A stretch of DNA of 64,000 nucleotides. Origin: an uncultured Bacteroidota bacterium (GTDB lineage: Bacteria > Bacteroidota > Bacteroidia > AKYH767-A > OLB10). Shown one piece after another: positions 1-64,000 of this stretch. The DNA lies in the NCBI GenBank assembly GCA_903847585.1, contig CAINEC010000193.1, forward strand, positions 52,507 to 116,506, written 5' to 3'. The notes beneath the pieces were generated by a model. The model made no database searches. It was not told the origin of the DNA and saw nothing but the letters and a program-made list of their open reading frames with translations. Position 1 is the stretch's first letter. Each line of letters begins with the position of its first letter. The position numbers and the translations under genes are program-made.

Positions 1-1359
1 TTGATTTTGATTACAAGAGCTTAAAGATATCAGGCTAACTAGCATTATTGCAGTAACGTTAATTTTCTTTTTAGAAACAATTAAATAAAACACTGCTCCA
101 ACAGCTACGAATAACAAACCTAAACCACTCTCATAAGGTTTGTTCATTAATAAATAGAACATAATCCAACAATTAAATACGATATAAACTATAGGAAGTA
201 TAGGATAAAGAGGAACACGAATTGGACGTGGTACATCAGCTCGTTTCTTCCGGAGCCAAATTAAACCAGCCGCTGTAAGTGTTGTAAAAAGTGTTAACAC
301 AAAACCGATACATGTAATCACGAATTGAAAGTCGGTGGTAAGTAAAATCACAATTGCAATTAACGATTGAATAATGATTGCCCGAACAGGAACATCGTTT
401 TTTGAGAATACCGATAAATAATTTAATTCTTGAAAATCCTGAGCAACTCTACTGATCACTCTTGGGCCAACTACAACCATAGAACTAATTGTTGATACCA
501 AGAAGAAAGAAATAAGCGCACCAATAATTAAAGCTCCTCTGCTACTAAAAATATAATCTGCCACAACAAACCCAACATCTTCTTTACCTCGCATAGCATC
601 AGCCGGGGCAGACAATAGAAAAACAAAATTCATCAATACATACAAAAGCATTACTACTAATGTACCTGTTAAAATAGAACGAGGAACATTTTTTTCAGGA
701 CTTTCAATTTCATCAATCATGTAAGCAGTTGCATTCCAACCAGAGTATGCATAAGAAACATAAATCAACGACACCCAAAATGCGGCGCTGAACAATTCAG
801 TCGACATATCAGCATTCGTAATTAAAAAACTAATTTGTTTATCAGAAGAAGAAAAATAAAAACCTGCAATTATAAAAAGCGACATTAATATTAATTTTCC
901 GGCTGTAATAAATATTTGAAAATTGGCACCAATGTTCTTTTTAAATAAATGAACGATGGTAATTAAAATGATTAATGAAACCGAAAGCAAATTTGGACTA
1001 ACACCAACTGGCAATAGGTGAGAAAAATATTTTGAAAATGCATGTGCTGCTGCTGCAATAGGCGCAGAAAATCCGAGTGTAATAGAAACCCATCCCGAAA
1101 GGAATCCAACGAAACGACCGAATGCTTCAGATAAAAAATGATATTCACCACCTGAACGAGGAAAGGCCGCACTTAATTCTGCATAGCAAAATGATCCCAT
1201 TACAGCGAGCAAACCACCCACAATCCACAGTAACAATATCACGCGATAATCTGATAAACCAAAGAGTTGAAATCCAAGACTCGTGAATATTCCCACTCCT
1301 ATCATATTCGCAACGACCAAAGAAAAAGCTGCTGCGTAATTTATTTTTGATGACGACAT
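1..1359 (-). CDS. Amino acid permease, APC superfamily. The start codon is at 1359..1357 and the ORF runs off the window start, so the 3' end is truncated. It was not in the ORF track because it is incomplete.
   Basis: Hand translation of the reverse strand gives MSSSKINYAAAFSLVVANMIGVGIFTS...GGEYHFLSEAFG, about 12 hydrophobic helices over 453 aa, with no in-frame stop back to position 1. Confidence 0.65.
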   Translation of the reverse strand, partial: MSSSKINYAAAFSLVVANMIGVGIFTSLGFQLFGLSDYRVILLLWIVGGLLAVMGSFCYAELSAAFPRSGGEYHFLSEAFGRFVGFLSGWVSITLGFSAPIAAAAHAFSKYFSHLLPVGVSPNLLSVSLIILITIVHLFKKNIGANFQIFITAGKLILMSLFIIAGFYFSSSDKQISFLITNADMSTELFSAAFWVSLIYVSYAYSGWNATAYMIDEIESPEKNVPRSILTGTLVVMLLYVLMNFVFLLSAPADAMRGKEDVGFVVADYIFSSRGALIIGALISFFLVSTISSMVVVGPRVISRVAQDFQELNYLSVFSKNDVPVRAIIIQSLIAIVILLTTDFQFVITCIGFVLTLFTTLTAAGLIWLRKKRADVPRPIRVPLYPILPIVYIVFNCWIMFYLLMNKPYESGLGLLFVAVGAVFYLIVSKKKINVTAIMLVSLISLSSCNQNQ

Positions 1360-1372
1360 TTTAGCTAACTAA

Positions 1373-2089
1373 TTACTTACACTTTTTACTTATTCCATCA
1401 ACAAATGAAGGAATAAAATTTATTTTCGATGCCAGGTTACTTCCCTTAAATCCCTTGATATCAGCATAAGAAATTTTTGCATGATACTCATTTAAAAATT
1501 TAGTTGATTCAGGCAAGTATGACCAATGCCACTTTTCCTCTTGATAACCTGTCCTACCTGTTTTTTTCATATCGTCGTAAACCTGACAAAAGCCAAACTT
1601 ATGAGCATTGTTTACGAGCCAAGTATATTCTTTCAAACCTTTACCCGTTGCGAAATACGAAGGTTCTAAGCTATTAATATCGATATCCGTTCCCCAATGA
1701 TGTCTGGATGTAGACGGCATTGAACTGTATAAAAGAATCTTTTTCATGCAGGCAATACTATCACCATTCTTAAAATAATTATTCCACTTATTATCCCAAA
1801 TATTTTTTTGTTCAGAATAGCTTCGAGTACCTGAAAGTGCTTTTAAAGTAACTCCTGCTTTTGCAGCAGAATCGGCCATCGCCTTAAATTTTTCAAAAAC
1901 AGTTTTTCGCAAATAAATTTCTTTAGTCGAATAAGCAAGTGGCAGTTTAATGAAATCAGGATCGGTTTTGTAATTAAACTGACCGGTTAAACGCTCTTTA
2001 TCAGATACGGGTTTGTTGACACAAGATGATTGAATGAAAAAAGCAGTTAAGCAAACAAATAATAACAAAAATATTGATTTGAAATTCAT
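1373..2089 (-). CDS. M15 family zinc peptidase, D-Ala-D-Ala carboxypeptidase (VanY)-like; lipoprotein.
   Basis: Lipobox-type signal (FIQSSC); motifs SGTRSYSEQ, SRHHWGTDIDIN and EEKWHWSY match the LAS/M15 SxHxxGxAxD and ExxH signature. Confidence 0.6.
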   Translation of the reverse strand: MNFKSIFLLLFVCLTAFFIQSSCVNKPVSDKERLTGQFNYKTDPDFIKLPLAYSTKEIYLRKTVFEKFKAMADSAAKAGVTLKALSGTRSYSEQKNIWDNKWNNYFKNGDSIACMKKILLYSSMPSTSRHHWGTDIDINSLEPSYFATGKGLKEYTWLVNNAHKFGFCQVYDDMKKTGRTGYQEEKWHWSYLPESTKFLNEYHAKISYADIKGFKGSNLASKINFIPSFVDGISKKCK

Positions 2090-2091
2090 GA

Positions 2092-2571
2092 TTAATCGCC
2101 AATTTCTAAATCAACAAATTGCCCAAACACCCAACCAACCTTTCCTGATTCTGTCCTGACTTTATACCATCCATCTCCATTTATAAATTTCAAACGATCA
2201 GTAGTGATTGTAGCGTATCCTTTACTTTTATCGCGTTGTGTGTATGAAATTTTCACTTTGCTTCCATTTAGATGCTCTATTACCTTTACCGCTTTCCCCT
2301 CAGGAAGTTTGAAAACGTAGTTGCCATCGTAAGTATCATAAAAGCGAGTTTCGTATTTTAAAATTGCTTCATTCGTATTGTTTGTAGGATAAAACTCGTC
2401 TAAAATCTCTAATGATTCGCCTTTTTTCAAAGATGTTAATTTAGATGACGATGTAGAATGGTTAGCGCGCAAAATAATGCTACTTCCATTCGTGTAACCA
2501 TACCTACTATACTGTGCTTCAGCACAGATAGAAGTCAAAATCAGAATAAATAAAAAACTTAATATTCTCAT
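2092..2571 (-). CDS. Secreted protein with tandem bacterial SH3 (SH3b) domains. It sits 2 bp upstream of the M15 peptidase, so probably in one operon.
   Basis: Signal peptide, then two about 60-aa units with SH3b-like GW/GY cores (GYATI, GWYKVRTESGKVGWVFGQFV). Confidence 0.5.
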   Translation of the reverse strand: MRILSFLFILILTSICAEAQYSRYGYTNGSSIILRANHSTSSSKLTSLKKGESLEILDEFYPTNNTNEAILKYETRFYDTYDGNYVFKLPEGKAVKVIEHLNGSKVKISYTQRDKSKGYATITTDRLKFINGDGWYKVRTESGKVGWVFGQFVDLEIGD

Positions 2572-2770
2572 TGCTGATATTAATATTTTAAGATTTCAAA
2601 ACTAACTTTTAGCAATCATTTTAACAAATTGACCCTGTTTTTTTATTAACATCAATGTTCATTATTGTGAATTACTTTTAAAGCTAAAACAACTCTGAAA
2701 ATTCAAATAATTTCAAGTAGTAATTAATAGATTATTACCTTCGCTTTCCATTTATTTCACCCGAAGATTC

Positions 2771-3964
2771 ATGAAATCAATTTATCGCTTTATTCAAATA
2801 ACTTTCTGTTTTATAGCCTTTAGTTGCAACAATCCGACAGAAAAGAATTCGCCTACAACACAAACTACTACTGAAACTAAGCAAGATAGTTCATCAGCAC
2901 CAACTGCAGATGTTAAAACGATCAAAGTCAATATTGATTCATCCTACAACAATCTATCTCATTTAATTGCAGGATACCCTATCAACTATTACCAACCGCA
3001 GTGGGACAAAACCTTCATTGATTCGTTTAATAAAAATGTCAATCAGAAAATGGCCTCGATTGAAAACTCTCGCTTATCTAAAATTAAGAGTTGGAATGAA
3101 AACAATATAAAATCAAATGGTGCTAATGACACCAACTTTGTTTTTTATCCATTTTCTGGTGGTGATTTCATTCATATGGCTTGGCTTTATCCGAATGCGA
3201 ACGAGTACTTTATGATTGCGCGTGAATATGTAGGTGATATTCCTAATTTGTTTGCTAAAGACTCAGCTTATACTTCTCAGTATTTGAAAGACATCGAATA
3301 TGTTTTGCGCGATATTTATAACAAGAGTTATTTTATCACCAAAAACATGAGTGCCGATACCAAACACAATACTAAAGTAAATGGTATGCTTCCATTGATT
3401 TTATGGGGAGCAGTTCGAACGGGACACGATATCAGTCAGGTATCATTTGGTAAAATTGATGACGAAGGCAATTTCACCGCGGTAAACAATCATGAAAAAA
3501 GCAATATAGTTCAAGTGATATTGTGGAATAAAAAATTAAATAAACAACAAAAGGTCACTTACTTCTGCTGCGACTTAGCTAACGACGAACTAGTATCACA
3601 TCCTGGGAATATGATATTCATGGAAAAATCTATAGGAGCAAACTGTAATACTTTTATTAAATCTGCCTCTTACCTATTACACTATGGTAGTTTTACTACT
3701 ATCAGAGATTTTGTTCTATCTAAGAGTAATTACCTTGTTCAAGACGACACAGGAATTCCATACAAACATTTTAATAATGAGCAATGGAAAGTAAGTGTTT
3801 TTGGAGTTTACGAAAAACCGGTAAGAGATTTTAGTGATAATTTATATCAGGAAGATTTAGATTCAGCATATAAAACGCCATCCTATCTTGGTGATCTTAA
3901 TTTTTCATTGGGATATCACTGGGGATCCAAAAAGCAGAATCAAATTGTTGCTAAGAAGAACTGA
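2771..3964 (+). CDS. Hypothetical lipoprotein.
   Basis: N-terminal FIAFSC lipobox and a Thr/Ser-rich linker; a conserved-looking FYPFSGGDF motif; no family recognised. Confidence 0.4.
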   Translation: MKSIYRFIQITFCFIAFSCNNPTEKNSPTTQTTTETKQDSSSAPTADVKTIKVNIDSSYNNLSHLIAGYPINYYQPQWDKTFIDSFNKNVNQKMASIENSRLSKIKSWNENNIKSNGANDTNFVFYPFSGGDFIHMAWLYPNANEYFMIAREYVGDIPNLFAKDSAYTSQYLKDIEYVLRDIYNKSYFITKNMSADTKHNTKVNGMLPLILWGAVRTGHDISQVSFGKIDDEGNFTAVNNHEKSNIVQVILWNKKLNKQQKVTYFCCDLANDELVSHPGNMIFMEKSIGANCNTFIKSASYLLHYGSFTTIRDFVLSKSNYLVQDDTGIPYKHFNNEQWKVSVFGVYEKPVRDFSDNLYQEDLDSAYKTPSYLGDLNFSLGYHWGSKKQNQIVAKKN

Positions 3965-3973
3965 AAGAACCAA

Positions 3974-6900
3974 TTAGTATTTGAGTTCTTGTCCTACGTG
4001 AAGCACATTCAATCTTGAATTATTTTTCTTTCTTAGATCTGTGATGGAAATACCGAGTCTTCTACTAATACTATAAGGTGTATCACCTAATTTAACCACA
4101 TAAATACCATGACGCTTTTCCATCATCTCAGAACTCGATAATGTTAAAGAATCTTTTGGAGTAACAACTGGCTTCACAACGTGAGCTGTATCTAATTCTG
4201 TCATACAAGGACAAAGTATTTTCTTTTGACTTTGAGTAAAATCATATCCTGAAAGCGGTTTGTATTCTTTGATTCTTGTCCTCACATTATTATAGCCTTT
4301 GTAATTATTTTCTGTACACAACTCCCAATACTTTAATGCCTGAGTGGAATTGAAATCACAAAACTGCATCAATGATAAAGCAGACAACATACCTGATTGA
4401 TGCCATCCGTTCCAGCAATGTATATAAACCTTCTCCTTCTCGTTATCAATTTTATTGTTAACCCGATTCAATAAATCTGCATAAAACTCCATTAAAAAAG
4501 TATCTGATATTACTGGCCTGCAGTCATAATCTAAACCAATGCTTTTTAACGAATCTATTTTAAACGAATCATAACGTTGTGTAAAATTTTTTGAATAGAG
4601 GTAATAGATTTTATTAAATCCAGCTTCATGTAAATTATCTATTGCATAATAAGGCAAAGGATTTTGAACATAATATTTTGGAATGGAATCTTTCAAATCA
4701 AGATTGTTACCGCCACCTCTATAAAGCAAACCTGGAAATACAGCTCTTACATTGCGTGTACCTAACATAGAGGAATCACCTTTCCCTGAATTATCAATAT
4801 ATCGTTTAAGTACAGAATTCCCTTTATCACAATTCGTTTTAATTGTGTCTACATCGCTTGAATTCTTTACAGCTTTATTATCCACTTGTCCATTACATGA
4901 TGCGGCCATCATGCACAAAAATAATACGATAGGCAAATTCGTGAGTTTATTATTGCGCTTACGAATAAGGAATAACACTATCAAAATAATTAGCAAACCC
5001 GAAATAATTGATATCATATAAATAGTGCTGTTTCCAGACTTTTCTTTATTAACGGATGCGTTAAATTTTAATTGTTTAAGCTTTGATATTGAAATATTCT
5101 TGACCTTAATTTTACCATTCTCCTTTTGAATCAAATAACCTGCATGTAAAATTAACATAGAATCGCTCACAAGATAATGTAAACTATCTATCCATGTATG
5201 ATTTATCGTATCAATAAGATTAAACTGTACATCATTTAAAAAAGAACTTGATTCAAATGCTGGAACTGCTTTCAAATTCTTACTTTGAATATTCGAATTA
5301 AACAAGTTCAAGTTATTAGTAAGAATTATTGAAGAAGATGCAGGGATAACTACATTACTTAAATCAACAGCCAAACCGTTTCGATCTTCATATAACTTTA
5401 CACCCTTTAAAGAAATATCGCTAGTGTGTTTGTTAGCCAACTCAATAAATAGCAACGGCTCTTTCTTCGAATTATTGATATAGTATTTTCTAATCTCTAA
5501 ACTATCTTTTTTAGACGATGCTTTTAGATGACTAAAATTTGCAGTAAGATTTAAATTCGATAACAGCTGAACATTCCTGCTCGATGTTTTTACTCCATCA
5601 CTCCATCCATCAAATTGATATTGATGATTTGAATTCAGAGCAGATAATTCAAAAGGAATACTTCCAAAGAAATAACCATTAATTGCATTCGTATGAACAA
5701 CCGAATTATTTATAGTGAGTCCTTTGAATGAATTATTATTTTGACCAACTGTTAGTCGATAAATCGAATCAATTGAGAAAGTGATTTTCAAATCTTTAAA
5801 TAACGTTGTATCGCGAACAGAAAAATATTGCTTTAGCTCATTAAACTTTTCTGTCCAGGCTTCCATATCCTCGCCATACAAATTTTTTCTGCGATTGAAA
5901 TGACGAGGCAGCTCCCCTTTTATTTTTTCTGCACGTAAATCCAAACTACGACCAAAATAAGACGCATTCAAATAAGTCGCATTCAAGTAACAATACTGCG
6001 TTACAAATCGATTTCGCAGTGTATCATTTTTCAATAAATGTTCAAGTATTGTAGTAGTATAGCTAGGGTTATACCATAGTCGTTCTTTAGGCAAACAACG
6101 ATTCTGAATAAAATTCGATTCAGCAAATGCACATGCTTGATCAGCATCATAAACTACCCATTTCCATTTACCATCCTTATGCTTGTAAAAACGAACATTA
6201 CCACGTGAGTCGATGTTTGTTATATACGTTTCAAATATTTGATAATTGAAATAATTTTCGATGTCGATACTATCTTTTATCAAATTAATAAAATCAGGCT
6301 TATCAGAACTCTCTATGATATAAGAAACTAATGAATTGTATTCAGGACTTTCATCTCCTGAACCTTGCAATTCAATAAAATCACCTTTCTTCCAATCATA
6401 GCGGTATTTAAAATAATCGCCATTAACTTTCTCTCTCAAGTTATGTATTCCGTAATAAATACCATTGACATATAAAATCACCTGACGATAATCTTTCGTA
6501 TTTAAATCAATATCCGCTGCTACCTGACTAATTGCAATATCTTTTATTCGTGTTGCATGTTGATCATTTCCAGAAGTTCGAAGCACTACATGCTGATAAT
6601 CTCTGAAAGGTAAATTCTGGAATAGTTTTACTTTTATCTTACTGCGTTCATATTTATTATCTCTCGCCGATAACTGCAAAGACTTTTCTTTCCAACCTAA
6701 AGTCATACCTCCGTAAGTCTTAACATCAAGCGCTAATTCATCAACCAATTCATTGTAAAAATAAAACTGTGCAAAGCATGATATTGGTTTTTTATCCCAA
6801 GCCTTACCAACTACTTTTGTTTTTGCTTTTTTATTCTTTTTCTTTTCTTCTCGATTAGCAACTTCGCCATAGTAAATTCCTTCTGGTGGAAAAAACTCGA

Positions 6901-7291
6901 TTGAATCGACAATTATTGAAACAATTGGAATCTGATGAGGAGAATTAATAAAATAGGTTCCTAGGTATTTACTATCTTTTCCATTCTCACCCTTCAAAAT
7001 TATTGTTAACGAAGATGTTTCTGTGATTGTAAAATTCAAGCCCGGATACGTTTCTCCTTTTTCATTTGAAACAATTATTCTTGCATTTGATGTATCGATT
7101 CCTGTAATTGAAATTGCAACTGGAGATTTATAAAATCCTGAAAGATGATTTATCTTAAAAGTTGTAGCCTTCTCCAGACTGTAAATCATTAAGGGCTTTT
7201 TAGCTGCCGTATCTTTGACATTGGGAATATCTTGTCCGAATGCAAATTGACAAATTATAACTAAAAGAAGCACGAGTCGTTGTTTCATCAT
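3974..7291 (-). CDS. Composite ORF: signal peptide, CotH-like kinase-fold domain, TM helix, lipobox-like hydrophobic segment, dual-specificity-phosphatase-like domain (HCxxGxxQSG), and a C-terminal LysM. It may be two genes fused in frame.
   Basis: CotH-like core (VLRTSGNDQHATR, YVNGIYYGIHNLREK, NIDSRGNVRFYKHKDGKWKWVVYDAD) is paralogous to 13271..15637. A TM helix plus RKRNNK lies at about 4970..5030, followed by LPIVLFLCMMAASC. VYIHCWNGWHQSGMLSALSLM aligns with the DSP P-loop VxVHCxAGxSRSxT. The C-terminal YVVKLGDTPYSISRRLGISITDLRKKNNSRLNVLHVGQELK is a LysM. Confidence 0.55.
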   Translation of the reverse strand: MMKQRLVLLLVIICQFAFGQDIPNVKDTAAKKPLMIYSLEKATTFKINHLSGFYKSPVAISITGIDTSNARIIVSNEKGETYPGLNFTITETSSLTIILKGENGKDSKYLGTYFINSPHQIPIVSIIVDSIEFFPPEGIYYGEVANREEKKKNKKAKTKVVGKAWDKKPISCFAQFYFYNELVDELALDVKTYGGMTLGWKEKSLQLSARDNKYERSKIKVKLFQNLPFRDYQHVVLRTSGNDQHATRIKDIAISQVAADIDLNTKDYRQVILYVNGIYYGIHNLREKVNGDYFKYRYDWKKGDFIELQGSGDESPEYNSLVSYIIESSDKPDFINLIKDSIDIENYFNYQIFETYITNIDSRGNVRFYKHKDGKWKWVVYDADQACAFAESNFIQNRCLPKERLWYNPSYTTTILEHLLKNDTLRNRFVTQYCYLNATYLNASYFGRSLDLRAEKIKGELPRHFNRRKNLYGEDMEAWTEKFNELKQYFSVRDTTLFKDLKITFSIDSIYRLTVGQNNNSFKGLTINNSVVHTNAINGYFFGSIPFELSALNSNHQYQFDGWSDGVKTSSRNVQLLSNLNLTANFSHLKASSKKDSLEIRKYYINNSKKEPLLFIELANKHTSDISLKGVKLYEDRNGLAVDLSNVVIPASSSIILTNNLNLFNSNIQSKNLKAVPAFESSSFLNDVQFNLIDTINHTWIDSLHYLVSDSMLILHAGYLIQKENGKIKVKNISISKLKQLKFNASVNKEKSGNSTIYMISIISGLLIILIVLFLIRKRNNKLTNLPIVLFLCMMAASCNGQVDNKAVKNSSDVDTIKTNCDKGNSVLKRYIDNSGKGDSSMLGTRNVRAVFPGLLYRGGGNNLDLKDSIPKYYVQNPLPYYAIDNLHEAGFNKIYYLYSKNFTQRYDSFKIDSLKSIGLDYDCRPVISDTFLMEFYADLLNRVNNKIDNEKEKVYIHCWNGWHQSGMLSALSLMQFCDFNSTQALKYWELCTENNYKGYNNVRTRIKEYKPLSGYDFTQSQKKILCPCMTELDTAHVVKPVVTPKDSLTLSSSEMMEKRHGIYVVKLGDTPYSISRRLGISITDLRKKNNSRLNVLHVGQELKY

Positions 7292-7308
7292 CAGCTTGAA
7301 TACACAAT

Positions 7309-8328
7309 TTAAATCACTTTGTAACTTAAGATTATTTCAACTTCGGGACCTCTCAATATTCCTATGTGAAGTTCGCCAAGTTTTAATTGCTCCATTGTTT
7401 TTGAAAAAGTGTTTCCAGATTTATTATCGAATAATATTAAATCTTGATTATTAAGCAACACAATGGTATCATTCGACAACTGTTCAATTTCGAAATAAAG
7501 AGTTGAGGCTGCTTTTATTATTTTATTATAAGGAGCGCTATTAATTTTGAAAGATACACTCTCCATATTAAAAACAGTAGGGAGACTAAATTTAGGGTCG
7601 GTTTGTGATTTAATCAGAATACTATCCACATTGAAGCCCATTTGAAAAACAGTACTGGTTTCAAAATACATCATCTTTTTAAATTGTTCACGAGTAACTT
7701 TTTTGGGTAAAAATTGATATTTACTGCTATCTGGAAAATGATTAAACAAAAACTCTTTAGGGTTTACATCAAACCAATAAACGTTATAAATCGATTTTGA
7801 TTTAGCCTTACCATTTATATTCTCAGCATATCCACTACCCCAAGTAGGATCCATTAAATGCCATTGATCATTATACTGGACAGCATTCCAAGCATGATTA
7901 ACTCCAGTGACTGGCATACCTAATTTAAACCCGTATCCTTTGGCAAAACCATCAATCGACACACAAGGAATATTTAATTCATCACATATGGCTTTAAACA
8001 AAAAACTATAACCTGCGCATACCGCTTTACGTGATTTAAAAACTGCTTCCGCACTAGGATCATTAAAAACATGAGAATTGAAGGCATCATCATCATAAGA
8101 GATATGATGAGCCACCCAAGAATAAACTAAGCGTGATTGATAATTTTTATTATTGGTGATTTTCTGAAAGTAATTCGCCAATTTACCAATTGACTCTTCA
8201 TTCTCTACAGGAACATTTTTTCCTAAGCTATCTAATTGAGCATAGCTGTAATTTTGAGCATAGCTTAATTGAAAACTAAAGCACAATAAAATTAAAATTA
8301 TTATTCGCATACTTATTTTCTGATACAT
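7309..8328 (-). CDS. Transglutaminase-like (TGc) cysteine-protease-fold protein, secreted.
   Basis: AVCAGYSFLF ... NHAWNAVQYNDQWHLMDPTWG gives the Cys-His-Asp triad context of the transglutaminase-like superfamily; signal peptide present. Confidence 0.65.
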   Translation of the reverse strand: MYQKISMRIIILILLCFSFQLSYAQNYSYAQLDSLGKNVPVENEESIGKLANYFQKITNNKNYQSRLVYSWVAHHISYDDDAFNSHVFNDPSAEAVFKSRKAVCAGYSFLFKAICDELNIPCVSIDGFAKGYGFKLGMPVTGVNHAWNAVQYNDQWHLMDPTWGSGYAENINGKAKSKSIYNVYWFDVNPKEFLFNHFPDSSKYQFLPKKVTREQFKKMMYFETSTVFQMGFNVDSILIKSQTDPKFSLPTVFNMESVSFKINSAPYNKIIKAASTLYFEIEQLSNDTIVLLNNQDLILFDNKSGNTFSKTMEQLKLGELHIGILRGPEVEIILSYKVI

Positions 8329-9053
8329 CGGATTGAGAACCCATTTTCAAGAACAAAGTTACCAATTCCTTGCTCCATATCAGATTGGCAGTTACCAATA
8401 TAAAGTGCTTTAAGCTCCGTATTCGTAGAGTCAGTAGGTGTATTCACCCAAAAAAAAGAGCAAGCCCCTTCTGCTAAATCCCCATTGAATAAATAACCGC
8501 CTTTATTTGCTCCAAAACCAGATTGATTGTTACTTACTACTTTTCTTGAATAAAGAGATTGCTCCGCCTCATTCCAATCTTCAACACTCCAATCATATTT
8601 CGCCAATTTGGTCATTACCTTTTCTGTAAACTTTTCACGCCCCCCAAGATATGCCGCGAGCATAAGATAGTCATCAGCAATAGGTAACCGATATCCCTTG
8701 GGACATACTGAAACAGAGTCTAGCAATACATAGCCATTGTAAAGCACATCGCCATTTTTCATAACATAACAGCATGGCATCTTACGTTCGTTATACTTAT
8801 TCCAGTCTTTGATCGACTTTACTTTTTTAATCTCTCTGCCATCAGAAAAGGTAGTTGTACTAACGTTATTGGACATCCATACTTGAACACCAATTTTTAC
8901 ATGAGGCACGGAATCCAGTAATTCAACGGAATCGATTTTCGCTACCTTTTCTTGCTTAGGCTCTGTGATTAGCTCCAAATCTTTTTTCTCCACCACATCA
9001 CATGCGCAAAAACACAAGATTAAGAATCCTGACAAACGATAAATTATCTTCAT
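8313..9053 (-). CDS. FISUMP (Fibrobacter succinogenes major paralogous) domain lipoprotein. It overlaps the upstream TGc gene by 16 nt.
   Basis: VQVWMSNN ... CPKGYRLP ... FWVNT ... GFSIRCIRK matches the FISUMP pattern (WMAENL, CPxGWRLP, SVRCV); lipobox LCFCAC. Confidence 0.55.
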   Translation of the reverse strand: MKIIYRLSGFLILCFCACDVVEKKDLELITEPKQEKVAKIDSVELLDSVPHVKIGVQVWMSNNVSTTTFSDGREIKKVKSIKDWNKYNERKMPCCYVMKNGDVLYNGYVLLDSVSVCPKGYRLPIADDYLMLAAYLGGREKFTEKVMTKLAKYDWSVEDWNEAEQSLYSRKVVSNNQSGFGANKGGYLFNGDLAEGACSFFWVNTPTDSTNTELKALYIGNCQSDMEQGIGNFVLENGFSIRCIRK

Positions 9054-9109
9054 TTTAATGAATTAAAAGCCGAGGCGAAAATAGTAAAATCCTGAAACTT
9101 AGCCCTTAT

Positions 9110-10873
9110 TTACTTACGCTTTATATATAACTCGATCTTATGACGTCGTTTGACGTATAGAATACACTCCTTCCCTGCCATTTTAAGCTCATTTTCTCGC
9201 TTTTTAGCTAATTTGAGATTATTAAACACTTCCACTTTCTTATACACTTTCAAATCGATGTTCATCTTAGGATATTTGACTACTGCACTTGTCGTATCTT
9301 TATCCTTGACTGGCTTTTTAACTTCAACAACAACAGGAACAACATCTTCTTCATTTGGAACATTTACAGGATTTGACTCAATCATTCCAAATCGATAGAG
9401 GTTACCATCTCTACAAGCAATATAAATACTCCCATTAAAGCAAACGGGAGTAGACTCAAAATAACCTTTTCGAGTAGCTATCTTTTGAAAACTAGCATTA
9501 GAACCTATTTTATAGATATTAATTGAACCGTATCCAGCCATTACTAATCTATTTTTTGCAAATACAGGAGTTGAAATAGAAGTGCAGACCTTTTCTCTAT
9601 AATGTAATTTCGGACAAGGGTATTTCGTTTCACCATCAGGACCTAATACAAGAGAATCCGATAATTCCTTATAACGAATAACATTAAGATAACCATCAAT
9701 TCCAGTGAATGCTGCAAGGAAAGGATCATTATTATTTCGATAACGATCGTTCACCGCACATGACCCAACAACACCACCAATCCAACTCGAATATTTCTTG
9801 TCTTCAGTAGGATAAAACCATTGTACACATTGATTTGGAGGCAGATTTGGATTCAACTTAAACACTCCACCATGACCTTTGATATATTGCTTTTCAACAG
9901 CAATTAATAAGCAATTATCATCTGTTACGACAGGAGTCCCATCCATATCAGAGCCGATATAAAAATCCCAATCAATAATTTTCTTTTTCAGATTATAACC
10001 AAATACATGTCCGCAACCCGAAGCAATATATAAGTGATCACCAAGTTTGGCAGGTGAAGCCTCGGTTACAAGATTACCACCATGCTGATGTGCATCTTCT
10101 TTCGAATACAGAAGCGTTTTATTATAAACTAACGGCGAGCAATATCCTTTATTTGATTTTACATTTTTTAAGGGATCGAAAGAAACCCAGTATCCATTTT
10201 CTAAACCAATATATCCAGTATCATTCACAAACAAGGCTGATGCATCCACATCATTGCTGTAACACTTCGTTCTTTGCATTGGCATTCTCCAAACTTCTTT
10301 TCCATTAGCACAGTGTAGCGCTCTAAAACTAGTAGCAGCAGAATCTTTTAATGAAACATGAACACCTTTACGACTACCTTGAAAAATATAAAATGGGTTA
10401 CCTTCTGAATGATTATTATTTCTCCAAATTGTACCAGTGCCTTTTAAAATATCTTCGTACTCATATTGCCATACAAGAGAAGCATCTGATAGTTTAATTT
10501 TCTTTAATGTATGATCAAAACTAGCTTGATAAATAAAATATTCACCTTGTTCTTTTGTAATGAGCGGTTGACCTGTCCACCCTGCTCCACTCCATACTTC
10601 TACTCCTGACTGAGCATTTACTATTGTTTCGCCTTTACCAAGTTTATATTTCCAAATTACATTAAGCGAATCAGAGCAAGAATCCCCATAAAATTTTCTC
10701 GTTTCATCACCTAAAAAAGTTCCAATAACAACTTGATAGGGGTCTTCTTTTTTCTTACTTGTAGCAGAATTATTATTCTTTATTTCGGATTGACTACATC
10801 CAAAGATTAGAATTAAACAACCCCAAACAATAATTTTAAAAAAGCTGCGTCTCATTTGATTAATGCGTTGCAA
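9110..10873 (-). CDS. Hypothetical lipoprotein, possibly a beta-propeller.
   Basis: Lipobox IFGCSQ; repeated Gly/Trp/Tyr-rich blades with a PQQ/BamB-like feel; a Lys-rich C-terminal tail; no specific family recognised. Confidence 0.35.
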   Translation of the reverse strand: MQRINQMRRSFFKIIVWGCLILIFGCSQSEIKNNNSATSKKKEDPYQVVIGTFLGDETRKFYGDSCSDSLNVIWKYKLGKGETIVNAQSGVEVWSGAGWTGQPLITKEQGEYFIYQASFDHTLKKIKLSDASLVWQYEYEDILKGTGTIWRNNNHSEGNPFYIFQGSRKGVHVSLKDSAATSFRALHCANGKEVWRMPMQRTKCYSNDVDASALFVNDTGYIGLENGYWVSFDPLKNVKSNKGYCSPLVYNKTLLYSKEDAHQHGGNLVTEASPAKLGDHLYIASGCGHVFGYNLKKKIIDWDFYIGSDMDGTPVVTDDNCLLIAVEKQYIKGHGGVFKLNPNLPPNQCVQWFYPTEDKKYSSWIGGVVGSCAVNDRYRNNNDPFLAAFTGIDGYLNVIRYKELSDSLVLGPDGETKYPCPKLHYREKVCTSISTPVFAKNRLVMAGYGSINIYKIGSNASFQKIATRKGYFESTPVCFNGSIYIACRDGNLYRFGMIESNPVNVPNEEDVVPVVVEVKKPVKDKDTTSAVVKYPKMNIDLKVYKKVEVFNNLKLAKKRENELKMAGKECILYVKRRHKIELYIKRK

Positions 10874-10922
10874 ATGTATTAATTCAATTTGAATTCGATT
10901 TAATTATAATTTTACCAAAGTC

Positions 10923-11909
10923 ATGAAAAACACAAAACGAGTTACCATCTTAATAACACTTATTTATTTCACGATTAGCTTAACGAGTTCTTTGTATGGT
11001 CAAATTGCAATTACGACAAATCAACTTTTTCAATCTAACAATAAAGTTTTAGTGGCAGCTCACAGAGGTAACTGGAAGGATTTTCCAGAGAATAGTATTC
11101 CCGCAGTACAATCCTGCATAGGTACGGGCATTGACATTATTGAAATAGATGTTCAACGCACGAAAGATGGAGCCTATGTTTTAATGCATGATGGAAGTAT
11201 AGACCGAACAACAAATGGCAAAGGGAAAGTAAGTGATTATACATTAAAACAACTTCAGCGATTTAAACTCAGAGGAAAGGGCGATACCATAACGGAATAT
11301 CGAATTCCGACACTAGACACGATTTGAAAAATCACAAAAGGTAAAATTATTCTCAATATTGATAAGAGCAGTGGTCGCTTCAACGAACTCACAAAACTGA
11401 TAGACTCACTTGAATGTAATCAGCATGTATTATTAAAAGGAAATGGCAAGGGAGAATACTTTAAAAGTTTAAATAATCAGGATACGAATAGCATTTACTA
11501 CATGCCTATTTTAAGCACTAAAAGCAATGTAGATTCTTTTATGCTTAGTTACCAAACACCATTATTTGAATTTCTATTAACTAATGACACCTCCATTTAT
11601 TCGAGTCTTGTGTTTCTAGATTCACTGAAAAAAATGAATGTAAAAATATGGTATAATGCTTTGTTTAATTCCATTTCTGGAGGTCATACAGAAAGTATAG
11701 ATGCAATTAATTCATGGGATTGGTTTATTGGTCATAATGCTTACGTAATACAAACAGATTATCCTTTTCACTTAGTAAAATATTTAAATCAATTAGGACT
11801 TCATGAGAGATTAACGAAAGAAGATCAATATGACTTAACCAAGTTGCCAGTTCGTGAAGCGATTGAAAAAAAAGAATTAATTGATTCCAGCGAAATAAAA
11901 AGTAAGTAA
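10923..11909 (+). pseudogene. Glycerophosphodiester phosphodiesterase (GDPD family) interrupted by one in-frame TGA at 11325..11327. The track splits it into 10923..11327 and 11502..11909.
   Basis: The N-terminal part carries the GDPD signature AAHRGNWKDFPENSIPAVQSCIGTGIDIIEIDVQRTKDGAYVLMHDGSIDRTTNGKG. The same frame continues stop-free after the TGA as KITKGKIILNIDKS... to the end of the domain. Confidence 0.6.
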
Positions 11910-11998
11910 ACGAATTAGTATCAGATTAAATAAAAACAAAATTGTTAAATTCTAAAATAAAATAACAAAGTGAATTTTGAATTTAAAAAAAGAAAATT

Positions 11999-13102
11999 CT
12001 AATTCGCTTTTTTCTTGAATCCGAGATGCGTATAAACTGCTCTTTCACCTCCATCACTTGGACGATTAATCACACCGAGTTGCTTTGAATACATTAAGCT
12101 ACTACCACCCTGATCGCAGGCCATTGCATTATACACACCAACCTTTTTAAATACTTCAACAGCTTGTGTCATTGTAACACCAATACTATATAACGGCTTT
12201 CGTCCATCAACCACCATCATAAAAATACGGTTACCATCTTTATTCAACCCAATTAGCGTACGAGGAAAAAAATGATCTGCTGTATAATCATGTTTTGATA
12301 TTGCACTTTCCCCATTCATCATCATATCAAACCTCCCCCAAATGGCATTGTGCATTTGTTCTGAGGGCTTCTTTACTACATCTTCTTCTTTTGAATAATA
12401 AACTTGATTGTTGCTATCAAAATAAATAAAAGGACGATACCTCGTATCCTCCAACATGATGGGGTTACCGTTAACAATAAAATTTCCAATCCAACTGCCA
12501 AGTGGTGCTTCACGCGCAGGCGCTGTTCCTGCCTCACCATTAACTGCTATATCCCAATTATTCTTTTTAGCCACTTTAGCTGTACGCAGTTTAACAGACA
12601 TCGCAGTATCTAATCCAACATTGTATTTGGTCAAATCAACTGTAGCAAGAAACACGACGTTAAGCGGTTCAGCCATGTTAATTTTAATGATCTCAAGTCC
12701 TTCTTCTGCTTGTAAAAAATCAACAGATTGAACTTTGCCAAAAGACAATTTCTTTAATTCTTCAAAATACTGTTCCAAATAAGATCTTTTATTACCACTA
12801 TCTTTTACAACTACAATTTGCTTTTTTGTTTTAGCATCTATTTCTATGTTATGTAGTTGATAATCGCCGATTGCTATTGCACCAATGATTAAAAAGAAGA
12901 TAGTAGAAGATGTATATGCATAAATTTTTACTGCTGGTTGAATAGAGGTTTTCTTGAAAGCACCTAAAATAAAAAAAGTAAAAAGCCAAAAAACGGAGGA
13001 GCAAAATATCCAAAGTAACCCTTGAAAGGCCAAGGGTAATTCAAAAACCCTAAGTAGAACCATCCACAAATCATCAATTAAAATATTTACAAAATCACCC
13101 AT
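11999..13102 (-). CDS. Phosphodiester glycosidase family protein (NAGPA/DUF2233-like) with N-terminal TM helices.
   Basis: FFPRTLIGLNKDGNRIFMMVVDGRKPLYSIGVTMTQAVEVFKKVGVYNAMACDQGGSSLMY matches the phosphodiester glycosidase core (RTAIG, VVDGR, LDGGGSS). Confidence 0.6.
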   Translation of the reverse strand: MGDFVNILIDDLWMVLLRVFELPLAFQGLLWIFCSSVFWLFTFFILGAFKKTSIQPAVKIYAYTSSTIFFLIIGAIAIGDYQLHNIEIDAKTKKQIVVVKDSGNKRSYLEQYFEELKKLSFGKVQSVDFLQAEEGLEIIKINMAEPLNVVFLATVDLTKYNVGLDTAMSVKLRTAKVAKKNNWDIAVNGEAGTAPAREAPLGSWIGNFIVNGNPIMLEDTRYRPFIYFDSNNQVYYSKEEDVVKKPSEQMHNAIWGRFDMMMNGESAISKHDYTADHFFPRTLIGLNKDGNRIFMMVVDGRKPLYSIGVTMTQAVEVFKKVGVYNAMACDQGGSSLMYSKQLGVINRPSDGGERAVYTHLGFKKKAN

Positions 13103-13270
13103 GCTAACAGTATGAAATCCGCTTTCTAACGAGCAAATATAGCAAGATTTAAAGCTTCATTTTTTTGCTAATACGATTTAACGTAGACTGATTTTCAAAC
13201 AATTACAACCATTAACAAACCCAAACAACATAAGATTAATCATACAATAGTCTTTTGTAATGATTAAATA

Positions 13271-15637
13271 ATGATATTTGCCCCACTTGAAACAACTGCA
13301 TTCATTTACCAACGAATGATTAAATCGAGTTACTTGAAGTTAACTTTTTTAGCTATTATCTTTTTTTTCACTCAAAAAGATAGTTATGGCCAACACTTCA
13401 CACCTATAGTGAATGCGCAGCGATTTGGAATTAAATTCAGTCATTTACCAGGCGAATTTGATTCGAGCATCAATTTAAAAATCACCCGTCCTGCAAATAT
13501 CAAATTAGCATTTAGAAACAGCGACAGTACTTCAATACCAATTAAGGGCGATACAATCACTATTAAAATAACAACAACCGCTTCCATTTACATGACAGTA
13601 AATATAGCAGGACAAGTGGTTGATTCAAGTTATACAGGAACTTATATAATTGGAAAAAAATCAGATTTGCCAGTTATCAATTTGCACTTAAAAAGAAAGT
13701 ACTTTGATGGTGATGAAGGTATCATCAATGGATATATGGATTATGAGAATCATAAGCGATTTGGGAAAGTGTGGAGCAAGTTTTCCATCCCTACTTACCT
13801 TGAATATTACGAGGATAAATCGTTTGTTTTTGGGGAGACTTATCGTGTAAAACCATTTGGTGGATGGACATTAGGAATGAGGGAAAAATCATTGAGAGTA
13901 TACTCAGAAAAAACAGAAGGCGCCTCAAAAATTAAAATTAGTCCTTTTGAAAATAAACCATACCTATCCTATAAAAGTATTGTTCTACGTACATCGGGAT
14001 CTGATCAAGGAACTACAAGACTAAAAGATATTTCTATTTGCTCGCTAGCAAGAGACCTTGGATTAGACTATCAGGATTACAGACAGGCAGTTCTTTTAAT
14101 CAATGGTGAATATTGGGGTATTTATGATATCCGTGAAAAAATAAATTATGAATATTTAAAATATAATCATGGTGCCAGCAAAGACAAAACTCAAACTGAA
14201 TTGTTGGAGCTTGACGGAATGCGTAATGCAGATTATAAGTCGATGACAGAATATATTGGCAAGGACTTTAAAAAAGAAGAAGCATTTGACTCAATCAATC
14301 AAAAAGTTGATATTGAAAATTATATTAAGTACATCATCTTACAAATACATATTCAAAATATCGATTCGAGAGGTAATGTAAGATTCTGGAAGAGCAAATC
14401 GTTGGATGATCGTTGGCGCTGGATTTTTTATGACTCTGATTTAGGTTGTGAAAACAGCAGCGTAAATATGAATTATCTTGGTAAGCGTTTGAGCCCTGTA
14501 CAAACGGATTGGTACAATCCAACATGGTCAACAGTGATTTTAAGGAACCTTGTTAAAAACGAAGAAATAAAAAATTATTTCATAAATCAGTATTGTCTAT
14601 TACTAGGAACAAAGCTTCATACCGACACCATAAAAAATCGTATTGAGTATTTTGCAAATAATATTCGTGACGAAATTCCTCAACACGTCAACAGAAGAAA
14701 TAGTATTTACGGCGAAACCGTAGAGAAATGGAATAACAGAATTGCCAACTTCAAAAAATACTTCGACTTAAGAAATCCAACAGCCTATTCACATCTTAAA
14801 GATTGCTTTGGATTAACACAAGATGCCGTTAGTTTAACCATCAAAACTAATTTACCACAGGTAAAATCATTGAACATTTATCGTTCAAGTTACAACTTCA
14901 GTTATATCAATGGAAATTTCTTTCCGGAGGTTCCTATTACCGTTAAAGCAAGCAATGTTGATCATCTATATTACTTCTCTCATTGGAAACAAAATTCAGA
15001 CACGAATAGTCTAACTACAATCTATCCCGGAAAAACAAAAGAACTGGAAGCAGTTTATATGCATAAACCGTATTCGGATTTGCACAAGAAAATTATTGTT
15101 GCCAAACTATTTTTCGAACAATCTAAGAAGGACACATTATTCACGATTGGATTGATGAATATTGGCAATGATTCTTTAGAGCAGATTAAAATTAATTACT
15201 CTTGCAATGGATATAATAACAATTATCAATTTACGATTAACAAGATAAGAGTTGGAGAAATAGTTTACTTTACTAATAAACCTAAGAAATCAAATAAGTT
15301 ATTAAGTGAGAGTAATTACAATCAAATTTCATTACCAGAAGGATTTGATTATCGAGGTGGCCGATTAGTTTTTGCTGATATGCACGGAGCTATTATCGAT
15401 ACGCTTTTCTTAAATGTGCCAGACACTGCTGCAAGATACAATCACCTAATAAAAGCTACGCGTAATATTCAGAATGGAAAATGGATGTTTGGCAATTATG
15501 AAATAAAATTTGTGATACCTGAAAAACCAATTAACTACAAATTATACGTTGCCATTAGCCTTGGAGCATTAATTATTTTAATTGCACCGATTGTTTATTT
15601 TAGAAGTAGAAGAAAAAAGGCAAAACAGCAAAGTTGA
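13271..15637 (+). CDS. CotH-like kinase-fold protein, secreted, with a C-terminal TM anchor and basic tail. The likely true start is the Met at 13316.
   Basis: VLRTSGSDQGTTRLKD, LINGEYWGIYDIREK and NIDSRGNVRFWKSK...WRWIFYDSDLG match the CotH Pfam core. The C-terminus is YVAISLGALIILIAPIVYF-RSRRKKAKQQS. Confidence 0.55.
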   Translation: MIFAPLETTAFIYQRMIKSSYLKLTFLAIIFFFTQKDSYGQHFTPIVNAQRFGIKFSHLPGEFDSSINLKITRPANIKLAFRNSDSTSIPIKGDTITIKITTTASIYMTVNIAGQVVDSSYTGTYIIGKKSDLPVINLHLKRKYFDGDEGIINGYMDYENHKRFGKVWSKFSIPTYLEYYEDKSFVFGETYRVKPFGGWTLGMREKSLRVYSEKTEGASKIKISPFENKPYLSYKSIVLRTSGSDQGTTRLKDISICSLARDLGLDYQDYRQAVLLINGEYWGIYDIREKINYEYLKYNHGASKDKTQTELLELDGMRNADYKSMTEYIGKDFKKEEAFDSINQKVDIENYIKYIILQIHIQNIDSRGNVRFWKSKSLDDRWRWIFYDSDLGCENSSVNMNYLGKRLSPVQTDWYNPTWSTVILRNLVKNEEIKNYFINQYCLLLGTKLHTDTIKNRIEYFANNIRDEIPQHVNRRNSIYGETVEKWNNRIANFKKYFDLRNPTAYSHLKDCFGLTQDAVSLTIKTNLPQVKSLNIYRSSYNFSYINGNFFPEVPITVKASNVDHLYYFSHWKQNSDTNSLTTIYPGKTKELEAVYMHKPYSDLHKKIIVAKLFFEQSKKDTLFTIGLMNIGNDSLEQIKINYSCNGYNNNYQFTINKIRVGEIVYFTNKPKKSNKLLSESNYNQISLPEGFDYRGGRLVFADMHGAIIDTLFLNVPDTAARYNHLIKATRNIQNGKWMFGNYEIKFVIPEKPINYKLYVAISLGALIILIAPIVYFRSRRKKAKQQS

Positions 15638-15646
15638 TTCTGAAGC

Positions 15647-16114
15647 TTAATACTTTTCGAGCCGATATTTTTCAATTACACCGATAATATGTTTTGACCA
15701 GACTTTTGCATTAGCTGCATACCCTGTATTAGAAATCGAAACCACCCATTTTTTATAGTCCTTATTCCCCTTTAAAGAAGGATAAAACTTTTTACGAGCT
15801 ACCAAATTACAAAAGTATACATAGGAGTCTGCAGGCTTTGCAAAGTACTTATACGACGATTTTACGGAGACCGTGTCACCACCAGCTACTCTGCCTTTTA
15901 AACCAAAATGATTATTCAACCTTCTTCCTACGACACTTGTCCCCCCACCCGACTCCTGATAAGCTACTGCTAAAATTACAGATGCAGGGATTTGATAAAC
16001 TGCAGCGAGACTATCTGCTAATGGTCTGTACTCATTAAAAAATTTATTCTGTGAATTTGCTCTTCCAGAAAAAAGAAAGAACACAAGAAACAAGGTCAAA
16101 TATTGCTTTTTCAT
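15647..16114 (-). CDS. Glucosaminidase-domain (mannosyl-glycoprotein endo-beta-N-acetylglucosaminidase-like) protein, secreted.
   Basis: ILAVAYQESGGGTSVVGRRLNNHFGLKG matches the glucosaminidase AxxESGWG...NNxFGIK motif; the start is taken at MKKQYL. Confidence 0.6.
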   Translation of the reverse strand: MKKQYLTLFLVFFLFSGRANSQNKFFNEYRPLADSLAAVYQIPASVILAVAYQESGGGTSVVGRRLNNHFGLKGRVAGGDTVSVKSSYKYFAKPADSYVYFCNLVARKKFYPSLKGNKDYKKWVVSISNTGYAANAKVWSKHIIGVIEKYRLEKY

Positions 16115-16140
16115 TGAATAAATATACAAAAAATCAGTTA

Positions 16141-17190
16141 CTAATTTAACAAATTAGCTAAAAATCGAATTCTCGAAAGCAAAGCAATTAGTAAAAGTGA
16201 TATTGCATAACAAACAACAATAGTTATAATTGTTCCTGCGATAGGATTTATAAATCCACCATTTATATTAAAAATTTGTAATGCATCCAACACAAATACA
16301 TGAATAAGGTAAACACCAAATCCGTATTTATTGCAATACTTTATTTTATCGAGATAAAAACCACGTGAGCTAAAACTATTCTTCACCAACATGAACAATG
16401 CAGCTGAGGCGATAACAATATTAATACTCAAATACTGATAATACTTTCCATTGAACATTCCATTAGCTATTGGATAATATAATGTTGCTAAAAAAGTAAA
16501 GGCAATTGATGCTGCAAATATGGCTAACAACAAATAGGAATTGAATTTAGATGACCGATGAGCAATATAATATCCAAGTATTAAATACCCCAGATATCCA
16601 GTAAAGATCGTTAGTGAAAAATCTTTGTGAAGATTTAAATCAAAAAAATTAATTGTCAATCCTAAGAACCATATAAGTAAAAAATATAAAACCGAATTAC
16701 TATCAGCATTCAACACCCATTTATTAAGTATTGGAATAGCGAGATATAAGCCAATGAGCATATAGATATACCACAGATGATAAGAAGCACCATCTACGAG
16801 CGATGATAAAAAGTAATTCAGGTAATTTGCGCATTGAATTTCTCCCGACTTACAAAAATGATAGATTGAATATGCAACTGTCCAAAACAAGAACGGAATT
16901 AAAATTCGAATAAATCTCTTTTTCAAAAAATCGGTTAACGTAATTGAGCGATTCAATAACAAGGCTCCACTTAACATCACAAAAAATGGAACCGCAAAAC
17001 GTGAAAGCGAGTCAATCAGATTATAGATATTCCAATCCGTATTAGAAATTTGTCCGTATTGATAGAGATAAGGCGCCACCACATGAATAGTGATTACTGC
17101 AATGGTTGCGAGCCACCTTACACTATCTAACCAATCTGTTGATTTATTTTCTTCTTGACTAACGGTACTCATTATTGCTGGGGAGTCCAC
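16141..17190 (-). CDS. Acyltransferase family 3 (OatA/WecH-like O-acyltransferase) integral membrane protein.
   Basis: About 10 TM helices; the N-terminal WLDSVRWLATIAVITIHV is typical of acyltransferase_3; it overlaps CapA by 19 nt. Confidence 0.65.
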   Translation of the reverse strand: MDSPAIMSTVSQEENKSTDWLDSVRWLATIAVITIHVVAPYLYQYGQISNTDWNIYNLIDSLSRFAVPFFVMLSGALLLNRSITLTDFLKKRFIRILIPFLFWTVAYSIYHFCKSGEIQCANYLNYFLSSLVDGASYHLWYIYMLIGLYLAIPILNKWVLNADSNSVLYFLLIWFLGLTINFFDLNLHKDFSLTIFTGYLGYLILGYYIAHRSSKFNSYLLLAIFAASIAFTFLATLYYPIANGMFNGKYYQYLSINIVIASAALFMLVKNSFSSRGFYLDKIKYCNKYGFGVYLIHVFVLDALQIFNINGGFINPIAGTIITIVVCYAISLLLIALLSRIRFLANLLN

Positions 17191-18380
17191 TCATTAATTT
17201 GTGTGACAATATTTTTTACATCCTCAAAAAACACTGCAGCCTTTGTGCTATCATCCGACGGAAGCATCCCTAATTTCTGCTTGGTAATTGGGTAATATCC
17301 TTTAATCAGATTGTTGGCTTCATTATACGACTCAAGCTTCCATACCCAGAATGGTAAATAATCTACCGCTGCAATTGAGTACTTATTATTTTTACGTGAA
17401 ACGGTCAAGCGAACCATTATACCACCATCTCTGTTTCGGTCGCGTTGATTAGAAATATAATTACCCAAGCTATAAGCAACAGGAATCGAATCTTGCTGAT
17501 GCTTCTTAAAATTAGTTTTAATGTACTTTACAGGCTCAACAACATGCGGATGCATTCCAATGATAGCATTTACTCCAGCATTGCTTAATATTTCTGCAGT
17601 AAGCTGTTGCTCTTTGTTTTCTTTGGTCTGATATTCAACACCCCAGTGCATTACTGGAATAATTAAATTAGCCCCCATTGATTGTGCCTTTTTAACATCT
17701 CTGATCATAGCAGCACTATCAATCATATTCACGATGTTCGGATTTTTTACAATAAGTCCATTAGTACCATAAGTATAATTCAATATTGCAATTTTACATC
17801 CTGCAATATTTACTACAGGAGGATAAGAATTATTAAAGATGGTAGTGTCTGAAAATGTTCCTGTGTGTGGGATATTTAAGCTATCTAACACTTTAATTGT
17901 TCTTTCTAACCCTTTGCTTCCTCTATCTTGCGAGTGATTATTTGCGGTAACCAGGAAATCAAATCCAGCATTCTTTATTGCTACAGCATATTCATCAGGA
18001 GAAGAAAACTGCGGATATCCGGTGTATGGCTCACCGCCTAATGTAACTTCGAGATTTGCACAAGCCCAATCACATTTATTGATGTATGGTGCAATAAACT
18101 GGAACCAATGATCATAATGATATGCCTTTAATGAATCGTCATAAGCTGCAGAAATCATTGGTTGGTGTCCCATCATATCTCCACCAAATAACAATGTAAA
18201 TGTAGTATCTGGTAATCCTGTTTTTTTAGGGACTTCTACTATTTTCTTTTTATCTACCTGTGCAAATCCTAAAAACAGCGATAAGGAAACAGCAGAAAAA
18301 ATTAATACGAGAATAATGGGTGATTTATATTTCATAATAAACTTAACAACTAATGAATTAAAGAAATTATTGTCTGACAT
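17172..18380 (-). CDS. CapA/PGA_cap family metallophosphatase-fold protein (poly-gamma-glutamate capsule CapA homolog).
   Basis: GDMMGHQP, NLEVTLGG, TANNHSQDRGSKGLERT and HWGVEY motifs; an N-terminal signal anchor. Confidence 0.7.
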   Translation of the reverse strand: MSDNNFFNSLVVKFIMKYKSPIILVLIFSAVSLSLFLGFAQVDKKKIVEVPKKTGLPDTTFTLLFGGDMMGHQPMISAAYDDSLKAYHYDHWFQFIAPYINKCDWACANLEVTLGGEPYTGYPQFSSPDEYAVAIKNAGFDFLVTANNHSQDRGSKGLERTIKVLDSLNIPHTGTFSDTTIFNNSYPPVVNIAGCKIAILNYTYGTNGLIVKNPNIVNMIDSAAMIRDVKKAQSMGANLIIPVMHWGVEYQTKENKEQQLTAEILSNAGVNAIIGMHPHVVEPVKYIKTNFKKHQQDSIPVAYSLGNYISNQRDRNRDGGIMVRLTVSRKNNKYSIAAVDYLPFWVWKLESYNEANNLIKGYYPITKQKLGMLPSDDSTKAAVFFEDVKNIVTQINEWTPQQ

Positions 18381-18392
18381 TAATAAATTAAA

Positions 18393-18779
18393 TTAAGATT
18401 CAACATAATAAACATCAGACTGATTACGAGTTATATTTTTGAATTCGAAGCAACCTTCACCGAGTGCAATTTCAATTAAATCAAATTGAATACAGCTTTT
18501 AGGCAAACCTTCAAATAACAACGTAAATTTATAAGGCTTCGCTGTATGTACTGGAGTCCAAGTAGGCGCAAGAGAAATATTTTCAAAATGCACAAGCTTA
18601 CTATGATGATTACTATGCTGATCAAATAAATAAGTAGAACCCCAGATACGAAGATTCACAGGCTCCGAAGACCATATAGAAACATGTACGACCACCTGCG
18701 ATTCTACCGCAACGGCATCAGCAGCTAACGTTGCTGTTTCAGTATCAAGCTCTATTGAATATTTAATTGAATCAGACAT
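18393..18779 (-). CDS. Hypothetical cytoplasmic protein.
   Basis: A 128-aa ORF tightly packed in a same-strand gene run; no recognisable motif. Confidence 0.35.
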   Translation of the reverse strand: MSDSIKYSIELDTETATLAADAVAVESQVVVHVSIWSSEPVNLRIWGSTYLFDQHSNHHSKLVHFENISLAPTWTPVHTAKPYKFTLLFEGLPKSCIQFDLIEIALGEGCFEFKNITRNQSDVYYVES

Positions 18780-18788
18780 ACCACTCTC

Positions 18789-19295
18789 CTACTTCAAAGG
18801 TATATAAATTTCTTCTCTAACAAGAGGATTATTACGGTCATAATTGATTGGCAACTTCATAAAATGCGGACGATTATCTAATTGCTCATTACTATTTACT
18901 AACCATTCAGAAAAGATATATTGAAAGGTTTTATTGATATCGGTTGCTAATCCTTCATGAACAAAAACAGCATAACGTCCGTCAGGTATAATTAACTTTT
19001 CAAAATCATAATCAGAAGTTGAATCTGACTTCACACCAGCGAATTTATCAAACAGCAGAGTAAGATTGTAACTTTCAAAATAATGTTCACTGTAAATATT
19101 TACATCGTAATAACATGAACCATCATACTCTTTTAACTGATGTTTACTTTTCATGAACTTTTGCCAAACTTCATTTGCTTTAAAATCAGCCATCGACATT
19201 TGCATACTAAATCCTACAACTGAAAATTCAGAAATCAAATCAAACCCTAAAAAAATATCACTTTTGATTGTCGTCATAATATGGTTTAATTGCAA
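18789..19295 (-). CDS. GyrI-like small-molecule-binding domain protein.
   Basis: Length and pattern (EVWQKF..., IPDGRYAVFVHEG, IFSEWL) fit the GyrI/AraC effector-binding fold. Confidence 0.45.
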   Translation of the reverse strand: MQLNHIMTTIKSDIFLGFDLISEFSVVGFSMQMSMADFKANEVWQKFMKSKHQLKEYDGSCYYDVNIYSEHYFESYNLTLLFDKFAGVKSDSTSDYDFEKLIIPDGRYAVFVHEGLATDINKTFQYIFSEWLVNSNEQLDNRPHFMKLPINYDRNNPLVREEIYIPLK

Positions 19296-19704
19296 TATTT
19301 TTTGAAGGCTTATCAGATAAATACCAGGTATTATTATACTTTATCCACTCACTTTTCATCTGATAAATGTAATCACCTAACCCATCCAACAACCAATATT
19401 GGTCAACAAACACAGTCGCTATTGTTGAGTCATTATTATATTCAATTTTAAGAATCTCGATTTTCTTAAATTTATTGTTGACATTGAACTGCGCATTCCA
19501 GTAAGAAAAATAATCGCCACAAATACTATCACGATTTAATTTAGTTGAAGGAGATATAAAATCATCAACTCGTAGTTTATAAGCTGTTTCTATTAATGAA
19601 GTATTCGAAATTGCATCGTAAAAAAGATTAATGCGAAGATTTAAATCCTGAGCATTAACATGGATTGAAAACATAAGCAATAAGCAAACGAAATATTTTT
19701 TCAT
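19258..19704 (-). CDS. Secreted hypothetical protein.
   Basis: Signal peptide MKKYFVCLLLMFSIHVNAQ; no family recognised; overlaps the downstream gene by 38 nt. Confidence 0.35.
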   Translation of the reverse strand: MKKYFVCLLLMFSIHVNAQDLNLRINLFYDAISNTSLIETAYKLRVDDFISPSTKLNRDSICGDYFSYWNAQFNVNNKFKKIEILKIEYNNDSTIATVFVDQYWLLDGLGDYIYQMKSEWIKYNNTWYLSDKPSKNIAIKPYYDDNQK

Positions 19705-19705
19705 A

Positions 19706-20479
19706 TTACAAAATTCCTAGACCTAACAACAAAGCAATACAACTTAAAAATACAATAATTAAGGTTTGTATCGATTTTAAGGTAACTTTCTGAATATATT
19801 TTTTACCAATTAAAGACCCGCTTAGCGCCGCCAATAAAGCTACGAGCATCAGATTTAATTGTGAGTTTAAATTCAAATCAGACCAATTCTGAATATAAAT
19901 CGACAAACGAGAGATATCAACTAAACAAGCTATCAAAACACCTGTGGCGATATATGATTCTTTTGATAATCCAGCCTTCATTAAAAACATCGAGCGTAAT
20001 GCACCTTGATTTCCTGAAAGTCCTCCGAAGAATCCACTAAAGAATCCTCCAATCATATAACTTATTTTACCAGTAACTTTAAATGTCCATTGAGGTACTA
20101 ATTCAACAATAACAAAAACAATCATTAAAAATGAAACAAGCAACTTAACAGGAGTTATAGTAGCATCTATACCAAAAACAGAATACGCATAATTAAATTG
20201 TTGAATAGAGACATAATCTAATAGCTTAGCACCTACAAGCGACATAATAACTGCAGTCAGCGCAAAGGGTAAAGCCACGTTATAAGCTATGTGTTTTCTA
20301 AGCAAGGAAAATTTGAATATGTTATTTGAAAAATGCACAATAGCTGTTAAGGCAATCGACTCCTGCACTGAAAAGAACAAACAGAAAAAGGGTGTTAAAA
20401 TTGTTCCTAATCCAAAGCCAGAAAAGAAAGTCATTATTGCTGCAAAAAAAGCAACTACTGCAATTAGAATTAACATCAC
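19706..20479 (-). CDS. TSUP family sulfite exporter TauE/SafE membrane protein.
   Basis: Internally duplicated 4+4 TM protein with GFGLGTILTPF and GGLSGNQGALRS motifs. Confidence 0.65.
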   Translation of the reverse strand: MMLILIAVVAFFAAIMTFFSGFGLGTILTPFFCLFFSVQESIALTAIVHFSNNIFKFSLLRKHIAYNVALPFALTAVIMSLVGAKLLDYVSIQQFNYAYSVFGIDATITPVKLLVSFLMIVFVIVELVPQWTFKVTGKISYMIGGFFSGFFGGLSGNQGALRSMFLMKAGLSKESYIATGVLIACLVDISRLSIYIQNWSDLNLNSQLNLMLVALLAALSGSLIGKKYIQKVTLKSIQTLIIVFLSCIALLLGLGIL

Positions 20480-20488
20480 AATTTAATT

Positions 20489-22135
20489 TTAATTAATACC
20501 AAAGTAATTAGGCTTATCAGTTCCTGAATATTGTACTACCAGATATTTATTTTCTTCAAGATTCTTGAAATAACTTTTGCATACATCATTACACTCCATT
20601 ATCACAAAACGATATTGATGATGATCTAACTTATGATTTAAAATTAATTCACTCTTCAATGATTTATCAATTTCTGGCAAATAACGTTGTTGTGGTTTCA
20701 CTTTATAGTTTAATTGATAATCGATGGTCATCAACAACTGTAAATTAATATCCTCTTGATAATTTTCAATAATGAAATTATTCAAAGCATCGTATACATC
20801 AAACAACGTATGATGATGGAAATCGTACCTGGAATTAAAGTAAACACCTAATTGATGTAAAAAATCGAAAATACTATACTTATCCGCTACATACTTCAGT
20901 GTATGGATTGCTCGCTTTTTATTCCAGTAAACCTCTAATGCTTCTTCGAGTAAAACAATTTGCTCTAACTGATATGCACTTAAGAAATCACTTTTGATAA
21001 TCTGATACGGTGGATTAGGATCGAATTCATAGCCATATTTCTCATGCTTATCACGTACTGGCGTGCCGCGCAAGAATTTCAAAAATCCAAGTTGCAATTC
21101 AGATGGATGTAATGCAAATACCGATTCGAAACTAAACTTGATATCTTCCCATTCATCGAGTGGTAGTCCAACAATTAAATCGAGGTGCATTTCAATAATA
21201 TCATCCAGCTGCTTTATTACAGCTGCTGTTTTATCGAAATTCTGTTTACGACTAACTTCTAAATTCGCTTTTTGATTTACGGTTTGAATTCCTATTTCAA
21301 ATCGAAACACCCCGGGAGGAACATTTTCGCGAATGTATTTTACGATATCAGGATGAACGATATCAGCAGTAATTTCAAACTGATAAATATTTCCAGGCTT
21401 ATGATGCTCTAAAATAAAACTAAACATATCAATGGTAAAATCTCTCTTCACATTGAATGTTCTATCTAAGAATTTAATTACGCGGCCATGATTAATCAAG
21501 TAAAGCAAATTACTTTTTATTGTTTCAATTGGCAGATAGCGTACTTTATTATCTAGAGAAGCTAAACAAAACTCACACTTATACGGACAGCCTCTAGATG
21601 TTTCGATATAACCAACTTTGTTTTTCAACTCTGCAGGATCATCAAATTGATAAGGATTTATTCCAGCATAATTCTTTAAATCGAAAGTGACACTTTGCGG
21701 AATAAAAACCACTTCATTATTTGCATTCTTATGTACAAGGTTTGGAACATTGGATACATCGGGATAATTATTCAGGAAATTTTCCATCGGAATTTCCCCT
21801 TCGCCTACAATAATATAATCGATAAAAGGTTTATTGATGATATCGTCGTATTCATAACTCACTTCAGGTCCGCCTAAAAGAATTTTAATTTCAGGATTGA
21901 TTTCCTTTAACAATTTAGCGACTGCCATTGTAGGAGTAATATTCCAGATATAACAACTAAACGTTACGATATCGAAATCTTTGCAGAATTGAGCAATTGA
22001 TTCAGGCGATTCTTTAATTGTAAATTCTTTAAATGATAGTCCTTGATGACGATCTTTATTCAGACTATACAAAAGTCGTATAGCTAAATTCAGATGAATA
22101 TATTTCGCATTAAGAGTGGTTAGTAATACTTTCAT
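20489..22135 (-). CDS. B12-binding domain radical SAM protein with a DUF4080-type C-terminus.
   Basis: An N-terminal B12-binding-like Rossmann segment; a CxxxCxxC radical SAM cluster (SRGCPYKCEFC). Confidence 0.75.
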   Translation of the reverse strand: MKVLLTTLNAKYIHLNLAIRLLYSLNKDRHQGLSFKEFTIKESPESIAQFCKDFDIVTFSCYIWNITPTMAVAKLLKEINPEIKILLGGPEVSYEYDDIINKPFIDYIIVGEGEIPMENFLNNYPDVSNVPNLVHKNANNEVVFIPQSVTFDLKNYAGINPYQFDDPAELKNKVGYIETSRGCPYKCEFCLASLDNKVRYLPIETIKSNLLYLINHGRVIKFLDRTFNVKRDFTIDMFSFILEHHKPGNIYQFEITADIVHPDIVKYIRENVPPGVFRFEIGIQTVNQKANLEVSRKQNFDKTAAVIKQLDDIIEMHLDLIVGLPLDEWEDIKFSFESVFALHPSELQLGFLKFLRGTPVRDKHEKYGYEFDPNPPYQIIKSDFLSAYQLEQIVLLEEALEVYWNKKRAIHTLKYVADKYSIFDFLHQLGVYFNSRYDFHHHTLFDVYDALNNFIIENYQEDINLQLLMTIDYQLNYKVKPQQRYLPEIDKSLKSELILNHKLDHHQYRFVIMECNDVCKSYFKNLEENKYLVVQYSGTDKPNYFGIN

Positions 22136-22153
22136 TTTTCGTTTATCAAAGAA

Positions 22154-22630
22154 TTACTGACTGATTATTTTTTTCATTGGGAAATATTCGTAACGCATCG
22201 TATCCTTTTCCTTTCCTCCTATTGTTGCCAACATCGAATCAGGTGTGAAGAATGTATAAGAAATTACTTGCGGAAAATCGTGGGTTTTATTTTCAAATAC
22301 TAATCGACGATTATTACATTTCTTCAAATAAAAATCTGTTTTATGTTCTTCACCTTTTAACAAGAATGAAGTTGCATAAACATAACTACCAAGATTTTTA
22401 TAAATCTTCATTGTTTCAAAAAACAAAGTATCCTGATTATTCATTAGCACACAATTACCATTATAGACATTTGCATTCTCCATCTTCCAGCATTCTTTCA
22501 TTTGTCCCTCATTCACATAAACCTTCCAATCGCCATTCATTTTCATTATAACGGCATCTTGATTTTTACATGAGTAAAGTGAAATTACCAGACATAAAAC
22601 AACAACTATTCTTAACATAAAATGCATGTA
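22154..22630 (-). CDS. Hypothetical lipoprotein.
   Basis: Signal and lipobox LVISLYSC when started at the Met at 22630; no family recognised. Confidence 0.35.
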   Translation of the reverse strand, partial: YMHFMLRIVVVLCLVISLYSCKNQDAVIMKMNGDWKVYVNEGQMKECWKMENANVYNGNCVLMNNQDTLFFETMKIYKNLGSYVYATSFLLKGEEHKTDFYLKKCNNRRLVFENKTHDFPQVISYTFFTPDSMLATIGGKEKDTMRYEYFPMKKIISQ

Positions 22631-22652
22631 CAATATTAACGATATCCTTCCA

Positions 22653-23630
22653 TTAATCATCGTGACCTTTCAGAAAAATAGTAGAAACTTTAGATGATTG
22701 GGATAGATTAATTGAGTCAGCTATTTCCGCTTGTAAAACTCCATCATTATTGCCAACTTTCAGCATCGGCATACCTGCATTGACCCACGCAGTATACCAA
22801 AACGAGGCAGTCATTATAATTGCTTTCCGCATTCGTCTTTCGACCATTCCATTTAAAAGATGATTATAAGCCTGAGAATATTCTTTGCTATATACTTTTA
22901 TCACCTGCCTACCTTTAATTTCATAGGAGTACTTCTTGTCCGCATCAAACTGCTTGTTGAGCAAAGCTTCAAGAAATAAAACAGAGTCTTTCGCTGCATA
23001 GCTTTCGCTCAGCGTTTGCCATATAAATGCATTTGGATTATCAATATAAAGCGAACGCCCGATTAGATAATTATAATTATCACCCATCAATTCAGGAATA
23101 CGCGACTCCCAAAATCCGTGAATACCATGCTGACCGGTTAATTGTCCGTTGTAATTACGCGTACAATGCAAGGGCACATGTGCATCACCGATATAATGTC
23201 CGATTTCAGCAGAATACTTTAAAATCTTGTATTCATTTTTCTCTTTAAAAGCATTTGTTAATCGATATAACATGATTTGAATATGATATGGAACAATTCC
23301 ATGCGCTTTCAGCGTATCCTCCCCTATTTTAGCAATGGCATCTTTCCAATTATGCGGCAACGAATCGAAGGGATGATCACCATAACGATCTAAGTCGATA
23401 TAATGCCTTGGAGCCTCTTCAGGATCGGCATAGCGACGCATATCTGGATCAACCGCATGTTTTGTAATAAAATCGATGTTGGCCTTGTAGAATTGAAGAA
23501 GTGGCTGCGGTAAACAATACACCGCCTTTTGATTTATTCGTTGATGTCCCCAGAAACCCCATCCAGTTAATTCAACACTAAAAGCAAAAATGATAACAAC
23601 TAAACTGACTGTAAAAACAAGTTTTTTCAT
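22653..23630 (-). CDS. S1/P1 family zinc nuclease, secreted.
   Basis: The mature N-terminus WGFWGHQRIN (S1-P1 WGxxGH) and the HYIGDAHVPLH zinc-ligand motif. Confidence 0.65.
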   Translation of the reverse strand: MKKLVFTVSLVVIIFAFSVELTGWGFWGHQRINQKAVYCLPQPLLQFYKANIDFITKHAVDPDMRRYADPEEAPRHYIDLDRYGDHPFDSLPHNWKDAIAKIGEDTLKAHGIVPYHIQIMLYRLTNAFKEKNEYKILKYSAEIGHYIGDAHVPLHCTRNYNGQLTGQHGIHGFWESRIPELMGDNYNYLIGRSLYIDNPNAFIWQTLSESYAAKDSVLFLEALLNKQFDADKKYSYEIKGRQVIKVYSKEYSQAYNHLLNGMVERRMRKAIIMTASFWYTAWVNAGMPMLKVGNNDGVLQAEIADSINLSQSSKVSTIFLKGHDD

Positions 23631-23716
23631 GCCTGCAAAATTGCATCAGGCAAAAGCTAAAAACAATAGTGAAACTAAAGTTAAACGATTATAAATGTTT
23701 GTTGTCGGATAAAAAT

Positions 23717-24448
23717 TTACTGCTTCAGTAAATCGACCATTACACCATTGATAATTCCTGGAACAACAGGTGCTTGATTAGGAGTCAAACAATATTCGAT
23801 ATCCTTATCGATATTTAATTTCTTCAATCGGTTGCGATGCGACGACTCTTCAAGAAATCCATTTAAATCATCTTTAGCTAAAAGGTAAAGTCTTTCAGCG
23901 ATGATTGCAGTATCACGCAAATTTGTGAATTCAAAATCACCACGCATCTGATGCACTACCGCTCCAGCAAAGAGGCTATCTTCCATATTCACAGAATTTT
24001 TCCATCCTGAACAAAGCAGTACAATGTTACCTTCTTGCTTTGACAACCAAGAACACAAAGCATCTAAATTTAAAAATGATCCAACCACAATTTGCTTGGC
24101 ACCCTTTGAAGCTGCAATTGCTTGTGTACCGTTAGTAGTAGTAAGTGCAATATCACGACCTTTCACCTTTTCATCCATATAGCTGAATGGTGAATTACCG
24201 ATATCAAATCCTTCTAACATTTCACCATTACGTTCTGCTCCGATTAAGAATCCTTTTTCTTTGTAAGCAATACTCTCATCGATTGTAGCAACTGGAATTA
24301 TGCAATTCACTCCTTGTGTAAAAGCAACACACATCGAAGACGTAGCACGCAAAACATCAATCACCACTACTGTTGCATTTGATAAATCATGCAAGTGTAT
24401 AAGTGCAGGTGTTAAGCAAACTTCTATCGTACGATTACTTCCCGACAT
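23717..24448 (-). CDS. comB: 2-phosphosulfolactate phosphatase (ComB family).
   Basis: VVIDVLRATSSMCVAF and the overall length match the ComB family. Confidence 0.65.
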   Translation of the reverse strand: MSGSNRTIEVCLTPALIHLHDLSNATVVVIDVLRATSSMCVAFTQGVNCIIPVATIDESIAYKEKGFLIGAERNGEMLEGFDIGNSPFSYMDEKVKGRDIALTTTNGTQAIAASKGAKQIVVGSFLNLDALCSWLSKQEGNIVLLCSGWKNSVNMEDSLFAGAVVHQMRGDFEFTNLRDTAIIAERLYLLAKDDLNGFLEESSHRNRLKKLNIDKDIEYCLTPNQAPVVPGIINGVMVDLLKQ

Positions 24449-24454
24449 ACTTTC

Positions 24455-25558
24455 TTATTGCTGAATAAATGGAGTTTTAACTACTGTTGCTTTAATTTTT
24501 TTATCACGAATAGCAACATAAATATCAGAACCAGGAGTTGCAAAAGCAGTTTGCACATAGCCCATACCGATAGCCTTTTGTAATGATGGCGATTGAGTTC
24601 CTGATGTAACAACACCAATCTCATTTCCTTCGGCATCACAAAGTGTATAACCATGACGAGGAATTCCTTTCTCAATCATTTCAAAGCCGCATAACTTACG
24701 CGTTACTCCGTTATCCTTTTGAGATTTCAATGCATCAGAATTTGTAAATGACTTGGTGAATTTCGTAATCCATCCTAATCCTGCTTCAATAGGAGAAGTT
24801 GTATCGTCAATGTCATTTCCATAAAGACAGAAAGCCATTTCAAGACGCAATGTATCACGAGAACCTAATCCCGCAGGCTTAATACCATAAGCAGCTCCTG
24901 CATTCATCACGGCATCCCAGATTGTTTGTGCATATTGATTTTCGAAATACAATTCAAATCCACCAGCACCCGTGTAACCCGTATTGCTGATAATTACATT
25001 CGGACAACCTGCAAACTCCCCTTTAGTAAAATTGTAATAAGGGATGGAGTTTAAATCAACAGAAGTTAAAGATTGAAGAGCCTGAGATGTCATAGGACCT
25101 TGTACTGCCAAAAGCGATGTTCTATCAGAAATATTATGCATTTCGACACCATCGGTGTTATGCTGGCTGATCCAATTCCAATCTTTATCAATATTACCTG
25201 CATTTACTACAAGCATCCAGTTATTATCTTCTAGCTTATAAACTAAAAGATCATCAACAATACCACCTTCTGCATTTGGCATACAAGAATATTGCGCTTT
25301 CCCTGGAGTCAGCTTAGAAGCATCATTACTTGTAACGCGCTGAATTAAGTCGAGGGCACCCTCCCCTTTCAGGATAAACTCACCCATATGGCTTACATCA
25401 AAAACACCTACAGCCTTACGAACTGTTTCATGCTCAATGTTAATTCCTTCGTATTGAACAGGCATTAAATAACCTGCAAAAGGGACCATTTTCGCATTTA
25501 GCGCTTTATGGGTTTCGGTCAATGCCGTATTTTTTAATTCAGTAGCTACAGTAGACAT
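24455..25558 (-). CDS. gcvT: Glycine cleavage system aminomethyltransferase T.
   Basis: [23 protein letters not shown] ... [11 protein letters not shown] and a C-terminal GcvT barrel. Confidence 0.85.
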
Positions 25559-25608
25559 AGTTGATAGTTAAATGAGGACGCTAAAATAATAAATTTAAGG
25601 GTATGACC

Positions 25609-26277
25609 CTATTTACTGAGCTCCTGAAAAGAAATATCATAAATTGGATATTGCTGATAGCCTGAATAATCAAAATGCCACCATTCCGTCGCAAAAAGCT
25701 GAAAACCATTGCATGTCATTGCCTGTTGCAGGAGTTCCACATTCTTTGATTGGAGTTTAGTCCGATCTTTTGAATTAGCTGCTGCTTTTTCAGAAAAATC
25801 ATCATAGGCTGTTGGCATGTCCAAAGACTTACCTGTTTTCAAATCATAAAGGCCTACATCAACGGCACAACCACGATTATGACGAGATCCTTTTTGGGGG
25901 TCAGCTACATAGCGATCATCGTGAATTAAATCCCAGAATTTAACTGTATAACGGTAAGGCCTATACGCATCGTAAATTATCAAACCAACATTATAGGGCT
26001 TAAGGAAGTCAATTACTTTCAAAAGAGCAGTATGCGCATCGAGCGACAAAAATATTGCGGCTGTATCATACACTATTTCATGAGTGAAGTTATCGGAAGT
26101 AGCGTACTTGATATTCTGTTGAATAAAATTACTTTTAAGAGATACGAGCTGAAGTTTAGGAGATGCTTTTACGATGCTATCGTACTGAGATGAGCTTACA
26201 ATAGTTAATTGCGCAAATGAAGTTGTGGCACTTCCCAAAAGTAGAAATACAAAAATTATTTTTAAAAGAAGCTTCAC
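25609..26277 (-). CDS. M15D (VanX-like) D-Ala-D-Ala dipeptidase, secreted.
   Basis: DAYRPY, SRHNRGCAVDVGLYD and EWWHFD are VanX/DdpX motifs; signal peptide present. Confidence 0.6.
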   Translation of the reverse strand: MKLLLKIIFVFLLLGSATTSFAQLTIVSSSQYDSIVKASPKLQLVSLKSNFIQQNIKYATSDNFTHEIVYDTAAIFLSLDAHTALLKVIDFLKPYNVGLIIYDAYRPYRYTVKFWDLIHDDRYVADPQKGSRHNRGCAVDVGLYDLKTGKSLDMPTAYDDFSEKAAANSKDRTKLQSKNVELLQQAMTCNGFQLFATEWWHFDYSGYQQYPIYDISFQELSK

Positions 26278-26283
26278 TTATTT

Positions 26284-27366
26284 TTATTTTGAAGTTAATG
26301 AAGTAAAGTGCTTCACATAATCAGTTTTGATAGCTTCCACTGAGTATTTTTCTTCTACTGTTTTTCTTCCGTTAACAGCACATTTTTCTCTTAATGCAGC
26401 ATCGTCAATTAGTGCACTTATCTTCTCTACCCACTCATCAACTTCTGTGGCCAGCATTCCATTCTCGCCATCCTGAATAATATCAGAATTAACTCCTACC
26501 GGCGACATAATTGTAGCCATTCCTAGAGCCATATATTGAAGTCCTTTTAATCCGCATTTACCTTTTGCCCATTCATCATCAGGAAGTGGCATAATTCCAA
26601 TATCAATCTCTGATAATTCGGCCAGTTCCGTTTCTTTCTTCCAAGCGATACCTTCAATAGATAATTCATCGTTACGATAGGATGCATCACCAATAACTTT
26701 AATCTTGATTTTATCGCCATACTTAGCCTTCAATACTTTCAAGAAAGGAACAGCCATTTCAAAATGACGAATCGTAGTTATTGATCCCGACCAACCAATA
26801 CAAATAACATCAGAATTTTTAAAAGGAACCTGCTGATAGTCGTTTAAGTCGATGGTTGTAGGAATGATGGTTACATTTTTATTAAACTGAGAAGCATAAT
26901 TTGCGAGATACTGATTACCTGCAAAAATCAAATCTGCCATTGCAATTATTTTAGAAGTCTTCTCCGGATTCTTTAACCATCCAAATTTTTTATTGGCTTC
27001 TGAAACATCAAAATGCCAGATGGCATCATCAAAATCGTAAACTACAGGGACGCCTGCTGATGATAATTGCTTTTCGAAGTATGTAGTACCAGTTAGAAAT
27101 GCCTCGCGACAAATAAAAATCAAATCAAATTGTTTGGCACGTTGTACATCCTTCCAGCGAACAAGCACAGACTTCAATAAAATCATTAACTTATTGAACA
27201 AATGACCAGGCTTATAAAAAACAGCATCTGCCTTTTCATCCAACAAAAAAGACACTTCACATTCATACCCTTTTGATTTCAAGAAATCAAGATATTGCTC
27301 AAAACGAAATCGCTGATTAGGTGCGCGATTTAGTCGATGGGCTGTTACGATAAGTACTTTTTTCAC
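26284..27366 (-). CDS. Glycosyltransferase, GT4-like.
   Basis: A C-terminal EX7E-type region (GLQYMALGMATIMSPVGVNSDIIQDGENGML). Confidence 0.65.
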   Translation of the reverse strand: MKKVLIVTAHRLNRAPNQRFRFEQYLDFLKSKGYECEVSFLLDEKADAVFYKPGHLFNKLMILLKSVLVRWKDVQRAKQFDLIFICREAFLTGTTYFEKQLSSAGVPVVYDFDDAIWHFDVSEANKKFGWLKNPEKTSKIIAMADLIFAGNQYLANYASQFNKNVTIIPTTIDLNDYQQVPFKNSDVICIGWSGSITTIRHFEMAVPFLKVLKAKYGDKIKIKVIGDASYRNDELSIEGIAWKKETELAELSEIDIGIMPLPDDEWAKGKCGLKGLQYMALGMATIMSPVGVNSDIIQDGENGMLATEVDEWVEKISALIDDAALREKCAVNGRKTVEEKYSVEAIKTDYVKHFTSLTSK

Positions 27367-27376
27367 TTGATACTAA

Positions 27377-28372
27377 TTAATCTTCTAACCAGATTTTAGG
27401 AAGCTTTTCTGTTATTTCGATATTCTCGAATTTCTGACTTTTTCTGCTTCCCGCTGTTTTTGCCCACTCCGCCATTTTCGCTAAACCATCTTTTAAAGAA
27501 TAGTTAGAAGTAATGTTAAATGCTTTATGTGCTTTTTCATGATCAGCATATGCATGTTGCACTTCGTTACGAGCATCTAAATATCGAATATCAGATTTCA
27601 ATCCCATCACCTCAGACACTGTAGTAGCAAGTTCATTTACTGTAAACTCTTTGTCTGCTCCAATATTAAAAACCTGGTTATAAGCAGCAGGCACATCCAC
27701 GCATTTTGCAATGTATGGAGCCACATCACCAATGTAACTAAACGCACGAGTTTGAGAACCATCTCCAAAAATTGTAAGCGGCAACCCTTGCATTAATTGA
27801 TTCATGAAAATACCAACAACATTACGGTATTTATCACCTAAATTCTGGTATTCTCCATACACATTATGCGGACGGAAAATCACATAATTTAAACCGAACA
27901 TTTCATGCGTGCATTGAAGATCTAATTCAACAGCAAACTTAGAAACGCCGTAAGGATCTTCAGGCATTGGAACTGTCGATTCCTTCATTGGCAATTGTCC
28001 TTTACCATACACAGCAATTGAAGAGGTAAAAACAAAGCATTTTATCTTATGCTTCACCGCTTCATTGATTAAGTTTATACTACCAATCAGGTTATTATTG
28101 TAATTAAAACGTTTGATGAAATGACTTAATCCTTCAGCGGCGTAGGCGGCTAAATGATAGACATAATCAAACTTATATTGATTAAATAAATCTTGAAGTA
28201 ACTTATGGTCGGTAACAGAACCCTCTACAAAAACAGCGTTAGGATTTACATTATCGATAAATCCACCACTTAAATCATCTAGCACAACAACAGTATGTCC
28301 CATTGAAATTAATTCGTTGGTAACATGGGCCCCAATAAATCCAGCCCCTCCGGTAACAAGTGAAACAGCCAT
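27377..28372 (-). CDS. NAD-dependent epimerase/dehydratase (UDP-sugar 4-epimerase family).
   Basis: VTGGAGFIGAHV Rossmann motif and a YxxxK context; the start is taken at MAVSLV rather than the longer ORF at 28426. Confidence 0.75.
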   Translation of the reverse strand: MAVSLVTGGAGFIGAHVTNELISMGHTVVVLDDLSGGFIDNVNPNAVFVEGSVTDHKLLQDLFNQYKFDYVYHLAAYAAEGLSHFIKRFNYNNNLIGSINLINEAVKHKIKCFVFTSSIAVYGKGQLPMKESTVPMPEDPYGVSKFAVELDLQCTHEMFGLNYVIFRPHNVYGEYQNLGDKYRNVVGIFMNQLMQGLPLTIFGDGSQTRAFSYIGDVAPYIAKCVDVPAAYNQVFNIGADKEFTVNELATTVSEVMGLKSDIRYLDARNEVQHAYADHEKAHKAFNITSNYSLKDGLAKMAEWAKTAGSRKSQKFENIEITEKLPKIWLED

Positions 28373-28408
28373 TATTTTTATTTTGAGCAAAGATATAATT
28401 TTTAATGA

Positions 28409-30358
28409 ATGTCGCTTAGCCCGCACTATTTGGTTATAAGAGCGAAATATGACTATTTTTACAGCCTAACAAACCGACACTTGAAGAAGCTTCTGGACAT
28501 CAACCTACCTCGTGTAGTTATTCTGATTGGAGATTTACTGCTATGTATCTTCTCTTTGTTTGTAGCCTATCAATTAAGGTTCAATTTTAATATCCCTCTC
28601 AAGGAAATAAATACATTCAGCTTTGTATTTCCTTTTGTTTTGATTGTACGATTCTCGTCCTTTTTAATTGCAAAGACCTACACAGGTATAATTCGTTATA
28701 CGGGTACTAAGGATGCATTTCGTATTGTTCTGACCTTAGCAGCGGGTTCTGCAATAATGCTGATTAGTAATCTTGTCAGGCATTCTTTAAGTCTTTACTA
28801 CTTAGTTCCATTTTCCATTATTGCCATCGAATTTCTCGTTACTGTTTTTTTAATGATCATTGGAAGATTGTCGGTTAAGGTGGTTTACAGCGAATTGAAA
28901 AACCCATCAAAAGACAAAGCAGGTGTCATTATTTACGGTGCCGGTGATGCAGGAATTATCACTAAGCGCACATTAGATCGCGATAGAGGTACGCGTTATA
29001 AGGTTGTAGCATTTGTGGATGACGACCCTAAAAAAGCAGGAAAAAAAATAGAAGGCGTTGAAATTTACAATAGTAATCAGCTAGAAAAATTGCAGCAGAA
29101 TAATGAAGTAAAACATTTGATTATTTCTATTCAGAACATCACCACTTCTCGTAAACAGCAAATAGTTGATACCTGTTTGAAGTATAATACGCGCATTTTA
29201 AATGTACCGCCTGTACATTCATGGATTAACGGTGAATTAAGCTTTAAGCAAATTAAAAAACTTAAAATTGAAGACTTACTCGGAAGAGATCCTATTCAAC
29301 TTGATCTGAATAAAATTCAACATGAGCTTACAGGTAAAGTTGTATTAGTAACTGGAGCTGCAGGATCTATCGGTAGTGAAATTGTTCGTCAAATAATTCC
29401 ATTTAAACCTAAATTATTAGTGATGCTTGATATGTCAGAGTCGGCATTGTATGATTTAGAATTAGAGGTAAATGACTTAAACACTGATAAAAATTGCAGA
29501 ACAGAAACGGTAATTGGCGACATCAGAAATAAAGATAGAATGCATAATGTGTTCAACACTTTTAAACCAGATATCGTTTATCATGCAGCGGCTTATAAGC
29601 ATGTGCCAGTAATGGAGAATAATCCGAGTGAGTCCATTTTAAATAACGTAAAAGGCACATGTAATCTTGCAGATCTTGCTGTCACTTTTAGAGTTCCAAA
29701 GTTTGTAATGATTAGTACTGACAAGGCGGTTAACCCAACAAACATTATGGGTGCAACAAAACGTATAGCAGAAATTTATTGTCAGTCGCTAAACGACAAC
29801 AACGAACACACTCGCTTTATCACCACAAGATTTGGAAATGTATTAGGCTCTAACGGTAGCGTAATACCGCGATTTAAAAAACAAATTGAATTAGGACTAC
29901 CAATTACTGTTACCGATCCGCATGTGACGCGTTATTTCATGACCATCCCAGAAGCTTGTCAGCTAGTATTAGAAGCAGGTGCCATGGGAACAGGAGGAGA
30001 AATCTTCATCTTTGACATGGGTGAATCGGTGAACATCGCAGAGCTTGCAAAGAAGATGATTCGCTTAAGTGGTTTAGAGCTAGGCAAGGATATACAGATA
30101 GTTTATACTGGATTAAGACCAGGAGAGAAGTTGTATGAAGAGCTCTTAGCTAATGAAGAAAACACATTGCCTACGCATCATAAGAAGATCATGATTGCAA
30201 AGGTGAAGAAGTATAATTTCGAATCGATCAGTAAAGATATTTCTGATTTGATTTCCCTTTTTGGTGCGCAGGACAATGAACAAATCGTTCGTAAGATGAA
30301 GGAGATTGTACCTGAGTTTAAGAGTCAAAATTCGATTTATCAAAAGCTCGACAACTAA
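28409..30358 (+). CDS. Membrane-anchored polysaccharide biosynthesis protein, CapD/PglF/WbpM-type UDP-sugar 4,6-dehydratase.
   Basis: N-terminal TM helices, then VLVTGAAGSIGSEIVRQI and the short-chain dehydratase core. Confidence 0.75.
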   Translation: MSLSPHYLVIRAKYDYFYSLTNRHLKKLLDINLPRVVILIGDLLLCIFSLFVAYQLRFNFNIPLKEINTFSFVFPFVLIVRFSSFLIAKTYTGIIRYTGTKDAFRIVLTLAAGSAIMLISNLVRHSLSLYYLVPFSIIAIEFLVTVFLMIIGRLSVKVVYSELKNPSKDKAGVIIYGAGDAGIITKRTLDRDRGTRYKVVAFVDDDPKKAGKKIEGVEIYNSNQLEKLQQNNEVKHLIISIQNITTSRKQQIVDTCLKYNTRILNVPPVHSWINGELSFKQIKKLKIEDLLGRDPIQLDLNKIQHELTGKVVLVTGAAGSIGSEIVRQIIPFKPKLLVMLDMSESALYDLELEVNDLNTDKNCRTETVIGDIRNKDRMHNVFNTFKPDIVYHAAAYKHVPVMENNPSESILNNVKGTCNLADLAVTFRVPKFVMISTDKAVNPTNIMGATKRIAEIYCQSLNDNNEHTRFITTRFGNVLGSNGSVIPRFKKQIELGLPITVTDPHVTRYFMTIPEACQLVLEAGAMGTGGEIFIFDMGESVNIAELAKKMIRLSGLELGKDIQIVYTGLRPGEKLYEELLANEENTLPTHHKKIMIAKVKKYNFESISKDISDLISLFGAQDNEQIVRKMKEIVPEFKSQNSIYQKLDN

Positions 30359-30462
30359 AAAAGCAATTTAACTATTACTGTGTTTTTCTGATTTGTGAAT
30401 AACTAAACGACAGTAAATGCTTAAAATTTTGGAGTAATACTGTCGATTGATATTTTTGGTTC

Positions 30463-30479
30463 GGGGGGGGGGCGCCCCC
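30463..30479. repeat. G10-CG-C5 homopolymeric, self-complementary G/C tract in the convergent intergenic gap.
   Basis: ggggggggggcgccccc seen directly; GGGGGCGCCCCC is a perfect palindrome; the surrounding DNA is AT-rich. Confidence 0.6.
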
Positions 30480-30518
30480 TAAATGAAGATGAATTTTAAA
30501 AGTTGATTTTAAAATCCA

Positions 30519-32462
30519 TTATTTACTTGTACGACTCTTCAATCGATCCACCTTATTCAATCCTTTAACAAACATATGCTCCGCAGTTTGATAAATTGAA
30601 ATCGCATCTGTTTTGAATTGCTCTTCAACCTTCACTTCTTTCATATCACCGGTATAACGATCAAAACTAAATTGAGCAAATTTTTTCTGCGGTGATAGCA
30701 CCATCAATTTATTTCCTTTGATGTATCCCAACTTCTGATAAGTACCAATAAAAGCTCGTTCATCATTTGGTGTCATTGTTAAAATGTTTTTACCAAAGAA
30801 TGTAGACTCATAACTCCAGTTCATTAAACCAGCCAATGTTGGAACCACATCCACTTGGCTACATAGTTTATCAACTTGCATAGGTTTAATTAATTCAGGG
30901 GCATAGATTAAACAGGGGATTTGATATTTCAAGATTGGCATCTCTGCTTTCCCAGCACTACTTCCACAATGGTCGCCAATAATTACAAAAAGCGTATTAT
31001 TAAACCAAGCATGATTTGGAGCTTCTTCAAAAAACTTCTGAAGTGCATAATCAGTGTAACGCACTCCCCCACTCCTATTCTTATTCAGCTTTAATCCTAC
31101 CTCCGGGAAAGTATAAGGCTTATGATTAGAAGTAGTAAGAATAAAATTAAAGAATGGTTTACCGGCTTTATAACTTTGGTCGGCCTCCTTCATTGCACGT
31201 GAATAAGAATCCTCATCACAAGTCCCCCAAACATTCGCAAAACGAATTTCTTCTTCGCTGTAATTACTTCTATCAACAATTTGAAAATGATTCCCACTGA
31301 AAAAGGTATTCATGTTATCAAAATATCCGAACCCACCATAAATAAATTTATTATCGTACCCCTTCTGCTTGAACAACCATCCAGAAGAAAACAAATTATC
31401 ATTTGACGGACGGCGAACGATGCTGGTACCTGGAGTTGGCGGGATACTTAAATTTAATGCTTCTAATCCACGTACAGTACGAGTTCCATTTGCATAAAGG
31501 TTCGTAAAAAACATTCCTTTCTTTACCAGCTGATTTAAGAATGGCATTTCATATCCATCACCTGGATCAATGTATTCAAGGTATTCACCACTTAAACTTT
31601 CAACTGTAATGAACATAACGTTGTAACGCTTTTCTTCTCCAATATTTTTATATGAATAAATTAAATCATTGGTAGGATATGAAATAAAAGAATCCTTCAT
31701 CAAAGCCTTTACATGATCATTAGCCTTCTTATCATCGATAGTATAATAAAATCGATCGTAATCTAACTGATTATTTTTATAGGCTTCAAACAGACTATAA
31801 AAACCATTTTTTGCTAATTCATTATTGTAAGAGTTATTGCTAATTCTACTCCAATTAATATTCACAAAAAGAAATGCAAAAAGAGGAAGAATTGAAATCA
31901 GCAACAGACCTTTCAAACGACTTAAATAAGTGGTGTCTGAATTTAAAGAGCCCCCAACGTAATTATTTTTCACTAACCAATAAATTGCAAGAGCTGTTAA
32001 TCCTGCAACAATCGCCACCAAGGGACCAATAGAATACGATTCAACAATGTTTCCAATTACTTCATTGGTGTATACTAAATAATCTACTGCAATGAAATTA
32101 AAACGCACTTCAAACTCATCCCAGAAAAAATATTCAGCAAATGCATTAAAGATCCAGATAAAAATTGTCAAGCCATAGAAGAACCAGCAAAGTCCTTTGT
32201 AAAACTTAGTTCTTGCAATTACTGATGGAATCAAAAATATTATGATGGCGATTGGCAATGCATAATAAGAAAAAGCAATTACATCAAATAAAAATCCTGA
32301 AAGAAAACTTAGTGTAATATCAATTACATTAAAACTAACATTAAGATATGATTTTACAGTAAGAACAATTCGCGCAATTAGAGAAACAACAAGAAATATT
32401 TTTATAAATCCTGCTAATGTTCGATAACGACCATTATAAATTTTACTTAGCAAATTATCCAT
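30519..32462 (-). CDS. LTA synthase family protein (sulfatase-like phosphoglycerol transferase; N-terminal polytopic membrane domain).
   Basis: Five N-terminal TM helices and a sulfatase/alkaline-phosphatase-superfamily ectodomain (FITVESLSGEYL, GTRTVRGLEAL). Confidence 0.6.
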   Translation of the reverse strand: MDNLLSKIYNGRYRTLAGFIKIFLVVSLIARIVLTVKSYLNVSFNVIDITLSFLSGFLFDVIAFSYYALPIAIIIFLIPSVIARTKFYKGLCWFFYGLTIFIWIFNAFAEYFFWDEFEVRFNFIAVDYLVYTNEVIGNIVESYSIGPLVAIVAGLTALAIYWLVKNNYVGGSLNSDTTYLSRLKGLLLISILPLFAFLFVNINWSRISNNSYNNELAKNGFYSLFEAYKNNQLDYDRFYYTIDDKKANDHVKALMKDSFISYPTNDLIYSYKNIGEEKRYNVMFITVESLSGEYLEYIDPGDGYEMPFLNQLVKKGMFFTNLYANGTRTVRGLEALNLSIPPTPGTSIVRRPSNDNLFSSGWLFKQKGYDNKFIYGGFGYFDNMNTFFSGNHFQIVDRSNYSEEEIRFANVWGTCDEDSYSRAMKEADQSYKAGKPFFNFILTTSNHKPYTFPEVGLKLNKNRSGGVRYTDYALQKFFEEAPNHAWFNNTLFVIIGDHCGSSAGKAEMPILKYQIPCLIYAPELIKPMQVDKLCSQVDVVPTLAGLMNWSYESTFFGKNILTMTPNDERAFIGTYQKLGYIKGNKLMVLSPQKKFAQFSFDRYTGDMKEVKVEEQFKTDAISIYQTAEHMFVKGLNKVDRLKSRTSK

Positions 32463-33036
32463 GTATAGTTTCCTTCAATCCAAAGCCTTTAATTATTTCT
32501 CCCTCGTAATCCAGCCATTGTTGCCAACGTTCATCCACATTCTCCTCCACTGCATACTTTCTGGCAAAATTGATAAACATCGTATAGTGATTGGCCTCAC
32601 TAATCATCAGCATTTTATAAAACTGTTTTAAATCTTCATCATTAATATTTTCCGAAAGCACTTTAAAGCGTTCGCAACTTCTTGCTTCTATCATTGCTCC
32701 GAAAAGCAAACGATCTATCAAGTGTATTTCTCTTGAACCACCCTTGCGTTGAAATTCATATAGCAAGTTTACATATTCATCCTTGCGTTCACGACCTAAA
32801 ACAAATCCGCGTTCTGTTAATTTATCGTGTACTTGTTTAAAATGACCTAACTCTTCTTGTGCTAATTCAAGCATTGCATTTACCAATTCCGTTTTTTCAG
32901 GAAACTTCACTACGATAGTAATTGCATTCGTTGCTGCTTTCTGTTCACAATAAGCGTGATCAGTTAATATCTCTTCGATATTTTTTTCTACTATGTTTAC
33001 CCAACGAGGATCAGTTGGCAATTTCAATCTAAACAT
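32455..33036 (-). CDS. miaE: tRNA-(ms2io6A)-hydroxylase MiaE-like ferritin-fold diiron protein.
   Basis: Two ExxH motifs (EELGHF, EANHYTMF); length and pattern fit MiaE. Confidence 0.55.
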   Translation of the reverse strand: MFRLKLPTDPRWVNIVEKNIEEILTDHAYCEQKAATNAITIVVKFPEKTELVNAMLELAQEELGHFKQVHDKLTERGFVLGRERKDEYVNLLYEFQRKGGSREIHLIDRLLFGAMIEARSCERFKVLSENINDEDLKQFYKMLMISEANHYTMFINFARKYAVEENVDERWQQWLDYEGEIIKGFGLKETIHG

Positions 33037-33040
33037 GAAA

Positions 33041-35119
33041 TTAGTATTTTAACAACTCAGCGATTTTAATCTTTACTTTATCTGCATTTGGAAGCATCGC
33101 AAACTCCAACGTACTGTTTAGAGGTATAGCAGGTAAATTTTCAGAACCAATAACAACCACTGGCGCATCTAGATGCATAAAACAGTTTTGAGATATCCTT
33201 CCAGCTAGTGCTTGTGCAAATGAATTATTATAAGGCTCTTCAGTAAGTACAATACACTTATTATGTTTCTTCACAGAATTAAATATTGCTTCCTCATCAA
33301 GTGGAGCCAATGTTCTTAAGTCTATAATTTCAACCTGTCCTTCAAAATCTTTTGCAGCATTCTTTGCCCAATACACCCCCATACCATACGTTATAACGGT
33401 AAGCGTATCCGAAGAATTATTAGCCGATGCTTCCTGAACTATACGAGCTTTACCAAGAGGCAAAATATAATCTTCGGATGGTTCAATTGTCTTAGCATCT
33501 TCAGTACCTTTTATCTTCGACCAATAAAGTCCTTTATGCTCTAGCATTACAACCGGATTTGGATCGTAGTAGGCAGCTTTCATCAAGCCTTTTAAATCAG
33601 CACCAGTTGAAGGATAGCATATTTTAATTCCTCGAATATTAGCTAAAACACTTTCTACACTCGACGAGTGATACGGTCCTCCACTTCCATAAGCACCAAT
33701 TGGAACACGAATAATTGCACTTACGGGCCATTTACCATTACTTAAATAACAAGAACGGCTAACCTCAGTAAACAACTGATTTAAACCTGGCCAGATATAA
33801 TCTGCAAACTGAACTTCTACGATAGGCTTACAACCGGTAGCGCTCATGCCGACAGTGCTTCCAATAATGAAAGCTTCTTGAATAGGCGTATTGAAAACAC
33901 GATTATCACCAAATTTCTGTGCTAATGTTGCAGCTTCTCTAAATACACCACCTAATCTTCCTCCTACATCTTGTCCGTATAACAAACATTCAGGATGCTT
34001 TTCCATTAACTCTTGAATAGCAAACAAAGCACAATCAACCATTACTTTAGCTTCACCACCCTGCGGAGCACGAACACCTTGCTCTTCTACAATTGGCGTA
34101 GGTGCGTAATCGTGAGTATATAAATCTTCTGGTCTTGGGTCTTCGGAAGCTTTTGCAATTTCATAATCAGCAAGCACTTGCGTCGTTACTTCTTCTTCAA
34201 TTGAAAACAATTCAATTTCGTTAATTCCTAAATCAAGTAACTGCTTTCTGAACTTCGGTAATGGGTCACGTTTAGTAGCCTCTTCTAAATCATCACGATA
34301 CCATTCCTTTCTAACACCTGATGTATGATGATTCAACAAAGGAACTTTCGCATGCACGAGCCAGGGCTTCGATTCTGTTCGAACACTTTTGAAAATATTA
34401 TTGATGACTTTATAACACTCAATAAAATCAGTTCCGTCTATTGTTACTGCTTCAATTCCTTTGAATCCTTTGATGTATTCATAGGCATTCATAGCACGTG
34501 TTTCTTTCGATGTAGCAGAAATATCCCAATCGTTATCCTGAACAATATAAACTATTGGAAACTGCTTTAAAGCCGCCATTTGAAAAGCTTCAGCTACTTC
34601 TCCTTCTGTAACGGATGCATCTCCTAAAGAACAAACAACTAACGGATTTTCACTAATATTTTTATCCTGTAACCCTTGCTTTTGCAAATACTGAATTCCC
34701 ATAGCAACTCCAGTTGTTGGAATCGCTTGCATTCCTGTTGCTGAACTTTGATGAGGTATTTTAGGCATGCCTTCCCTTTTCAAACTTGGATGGCAGTAAT
34801 AGGTTCTTCCTCCACTAAACGGATCATCGCGCTTAGCCATCAATTGCAACATCAATTCAAATGGTTGCATTCCTATACCCAACAACATACTATCATCACG
34901 ATAGTAAGCACTTAAGTAATCTTGAGATTTAAGTTGAAGTCCAACTGCTAACTGAATAGCCTCATGTCCTCTTGATGTAGCATGAACATATTTAGCGGTA
35001 AACGAAGCCCTTTCTTCATACAATACTGCCATTTCCTTGGCAGTTGTCATTAGTTTAAAGGCATTTAACAATTCCTCTTTCGACAACATTGATTCCTGAT
35101 CCGATGCATTTGAATTCAT
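33041..35119 (-). CDS. Fused 2-oxoacid dehydrogenase E1 component alpha/beta (TPP-dependent, BCKDH-like).
   Basis: An N-terminal E1-alpha TPP-binding region (GDASVTEGEVAEAF) followed by E1-beta transketolase-like domains in one 692-aa ORF. Confidence 0.75.
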   Translation of the reverse strand: MNSNASDQESMLSKEELLNAFKLMTTAKEMAVLYEERASFTAKYVHATSRGHEAIQLAVGLQLKSQDYLSAYYRDDSMLLGIGMQPFELMLQLMAKRDDPFSGGRTYYCHPSLKREGMPKIPHQSSATGMQAIPTTGVAMGIQYLQKQGLQDKNISENPLVVCSLGDASVTEGEVAEAFQMAALKQFPIVYIVQDNDWDISATSKETRAMNAYEYIKGFKGIEAVTIDGTDFIECYKVINNIFKSVRTESKPWLVHAKVPLLNHHTSGVRKEWYRDDLEEATKRDPLPKFRKQLLDLGINEIELFSIEEEVTTQVLADYEIAKASEDPRPEDLYTHDYAPTPIVEEQGVRAPQGGEAKVMVDCALFAIQELMEKHPECLLYGQDVGGRLGGVFREAATLAQKFGDNRVFNTPIQEAFIIGSTVGMSATGCKPIVEVQFADYIWPGLNQLFTEVSRSCYLSNGKWPVSAIIRVPIGAYGSGGPYHSSSVESVLANIRGIKICYPSTGADLKGLMKAAYYDPNPVVMLEHKGLYWSKIKGTEDAKTIEPSEDYILPLGKARIVQEASANNSSDTLTVITYGMGVYWAKNAAKDFEGQVEIIDLRTLAPLDEEAIFNSVKKHNKCIVLTEEPYNNSFAQALAGRISQNCFMHLDAPVVVIGSENLPAIPLNSTLEFAMLPNADKVKIKIAELLKY

Positions 35120-35172
35120 GGCGCAAAAATAAGGATATTCCCTATCTAATTCGAATAGTTACCGGTAAATAA

Positions 35173-35202
35173 AAAGGGATTTCCAAAACTGAAAGTCCCT
35201 TT
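35173..35202 (-). terminator. Rho-independent terminator for the 1593-aa adhesin gene.
   Basis: aaaggga-N16-tcccttt hairpin; on the minus strand it is followed by a T-run. Confidence 0.5.
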
Positions 35203-35220
35203 CTGCTATTTTTAATTTAA

Positions 35221-38200
35221 TTACTCTAAGATAAGTCTTGTTTGAGTAACCAAGCCACTACCTTTTAGTGAAACGATATAAGTTCCTTTAACCAGGCTTT
35301 CAAGATTTAGTTCCTTTTGATTAAATCCTTCAATCGCATTAAGAACATAAGAGTCTACTAATCTACCAGACATATCGTAGATATTTAATGTGTAATCGCT
35401 GTTGTCAATTGATGTATAGGCAATTGTTACATTACCTCTTGTTGGGTTTGGATAAACCACTATACCTGATAAGTCAAATGCGCTTCCGTCACGTGCTGTA
35501 GGGCAAGCTGCGGTAGGATTTACAGATACCGATTTTGCTGTGCTTAATCCACATGCATTACCTGACTTAACTGTAATAGATTTTGATCCAGTAGCAGTAA
35601 ATCTCAAAGTAAGATTTGTTGTACCCTGTCCACTAACATAAGTAGTTCCTGATGTGGGGTAAGTCCAGGTATAAGATGTTGCACTAGTTACAGGTGCAAT
35701 TGAAAACACTTGAGGAACTGTTGTTCCTATACATAGTACAGAAGGGATAATTATTGCACTAGGAACAGATGGTACTACATTAATTTTCACTCCTCTTTCT
35801 GCACTAGAACCACAACCATTATTGGCCTTCACAAACAATGAATCGAATGTGGTTGTGTTAGCTGGATAAGTTACCGTAATTGATTGTGTAGGTGCTGAAA
35901 CAGTGAGAGAAGATACAGCCTGACCATTTAATAATGCCCCGACCTTTTTTGTTCTCCACGTATAAGACGTTGCATTTGTTACAGCGCTTGCAAAGGAATA
36001 AGTGAATGTTCCTCCACCACAAATTCCAGTAGTCTGTCCTGTGATAACTCCCGGAGTTGTTGGAGCTGCGGTATTTCTTGTAATTACTTTTGTACGAACA
36101 GTACTTAATCCCTTACAGTTTCCGCCATTTACCTTTAAAGTATCACCCACAAATCCCGTAGTGAAGGTAACAATAACAGAAGTATCCGTAGTCGTTAATG
36201 CGGTTGCTGATCCATTTACCAGCATTCCAGTTTTAGGTGTCCAAACATAATAATCAGCAGTAGCCACTTTTGCAATACTATACCTAATAGCATCACCAAT
36301 ACAAGCCGTTGCGGCTCCTGTAACTGTACCTGGCTGTGTCGGCTTAGCCGTTCTAACAATAATTGTTCTGATTGTTGAGTCCTTTCCGCATGATGAGGTT
36401 CCGACAACTTTAATAGCTCCTGTAACAGAAGTCGATGACCATGATGTAGTTATCGAATTAGTTCCTGCACCTGCAGTAATTGTAACACCTGTTGGAACTG
36501 TCCATACGTACGTTACTCCAGTTTGCGCTGCTACAGAATAAACAACTCCTGTTGCAGGTCGACAAATTGGAGAATTCCCTGAAATTGTACCAACTGTTAC
36601 GCTACCAGATGTAATTGCTACCGGTAAAGAAGAAGACGCATTATTACATACACCAGAAGCCACAACAGAAACATTTCCACTTAAAACTCCAATAGGCCAT
36701 GATGTAATAATCTGACTTGTTCCCTGTCCTGATAGTATTGTTACTCCCGTTGGAACTGTCCATGTATATACCACACCAGGCTGACTTGTTATAGAATATA
36801 CTAATTGTGATTGAGGTAAACAGAATGAAGTAGAACCAGATATAGACGATAACTGAACATTTGTTGAAACAGTTACCGCTTTAGAAGAACTTACCGAAAT
36901 ACAATTGTTGGCTAGTGTAACAGAAACATTTCCTGAAACAGCTGTTGCCCCCCAGGTGGTAGTAATTGAATTAGTTCCTTGTCCTGCAGTAATTGATACG
37001 CCTGTTGGAACTGTCCAATTATAACTAGCACCTGATTGCGCCGTTACACTATAAACGACTCCAGAAACGCCAGTACAATTTGAAGAAACGCCATTTATAA
37101 CAGGAGTAGAAAGTGAAGGAATAATTGAGATATTAACTGTATCAATAGCTGCAATACATGGACCGCCACCATCAGGATCATTAGTTGTTAAAAATAGTCT
37201 TGCAAATCCTGCTGCAATTTCTGATGCTGAAGGTGTATAAGTAATATTTAATGATGTGTTGCTTGGAGAATAAGTTCCAGTACCGCCACTCCAAGTTTGA
37301 CTTGTTGCAGCACCGCCAATACTTCCTGCAATTGATGAAGTTGCGTTGTAACAAATAGTTTTATCTACACCTGCATTAGCAGTTGGCGGATTAGTACATA
37401 CACTGCAATTTGTTACCGTAATTGCTGAGGTATCATTTGCTGTACAACCAGCTGCTGTCGTATAATAATAAATCAATGTATAAGTACCAGGACCTGCCGT
37501 TGAAGGATTGAAAGTGTTATTGCTAACTCCTGTACCAGCATAATTTCCACCTGTTGGTGAACCACCGGTTAAAGTAAATGGAGCTGCTGTATTACAAACA
37601 GGACTTAACGAAGCAAATGTTACAGTTGGTAAAGGATTAACTGTATAAACCTGTGATGCACTACGAGAACATCCTACTGTATAAGTCACCGTGTATGTTA
37701 TTGTCTGTGACCCAAAGGCAGGGTCGAAAAATCCATTTGATACGCCAACTCCTGAATACACCCCACCTGATGGTGAACCGCCAGAAAGTTGTTGCAATGG
37801 CGCATTATCGCAAATTGGGGAGAATGCACTTAGCGTTACATTTTGAGGAGTGATTACCGTAACAGAAGCGCTTCCACTTGCAGCCCCAACACATGTAGCA
37901 TCATTCATCGCGGTAAGTGTATATGTTGAAGTTGATGATGGACTAACTACTAAATTATAATTAGTAGTTGTTATACCTGTTACACTTGCTGAAGTTGTCC
38001 CGTTTGAATAAGTTAATGCAAATGGCGGAGTTCCAGTAAATGTAACTGGAATACTTACCGTACTTCCAGTACAAGCAGTATAAGACCCTGATGTTGTTGC
38101 AGTAGGGTTAGAGCATCTATCGGTGATGCATATACTAAAAGTACCTGCTACAGTTGAGTCGGTCCATACGCGTAAAATGTAATCTGCTTGAGGATTTAAC

Positions 38201-40002
38201 CCGGTAATCGTTTTGGTGTTATTTGTAACTGGATTCCAGCACGCTATTTCAAATCCTCCGCACTCGAATAACAACTGGGCTTTTACATTCGTAGCAGTAA
38301 TTGCATTAATCGTTAAATCAACATCGCTAAAACTTCCAGTATTAAATACAAACCAAACATCGCCTTTTAGTAAAGAAGCATCACAACTTGATGCATCAGT
38401 ATTTCTAGTCGCATAATTATTCAGAAATGTTCTGGCATTTGTAGCACATGATAATGGTGGATTAACACTTAGTCTGATTGCATTTGCACAGTTATCATTA
38501 CTAGGAGCAACCGCACACATAGTTGTTTCATAGATACACAAATTCATAGTACCTGTTGAAAATGGAATGTATGTCCAAACTCTCACATAATAGGTTTGAC
38601 CGGCCACATATTCATTCTGACACATTGAAATCTCTGGCATTCCTCCATTTTGATCATCACCGCATTTAAACTGGTATCCTGTTCCACCCGGACAACCTGT
38701 CCATACTTCCATTACCCAATCGTTATTAGTTCCTGCTTGAGTAGTTAAAACCAATTTCTTTCCATTAGCAGGTGCAACAAACTTAAACCACTTATCATTG
38801 GTTGCCTGATTTCCATTGATATCGGAGCAGAAAGAGGTAGGACCATTTATAGAAACCCCAGTTGATACAGTAGTATAACTACAAGTGGCTAATGAAGATG
38901 CAACTGAAAGCAATGGTGCTGTTGAACAATCCTCACCGATACCACCAGTACTGAAATTAGATGGTCCAATTTTCAAACTATTATTTCCAGTACCACAACT
39001 TTTCTGAACGTAAAAACTATAAGAAGTTAACGATGATAGTCCTGTTATTGCTGCAGTCGTTGAAGATGTATTGATAGTTGTTCCTGTTCCTGGAGTAAAA
39101 CCAACAGGACCATATTCAATAGTAAAGGTTCCACCTGTTACTGGATTTGTCCAAGATAAAGTTGCTCCATTAGTTGTAATTTGCGTAGCTGATAAGTTAG
39201 TTGGTGAAGGGCAAGAAGTCGGAGCATATCTAAAATTTAAACCTTGAGCAGGTAATAATGTAGATGAAATTCCGCATGTAGAGGTGTTTGCTGTACCATT
39301 AGCAGATGTAGCCCAAGTATTTGTACCAGTAACAACCGATCTGTTTTTAATATTTGTAGGATATGTATTATTTGCACCTCTTAAACCAACCTGGTATGAT
39401 CCGGCTGTATATGTTCCTTGAGTAAATTTATAAATAACGTCAATGGCATTTGATGTCTCATTCAACACGATTTGAAAATTCATAGCGGTAGTATATGTTG
39501 TACCACTTTGTGCTTGAGGCTTAAAATTTTTGTACTGAATCACAAACTTTCTGTTTGGTGTAGTTCCCAGCGTTTGATAACTGATAGAACCTGTCTGAGA
39601 GGCATTTCCTGAAAAGAAATATGCATTCAAATTTCCTCCTAAAGCTGCAATAGCACCTGCGTAGGATGTTGATGCCGATATCGGAGTATAACTCGTTGTA
39701 GATGGACTTGTAGCTCCAAAAGTCATATATCCATTTGTACTAACTACACATCCCGAATAAGACACACCGTCATATACAAATGAAAAAGGAATCGTTCCTG
39801 CTGCGAGGGTATAAGTAAGATCATCGAGCGATCCCGAGCCTGTTGTTGCGGTTGCTGTTGCTAGAGTAGTTGCTCCAGTTAACTCTGTGTACGTTCCGTT
39901 ACTTTGAACAAAATCGTAGAGATTAACTTGTGCTGTACCCAAATGATAATTTCCAATAATAATTAGAAAAATCATCAGTAGTTTCAATAATAATTTACGC
40001 AT
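35221..40002 (-). CDS. Giant secreted cell-surface protein with FN3 and tandem Ig-like repeats and a T9SS type-A C-terminal sorting domain.
   Basis: Signal peptide; an FN3-like segment (LSWTNPVTGGTFTIEYGPVG); repeated about 85-aa units (YxWTVPTGVxITAGQGTNSITTxW...); C-terminal YPNPTRGNVTI...IYDMSGRLV...GTYIVSL...TQTRLILE (Por_Secre_tail). Confidence 0.6.
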   Translation of the reverse strand: MRKLLLKLLMIFLIIIGNYHLGTAQVNLYDFVQSNGTYTELTGATTLATATATTGSGSLDDLTYTLAAGTIPFSFVYDGVSYSGCVVSTNGYMTFGATSPSTTSYTPISASTSYAGAIAALGGNLNAYFFSGNASQTGSISYQTLGTTPNRKFVIQYKNFKPQAQSGTTYTTAMNFQIVLNETSNAIDVIYKFTQGTYTAGSYQVGLRGANNTYPTNIKNRSVVTGTNTWATSANGTANTSTCGISSTLLPAQGLNFRYAPTSCPSPTNLSATQITTNGATLSWTNPVTGGTFTIEYGPVGFTPGTGTTINTSSTTAAITGLSSLTSYSFYVQKSCGTGNNSLKIGPSNFSTGGIGEDCSTAPLLSVASSLATCSYTTVSTGVSINGPTSFCSDINGNQATNDKWFKFVAPANGKKLVLTTQAGTNNDWVMEVWTGCPGGTGYQFKCGDDQNGGMPEISMCQNEYVAGQTYYVRVWTYIPFSTGTMNLCIYETTMCAVAPSNDNCANAIRLSVNPPLSCATNARTFLNNYATRNTDASSCDASLLKGDVWFVFNTGSFSDVDLTINAITATNVKAQLLFECGGFEIACWNPVTNNTKTITGLNPQADYILRVWTDSTVAGTFSICITDRCSNPTATTSGSYTACTGSTVSIPVTFTGTPPFALTYSNGTTSASVTGITTTNYNLVVSPSSTSTYTLTAMNDATCVGAASGSASVTVITPQNVTLSAFSPICDNAPLQQLSGGSPSGGVYSGVGVSNGFFDPAFGSQTITYTVTYTVGCSRSASQVYTVNPLPTVTFASLSPVCNTAAPFTLTGGSPTGGNYAGTGVSNNTFNPSTAGPGTYTLIYYYTTAAGCTANDTSAITVTNCSVCTNPPTANAGVDKTICYNATSSIAGSIGGAATSQTWSGGTGTYSPSNTSLNITYTPSASEIAAGFARLFLTTNDPDGGGPCIAAIDTVNISIIPSLSTPVINGVSSNCTGVSGVVYSVTAQSGASYNWTVPTGVSITAGQGTNSITTTWGATAVSGNVSVTLANNCISVSSSKAVTVSTNVQLSSISGSTSFCLPQSQLVYSITSQPGVVYTWTVPTGVTILSGQGTSQIITSWPIGVLSGNVSVVASGVCNNASSSLPVAITSGSVTVGTISGNSPICRPATGVVYSVAAQTGVTYVWTVPTGVTITAGAGTNSITTSWSSTSVTGAIKVVGTSSCGKDSTIRTIIVRTAKPTQPGTVTGAATACIGDAIRYSIAKVATADYYVWTPKTGMLVNGSATALTTTDTSVIVTFTTGFVGDTLKVNGGNCKGLSTVRTKVITRNTAAPTTPGVITGQTTGICGGGTFTYSFASAVTNATSYTWRTKKVGALLNGQAVSSLTVSAPTQSITVTYPANTTTFDSLFVKANNGCGSSAERGVKINVVPSVPSAIIIPSVLCIGTTVPQVFSIAPVTSATSYTWTYPTSGTTYVSGQGTTNLTLRFTATGSKSITVKSGNACGLSTAKSVSVNPTAACPTARDGSAFDLSGIVVYPNPTRGNVTIAYTSIDNSDYTLNIYDMSGRLVDSYVLNAIEGFNQKELNLESLVKGTYIVSLKGSGLVTQTRLILE
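35560..37070 (-). repeat. Intragenic tandem array of about 6-7 diverged Ig-like repeat units (about 255 bp each).
   Basis: Protein-level repeats within residues about 980..1480 of the 1593-aa ORF; coordinates are approximate. Confidence 0.45.
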
Positions 40003-40075
40003 AATAAGTCGTGCTTGGATGGTTTGTGTATGATAATTTAATGTCGGATTCTAACGAGTAATTTTGATAAAAGTT

Positions 40076-43000
40076 CTAATTACTATTTATTGATTGTTTT
40101 GCTGTGTTTTTACTTCGTTGCGATGAGTTTGGTGAAGCAAAGTTATAGTTAATTCCTCCCAGTGGCAATAACACGGGGTTTTTACTCCATGTCTCCAAAG
40201 AATTACGATGATTGACTACCAGATAATAACTTCCTCCAGAGTAAACACTTGGGAATGAAACCGAGGCATTTCCTGCTACATCCAACACAGTTCTTCTAGT
40301 GGTGATGTAATTATATGGGAATGCACTTGAATATAAAGAAACACTTATTGTATCTGCGGTTAAAGGTGCGTTTATCGCGTCAGAAACAGGTATCAATGAA
40401 TTATTTAGTGCATAGAACCCCTCAATTAAAAGTTTAATATTTACAACGCATGATGCAGTTGGAACGCCAACCCCAAAAGGATTAACTGTGGAAGTAAAAC
40501 AACCTTCAGCGTTTGTTATTTTAATTGCCCCTGTAGTAGCTCCACTAGGCACAATCGCATGAATTGCTAAATCATTCACCACGTTAAATTGTGAAGATGA
40601 AATGTTATTGAATTGAATATTATTTACTCCAGTGAAATTATAACCAGAGATCCCAACATCAGTTCCCACAGGCCCTGTTGAAGGTGAAAAGCTTGTGATA
40701 ACTGGAGCGGCAACAGCTGTAATGGTGCTTGATGCTGATTGCTGACAACCCGTACCTAAACCATAGGTATAGGTAACTGTAAATGTCCCAGGCCCTGATA
40801 AATTTCCGAAGAAACTGCCTGACTGAACATAAGAACCACTGTAAACTCCTCCGGATGGACTTCCTTGATTTAAAACTTTCGAAGTGTTAGTACAAACAGT
40901 ACCCAGATTAGCCAAAGTAACAACTGGAACCGCTGAAACATTAACAATAGCACTTCCGGAAACTGTTCCACTACAATAGGGGCCGCTTACACTCGTTAAT
41001 GTATAATTTTTAGAAGATGTAGGAGCTAAATTGATGTAGTAAGGATTTGTGGATGTAGTAACTGAAGTATTCGTTGTGCCATCTGTATAGATAAACGTCC
41101 AAGGCGAATATCCTGTTAGATCAACTTTTGCTTGAACGATAGCTCCGGAACAAATTGCAAAAGACCCGCTTATTGTTGCAGTTGGTGCATCACACTGATC
41201 AGAAATACAAATTTTAAATGTTCCCGGAGTTCCTGTTGCTGGAGTCCATACTCTTAAAACATAATCCGCTTGCGGATTTAAACCATTCAACGCAAATGTT
41301 CCATTTGGATTAGCATAACATTGAATTTCAAAACCGCCGCATTCAAATATCAAAGCAGCCTTCAATCCCACGGCAGTTAAAGGTGTTATTGACAAATCTA
41401 AATCACCATAATTACCGGTATTAAATTTAAACCATACATCGGTGTATCCTGCGGCCAAGGCATCACATGTCTGAGCTGCAGCTGTTGAAACCGTTGCATT
41501 AACATTGGTAAATGTTTGTCCGCTTGCAGGGCAAGATTGAGGCGGTGTTATGGTAATATAGGTTGATGTAGCACAGTCATCATTTGCGGGAGGCAATGGA
41601 CAAGCTGTAGTCGTGTAAGCAGCCACACTACAGGTCCCGCTTACTCCTCGCGAGTAAGTCCAAATCCGAACATAATAAGTGGCACCTGGCGTGTACTCGT
41701 TTTGACATAATGAAATTTCTGGCATAAATCCATTAACATCATCTGCGCAACGATAAGCGTTAATATTTGAACCTGGACAATTAGTCCAAACTTCCATTAC
41801 CCAATCGTTGATTGTTCCAGCTTGTGTGGTAACGACTATCTTAGAATTATTGGTAGAGGGAGCAATGAACTTAAACCAAACATCATCGTCACCAACCTTT
41901 CCAATAGAATCAGAACAAATATTGTTTGGGGCATTTAAAGAAACCCCAGAAGCAACTGAAGAGTAAGAAATGGTAGACAGTGAATTCTGCAATGATAAGG
42001 AGGCTGCAGTTAAACAGTCTTCTCCGTCTGATCCCGTAGTAAATGTAAAACTTTGAATCGAGCTTGAATCCGTCAAACTACAAAATTGTCGCACGTAAAT
42101 CTGATAGGTTGTTTGAGCTGTTAATCCCGATAAATTAATGGTATTCGTTGTCACTTCTGACCTAGTACCGTTTCCTAATGTAAACCCATTAAGTCCATAT
42201 TCGACTTTATATTTTAAGGCTGAAACAGCGGGATTCCAACCAATTATTGCTGACGTTTTAGTCACATATGTAGCAGAAAAACCAGAAGGAGGAGGGCAAG
42301 AAGGAGGAGCAAATCGAAAAACAATATTATTCGGATTTAACGTGCTTCCTACATTACAATTAGCATTATTTGCAGCACCTGCAACTGAATTAAGCCAACT
42401 AGTGTGTGTCCCTGTAACTACACTCCTATTTAATACATTAGTTGGGAATGTATTATTAACACCTCTCAACCCTACTTGCATTTTGTTACCTGCAGCACTT
42501 GTAGAAAATCCTGTTCCTACATTTCCATAACAATACTCTATCGCATTTGATGTTTCATATAGTTTAACCTGAAAGTTTAAATAGTTAACAAGCGTAGTTG
42601 CGCTAGACCATGGACGCATAAACTTCCATTGCACAACAAAAACTCTGTTAGGTGAAGAACCTAAAACCTGATACCTTATTTCCGAATTTTTTGTTGTATC
42701 AACTGCATTATAAAATCCGTTCAAGTCATTGGCCATTGGCGCAAGTACTCCAGCAAATGCAGAATTATCTGACAAGGGAAGATTCAATGAAACATTCGGC
42801 GATAATGTACCAAATGTGATGAATCCATTTGAACTTACATACATCCCCGTATATGAATTGTTTTCAAACTTAAATGAGAAAGGTATAGTGCCAGCCGGAA
42901 GATTATAAACTGCCTTATCCAAAGAAGGAATATTACCAGTACTCGCTGTAGTTTTACCTAGTAAGGTCCCGCCAGTAATTAGACTGAATGTACTTGTTGA

Positions 43001-43105
43001 GCTGGTAAATTGATAAGTTGATAATGTTTGGGAAAAACCATTTACCGCCAAAAAACAAATCAGAAACGATAAACAAAAAAAGTTTTTGTTGTAGAAATTA
43101 AACAT
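40076..43105 (-). CDS. Large secreted surface protein, paralog of 35221..40002 in its N-terminal 600 aa, with an IPT/TIG-like domain. No recognisable T9SS type-A C-terminal domain.
   Basis: Shared N-terminal architecture (TIPFSF...SNGFITFG, FN3, GEDC.TA, DDVWFKF, DWVMEVW, MPEIS.CQNEY, TYYVRIWTY); an IPT-like PVITSFSPSTGPVGTDVGISGYNF; the C-terminus lacks the YPNP ... K(L/I)(I/V) pattern. Confidence 0.5.
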   Translation of the reverse strand: MFNFYNKNFFCLSFLICFLAVNGFSQTLSTYQFTSSTSTFSLITGGTLLGKTTASTGNIPSLDKAVYNLPAGTIPFSFKFENNSYTGMYVSSNGFITFGTLSPNVSLNLPLSDNSAFAGVLAPMANDLNGFYNAVDTTKNSEIRYQVLGSSPNRVFVVQWKFMRPWSSATTLVNYLNFQVKLYETSNAIEYCYGNVGTGFSTSAAGNKMQVGLRGVNNTFPTNVLNRSVVTGTHTSWLNSVAGAANNANCNVGSTLNPNNIVFRFAPPSCPPPSGFSATYVTKTSAIIGWNPAVSALKYKVEYGLNGFTLGNGTRSEVTTNTINLSGLTAQTTYQIYVRQFCSLTDSSSIQSFTFTTGSDGEDCLTAASLSLQNSLSTISYSSVASGVSLNAPNNICSDSIGKVGDDDVWFKFIAPSTNNSKIVVTTQAGTINDWVMEVWTNCPGSNINAYRCADDVNGFMPEISLCQNEYTPGATYYVRIWTYSRGVSGTCSVAAYTTTACPLPPANDDCATSTYITITPPQSCPASGQTFTNVNATVSTAAAQTCDALAAGYTDVWFKFNTGNYGDLDLSITPLTAVGLKAALIFECGGFEIQCYANPNGTFALNGLNPQADYVLRVWTPATGTPGTFKICISDQCDAPTATISGSFAICSGAIVQAKVDLTGYSPWTFIYTDGTTNTSVTTSTNPYYINLAPTSSKNYTLTSVSGPYCSGTVSGSAIVNVSAVPVVTLANLGTVCTNTSKVLNQGSPSGGVYSGSYVQSGSFFGNLSGPGTFTVTYTYGLGTGCQQSASSTITAVAAPVITSFSPSTGPVGTDVGISGYNFTGVNNIQFNNISSSQFNVVNDLAIHAIVPSGATTGAIKITNAEGCFTSTVNPFGVGVPTASCVVNIKLLIEGFYALNNSLIPVSDAINAPLTADTISVSLYSSAFPYNYITTRRTVLDVAGNASVSFPSVYSGGSYYLVVNHRNSLETWSKNPVLLPLGGINYNFASPNSSQRSKNTAKQSINSN

Positions 43106-43296
43106 AAGTCGATTATTAATTAGATTCTTTACAAACGAAAGAAATTTAAACTTGATTATAACTGACTAATTTACATAAAACATGCGACTTAAAACAAATT
43201 TTTAAGCACATTTTCAATCATATGAATCTAAAAAATGACACTACTCTATTTGTTTTGACAATTTTTAATACATTTGCACCTCTTAAAACCAGAATT

Positions 43297-43370
<74 letters not shown>

Positions 43371-43442
43371 CAAAGATTAGGTCCTTTTTACACAGACCTT
43401 AAAAAAAAGAAGATTTTTCTTGCATCCTGTTTTTTCGCGCCC

Positions 43443-43450
43443 TATATTTG
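43443..43450 (+). promoter_or_regulatory. Putative Bacteroidetes-type -7 promoter element TAtaTTTG for the mini-ORF/xrtF unit.
   Basis: Perfect TAnnTTTG match about 30 nt upstream of the ATG at 43480, with a weak TTG about 20 nt further upstream. Confidence 0.35.
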
Positions 43451-43479
43451 TTAGATAAAGCAAGAAAAATTATTTAACT

Positions 43480-43659
43480 ATGAAAAATAAAATCCTAATT
43501 GCGTTACCTTTAATCGGATTAATGGTATTAGCCTCTTCTCCTCTATTTGCGCAAAGTTGCAACCCTAATGTACCTATCGATGGTGGTTTAAGTGCTTTGT
43601 TAGTAGCAGGTGCTGGTTATGGCATCAAAAAAATTAACGATAAAAGAAAAGAGAAGTAA
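43480..43659 (+). CDS. 59-aa mini-protein: signal peptide, about 10-aa mature segment, C-terminal TM helix and Lys/Arg-rich tail. Candidate exosortase-F substrate. It is shorter than 60 aa, so it was absent from the ORF track.
   Basis: Translated by hand: MKNKILIALPLIGLMVLASSPLFAQSCNPNVPIDGGLSALLVAGAGYGIKKINDKRKEK. It has its own promoter-like element, is followed by a strong terminator, and sits immediately 5' of xrtF. Confidence 0.4.
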   Translation: MKNKILIALPLIGLMVLASSPLFAQSCNPNVPIDGGLSALLVAGAGYGIKKINDKRKEK

Positions 43660-43682
43660 TTCTTAAAAACAAAATAAAAAAA

Positions 43683-43710
43683 GGTTAGCATTTGCTAACC
43701 TTTTTTTATT
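43683..43710 (+). terminator. Rho-independent terminator (possibly bidirectional) between the mini-ORF and xrtF.
   Basis: ggttagca-ttt-tgctaacc perfect 8-bp stem followed by T7; an A-run precedes it. Confidence 0.7.
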
Positions 43711-43720
43711 TTTACCCTGT

Positions 43721-44251
43721 ATGAAAGTCGGTATTTTAAATTCTCAATACAAAATCGTAGTTGTATTTATTATTAAAGCTATACTGCTTTATGTAGCATG
43801 GTTCATCTTTAACGACTTTATCATTGCTCAATCAGGAGTTAACGATTGGCTTAATCATCGTGTAGCATATGATGCAAGCGTTTTTTTAAAGTTGTTGGGG
43901 TATACTACTTCTATCGAACCTGGCAACCATCAATTTTTAATTGATATCAATACCAAGCGAATGGTTGGTGTTGGTAATCCTTGTAATGGATTAGAACTAT
44001 TTGCACTATTTGCTGGATTTGTCCTTTGCTTTCCCGGCGGTACAATAAAGAAATTATGGTTTATTCCACTTGGAATTTTCATAATCCACATATCAAACTT
44101 TATTAGAGCAGCTTCACTTGCACTAATACAGTATTACAATCCAGCATATTTAGAATTTAATCATCATTATACTTTTGTAATAATTGTTTACGGAATAATA
44201 TTCGGACTTTGGATCGTTTGGGTAAATCGCTTAGCTACTTTAAAAAAATGA
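43721..44251 (+). CDS. xrtF: Exosortase family protein, XrtF-like.
   Basis: About 176-aa polytopic membrane protein with the exosortase-type Cys motif (GNPCNGLE) and Asn/Arg motif (ISNFIRAAS). Its size and pairing with a downstream small membrane protein match the XrtF system of Bacteroidota. ATGA start/stop overlap with the next gene. Confidence 0.6.
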   Translation: MKVGILNSQYKIVVVFIIKAILLYVAWFIFNDFIIAQSGVNDWLNHRVAYDASVFLKLLGYTTSIEPGNHQFLIDINTKRMVGVGNPCNGLELFALFAGFVLCFPGGTIKKLWFIPLGIFIIHISNFIRAASLALIQYYNPAYLEFNHHYTFVIIVYGIIFGLWIVWVNRLATLKK

Positions 44252-44736
44252 TTCGTTTAACGAAACCCTTCAACAATATACTTGCGGCTTTATCTTTTTT
44301 AGTGCTATTGTTTTTTGGATGGAAACGAGAAGATAAATTATTAGTGATTAGTCAAAAAGGATTTCATTTTTTAAATAAATATCCTAAAACGGAAATAACA
44401 AATTACACAAATGAGGTCAGTAATCTCGTTAGCTTTCAATTATCGCCTAAACTGCAATCATCCATTTTTTTTAGCATCATTTATATTGCACTATGCTACC
44501 TAGTATTAGTAATGCATACTCGCGATAAATACTTAGGAAAGATATTGGTGGCAACCTATTTAATTTACATGGGACTAAGTTTTGTATTTCTGACCCTGTA
44601 CAATTTTAAAGTCGATTATCGCTTAAGTGCTGGACTAGCTCATTACCTAGAAGATCTTTTTCTTTCTCCATTAATTTTAATGGCCTTTATAACAATTTAC
44701 CATTTGAAAGAAAAATTACAAGAAAAAAAGGATTAA
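44248..44736 (+). CDS. Exosortase F system-associated membrane protein (putative).
   Basis: About 163-aa, 4-TM protein, translationally coupled (ATGA) to xrtF; the start is taken at MIRLTKPF. Confidence 0.5.
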   Translation: MIRLTKPFNNILAALSFLVLLFFGWKREDKLLVISQKGFHFLNKYPKTEITNYTNEVSNLVSFQLSPKLQSSIFFSIIYIALCYLVLVMHTRDKYLGKILVATYLIYMGLSFVFLTLYNFKVDYRLSAGLAHYLEDLFLSPLILMAFITIYHLKEKLQEKKD

Positions 44737-45767
44737 TTACTTCTAGCCTTTTTGATAAAAATATTGTTAAGTATCGCCCAGAAATATTGAAAATCTGTTT
44801 TTATAGGTGCCTTCTCATATTCTTTTAAGTACTTCAATTCTGAATTAATAATCTCTTCTAAAGTCTTAGGCATATCTACATAAAAAGGTGGAAGCAAACC
44901 TGGCTTGGAATCTTTTCTTTTTTCCTGCAACTCTTTAGTATAAAGAGAATAATAATGACGACTTAAAGGACGTACACCGACTATTTTCAAATCACCTTTT
45001 AAAAGGTTATAAATCATTGGTAATTCATCCAACCAGCATTTTCTTAGAAATGCTCCCCATCGAGTAATTCTAAAGTCATCGGCGAACTTGCCGCCTTCAG
45101 TTAAATTATTAGTCTCGTAGATATATTCCTGAAGGTATTCAGCATAGGGATACATGGTGCGGAACTTATAAACGCTAATTATTTTCCCATCTTTACCTAC
45201 TCTTCTCATCGCGAATAATGGTCCGTAGGAAGGGTTTAAATCATATACTGGAGCCTTTTCTTTCTGACCAACAAAATAAAGTTTATTGTTAATTTCCTTG
45301 ATTTCTAAAATCCTGAAACCACATGAACACAATCGCCCTAAAGCTTCTGCTTTCGACATTGCGCGGTTTCTTCCGTCGGTAAGGAAAAAATATAATTTCT
45401 TTAAGAATGGAAGTTTAGGCCAAACTCTCTTAAATACAAAATCTCCGAGTTGGTACATTTGAGATACAACTGGCGGAAATTTACTTTTAATACGGAGTAT
45501 TCTTTGTTCGTGTGTTTCAACGCATCCAATATAAATTCCTCCAACAGGCAATTTTTCATTGATTGCTTCTTGAAATTTATTTACAAAGCGAATATCATTG
45601 ATCTTTTTCAGATTAACGACAGCATCAATAGTATGTTGGTCAATATTAAGAATATTAAAAGTAGTAGTTGTCATCATAACTTTTGATTTGTCAGATGCAA
45701 CATTAACATACTTTTCAAGTAGTGTTATTAGCTCAGGAGCCGTGTCTTTTAATATCTCGGTATTCAT
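44733..45767 (-). CDS. Sugar transferase (Bac_transf / polyprenyl-phosphate hexose-1-phosphate transferase C-terminal domain) with a soluble N-terminal domain.
   Basis: FAMRRVGKDGKIISVYKFRTM ... DDFRITRWGAFLRKCWLDELPMIYNLLKGDLKIVGVRPL matches the WbaP/EpsB catalytic domain; no N-terminal TM helices are evident. Confidence 0.65.
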   Translation of the reverse strand: MNTEILKDTAPELITLLEKYVNVASDKSKVMMTTTTFNILNIDQHTIDAVVNLKKINDIRFVNKFQEAINEKLPVGGIYIGCVETHEQRILRIKSKFPPVVSQMYQLGDFVFKRVWPKLPFLKKLYFFLTDGRNRAMSKAEALGRLCSCGFRILEIKEINNKLYFVGQKEKAPVYDLNPSYGPLFAMRRVGKDGKIISVYKFRTMYPYAEYLQEYIYETNNLTEGGKFADDFRITRWGAFLRKCWLDELPMIYNLLKGDLKIVGVRPLSRHYYSLYTKELQEKRKDSKPGLLPPFYVDMPKTLEEIINSELKYLKEYEKAPIKTDFQYFWAILNNIFIKKARSN

Positions 45768-45950
45768 TATTTATTAGATGACACAATCTACTATAAACTA
45801 ATCGAATTCATGAATTAATTTCCGCCAAAGGCAAAAAATAGTGGGTAAATAACTCCGATAAAATTTTGAGTAGATTGTTAAATTTAAAGCTCTAACGGAC
45901 GGAATACAAATTAAGTTGATAACTATTTGGCAAAACCTTACAGTTTACTT

Positions 45951-46583
45951 TTAGATTAGACCAGCCCAAAGCAAATAAATCAAGCGGCATCCAAACAAAA
46001 TTAAACCCACACCAGAAATCTTATTTAAGATTGAAATAAAGCGTACGGTCATCATTTTCTTTAGATTAATTGCTAATGCAGCTTTTAGTAAATCAGTTAA
46101 AAAAATGGTCGTAAGTGTGCTGCTAAAAAAAATAACTGAATCTAAAGAACCACCCGACTTATTAACAACTAAAGTAGTGCTTACACCAATCCAGAAAAAC
46201 AATACAAATGGATTCAAGGCGTTCATGACAAACCCTTTTATAATATCGAAAAATAAGTCTTTCGAACTAACATCATTTTTAATTGCAATATCCTTTGGGT
46301 CAGAAACCTTGGTTACAATTGAAGAAATCCCAAACCCGATTAATAATATCCCACCAACTATAGCAACCCAATCACGATGGCTATCAAGAAATCCAACCAA
46401 TGACTTACTGAATTCTATTATTGAAATGTAAAAACCATCGCTTAAAACTACTCCCAATGCAAAATAAAATGCTGAACGAAAACCATTTTTGATGCTAATG
46501 TTAATCAACATAAAAAACACCGGCCCAAGCATAATGGCCATTAACAAACCTAATCCTACACCGGCAACAATTTGATTAATCAT
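45951..46583 (-). CDS. LysE/RhtB family amino-acid exporter.
   Basis: 210-aa, 6-TM protein with the N-terminal GLLMAIMLGPVFFML pattern of LysE translocators. Confidence 0.65.
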   Translation of the reverse strand: MINQIVAGVGLGLLMAIMLGPVFFMLINISIKNGFRSAFYFALGVVLSDGFYISIIEFSKSLVGFLDSHRDWVAIVGGILLIGFGISSIVTKVSDPKDIAIKNDVSSKDLFFDIIKGFVMNALNPFVLFFWIGVSTTLVVNKSGGSLDSVIFFSSTLTTIFLTDLLKAALAINLKKMMTVRFISILNKISGVGLILFGCRLIYLLWAGLI

Positions 46584-46655
46584 CGAATTAAAAGGCTAAT
46601 ATATTTATTATTCCTTGACTAAACGATTTACAAGGAGATTAACTAAATTTGACCA

Positions 46656-47690
46656 ATGAAAAAAAAATCCGCTTTTTTTGTTTTATGTTTGGTACTTGGC
46701 CTTCTGATTTCATCTTGCGACAATTCGCTTGATATTTTAGATGAGTATAAGGAGACCCCAATCGTTTACGGATTACTCAATAAAAACGATACCGTACACT
46801 ACGTCCGTATTCAGAAAGGTTTTTTAGGAGAAGGAAATGCGCTTCTGATGGCTCAATATGCAGACAGCATTTACTACGACACTTCAGAAGTTGATGTGAC
46901 TATTTACAGCGTAATAAACGGGCAGCAGACGGATACAATTAGATTACAACCAACTTTCAGCAAAGTCAAAGAAGAAGGTCTTTTTACTGATGAGAAGCAT
47001 CGTCTTTATCAATTATTTCTTCAAGAACGTATTAACGGAACAATTAATCTGAAACCGTATTTCAAATTAAAAACAGATGCAATCTACCGCTTTGAGTTAA
47101 AAAATAAAGCAACAGGTTTAACATCTGTGGCCTCTACTAATCTTGTCGAAACAATTAGTCAACAAAGCCTTTTCCCATCATCAAAAATAAATCTTGCCTC
47201 CGACTATCCTTACAATGTAAAAATTGGAAGTGCAAGGAATGGAAAAGTGTATGGCCTCATTATGCGTTTTAAATACAAAGAATTTAAGCCAGGTGCGACA
47301 GTAGGTACAGATAAGTACATCGATTACTATCTTGAAAACATATTGAGCACGAACACGAATGGAGGACAATCATTAACTTTTTTAATTGATGGCGCTACGT
47401 TCTTCAGTTATTTGAAGCAACGCATTCCAAAAGATAATAGTGTTAGTCGACCAATAGGTTATGTTGCAGCTGATTTTGTTTTTACTGTTGGAACACCAGA
47501 CTTATACAATTACATTCAGGTAAATGCGCCAGGGAATACAGTGAATTACATTCCTGAATATACCAACCTTAGCAATGGAAAAGGAATCTTCACAAGCCGT
47601 TGGTCAAGTACTGTCTATAATATGAAGTTCAATACTCCTTCGCAAGATTCTTTACTTTACGGTAAATATACTACAGGACTTTTTAACTAA
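46656..47690 (+). CDS. Hypothetical lipoprotein.
   Basis: Lipobox LLISSC; no family recognised. Confidence 0.4.
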   Translation: MKKKSAFFVLCLVLGLLISSCDNSLDILDEYKETPIVYGLLNKNDTVHYVRIQKGFLGEGNALLMAQYADSIYYDTSEVDVTIYSVINGQQTDTIRLQPTFSKVKEEGLFTDEKHRLYQLFLQERINGTINLKPYFKLKTDAIYRFELKNKATGLTSVASTNLVETISQQSLFPSSKINLASDYPYNVKIGSARNGKVYGLIMRFKYKEFKPGATVGTDKYIDYYLENILSTNTNGGQSLTFLIDGATFFSYLKQRIPKDNSVSRPIGYVAADFVFTVGTPDLYNYIQVNAPGNTVNYIPEYTNLSNGKGIFTSRWSSTVYNMKFNTPSQDSLLYGKYTTGLFN

Positions 47691-47746
47691 ATTGTAGGAC
47701 TATTTGTCACTCTGTCAGATTTAATTCAAACCTTTTACGATTAATT

Positions 47747-47762
47747 GTCATATTTATGACAG
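47747..47762 (+). promoter_or_regulatory. TGTCATA-tt-TATGACA inverted repeat (candidate operator) about 65 nt upstream of the dnaK start, with additional TGTCA half-sites at 47704..47719.
   Basis: Perfect 7-bp arms read directly; it is not a CIRCE element. Confidence 0.35.
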
Positions 47763-47825
47763 AAAACTCTGATGGCATATGTATTGCCAACGGCCGCGAA
47801 ATTTTTAAAACTAAAAATCAAACAT

Positions 47826-49724
47826 ATGAGAAAAGTAATTGGAATTGACCTTGGAACAACGAACTCTTGCGTTGCTGTAATGGAAGGTAGTGAGCCTACA
47901 GTCATCGCGAACAGTGAAGGTCGCAGAACAACACCATCGATGGTTGCCTTTATTAAGGATGGTGAACGCAAAGTAGGAGACCCTGCAAAGCGTCAAGCAA
48001 TCACAAACCCTAAACACACCATTCAATCTATTAAGCGATTCATGGGTGAGTCATTTGATAAAATGACAAACGAAATTTCAAGAGTGCCTTACGAAGTTGT
48101 TAAGGGTGACAACAACACACCAAGAGTAAAAATTGAGGAGCGTTTATATACTCCACAAGAAATCTCAGCAATGATTTTACAAAAAATGAAAAAAACAGCT
48201 GAAGATTATTTAGGGTACGAAGTAAGTGAAGCTGTAATTACAGTTCCTGCTTATTTTAATGATGCGCAGCGCCAGGCAACTAAAGAAGCTGGTGAAATTT
48301 CTGGATTAAAAGTGTTAAGAATTATCAATGAACCTACAGCTGCTGCTTTAGCATATGGCTTGGATAAAAAACATACAGATACGAAAGTTGCTGTATTCGA
48401 TTTAGGAGGTGGTACATTCGATATTTCGATCTTAGAATTAGGAGATGGTGTATTTGAAGTAAAGTCAACAAATGGAGATACACACTTAGGTGGTGATGAT
48501 TTCGACCAAGTAATTATTGATTGGTTAAGTCAGGAGTTTAAGAACGATGAAGGCATTGATCTTAAAAAAGACCCTATGGCTATGCAGCGTTTAAAAGAGG
48601 CTGCTGAGAAAGCGAAGATTGAATTATCTAGTTCATCTCAAACAGAAATCAACTTGCCTTACATTATGCCAGTTGATGGAATTCCTAAACACTTAGTAAA
48701 AACATTAACGCGTTCTAAATTTGAACAATTAGCAGATTCTTTAATTCAGAGAACATTAGAGCCATGTAAAAAAGCATTGGCTGATGCAAAAATGACAGCA
48801 TCTAATATCGATGAAGTCATTTTAGTAGGTGGATCAACAAGAATTCCTGCCATTCAAGAAATCGTTGAGAAATTCTTTGGTAAGAAGCCATCTAAAGGTG
48901 TTAATCCTGATGAAGTAGTTGCATTAGGTGCAGCAATTCAAGGAGCGGTATTAACAGGAGAAGTAAAAGATGTATTATTACTTGATGTAACTCCGTTATC
49001 ACTAGGAATTGAAACAATGGGTGGAGTAATGACGAAATTAATTGAAGCCAATACCACCATTCCTTCGAAAAAATCAGAAGTGTTTTCAACGGCTTCAGAC
49101 AACCAACCATCTGTTGAGATTCACATCTTACAAGGTGAGAGACCGATGGCGAAAGACAATAGAACAATTGGTCGCTTTCACTTAGATAGCATCCCTCCTG
49201 CTCCACGTGGTGTGCCTCAAATCGAAGTTATTTTTGATATTGATGCTAATGGAATTCTCCATGTAACTGCAAAGGATAAAGCAACGGGCAAGAGTCAAAA
49301 TATTCGTATTGAAGCATCATCAGGATTAAATGACGACGAAATCAAACGTATGAAAGAAGAAGCTGAAGCAAATGCAGATGCAGATCGTAAGATGAAAGAA
49401 GAAGCAGATAAAATCAATCAGGCTGATTCACTAATCTTCCAAAGCGAAAAACAATTAACTGAGTTTGGAGACAAGATCCCTGCAGATAAGAAATCGGCTA
49501 TTGAATCTGGTCTAAACGAATTAAAAGAGGCGCATAAAAACCGCGATTTAGCTGGAATTGAAGCTGCAATGACAAACTTAAATGCCGCTTGGCAATCTGC
49601 TTCGCAAGACATGTATAATGCATCACAGCAAACTGAAGGGACTCCTGACCAAGGGCCTACGAATAATGCTGGTGACAATGTTACTGATGTTGAATTCGAA
49701 GAAGTAAAAGACGAGAAAAAATAA
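47826..49724 (+). CDS. dnaK: Molecular chaperone DnaK (Hsp70).
   Basis: [33 protein letters not shown], the full Hsp70 signature set and a C-terminal EEVK-like tail; the start is taken at 47826, not the longer ORF start at 47772. Confidence 0.97.
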
Positions 49725-49747
49725 TTCTCAACTTAGTGTAAATAAAA

Positions 49748-49778
49748 AGAGGGCTGATAAATCAGCCCTCTTTTTTAT
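49748..49778. terminator. Bidirectional rho-independent terminator between the convergent dnaK and the AT-hook gene.
   Basis: agagggctg-N6-cagccctct hairpin flanked by an A-run and a T-run. Confidence 0.7.
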
Positions 49779-49795
49779 TTTATAATAATTAATGA

Positions 49796-50344
49796 TTATT
49801 TCTTTGGTTCTTTACCTTTCACTGGCTTACCACTTTTCATCCACTCGCGAGTACCCCAAAACATATTCTTACGGTATCCACCATCTTGATAGGTAACAAG
49901 ACGCTCTTGTTTCTTTAATGAAGCCAACAATACAGATACTTTCTTAGCGAATTCAGAACGATCTACATTAGGATATTTCTTCATCATCATTGCAACAATA
50001 TCACGATTGTGAACGAAACGTTTCTGAGCTAATACTAGATCATAAAGCGTTTGCGTTAAGTTACCGTGAAACTGAGCACGAGATCCAACTGGACGACCTC
50101 TCTTGCCTTTACCTTTGATTTTACGTACGATCATTTTCAAATCGATCTCTCCTTTCATTGGACGACCAGGTTTACGCCCTAGCCCACCTTTAACGAAATC
50201 AGAGGGGTCTAATTTTGAAATTGATAATACTCTAATCGCTGCATCTAATGCATTCATGCTGCGATCGAATTCTGCTTTTAGCTGACGCTTTCCGTTTTCG
50301 AGCTCTTTGATAAGCGCTTTAACACTGTTTGTTTGAGTTGTCAT
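49796..50344 (-). CDS. Hypothetical DNA-binding protein with two AT-hook-like motifs.
   Basis: GRKPGRP and KRGRPVG motifs; a basic Lys-rich C-terminus; no enzyme motifs. Confidence 0.4.
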   Translation of the reverse strand: MTTQTNSVKALIKELENGKRQLKAEFDRSMNALDAAIRVLSISKLDPSDFVKGGLGRKPGRPMKGEIDLKMIVRKIKGKGKRGRPVGSRAQFHGNLTQTLYDLVLAQKRFVHNRDIVAMMMKKYPNVDRSEFAKKVSVLLASLKKQERLVTYQDGGYRKNMFWGTREWMKSGKPVKGKEPKK

Positions 50345-50500
50345 AATATTGTTCTAATCTGTTGAGCAAATTTGCGAAATTTTATTTAGAAACGCCAAAC
50401 CATATTATTATAAAAAACATATATATAGGGGCAAGCATAATTGATATTATGCATTTTTACAATTAATTAACTATTTTCAATATGAATACAGGGGTAATTT

Positions 50501-53500
50501 CTACTTTTTCTTTCTTTTGAAAAGATCTTTAAAAGAATTAAACTCTTGTCGATAGAAGACCCCAACCCCTTGGGTATAATTCGAGTTAATATTATTAATT
50601 AGGGTATTATTATTCGATCTATTAAATGCTTTAAGCTTAAATCGACCGTCTTTACTAGCCATGTATTCCACGTTAAAATCACCAACAATATTCGTTGTAT
50701 TTTGCCCTTTGGTTGGCGTATTAGCAGTACCGCCACTAACATCTATAAGAATTCTATTATTAAATATTGATGTTTGAACCCCTACTTCAATCTGATCATT
50801 TGTAACCTGATCACCTGGATTATAACTTACGTTTACATCGAATTGATCACTTATCTGCGATGCCCAGTTACTTAACTGATTAGTTAATAATTCATAAGCA
50901 TTAGAACCTACAATCGCCCCTGAAGAAACACCACCACGATCACTTAAATCACTTGGTGTAGTAAAACGTTTGGCTACAATCAATGAAATTGCCTGACGGT
51001 ATTTTTCTTCTTCTGTATTGATTAATCGTTTAATCTGAGTTTCAACTGTTGGATCTACATTCTGAACACTAATATCGAAAGAGATATTTGGATTGAATAA
51101 TTTGTCGGTCAAATTCAGTTTAAGTGTTACAGGCACATTCTTTTTGAAGGTGCTGTCTTGAAATAAATCGAATAAACTCACTTTAGGTTTATACAATGCA
51201 CTGATATTAATATTTGCATCGTATGGATCACCATTCCAGCGGATATAACCACCACGCTCTAAGTAAAAGTTCTTGTTCAATACATTTTGCATGGTAAATA
51301 AATACTTACCACTTTCTAATTCATAATTACCATACATCTTTAAATCTTCCGTAGGTGTCACAGTCATTCGCAAATTACCTTTACCTGTACCTTCAATTAC
51401 ATCACCAATTTTAGAATCAAACACCAAAGAAATAATAGCATCAGTTGTTGCTTCCAACGACATATCGATAGTCATTCCACTGAAGTCAATTGAATCTTGC
51501 TTTAATGAATTAGCAATATTATCAGACTGATTAACAAAAGTGACAAATCCTGTTTTACTAATTTCTTCAGGATTACTGAGTGGAATATAAATCTTTGTTC
51601 CCTTCTCTGATTTTAATCCGATATTAAATGAAAGATTATCTACAGGGCCTTTAATTACTGTACTTCCCGATGCATAAGCTTCTCCATAATATACATCATT
51701 ATCACTAGCCGTTGTGTTTAATACTTGAATATTATTTGCTTTGAATTCTAAATCGAAATTCCAATCCTTTAAGTAATTGTGCGTTATCGAACCATTAAGT
51801 TTTGCTTGATTGCCTTTAATATCATTAATTGTTACATCTCTAAAAAGGATTTTATTGTTAAGCAATTCCAACTCTGTATTTAAATTGTAAGTTGTCTTTA
51901 AATAATCCAAGGTAAGATTTACTTTTTGCAGAGTAAGATTACCAGTCAATGATGGTTTATTAATAGTTCCAACTAATTTCAACTCTCCACTTGCAATACC
52001 AGATAAATTTGAAAATATATCTTGTGCATAATGACTAAACGATTGCAGTCGTGTTTTTTTGACTTTAACTGTAAAGTCTAGTTCATCATCTTTTTCCTTC
52101 AAATAATATTTACCATTAATAAGGAAATTTTTATCGCCACCATGGGTTAAGTCTCCTCTGATTACAACCACATTTTCATTTCCATCAAACTCAGTGATAA
52201 TATTTGCATCGCCTAATGTATCAGCAAACCAACATAAACGTTGTATTGATAAATTAGCATCTATTAACGGCTTCTTTAATAATGAAGTTATCTCTGCTTC
52301 TCCATTGGCGATACCACTTATTTGAGCATCATAAATCTTAAGTACATCATTTAAGTTCCCAGTTTCAAAATTCTCAAATTTCACTTTAATTTTAGCTGTA
52401 GTATCTTGAGATAATATTCCTGATATACCTACGAATTGATCTTCCGAGTTAAAATCAAACTTACTAAACAATACACCTGTTGAATCAATAAGTAAATAAT
52501 TTTCGTTGTTTAAAAACCATGTACTTCCATTCATCACTAGGTGATCAGGAATAACTTTTAATGTAGTGTAACCTGTAGGTAAAATTTTTGTGTCAAATCG
52601 AAAGTCAGCGTTATTAATCTTTTTCTCTTCACCCGACAATTCAACATGAATACTAGCCGTATCAAAACCGGTGATACCTTCTAAATCTACTTCACCAATT
52701 AGCAATTCATCATCTACATAAACAGAATCTAAACTTGTTTGCAATTGAAAGTTTTCATTAGCAACTTCACCACTCAACAAAAAGTTATGCAACGAAATGT
52801 TTTCATATGCCACGTATTTACTTTTTGCATCCAATGATAATTCAAAAGCTTCTGAATTTAAGTTACCACTGATGCTTGTATTATCCGCAATTTTTAACGC
52901 AGGATAAAAAACATCCAAAATACTTTGAACTCTATTTAAATCAATTTTAAAATTTAATTTCTGCGGCACATCGCGACTAATTTGCATAGTCGTGTTAGTG
53001 GGAATATAATTAGAAAACACAACCTTTGATGCAGATAATACTTTATCTAGATTAAACCTCCCTGTCAGTAAACAATTAAAAGCATCAGAGTTGATTTTTA
53101 ATATTCGCTTGTCATTAATAATCGACTCTACATCAATCTGCGCTATATTGATTGATTTATCATTTTCGCTGTATTGCAAATCTTCAATACTGATTGTTCC
53201 CTGTGTATTTTCGATATTATCACCCACTAGATTAATAGAAATATCTGTGGTAACATTAGCAGACAAATCTCTGTCGATTAGTTTTAGCTTTGAAAGCATT
53301 GCAGTGCGCACAGTGGAATTAAAATGCATTTCAGGAAGGTTACCACTAAAATCAACATCCCCTTGAAAATCCATATCAAGATTTGGATCTGCAACTATAA
53401 ACTCACCATTAAACAACTTTTTTGCAAACTGACCATTCAATGAAATGTTTGAATAATTATAGCCATGCAAATGCAATTTATCTACTTTACCTTCAATATT

Positions 53501-54892
53501 GGCAACTACATTCTTTATTTCCAATCCGTGACCTTGCACCTTAACATTCAAGGTTGCAGCACCTACTTCAGGATCTAGTTTCCAAAACTTTCCTACATTA
53601 AAATTAACTAAACCAACATCCCCTGTATATGCAGTATTCTTATCTTCCTTTTCAACTTTAAAGTTTATATCAGTATTAATATTACCAATATCAGTTGTAA
53701 TATTTCCTCGAGATACAAAGTCATAAAAGTACCCTTCAAAAGATCCTGAGTAATGCACTTTACCAAGTAATGCAATATTATTTGGTAGAACAATATTCTT
53801 TTTTAAATCGAATGGATACTGTGGAAGCGACTCCACATCTTTTTTATTCAAGCATAAATCAGCTGCTTCAATAAACATGGAGGTCGACTCCATATCTGGC
53901 AATCCTGTCATAGCAACATTACCACGGAAATATAAATCATCCGTAAATTTTAAAACTAGATTTTTTGTTTTGAATTTACTGACTGTGCCTTTGTAGGTTC
54001 CTGAAACATATACAGACTCATCCACATCTTTCAATTCACTCGAAAAATATTTCAAATCTTTAAAAGATACTTTACTATCATAAATCTGTCCTTTGCAATT
54101 AACTTTATTGATGAAGTCTTCAAAATCTTCCATTGAATTATACTTCATATTAAAATCGCAAAGAATATCGCTATTAGGAGTTTTGGCCGCTAGCGTTTTT
54201 AAATCGATAATTTTATCTGCAATTGCAACTTTCGTTGCAAAAGAATTTAAAACGAATCCGCTCTTCTCTTTCAAAGAAAGCTGACGAATATTTAATGTAG
54301 TTTGATTGGTATCAGGAATAATATCCGTTACATGCAAATTAACATTGGTAAAATAGGCATCATCCCAGTTAATACATGATGTAGCATCATTATATTTCAA
54401 ATCGCGATAGGATATGATATTATCTGTAAGCCTTACATCTTCAATTTTCAAATCCCATTTTTTCGATTTTGTTTTTTTCTTTTCTGAAGAAGAAAAATAA
54501 TCAATGATAAAATCGATATTAAAACTTCGTGGATTAGCGTAACGGACCAAACCAATTCTTGCACGGTTCAATTCAACTTCACTAATAATGATACGTTGCT
54601 TAGGAATACTAAATGCTGAGAAAGTAACATTCAATTCAGGAGCAAAAATAACAGTGTCCTTTTTTTGATCGGCAAAGTACACTTCATCTAACTGTATTGT
54701 TTTAAAAAACTTGATATCAACTGCGCCAACAGAAACTTTACAATCGAGCTCATTGCTTAAATAAGTACCAACAAGATTAACCGCCCATGTTTGAACCTTA
54801 GGCGACTTGATTGCTATTTTCAACGAAAAAAATAGCAAGACAACGCCCAGCAGGACAAAAGCAACAATTTTTCCGATCTTTTTAATTTTCAC
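50501..54892 (-). CDS. tamB: Translocation and assembly module protein TamB-like (AsmA/DUF490 family).
   Basis: A single N-terminal TM anchor, then a beta-rich repetitive body of 1463 aa; C-terminal DUF490-like region. Confidence 0.65.
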   Translation of the reverse strand: MKIKKIGKIVAFVLLGVVLLFFSLKIAIKSPKVQTWAVNLVGTYLSNELDCKVSVGAVDIKFFKTIQLDEVYFADQKKDTVIFAPELNVTFSAFSIPKQRIIISEVELNRARIGLVRYANPRSFNIDFIIDYFSSSEKKKTKSKKWDLKIEDVRLTDNIISYRDLKYNDATSCINWDDAYFTNVNLHVTDIIPDTNQTTLNIRQLSLKEKSGFVLNSFATKVAIADKIIDLKTLAAKTPNSDILCDFNMKYNSMEDFEDFINKVNCKGQIYDSKVSFKDLKYFSSELKDVDESVYVSGTYKGTVSKFKTKNLVLKFTDDLYFRGNVAMTGLPDMESTSMFIEAADLCLNKKDVESLPQYPFDLKKNIVLPNNIALLGKVHYSGSFEGYFYDFVSRGNITTDIGNINTDINFKVEKEDKNTAYTGDVGLVNFNVGKFWKLDPEVGAATLNVKVQGHGLEIKNVVANIEGKVDKLHLHGYNYSNISLNGQFAKKLFNGEFIVADPNLDMDFQGDVDFSGNLPEMHFNSTVRTAMLSKLKLIDRDLSANVTTDISINLVGDNIENTQGTISIEDLQYSENDKSINIAQIDVESIINDKRILKINSDAFNCLLTGRFNLDKVLSASKVVFSNYIPTNTTMQISRDVPQKLNFKIDLNRVQSILDVFYPALKIADNTSISGNLNSEAFELSLDAKSKYVAYENISLHNFLLSGEVANENFQLQTSLDSVYVDDELLIGEVDLEGITGFDTASIHVELSGEEKKINNADFRFDTKILPTGYTTLKVIPDHLVMNGSTWFLNNENYLLIDSTGVLFSKFDFNSEDQFVGISGILSQDTTAKIKVKFENFETGNLNDVLKIYDAQISGIANGEAEITSLLKKPLIDANLSIQRLCWFADTLGDANIITEFDGNENVVVIRGDLTHGGDKNFLINGKYYLKEKDDELDFTVKVKKTRLQSFSHYAQDIFSNLSGIASGELKLVGTINKPSLTGNLTLQKVNLTLDYLKTTYNLNTELELLNNKILFRDVTINDIKGNQAKLNGSITHNYLKDWNFDLEFKANNIQVLNTTASDNDVYYGEAYASGSTVIKGPVDNLSFNIGLKSEKGTKIYIPLSNPEEISKTGFVTFVNQSDNIANSLKQDSIDFSGMTIDMSLEATTDAIISLVFDSKIGDVIEGTGKGNLRMTVTPTEDLKMYGNYELESGKYLFTMQNVLNKNFYLERGGYIRWNGDPYDANINISALYKPKVSLFDLFQDSTFKKNVPVTLKLNLTDKLFNPNISFDISVQNVDPTVETQIKRLINTEEEKYRQAISLIVAKRFTTPSDLSDRGGVSSGAIVGSNAYELLTNQLSNWASQISDQFDVNVSYNPGDQVTNDQIEVGVQTSIFNNRILIDVSGGTANTPTKGQNTTNIVGDFNVEYMASKDGRFKLKAFNRSNNNTLINNINSNYTQGVGVFYRQEFNSFKDLFKRKKK

Positions 54893-54991
54893 TTATGAGA
54901 AAGTATATACAAAAATACGAATTCACCCCCATTACTTTTAAAGAATTATTATAAAATAGTAAACGAACAAATGTTACTTTTGTGATGCAAA

Positions 54992-56020
54992 ATGAGCAAT
55001 AATCCCATTTATATTTTAGGCATCGAAACCTCGTGTGACGAGACCTCAGCCTCCGTCACAAAAAATGGTGTTGTATGTTCCAATATTATAGCTACTCAAG
55101 AGGTACATTTTAAGTATGGTGGCGTTGTGCCTGAGTTGGCTTCCAGAGCACATCAGCAACAAATAATACCCGTTGTAGATGCAGCACTTAAAGAAGCGGG
55201 AATTACCGTAAATGAATTAACAGCAGTAGCCTTTACGAGAGGACCAGGATTAATTGGAGCTTTATTGGTCGGTTGTTCTTTTGCTAAGTCGTTATCATTG
55301 GCGCTCGACATTCCACTGATAGAAGTGAACCATATGCAAGCTCATATCATCGGCAATTTTGCATCAAGACAAGGGGAAATTAAGTCTTACCCTACCTTCC
55401 CGTTTTTATGTTTGACGGTTTCAGGTGGACATACCCAATTGGTATTGGTAGAGTCGCATTTAAAAATGAACATCATCGGACAAACAATCGATGATGCGGC
55501 AGGAGAAGCATTTGATAAAGTGGCTAAAATGCTTAAGCTACCCTACCCTGGCGGACCTGAAGTAGATAAGCAAGCACAAACTGGTAATCCTAATCGATTC
55601 AAATTCCCGGTTTCTGATATTGGCGGTTATGACTTTAGCTTTAGCGGATTAAAAACTTCGGTGTTATATTTTTTGCAGAAGGAGACTAAAGAAAACCCGA
55701 ATTTTATCAGTGAAAATTTAGCGGACATTTGTGCCTCAGTTCAATATACCATCATTAAAACATTAATGAAAAAGTTAAAGCTGGCTGCCAGCAATTACGA
55801 TATTAAAACCATCGCAATTTCGGGAGGTGTATCAGCTAATAAAGGAATCAGAAATGCACTACAGGAAGAAGTCAATGCCAGTGGTTGGAATGTTTTTATT
55901 CCTAACTTCGAATATTGCACCGATAATGCAGGAATGATTTCACTTTATGGTTACTATAAATATTTAGCAAAAGAATTTTGTGAATTATCAATAAGCCCAG
56001 TTGCACGATATCCATTTTAA
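54992..56020 (+). CDS. tsaD: tRNA N6-adenosine threonylcarbamoyltransferase TsaD.
   Basis: ILGIETSCDETSASV, HMQAHI and the conserved Kae1/TsaD metal-binding pattern. Confidence 0.9.
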   Translation: MSNNPIYILGIETSCDETSASVTKNGVVCSNIIATQEVHFKYGGVVPELASRAHQQQIIPVVDAALKEAGITVNELTAVAFTRGPGLIGALLVGCSFAKSLSLALDIPLIEVNHMQAHIIGNFASRQGEIKSYPTFPFLCLTVSGGHTQLVLVESHLKMNIIGQTIDDAAGEAFDKVAKMLKLPYPGGPEVDKQAQTGNPNRFKFPVSDIGGYDFSFSGLKTSVLYFLQKETKENPNFISENLADICASVQYTIIKTLMKKLKLAASNYDIKTIAISGGVSANKGIRNALQEEVNASGWNVFIPNFEYCTDNAGMISLYGYYKYLAKEFCELSISPVARYPF

Positions 56021-56030
56021 TACTATTACA

Positions 56031-56918
56031 ATGTCAGATAACAAAAACAAATCGAACATCATTTTAATAATTCTACTTTTAATATCTGTAGGATTTAACA
56101 TCTATCAATATTCAGCAAAAAACAATCTGATTACTGAAAGCAAAAACGAGCGTGACAGTTTGATTACTGCAAGAGTAGATATTGAAAAAGAACTGAATGA
56201 GACCTACTCTGAATTAAATCAGTATAAAGGTGAAAATGCAAGAATGGACAGCTTACTGTCTAAAGCAAATACGGATTTAAAATCGTATGAAGATAAAATT
56301 GCACAATTGCTAAAATCGGAAAGCAACAAAGATCAGTTAAACAAGAAATTGTCTGAGGAGTTAAAAGAAATCAAAAAGCTTCGTGATCAGTATTTAGAAA
56401 AAATCGACAACTTACTTGCTGAAAACACAAAGTTAAAAAAAGACAATTCCGATTTAAATTCGAAAGTGGAACAGATTTCAAAAGATCTTCAAAACACTGT
56501 CAACACAGCATCTGTTTTAAGAGTAGAATATTTGAATATTGCTACGTTAAAGAAAAAGTATAACGATAAATATGCTCCTACAGTATTAGCAAAACGCACA
56601 GAAAAATTTGATATTTGCTTTACCATTTTGGAAAATAAAATTGCAAAGAGTGGTAGCAGAACAATTTATTTGCGTTTAATATCACCTAACGGAAAAGTAA
56701 TTGGAGATCGTTCACAAGGCAGCGGTAGTTTTACCGATACAAAAAGCAATAGTCAAATGCAATTTACACTAAGCAAGTCGTTAGTCTATAGCAATGCTAA
56801 TGCTAACTTATGTATGACGTGGGAGTCGGCAGGAGAAAAATACGACGTTGGTATTTACACTGCTGAAATTTACATCGATGGAATCTATAGCAGCAGTAAG
56901 ACCGTTGAGTTACGATAA
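56031..56918 (+). CDS. Coiled-coil membrane-anchored hypothetical protein.
   Basis: An N-terminal TM helix (IILIILLLISVGFNIY), then about 150 aa of heptad-rich sequence; the start is taken at MSDNK. Confidence 0.4.
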   Translation: MSDNKNKSNIILIILLLISVGFNIYQYSAKNNLITESKNERDSLITARVDIEKELNETYSELNQYKGENARMDSLLSKANTDLKSYEDKIAQLLKSESNKDQLNKKLSEELKEIKKLRDQYLEKIDNLLAENTKLKKDNSDLNSKVEQISKDLQNTVNTASVLRVEYLNIATLKKKYNDKYAPTVLAKRTEKFDICFTILENKIAKSGSRTIYLRLISPNGKVIGDRSQGSGSFTDTKSNSQMQFTLSKSLVYSNANANLCMTWESAGEKYDVGIYTAEIYIDGIYSSSKTVELR

Positions 56919-56923
56919 TCGCA

Positions 56924-58111
56924 TTAACTTTTAATCAACTTAGCTAAATACATGCTATCGGCATATGAACCGACGCCTGATATTATTTTTTGCTCTACTA
57001 ATTTTAGCGTGTGATTAGCTAATAGTTGTTTAATAACTTCTGAGTTTTCTTGTGCATATACAGAGCAAGTAGAATAATAAAGCACTCCCCCTTTTTTTAG
57101 CACTGCTAATAAATTGCTGGCGATGTTATATTGTAATTCGGAGAAGGCTTCAACCTTTTCTTTTGTGATTGACAACTTCTGCTCAGGTGTACGTGACCAT
57201 GTACCTGATCCTGAACAGGGGACATCAGCAATAATTGCATCATATAATGCAGCGCTATTTTGGGCAGTTGAATCACTCCAGTCTGCAACTCTCGATTTAT
57301 AATTAGTAATATGATTCCGCTTAAATCTTAATTGAAGATTAGTCAAAATCGATTCACGGATATCCGTTACCGTTAAATCGATATCAGATTGCAAATCTAA
57401 AAGCTGTAGCGATTTACCACCAGAAGCAGCACAGGCGTCAAGCCATTTTTCGTTTGATGCAGGAGAATAGTTAGTACCAAGTAATTGTGACGACAAATCC
57501 TGAATTTCTATCCAACCTTTCTTATATGCATCTGAATTTAAAACATCAAAATCATCAGAAAGTTGTAAAGCTAAATTTGAAGCAGGATGAATTTTAAAAT
57601 CAATCTTGTTGTTTTCAAAAAATGTTAATGCTTGCTTTTCAAATTTTCTGTTTATACGAATCCACAAATTCCGTCGAAGAAAGCCATCATAAACAAAATC
57701 ATTCAACGGCAAATTATTTTCTATTAAATCACATAGCGGAAAAATTTCAGATGGATTTAATACTATTGAAAATTCTTTTTGCAATAATTCACATTTTAGT
57801 TTTGGTTGCAATACGATTGAAGCAAGCAACTTTTCATCTTTAAAGAAACGTTCACTGAATGCATCAACGTGTTCGTAGGAAAGAAACAATGCAATGGCCA
57901 ACCGTTCATTATTAGGAAGCTCATTAACGGCATTGCCTAGACGCCACCATGCATAACAAAGCTGACGAATATTTCTTCTATCGCGCGAGCCAAGTTTAGG
58001 ATTAGTCTGAAAATATTTTTTCAGATAGATCGCAAACGGCTCCAAAAAATTATAGCCCTGTATACAATCCAGGGCTATATTGAATAAAAAATTATTAGAA
58101 ACAGAAATCAT
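56924..58111 (-). CDS. RsmB/RsmF (NOL1/NOP2/Sun) family RNA cytosine-C5 methyltransferase.
   Basis: Motif I DACAASGGKS and motif IV DVPCSGSGTWSR. Confidence 0.7.
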   Translation of the reverse strand: MISVSNNFLFNIALDCIQGYNFLEPFAIYLKKYFQTNPKLGSRDRRNIRQLCYAWWRLGNAVNELPNNERLAIALFLSYEHVDAFSERFFKDEKLLASIVLQPKLKCELLQKEFSIVLNPSEIFPLCDLIENNLPLNDFVYDGFLRRNLWIRINRKFEKQALTFFENNKIDFKIHPASNLALQLSDDFDVLNSDAYKKGWIEIQDLSSQLLGTNYSPASNEKWLDACAASGGKSLQLLDLQSDIDLTVTDIRESILTNLQLRFKRNHITNYKSRVADWSDSTAQNSAALYDAIIADVPCSGSGTWSRTPEQKLSITKEKVEAFSELQYNIASNLLAVLKKGGVLYYSTCSVYAQENSEVIKQLLANHTLKLVEQKIISGVGSYADSMYLAKLIKS

Positions 58112-60180
58112 TATATCTCTAGTTTCATTTGTGACTTATCATCTTTAGTTGGAGGTAAAAACAAATCAGGTTGTTTCTTTCTTAATTGTGTTACCTGATC
58201 AGCACTTGCTTCCACCACTTTTAAAATCGGGAATTTAGTCACAACATTACCTTGCACACCTCTTCCTTTTATCAATTGACTTCCGAAATAAATTACAGAC
58301 TCTAAATTTCTCAACTTTGGTTTTGGTTTCAACTTCACAATTACTGTTGGACCATCATTCGGCGTGCTTACTGAAAGATAAAGAATACGTGACCCTAATA
58401 GTCCTTTCGTAAGATCATAGGCTTTATCACGGGTAACACCACCAATGGTAAAACGCTTCATCATGATAGCACCTTTAGAACCATCTTGATAAATCAAATT
58501 ATAAACGGTGTTCTCGTCCTGATCCTTTTTAAATACAGTAACGTGAATAATATCTTTTCCTATGTACGACTTATCAGACACTTTCGTCACCATCACTTTA
58601 CCATCTGAAGTAAACGCTATAACGTCATCTATATCCGAACAGTCAGCAACAAACTCATCTTTCTTTAGTCCGATACCTACGAAGCCTTCAGCACGATTAA
58701 CATAAAGCTTTGCATTATTGATAACTACTTTAGAAGCTACGATTGTTTCGAATTCGCTGATTTGTGTTTTACGCTCTCTGCCCTTTCCGTATTTCTTTAG
58801 TAAGTTCTTATAGAAATTAATTGTGTAGTTCTTGATATTATCAAGATCGTACTTCACTGCTTTAATTTCATCTTCCAAACCTTTGATATGTTCATCAGCT
58901 TTGAAAGCATCAAACTTAGAAATACGCTTAATTTTAATTTCTGTCAAGCGAACTACATCTTCATCAGTAATATCACGATAGAACATTTTCTTATAAGGTT
59001 TTAATCCCTTATGAATTGTTTCCATCACTGCTTCCCAAGTCTCACAATCTTCGATATTACGATAGATTTTCTTCTCGATGAAAATCTTTTCTAACGAGCT
59101 AAAATGCCAGTTCTCTTCTAATTCTCCGAGGCGAATTTGCAATTCACGCTTTAACAACTCCATTGTATTAAGAGCTGTGAGACGTAAAATTTCATTCACC
59201 GATAAAAACTGTGGCTTGCCATCAAGGATAACGCAGGAGTTAGGTGAGATACTTACTTCACAATCTGTGAATGCATATAAAGCTTCAATTGTTTTATCGA
59301 TATCTTCGGATGAATCAGGATGAAGGTGAATAACAACTTCTACGTTAGCAGCTGTATTATCTTCAACTTTTTTGATTTTAATTTTACCCTTTTCATTTGC
59401 TGCAAGAATCGAATCAATCAAGCTTGACGTTGTTGTACCAAAAGGAATTTCTTTGACAACGAGTGTCTTTTTATCTTTCTTCTCGATGACAGCACGAACA
59501 CGAATTTTACCTCCTCTTAAACCATCATTGTACTTAGAAAAATCGGCAATACCACCTGTTGGGAAATCAGGAACAAGATCTACTTTTTTACCACGTAAAG
59601 AATCGATTGAAGCTTCAATCAATTCGATGAAGTTGTGAGGTAAAATTTTACAAGCTAATCCAACTGCAATCCCTTCAACACCTAATGCAAGTAACAAAGG
59701 AAATTTAACTGGTAATGCAACAGGCTCTTTATTTCTACCATCATAAGAAGATTGCCATATTGTTGTTTTAGGATTATATAAAACTTCTAAAGCAAACTTA
59801 CTCAAACGAGCTTCAATGTAACGAGAAGCAGCTGCACTATCACCAGTAAAAATATTTCCCCAGTTTCCCTGCGTATCGATTAATAAATTCTTTTGTCCTA
59901 TTTGCACTAGTGCATCACCGATAGAAACATCACCATGCGGATGATACTTCATCGTATGTCCGATGATATTCGCTACCTTATTATAACGACCATCTTCTAA
60001 CTCCCACATTGCATGCAACACTCTTCGTTGAACAGGTTTAACACCGTCATCGAGATAAGGCACTGCACGCTCCATGATTACATAAGAAGCATAATCTAAA
60101 AACCAATTCTGGTACATGGTTCCTACCTGACCATGTTGTTCATCTCTTTTATCTTTCGAATTATCCAAATCTTTCTGCAT
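58111..60180 (-). CDS. parC: Type IIA topoisomerase subunit A, probably topoisomerase IV ParC (no GyrA box; 689 aa).
   Basis: VLHAMWELEDGRYNKVANIIGHTMKYHPHGD and a short C-terminal domain; adjacent to the B subunit. Confidence 0.75.
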   Translation of the reverse strand: MQKDLDNSKDKRDEQHGQVGTMYQNWFLDYASYVIMERAVPYLDDGVKPVQRRVLHAMWELEDGRYNKVANIIGHTMKYHPHGDVSIGDALVQIGQKNLLIDTQGNWGNIFTGDSAAASRYIEARLSKFALEVLYNPKTTIWQSSYDGRNKEPVALPVKFPLLLALGVEGIAVGLACKILPHNFIELIEASIDSLRGKKVDLVPDFPTGGIADFSKYNDGLRGGKIRVRAVIEKKDKKTLVVKEIPFGTTTSSLIDSILAANEKGKIKIKKVEDNTAANVEVVIHLHPDSSEDIDKTIEALYAFTDCEVSISPNSCVILDGKPQFLSVNEILRLTALNTMELLKRELQIRLGELEENWHFSSLEKIFIEKKIYRNIEDCETWEAVMETIHKGLKPYKKMFYRDITDEDVVRLTEIKIKRISKFDAFKADEHIKGLEDEIKAVKYDLDNIKNYTINFYKNLLKKYGKGRERKTQISEFETIVASKVVINNAKLYVNRAEGFVGIGLKKDEFVADCSDIDDVIAFTSDGKVMVTKVSDKSYIGKDIIHVTVFKKDQDENTVYNLIYQDGSKGAIMMKRFTIGGVTRDKAYDLTKGLLGSRILYLSVSTPNDGPTVIVKLKPKPKLRNLESVIYFGSQLIKGRGVQGNVVTKFPILKVVEASADQVTQLRKKQPDLFLPPTKDDKSQMKLEI

Positions 60181-60191
60181 TTTTAAAAATA

Positions 60192-62093
60192 TTATTCAGC
60201 CGTTTCTAGTTCAACATTTTCTTTTTCTTCTAATGGCTCTAATTCTTCTTCTATACGAAGATTACTTATAATAAACTCCTGACGATCGGGAGTATTTTTA
60301 CCCATGTAATAATCTAACAAGCTATGCAATGATGATTCACCTTGCAAAGTAACAGGGTCGAGACGAATTTTCTTTCCAATAAAGTTCTTAAACTCATCAG
60401 GAGAAATTTCTCCGAGTCCCTTAAATCGTGTAATCTCTGGTTTCGCACCCAACTTTTGAATAGCCAGCTGACGTTCCATATCACTGTAACAATAAATAGT
60501 TTCTTTTTTATTACGCACACGGAATAACGGCGTTTGTAAAATGTAAACGTGATTATTCTTTACTAATTCAGGGAAGAACTGTAAGAAGAAAGTGAGTAGC
60601 AACAAACGAATATGCATACCATCCACATCGGCATCGGTTGCAATTACAATTCTGTTGTAACGTAACGTTTCTAAACCATCTTCAATGTTAAGTGCATTCT
60701 GTAAAAGGTTAAACTCTTCGTTTTCGTAAACAATCTTTTTTGTTAATCCGAAACAATTAAGCGGCTTTCCTTTCAAGCTAAACACCGCTTGCGTATTTAC
60801 ATCACGTGCAATCGTAATAGAACCAGAAGCTGAATCACCCTCGGTAATAAATAACGTAGTATTCATTCTTTCGGGGTTACGCATATCCGTTAGATGTGCA
60901 CGACAATCGCGAAGTTTTTTATTATGAAGGTTTGCTTTCTTCGCTCTTTCGTTTGCGAGCTTTTTAATTCCAGCTATTTCTTTTCTTTCTCTTTCACTTT
61001 GAAGAATCTTCTTCTTCCAAGCTTCAGCTGTTTCAGGATGCTTATGTAAATAATTATCTAATTGATTACTTACAAAGTCAACGATCCACGTTCGAAGTGA
61101 TGGTCCACCTGGATGCGTATTTTGAGAACCTAATTTTGTTTTTGTTTGCGATTCAAACACGGGCTCTTGAATACGCACGCTGATTGCACCGGTAATTGAC
61201 GTACGAACATCTGCAGGATCAAAATCTTTTCCGTAGAAGTCGCGTGCTGTTTTTACCAATGCCTCGCGGAAAGCTGCTAAGTGAGTACCACCTTGTGTTG
61301 TATGTTGTCCGTTAACGAATGAATAATAATCTTCTCCGTAAGCAGTTGTATGCGTAAACGCAATCTCAATGTCCTTCGAACGTAAATGAATGACAGGATA
61401 TAATGGTTCATCGCTGATATGCGTATTCAACAAATCAAGTAATCCATTTTCCGATCTGAATTCTTGTCCGTTAAAAACGATTGTTAAACCAACATTCAAA
61501 AACGTATAGTTACGCACCATCGTTTCGATGTAATCCATGCGATAATGGTAATCCGTAAAAATATCACCATCACAATCGAATGATACTTCAGTACCATCTG
61601 ATAAATCAGTTGGCAATTCATGTTTCGTTTTTGTCAACTCTCCTCTCTCGAATTCTGCCCATGTTGTTTTACCCTGACGAACCGCTTGCACTCTGAAATA
61701 AGAAGAAAGGGCATTAACGGCTTTCGTACCTACTCCATTCAAACCAACCGACTTTTGGAAAGCCTGACTATCGTATTTACCACCTGTATTAATTTTTGAA
61801 ACGCACTCTACTACTTTTCCCAGGGGAATTCCACGACCATAATCACGAACACGGCAACGGCCTTCTTTTACTTCAATTTCAATCTTTTTACCATACCCCA
61901 TCACATATTCATCGATACAATTATCAACTACCTCTTTCAACAAAACATAGATACCATCATCTTTACTTGAACCATCACCTAACTTACCGATATACATTCC
62001 AGGACGTAAGCGGATGTGTTGCTTCCAGTCAAGACTTTGGATACTATCTTCGGTATAATTATGGTCAATAGTTAATTCGTTCTTTTTCGCCAT
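60192..62093 (-). CDS. parE: Type IIA topoisomerase subunit B, probably topoisomerase IV ParE.
   Basis: GHKL ATPase motifs ([13 protein letters not shown]), a Toprim domain ([18 protein letters not shown]); 633 aa. Confidence 0.8.
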
Positions 62094-62289
62094 CTTAAAT
62101 CTTCAATTAAAATTAATTTTTGCAAAGGTCGTAAACTAACACGACACGCGTCTCAAATTTAGCAATTCCTCAAGGGGAAGTTACTAACCAAAACAGTAGT
62201 TTTTTAACATTATTGTTGTGAGAAAGCAGAATTTTTCCTGATTAAAAGGGGTAAATGATTGTGATACTACCAATCGAAATAAAGAAGCT

Positions 62290-63981
62290 TTACTCCACTA
62301 TTTCAAGGGGCTCAATCACTTCTAATGAATCGATTACCAAGGTATCAGGAGGCATGAGATAATTTTTGCATGCCTGCGAAAAATGCATCGGAAGGAAATT
62401 GGTATCCACCTCTGCCGCAGCTATTTTCTCACGCGTAACCAAACGATTAGCAATCATTTTATAATAGTTCTTCATCGAATTCGAGAAAGCACCTGTAGAG
62501 TCGAATGCCGATTTATAATATTTAGGATGAGGAATAATGCTTGAAAGGAAACACGATTCCTGTAAGTTTAGCGCTGATGCTGGCTTTTCGAAGTAATAAT
62601 TCGAGGCTTCACCAATACCATAAACATTTGGTCCCCACTCGATAATATTCAAATAGACCTCAAACATTCTTTCTTTTGAAACCAATCGATTACGCTCTAT
62701 GAGCCATACAATCAAAACCTCTTCAAGCTTACGTGCAATTGTTTTATTACGACTCAAGAAAACATTTTTGACAAGCTGCATAGAGATAGTACTACCGCCG
62801 CGCACGAATCTACCCTTCTTAAAATTGGTAGCAATTGATTGTTTAAAGGCTTCCTCTACAAATCCACCATGATTGAAGAAACTAGGATCTTCGGATGTAA
62901 GTACACAGTTTTGAAGATAAGGAGAGATGCCAGCAAGCGGAACAAAACTCGGATTTTCAGGTCCAACGAGAAAAGAACGAACAGGTCGACTTCCATCCAT
63001 AGCTGTGAACGAAAACGAAGTATTCATTTTTGTAAATCCGCCATTACCCCAACTCGTTACACTAAATTTACTAGGTGTAAGTTTCGAATCAAAGTCGAGT
63101 AAGTCTGGCTTATCGAAAGGCAAGTGAAAGCGTAACGAATAGGCTAATCCCCCATTCGCTTTAAAGCCTACAAACGAGGAGAACATTCCCGAAGGCAATG
63201 CATCAAATAGTGACTGAGCCTGAGGAGCATCGAAGCCTGCGTTTAATGTCAAATAACCTTTTTTACCTCTAGCATATGTTGTCTGAAAATTCACTAACAG
63301 TTTATTGACTGAAAAGAATGTTGGACTAGCGGTATAGACACTATCCTCTGAAAAGTTTAAATTGAATTGCGCCGCCATTGCAGGAATAACTACGTTTTCG
63401 GGTGAAATTCTCCAATGATTAACGAGGAAATTATCCATTGAAAAAATAACAGAGAATGGAACATTATTTTCACTGATATCTGCTTTTAATTTAATATTGG
63501 CTTTATCGAAACAAAATTTAAATCCGTCATACAAATCAACAAACGGTAATGCAACAACGTTAGATGACTTACGCACCATTGAAAAATCATACTCCCCTTC
63601 TGATGCATTAGCTGTACCAACAATTTGCCAATCCGATTTTCCTTCTTTGGAATTCATTACCAATGAAGAATTAAATTTCTCTCCATCAAAATTCAGCAAT
63701 GGTAAATCAAGTGATTCAACAACATCGTTTTTCTGATAGGATAAATGAAAATTTTCTAAAGTGATTTCCTCATTAAACAAATCATTAATCTTTTCATAAA
63801 CAGAAGCAAAGCGTTCATTGAGTCCTATTGAATTATCTTTTACTGACTGATCTTCTTTTTTACTATCACTTTTCAAAAAGATAGAATAATTATCGATTGA
63901 ATCTTTTTTGACTAAAGTAATGGATACTCCTTGCGCTACCAATGAACGAGTTGTTACTTTACCAACTAACAATTTCGACAA
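62290..63981 (-). CDS. GT51 peptidoglycan transglycosylase domain protein with the GT51 domain at the C-terminus. The N-terminus possibly extends beyond the window edge.
   Basis: EDPSFFNHGGF, RGGSTISMQLVKN, RKLEEVLIVWLIERNRLVSKERMFEVYLNIIEWGPNVYGIGEASNYYF are GT51 motifs; no TM helix at the annotated N-terminus. Confidence 0.55.
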   Translation of the reverse strand: MSKLLVGKVTTRSLVAQGVSITLVKKDSIDNYSIFLKSDSKKEDQSVKDNSIGLNERFASVYEKINDLFNEEITLENFHLSYQKNDVVESLDLPLLNFDGEKFNSSLVMNSKEGKSDWQIVGTANASEGEYDFSMVRKSSNVVALPFVDLYDGFKFCFDKANIKLKADISENNVPFSVIFSMDNFLVNHWRISPENVVIPAMAAQFNLNFSEDSVYTASPTFFSVNKLLVNFQTTYARGKKGYLTLNAGFDAPQAQSLFDALPSGMFSSFVGFKANGGLAYSLRFHLPFDKPDLLDFDSKLTPSKFSVTSWGNGGFTKMNTSFSFTAMDGSRPVRSFLVGPENPSFVPLAGISPYLQNCVLTSEDPSFFNHGGFVEEAFKQSIATNFKKGRFVRGGSTISMQLVKNVFLSRNKTIARKLEEVLIVWLIERNRLVSKERMFEVYLNIIEWGPNVYGIGEASNYYFEKPASALNLQESCFLSSIIPHPKYYKSAFDSTGAFSNSMKNYYKMIANRLVTREKIAAAEVDTNFLPMHFSQACKNYLMPPDTLVIDSLEVIEPLEIVE

Positions 63982-64000
63982 TCTGATTTTCGCACTTAGA

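Follow-up and report, generated by a model that had tools for sequence, protein, structure and literature searches.

In a window of 64 kb, the whole stretch of DNA analysed here, from an uncultured Bacteroidota bacterium, we find three consecutive plus-strand genes for membrane or exported proteins that probably constitute an XrtX/PID-CTERM protein-sorting cassette. From their sequences, the parts are predicted to be a tiny exported protein that is almost pure sorting tag, an exosortase that would cut the tag, and a partner membrane protein. The locus is a real system of a known kind and not a new XrtF substrate. Three consecutive NCBIfam models (NF046080-82) cover PID-CTERM, XrtX and the XrtX-associated protein, Pfam has an entry for the same tag (PF28310 PID_CTERM), and the names given by NCBI to homologs of 77-81% identity already fit these labels. 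All the sequence features on which the original prediction had been built were located at their expected positions, and a comparison of loci showed that the order of mini-ORF, hairpin, xrtX and partner gene is kept across genomes. The XrtX/PID-CTERM system has been curated in silico only: our literature search returned no paper on PID-CTERM or XrtX, with matches to 'exosortase X' consisting of incidental words only, and no experiment on cleavage of any PID-CTERM protein.

The central gene (xrtX, 43721..44251, plus strand) encodes a protein of 176 aa, predicted to be a multi-pass membrane Cys protease or transpeptidase. It scores 181.5 bits against the exosortase X model NF046081 (cutoff 170), its best exosortase subfamily, and also matches the Pfam family Exosortase_EpsH. 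In an alignment of 21 homologous sequences reaching down to 37% identity, residues C88, N89, N126, R129 and H148 are invariant; C88, R129 and H148 align as the Cys, Arg and His expected of the exosortase/archaeosortase superfamily, for which a catalytic triad and the logic of tripartite signals have been set out by Haft (10.1101/2023.06.07.544157). A sequence search of the PDB with an XrtX profile retrieved no relative, and tblastn of XrtX against plasmids gave no match.

The original prediction had assigned this enzyme to XrtF, its neighbour to the XrtF-associated proteins, and the mini-protein to the role of the previously undefined XrtF substrate. That assignment has some basis, in that XrtF (TIGR04128) ranks second among the models with 86.5 bits, homologs bear the name XrtF in older JGI and UniRef entries, and the targets of XrtF are still unknown (PMC12188702). 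The XrtF system of Flavobacterium johnsoniae (Fjoh_1448/1449) also comes from the same phylum and likewise pairs a small exosortase with a small multi-pass protein behind it; deletion of either Fjoh_1448 or Fjoh_1449 abolishes biofilm formation and surface colonisation (PMC10936215). However, the window enzyme falls below the XrtF cutoff of 90 and scores 95 bits higher with XrtX, current NCBI names of the homologs read 'exosortase X', the neighbouring protein matches no XrtF-associated model at E <= 1, and the signal of the mini-protein is already curated as PID-CTERM. The model scores refute the XrtF reading at the family level, and we regard it as very improbable. The argument that no substrate had been defined holds for true XrtF but is inapplicable here, because the enzyme is XrtX, which has PID-CTERM, a tag already present in NCBIfam and Pfam.

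Directly behind xrtX, and overlapping its stop codon with its own start (ATGA), lies the gene for a divergent XrtX-associated membrane protein of 162 aa (44248..44736, plus strand), with about four hydrophobic segments that correspond to some four TM helices. Its score against NF046082 (29.8 bits) is below the curated cutoff of 75, and we file it as a divergent homolog. The alignment runs over the full length (residues 10-153 against profile positions 4-146 of 147), and, by jackhmmer, at least 73 of 81 loci have a homolog of it as the ORF immediately behind xrtX. The NF046082 scores of its relatives are graded, from 171 bits in Hymenobacter through 78, 68.5 and 43 to 18 bits. It does not qualify for TIGR04127, the exosortase F system-associated protein, its best match being the XrtX-associated model. 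A Bac_transf sugar transferase adjoins the cassette. This linkage is kept in the close clade only (16 loci) and is therefore treated as synteny by descent; we rejected it as evidence for a polysaccharide role.

The first gene (43480..43659, plus strand) encodes the predicted XrtX substrate, a mini-protein of 59 aa that scores 45.6 bits against NF046080 PID_CTERM (cutoff 26, E = 4e-12); public contigs that share this gene order encode an identical protein, to which PF28310 PID_CTERM has been assigned. Inspection and alignment resolve the protein into an n-region (MKNK), a hydrophobic core, the sequence LFA-QSC, the segment NPNV-PIDGG, the helix LSALLVAGAGYGI and the tail KKINDKRKEK, with PIDGG, helix and tail forming a tripartite layout that ends the chain. 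The sorting domain itself spans residues 31-55 (43570..43644, plus strand), aligned to profile positions 1-25 of 25, and comprises the PIDGG motif, the Gly/Ala-rich TM helix, GYGIKK and the start of the basic tail. The sorting layout of signal, motif, TM and basic tail that had been proposed for this ORF therefore matches a curated domain, and the PID-CTERM match likewise supports the proposal that the ORF encodes a dedicated sorting-signal protein for the exosortase next to it. As read from the sequence, the whole predicted mature 'cargo' before the motif is the 7-aa segment QSCNPNV (43552..43572, plus strand), for which the clade consensus is Q[SNK][CS]NPN[VI]. The gene is real and under strong purifying selection: compared with locus L003, the codons of residues 25-49 carry 13 synonymous and 0 nonsynonymous changes, and synonymous changes make up 0.75-0.77 of the differing codons in this region versus 0.34 in the signal peptide.

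The signal peptide (residues 1-24; 43480..43551, plus strand) is, judging from the alignment, of the signal peptidase I type, with predicted cleavage between LFA and Q at a conserved Ala-Gln site. The signal made up of MKNK, hydrophobic core and LFA-Q is conserved; A24 and Q25 are kept in at least 90% of aligned mini-protein homologs, and 166 of 196 PID-CTERM family members have [AS]Q ahead of the motif, a pattern reminiscent of the Bacteroidetes Q-rule (PMC5837995). The ORF had earlier been credited with a Sec/lipoprotein-type signal peptide, of which the signal peptide stands and the lipoprotein type does not. A lipoprotein, processed by signal peptidase II and acylated on Cys27, would account for the Cys found three residues after the hydrophobic core (LFAQSC), but many close homologs have Ser in place of this Cys (AQKSNPNV, AQKSDPNV) and distant ones lack it, while the Ala-Gln pair is what is conserved. 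AQS is moreover a poor lipobox, and the +1 Cys, invariant in lipoproteins, is not kept across the family; we hold acylation of Cys27 to be highly unlikely.

The absence of cargo extends to the family at large. Among 1.84 billion representative proteins, 2,970 related clusters were found at E <= 1e-3, and 49 homolog clusters were found for the mini-protein itself. Nearly all of the best 150 of the 2,970 clusters are 56-125 aa long and therefore lack a cargo domain, making PID-CTERM a family almost wholly of mini-proteins. The median length of the sampled members is 70.5 aa (n=196), and the segment before the motif ranges from 5 to 50 aa (median 11) and is rich in Pro, Asp and Gly. Across these 196 members the P, D, G and G of the motif are 100% conserved, and G12, Y15, G16 and K18 are conserved at 97-98%. 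Candidate cargo carriers were rejected on inspection. For example, P0171 (1612 aa) is a eukaryote-type thrombospondin-repeat protein that matches only through 'CPVDGGLS', and the inspected members of 100-125 aa owe their length to over-extended N-termini upstream of the signal peptide or, in P0173, to a read-through C-terminus.

Linkage between mini-ORF and enzyme is widespread. Of 80 XrtX loci in other genomes, 50 have a mini-ORF directly upstream of xrtX and co-directional with it; these range from the window's clade to Hymenobacter, Pontibacter and Cytophagales, and the arrangement is found in 20/20 loci of the window's own clade. The check put forward with the original prediction, a conserved ORF with signal peptide, TM and basic tail 5' of the enzyme, thus gave a positive answer, with the difference that the enzymes are XrtX and not XrtF (all 10 sampled enzymes are XrtX by NCBIfam). 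In the window, xrtX starts 61 nt downstream of the mini-ORF, giving the co-occurrence with XrtX that is expected of a PID-CTERM protein. Co-transcription is not essential, since 31 of the 80 XrtX loci have no PID-CTERM ORF within 6 kb, and in Botryobacter the mini-genes, three within 12 kb, are on the opposite strand.

Upstream of the mini-ORF are two putative promoter boxes, in keeping with the Bacteroidota promoter consensus TTG-N19-TAnnTTTG. The -7 element TATATTTG (43443..43450, plus strand) is an exact match to TAnnTTTG, and about 20 nt further upstream lies a -33-like element, CTTGCAT (43419..43425, plus strand), that is invariant in the window and 6 relatives while its flanks vary. TAnnTTTG is not enriched in the 64-kb window (69 matches versus 95 expected), and because a match alone is not above chance, the promoter claim rests on cross-genome conservation. 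The CTTGCAT and TAnATTTG boxes are conserved among the window's relatives, and in the clade the mini-ORF ATG is preceded, at a distance of 28-46 nt, by a conserved -7 box that reads exactly TAnnTTTG or has the variant form TAnnATTG. A scan for sigma-70 promoters gave nothing at the mini-ORF; the sigma-70 consensus is not relevant to Bacteroidota promoters. The earlier proposal that the mini-ORF has a TAnnTTTG element of its own is supported by this conservation.

A terminator-like hairpin followed by a T-run separates the mini-ORF from xrtX (43671..43712, plus strand), as had also been predicted. The core stem GGTTAGC/GCTAACC at 43683-43700 precedes a T7 run, and the extended stem covers 43671-43712. 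Its folding energy of -21.8 kcal/mol corresponds to a z of -6.8, and 0/200 shuffles fold as well. Hairpin and T-run are present in 35/49 loci compared with 5.4% of random windows, including the window and 20/20 clade loci, where they lie +14 to +46 behind the stop codon, and the stem shows compensatory changes among loci. A G+C hairpin, a U-run and a conserved position together make this a predicted intrinsic (rho-independent) terminator. The terminator scan called the hairpin on the minus strand only, missing it on the plus strand because an A/T extension absorbs the T-run. Obligatory read-through into xrtX, as first proposed, is unproven: TATTTTTA (TAnnTTTA) overlaps the T-tract at 43707-43714, in sister loci the xrtX ATG follows a promoter-like TAnnTT(A/T)G at a distance of 4-25 nt, and other genomes have mini-genes that are unlinked to xrtX or run on the opposite strand.

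A short ORF followed by a terminator directly upstream of a regulated gene is also the arrangement of a leader-peptide attenuator, in which case the ORF and hairpin would serve only to regulate xrtX and the peptide would have no function. The hairpin does give a weak Rfam match to Thr_leader, although on the opposite strand and at 30 bits against a gathering score of 55; in the Rfam scan all matches on the hairpin are below threshold and a tRNA alone passes. Against attenuation, the amino-acid sequence including the export signal is under strong purifying selection, the stop codon comes 23 nt before the stem with no alternative anti-terminator pairing evident, mini-genes in some other genomes are unlinked to xrtX or on the opposite strand, and one subfamily has no hairpin, its gap to xrtX being only 9-16 nt. 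There is little chance, in our judgement, that the locus is an attenuator of this kind.

Set against characterised and curated systems, the cassette resembles the XrtX/PID-CTERM/XrtX-associated set (NF046081, NF046080, NF046082; PF28310), in that enzyme and mini-protein pass the curated cutoffs and the gene order and three-gene adjacency are those of Hymenobacter and Pontibacter. It departs from this set in its very divergent partner and in the unusually short, conserved QSCNPNV, where Hymenobacter PID-CTERM proteins have Pro/Gly-rich linkers of 20-45 aa. XrtJ/PExPT-CTERM (TIGR04200) is similar as a dedicated exosortase with a mini-protein target, described by a whole-protein model of 57 positions, but belongs to another exosortase subfamily and has a PExPT rather than a PID motif; residues 12-57 of the window mini-protein give a weak alignment with this model (E = 0.1, 12.4 bits against a cutoff of 40). 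XrtA/EpsH with PEP-CTERM shares the enzyme superfamily (Exosortase_EpsH), the tripartite signal and, through the adjoining Bac_transf gene of the close clade, an association with polysaccharide genes. PEP-CTERM, however, occurs on many proteins per genome with real cargo domains, unlike the single cargo-less protein of the window. Archaeosortase A/PGF-CTERM and sortase A/LPXTG offer a parallel in proposed Cys/Arg/His chemistry, in which the C-terminal helix is removed and a new moiety is attached (10.1101/2023.06.07.544157). The ArtA substrates differ from the mini-protein in being large S-layer glycoproteins that become lipid-anchored, and sortase A differs from XrtX in its unrelated fold and its cell-wall acceptor.

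We propose the following mechanism as the best explanation of the locus. First, the 59-aa precursor would be transcribed from its own TTG/TAnnTTTG promoter, with most transcripts ending at the hairpin and a minority reaching xrtX and the partner gene, yielding much substrate and little enzyme. Second, Sec would export the precursor, signal peptidase I would remove the signal peptide after LFA, and the new N-terminal Gln would probably be cyclised to pyroglutamate. Third, the Gly/Ala-rich helix and the Lys/Arg tail would anchor the remaining 35 residues in the inner membrane, with PIDGG positioned on its periplasmic side. Lastly, XrtX, assisted by the 4-TM partner, would recognise PID and the helix, cut at or near the motif through Cys88/Arg129/His148 and, on the model of sortase A and archaeosortase A, pass the N-terminal peptide of ~10 residues to an acceptor in the envelope.

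Some observations do not sit easily with this mechanism. Conservation of the TM segment greatly exceeds that of typical sorting signals and would be equally compatible with a permanent subunit; the 64 kb of the window contain a single PID-CTERM ORF, whereas classical sorting signals occur many times per genome; and the score of the partner stays below its curated cutoff. The mini-protein could instead escape cleavage and serve the complex of XrtX and its partner as a small, stable membrane subunit or as a regulator, anchored by its C-terminal helix and with PIDGG as a docking element. Besides the unusual conservation of the helix and GYGxKK, small-xxx-small packing motifs (AGAGYG), a mini-protein with no cargo to deliver and only one to three mini-gene copies per locus would agree with such a subunit. 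On the other hand, the motif, TM and basic cluster stand at the extreme C-terminus, which is the exact architecture of a sorting signal (10.1101/2023.06.07.544157), and PID-CTERM is curated as a sorting domain. An own promoter and terminator imply a large excess of mini-protein over enzyme, odd for a stoichiometric subunit, and 31/80 XrtX loci have no mini-protein gene nearby. On balance we find a permanent subunit unlikely.

Returning to sorting by XrtX, we tentatively raise a more specific possibility, to which we give a fairly low probability: PID-CTERM mini-proteins would not serve to carry cargo, and the pGlu-capped peptide itself (here ~10 residues, pGlu-SCNPNVPID) may be the product, transferred in bulk by XrtX onto an envelope lipid or polysaccharide, with the promoter-terminator arrangement supplying the large excess over enzyme. 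If this is true, XrtF targets may be similar mini-ORFs missed by gene callers.

For annotation, the locus should be labelled XrtX/PID-CTERM and not XrtF, and with this label the claim that an orphan exosortase has gained its first substrate falls. What remains useful is a substrate family that consists of sorting tag and little else, behind a conserved promoter of its own and with a conserved terminator ahead of the enzyme gene. A substrate this small is amenable to mass spectrometry and has homologs in culturable Hymenobacter and Pontibacter, and it would therefore offer a convenient handle on whether exosortases are transpeptidases, and on what their targets are attached to.

The mini-ORF, promoter element, hairpin, exosortase and partner gene of the original prediction were all located at the positions it proposed. 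A 59-aa ORF (43480–43659, plus strand) is followed on the same strand by a long A/T-extended hairpin (43671–43712), a 176-aa exosortase ORF (43721–44251) and a 162-aa partner ORF (44248–44736) whose ATG overlaps the TGA of the exosortase gene. Against the curated cutoffs of NCBIfam release 20, the enzyme scored 181.5 bits on NF046081 ‘exosortase X’ (cutoff 170), and the mini-protein 45.6 bits on NF046080 ‘PID-CTERM protein-sorting domain’ (cutoff 26, residues 31–55 aligned). The proposed XrtF label does not hold, as the enzyme reaches only 86.5 bits on TIGR04128 (XrtF, cutoff 90) and the partner matched no XrtF-associated NCBIfam model at E ≤ 1. Exosortase_EpsH was the sole Pfam match of the enzyme, PF28310 ‘PID_CTERM’ is recorded for an identical mini-protein on public contigs, and NCBI names homologs of 77–81% identity ‘exosortase X’ and ‘PID-CTERM protein-sorting domain-containing protein’. 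Taken together, the NCBIfam scores, the PF28310 record and the NCBI names assign the enzyme to XrtX, a sister of XrtF whose sorting signal is already curated. At the level of sequence families, the system is therefore the catalogued XrtX/PID-CTERM cassette and not an orphan XrtF, while the inference from raw sequence of a dedicated sorting substrate beside an exosortase was sound, as the PID-CTERM match indicates.

Older JGI and UniRef entries name the homologs XrtF. XrtX proteins cross-match the XrtF model, which accounts for the abundance of such legacy names; exosortases from three homologous loci (L010, L034, L036) also exceed the XrtF cutoff (92–95 bits versus 90), yet score 196–255 on XrtX. 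Enzymes sampled from ten loci, with or without an adjoining mini-gene, were all XrtX by NCBIfam (10/10). Residues C88, N89, N126, R129 and H148 are invariant in an alignment of 21 XrtX proteins whose identity falls as low as 37%, a pattern in keeping with the Cys/Arg/His triad that exosortases and archaeosortases are proposed to use (10.1101/2023.06.07.544157); a sequence search found no solved structure of any XrtX relative. The partner has about four hydrophobic segments. Its match to NF046082 ‘XrtX-associated membrane protein’ is full-length but reaches 29.8 bits, short of the cutoff of 75. In at least 73 of 81 loci a homolog of the partner is encoded immediately after XrtX, and the NF046082 scores of such homologs are graded, from 171 bits (Hymenobacter) to 18. 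We treat the partner as a divergent homolog of this membrane protein, below the curated cutoff.

Scanning one genome per species by means of an XrtX alignment gave 255 encoding stretches. Among the best 80 of these, a PID-CTERM ORF of 59–99 aa, detected with a custom HMM of the PIDGG-to-end segment, lies directly upstream on the same strand in 50, and none occurs within 6 kb in 31. Every one of the 20 loci in the window's clade (L001–L019, L037) has it upstream, it also occurs there in Hymenobacter, Pontibacter and Cytophagales loci, and divergent upstream mini-ORFs are PID_CTERM by NCBIfam at 40–52 bits. The Botryobacter ruber locus (L022) carries three PID-CTERM mini-genes (7085–7399, 7844–8104 and 10813–11073, all minus strand) downstream of the XrtX partner and on the opposite strand; two of the three are 80-aa near-duplicates. 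Adjacency is thus common, not obligatory, and substrate genes can be multi-copy and separately transcribed. The same HMM found no second PID-CTERM ORF within the 64-kb window. Four loci of an XrtX subclade (L020, L032, L044, L064) have directly upstream, instead of the mini-ORF, a conserved protein of ~1,489 aa ending in KQLTGQKD(E/D)D.

Codon comparison among 18 clade members, each of 59 aa, indicates that the mini-ORF is a real, constrained gene. Across residues 25–49, which span the mature segment, PID motif and helix, 75–77% of codon differences are synonymous, versus 34% in the signal peptide; the window and clade member L003 differ there by 13 synonymous and no nonsynonymous changes. Extreme conservation of the helix favours the main rival reading, in which the mini-protein is an uncleaved small subunit, whereas its tripartite layout favours a substrate. 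Searching 1.84 billion representative proteins with a profile returned 2,970 clusters at E ≤ 1e-3 (335 at E ≤ 1e-10), and nearly all of the best 150 of the 2,970 measure 56–125 aa. Longer entries that we inspected were over-extended start calls, with one read-through C-terminus (P0173); an apparent long PID-CTERM protein was rejected as a false match on a eukaryote-type thrombospondin-repeat protein. In 196 family members the median length is 70.5 aa and the tag consensus is P-[IVL]-D-G-G-[LIV]-S-x-L-[LIV]-[AV]-A-G-x-G-Y-G-x-K-K, 97–100% conserved at P, D, GG, G12, Y15, G16 and K18. [AS]Q precedes the motif in 166 of the 196, and the segment from Gln to motif, rich in Pro, Asp and Gly, is 5–50 residues long (median 11). 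PID-CTERM proteins are essentially a signal peptide plus a sorting tag, without a cargo domain, for which the XrtJ system offers a precedent: its PExPT-CTERM target, TIGR04200, is modelled as a whole protein in only 57 positions. The proposed lipoprotein-type (AQSC) reading of the signal peptide fails: many close homologs have Ser in place of Cys27 and distant ones lack it, while Ala24|Gln25 is at least 90% conserved. In Bacteroidetes, the new N-terminal Gln of signal peptidase I substrates is cyclised to pyroglutamate (PMC5837995, PMC10653852), and this Q-rule probably applies to Ala24|Gln25.

The proposed TAnnTTTG promoter element of the mini-ORF is present as TATATTTG at 43443–43450. When the window is aligned with six relatives, CTTGCAT and TAnATTTG do not vary but their flanks do, and across the clade the −7 box, as exact TAnnTTTG or a TAnnATTG variant, lies 28–46 nt upstream of the ATG. 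TAnnTTTG by itself is not enriched in the window (69 matches versus 95 expected), so the promoter claim rests on conservation. The predicted terminator is likewise kept: the hairpin (core stem GGTTAGC/GCTAACC, 43683–43700, then T7) folds at −21.8 kcal/mol versus −5.4 ± 2.4 for shuffles (z = −6.8), and a hairpin with T-run lies 14–46 nt past the mini-ORF stop in the window and in every one of the 20 clade loci. A strict no-bulge scan detected it in 35 of 49 loci versus 5.4% of random 155-nt windows, several negatives holding bulged hairpins with T-runs. Since its position is kept and its stems change compensatorily (GGTTAGC, GGTCAGC, GGCCGGC, GGTCGGC), the terminator is a selected feature. This promoter and terminator arrangement again favours a substrate over an uncleaved subunit, and much substrate with little enzyme is a reasonable reading of it. 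A need for read-through to express xrtX is nevertheless unproven, because candidate promoter motifs precede its ATG and one subfamily (CWPPPC-PIDGG) is hairpin-free. In the window TATTTTTA (43707–43714) overlaps the T-tract. Sister loci (L005–L010, L012, L013, L016–L018) carry TAnnTT(A/T)G 4–25 nt before the xrtX ATG, downstream of the terminator (instances include TAATTTAG, TACTTTAG, TATATTAG and TATTTTTG); it may act as a weak promoter from which xrtX mRNA starts with a very short leader or none. The subfamily (L036, L038, L048, L059, L063, L070, L072) has poly-Pro and a CW(E/P)P(G/P)PC-like two-Cys motif just before PIDGG. Five of its loci (L036, L038, L059, L070, L072) have no hairpin and a 9–16 nt gap to xrtX, an operon arrangement different from the window's; the exceptions are L063 (1 nt gap) and L048 (138 nt, with hairpin).

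A tRNA-Met(CAT) gene (43297–43371, plus strand) lies 108 nt upstream of the mini-ORF, with its own TAnnTTTG box, TACATTTG at 43269–43276, ~21 nt upstream. It begins with G1 and so is probably elongator Met or Ile2-type rather than initiator; between it and the mini-ORF promoter there is no T-run terminator. Further upstream, two paralogous genes on the minus strand encode large surface proteins with fn3, GBD_T9SS_assoc and Ig-like domains. In one (35221–40050) these are joined by six copies of the PKD_6 repeat and, for type IX secretion, a Por_Secre_tail C-terminal domain; no C-terminal domain was recognised in the other (40076–43105). The window therefore encodes T9SS and exosortase, two unrelated systems of C-terminal sorting, next to each other. 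Convergent with the partner gene, and overlapping its stop by 4 nt, is a Bac_transf sugar-phosphate transferase gene (44733–45767, minus strand), whose product has an unusual N-terminal extension of ~180 aa; this linkage is kept in the close clade only (16 loci).

We postulate that the mini-protein would be exported by Sec, cleaved at LFA|Q with subsequent pyroglutamate formation, and retained by its C-terminal helix. XrtX would then recognise and cleave it at PID, and the ~10-residue peptide may be passed to some acceptor by transfer. A literature search for PID-CTERM or XrtX found no paper. The targets of true XrtF are described as ‘not yet known’ (PMC12188702); in Flavobacterium johnsoniae, biofilms no longer form once xrtF or its partner is deleted (PMC10936215). 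The cassette is chiefly valuable as a minimal model of exosortase chemistry, one well suited to mass spectrometry.
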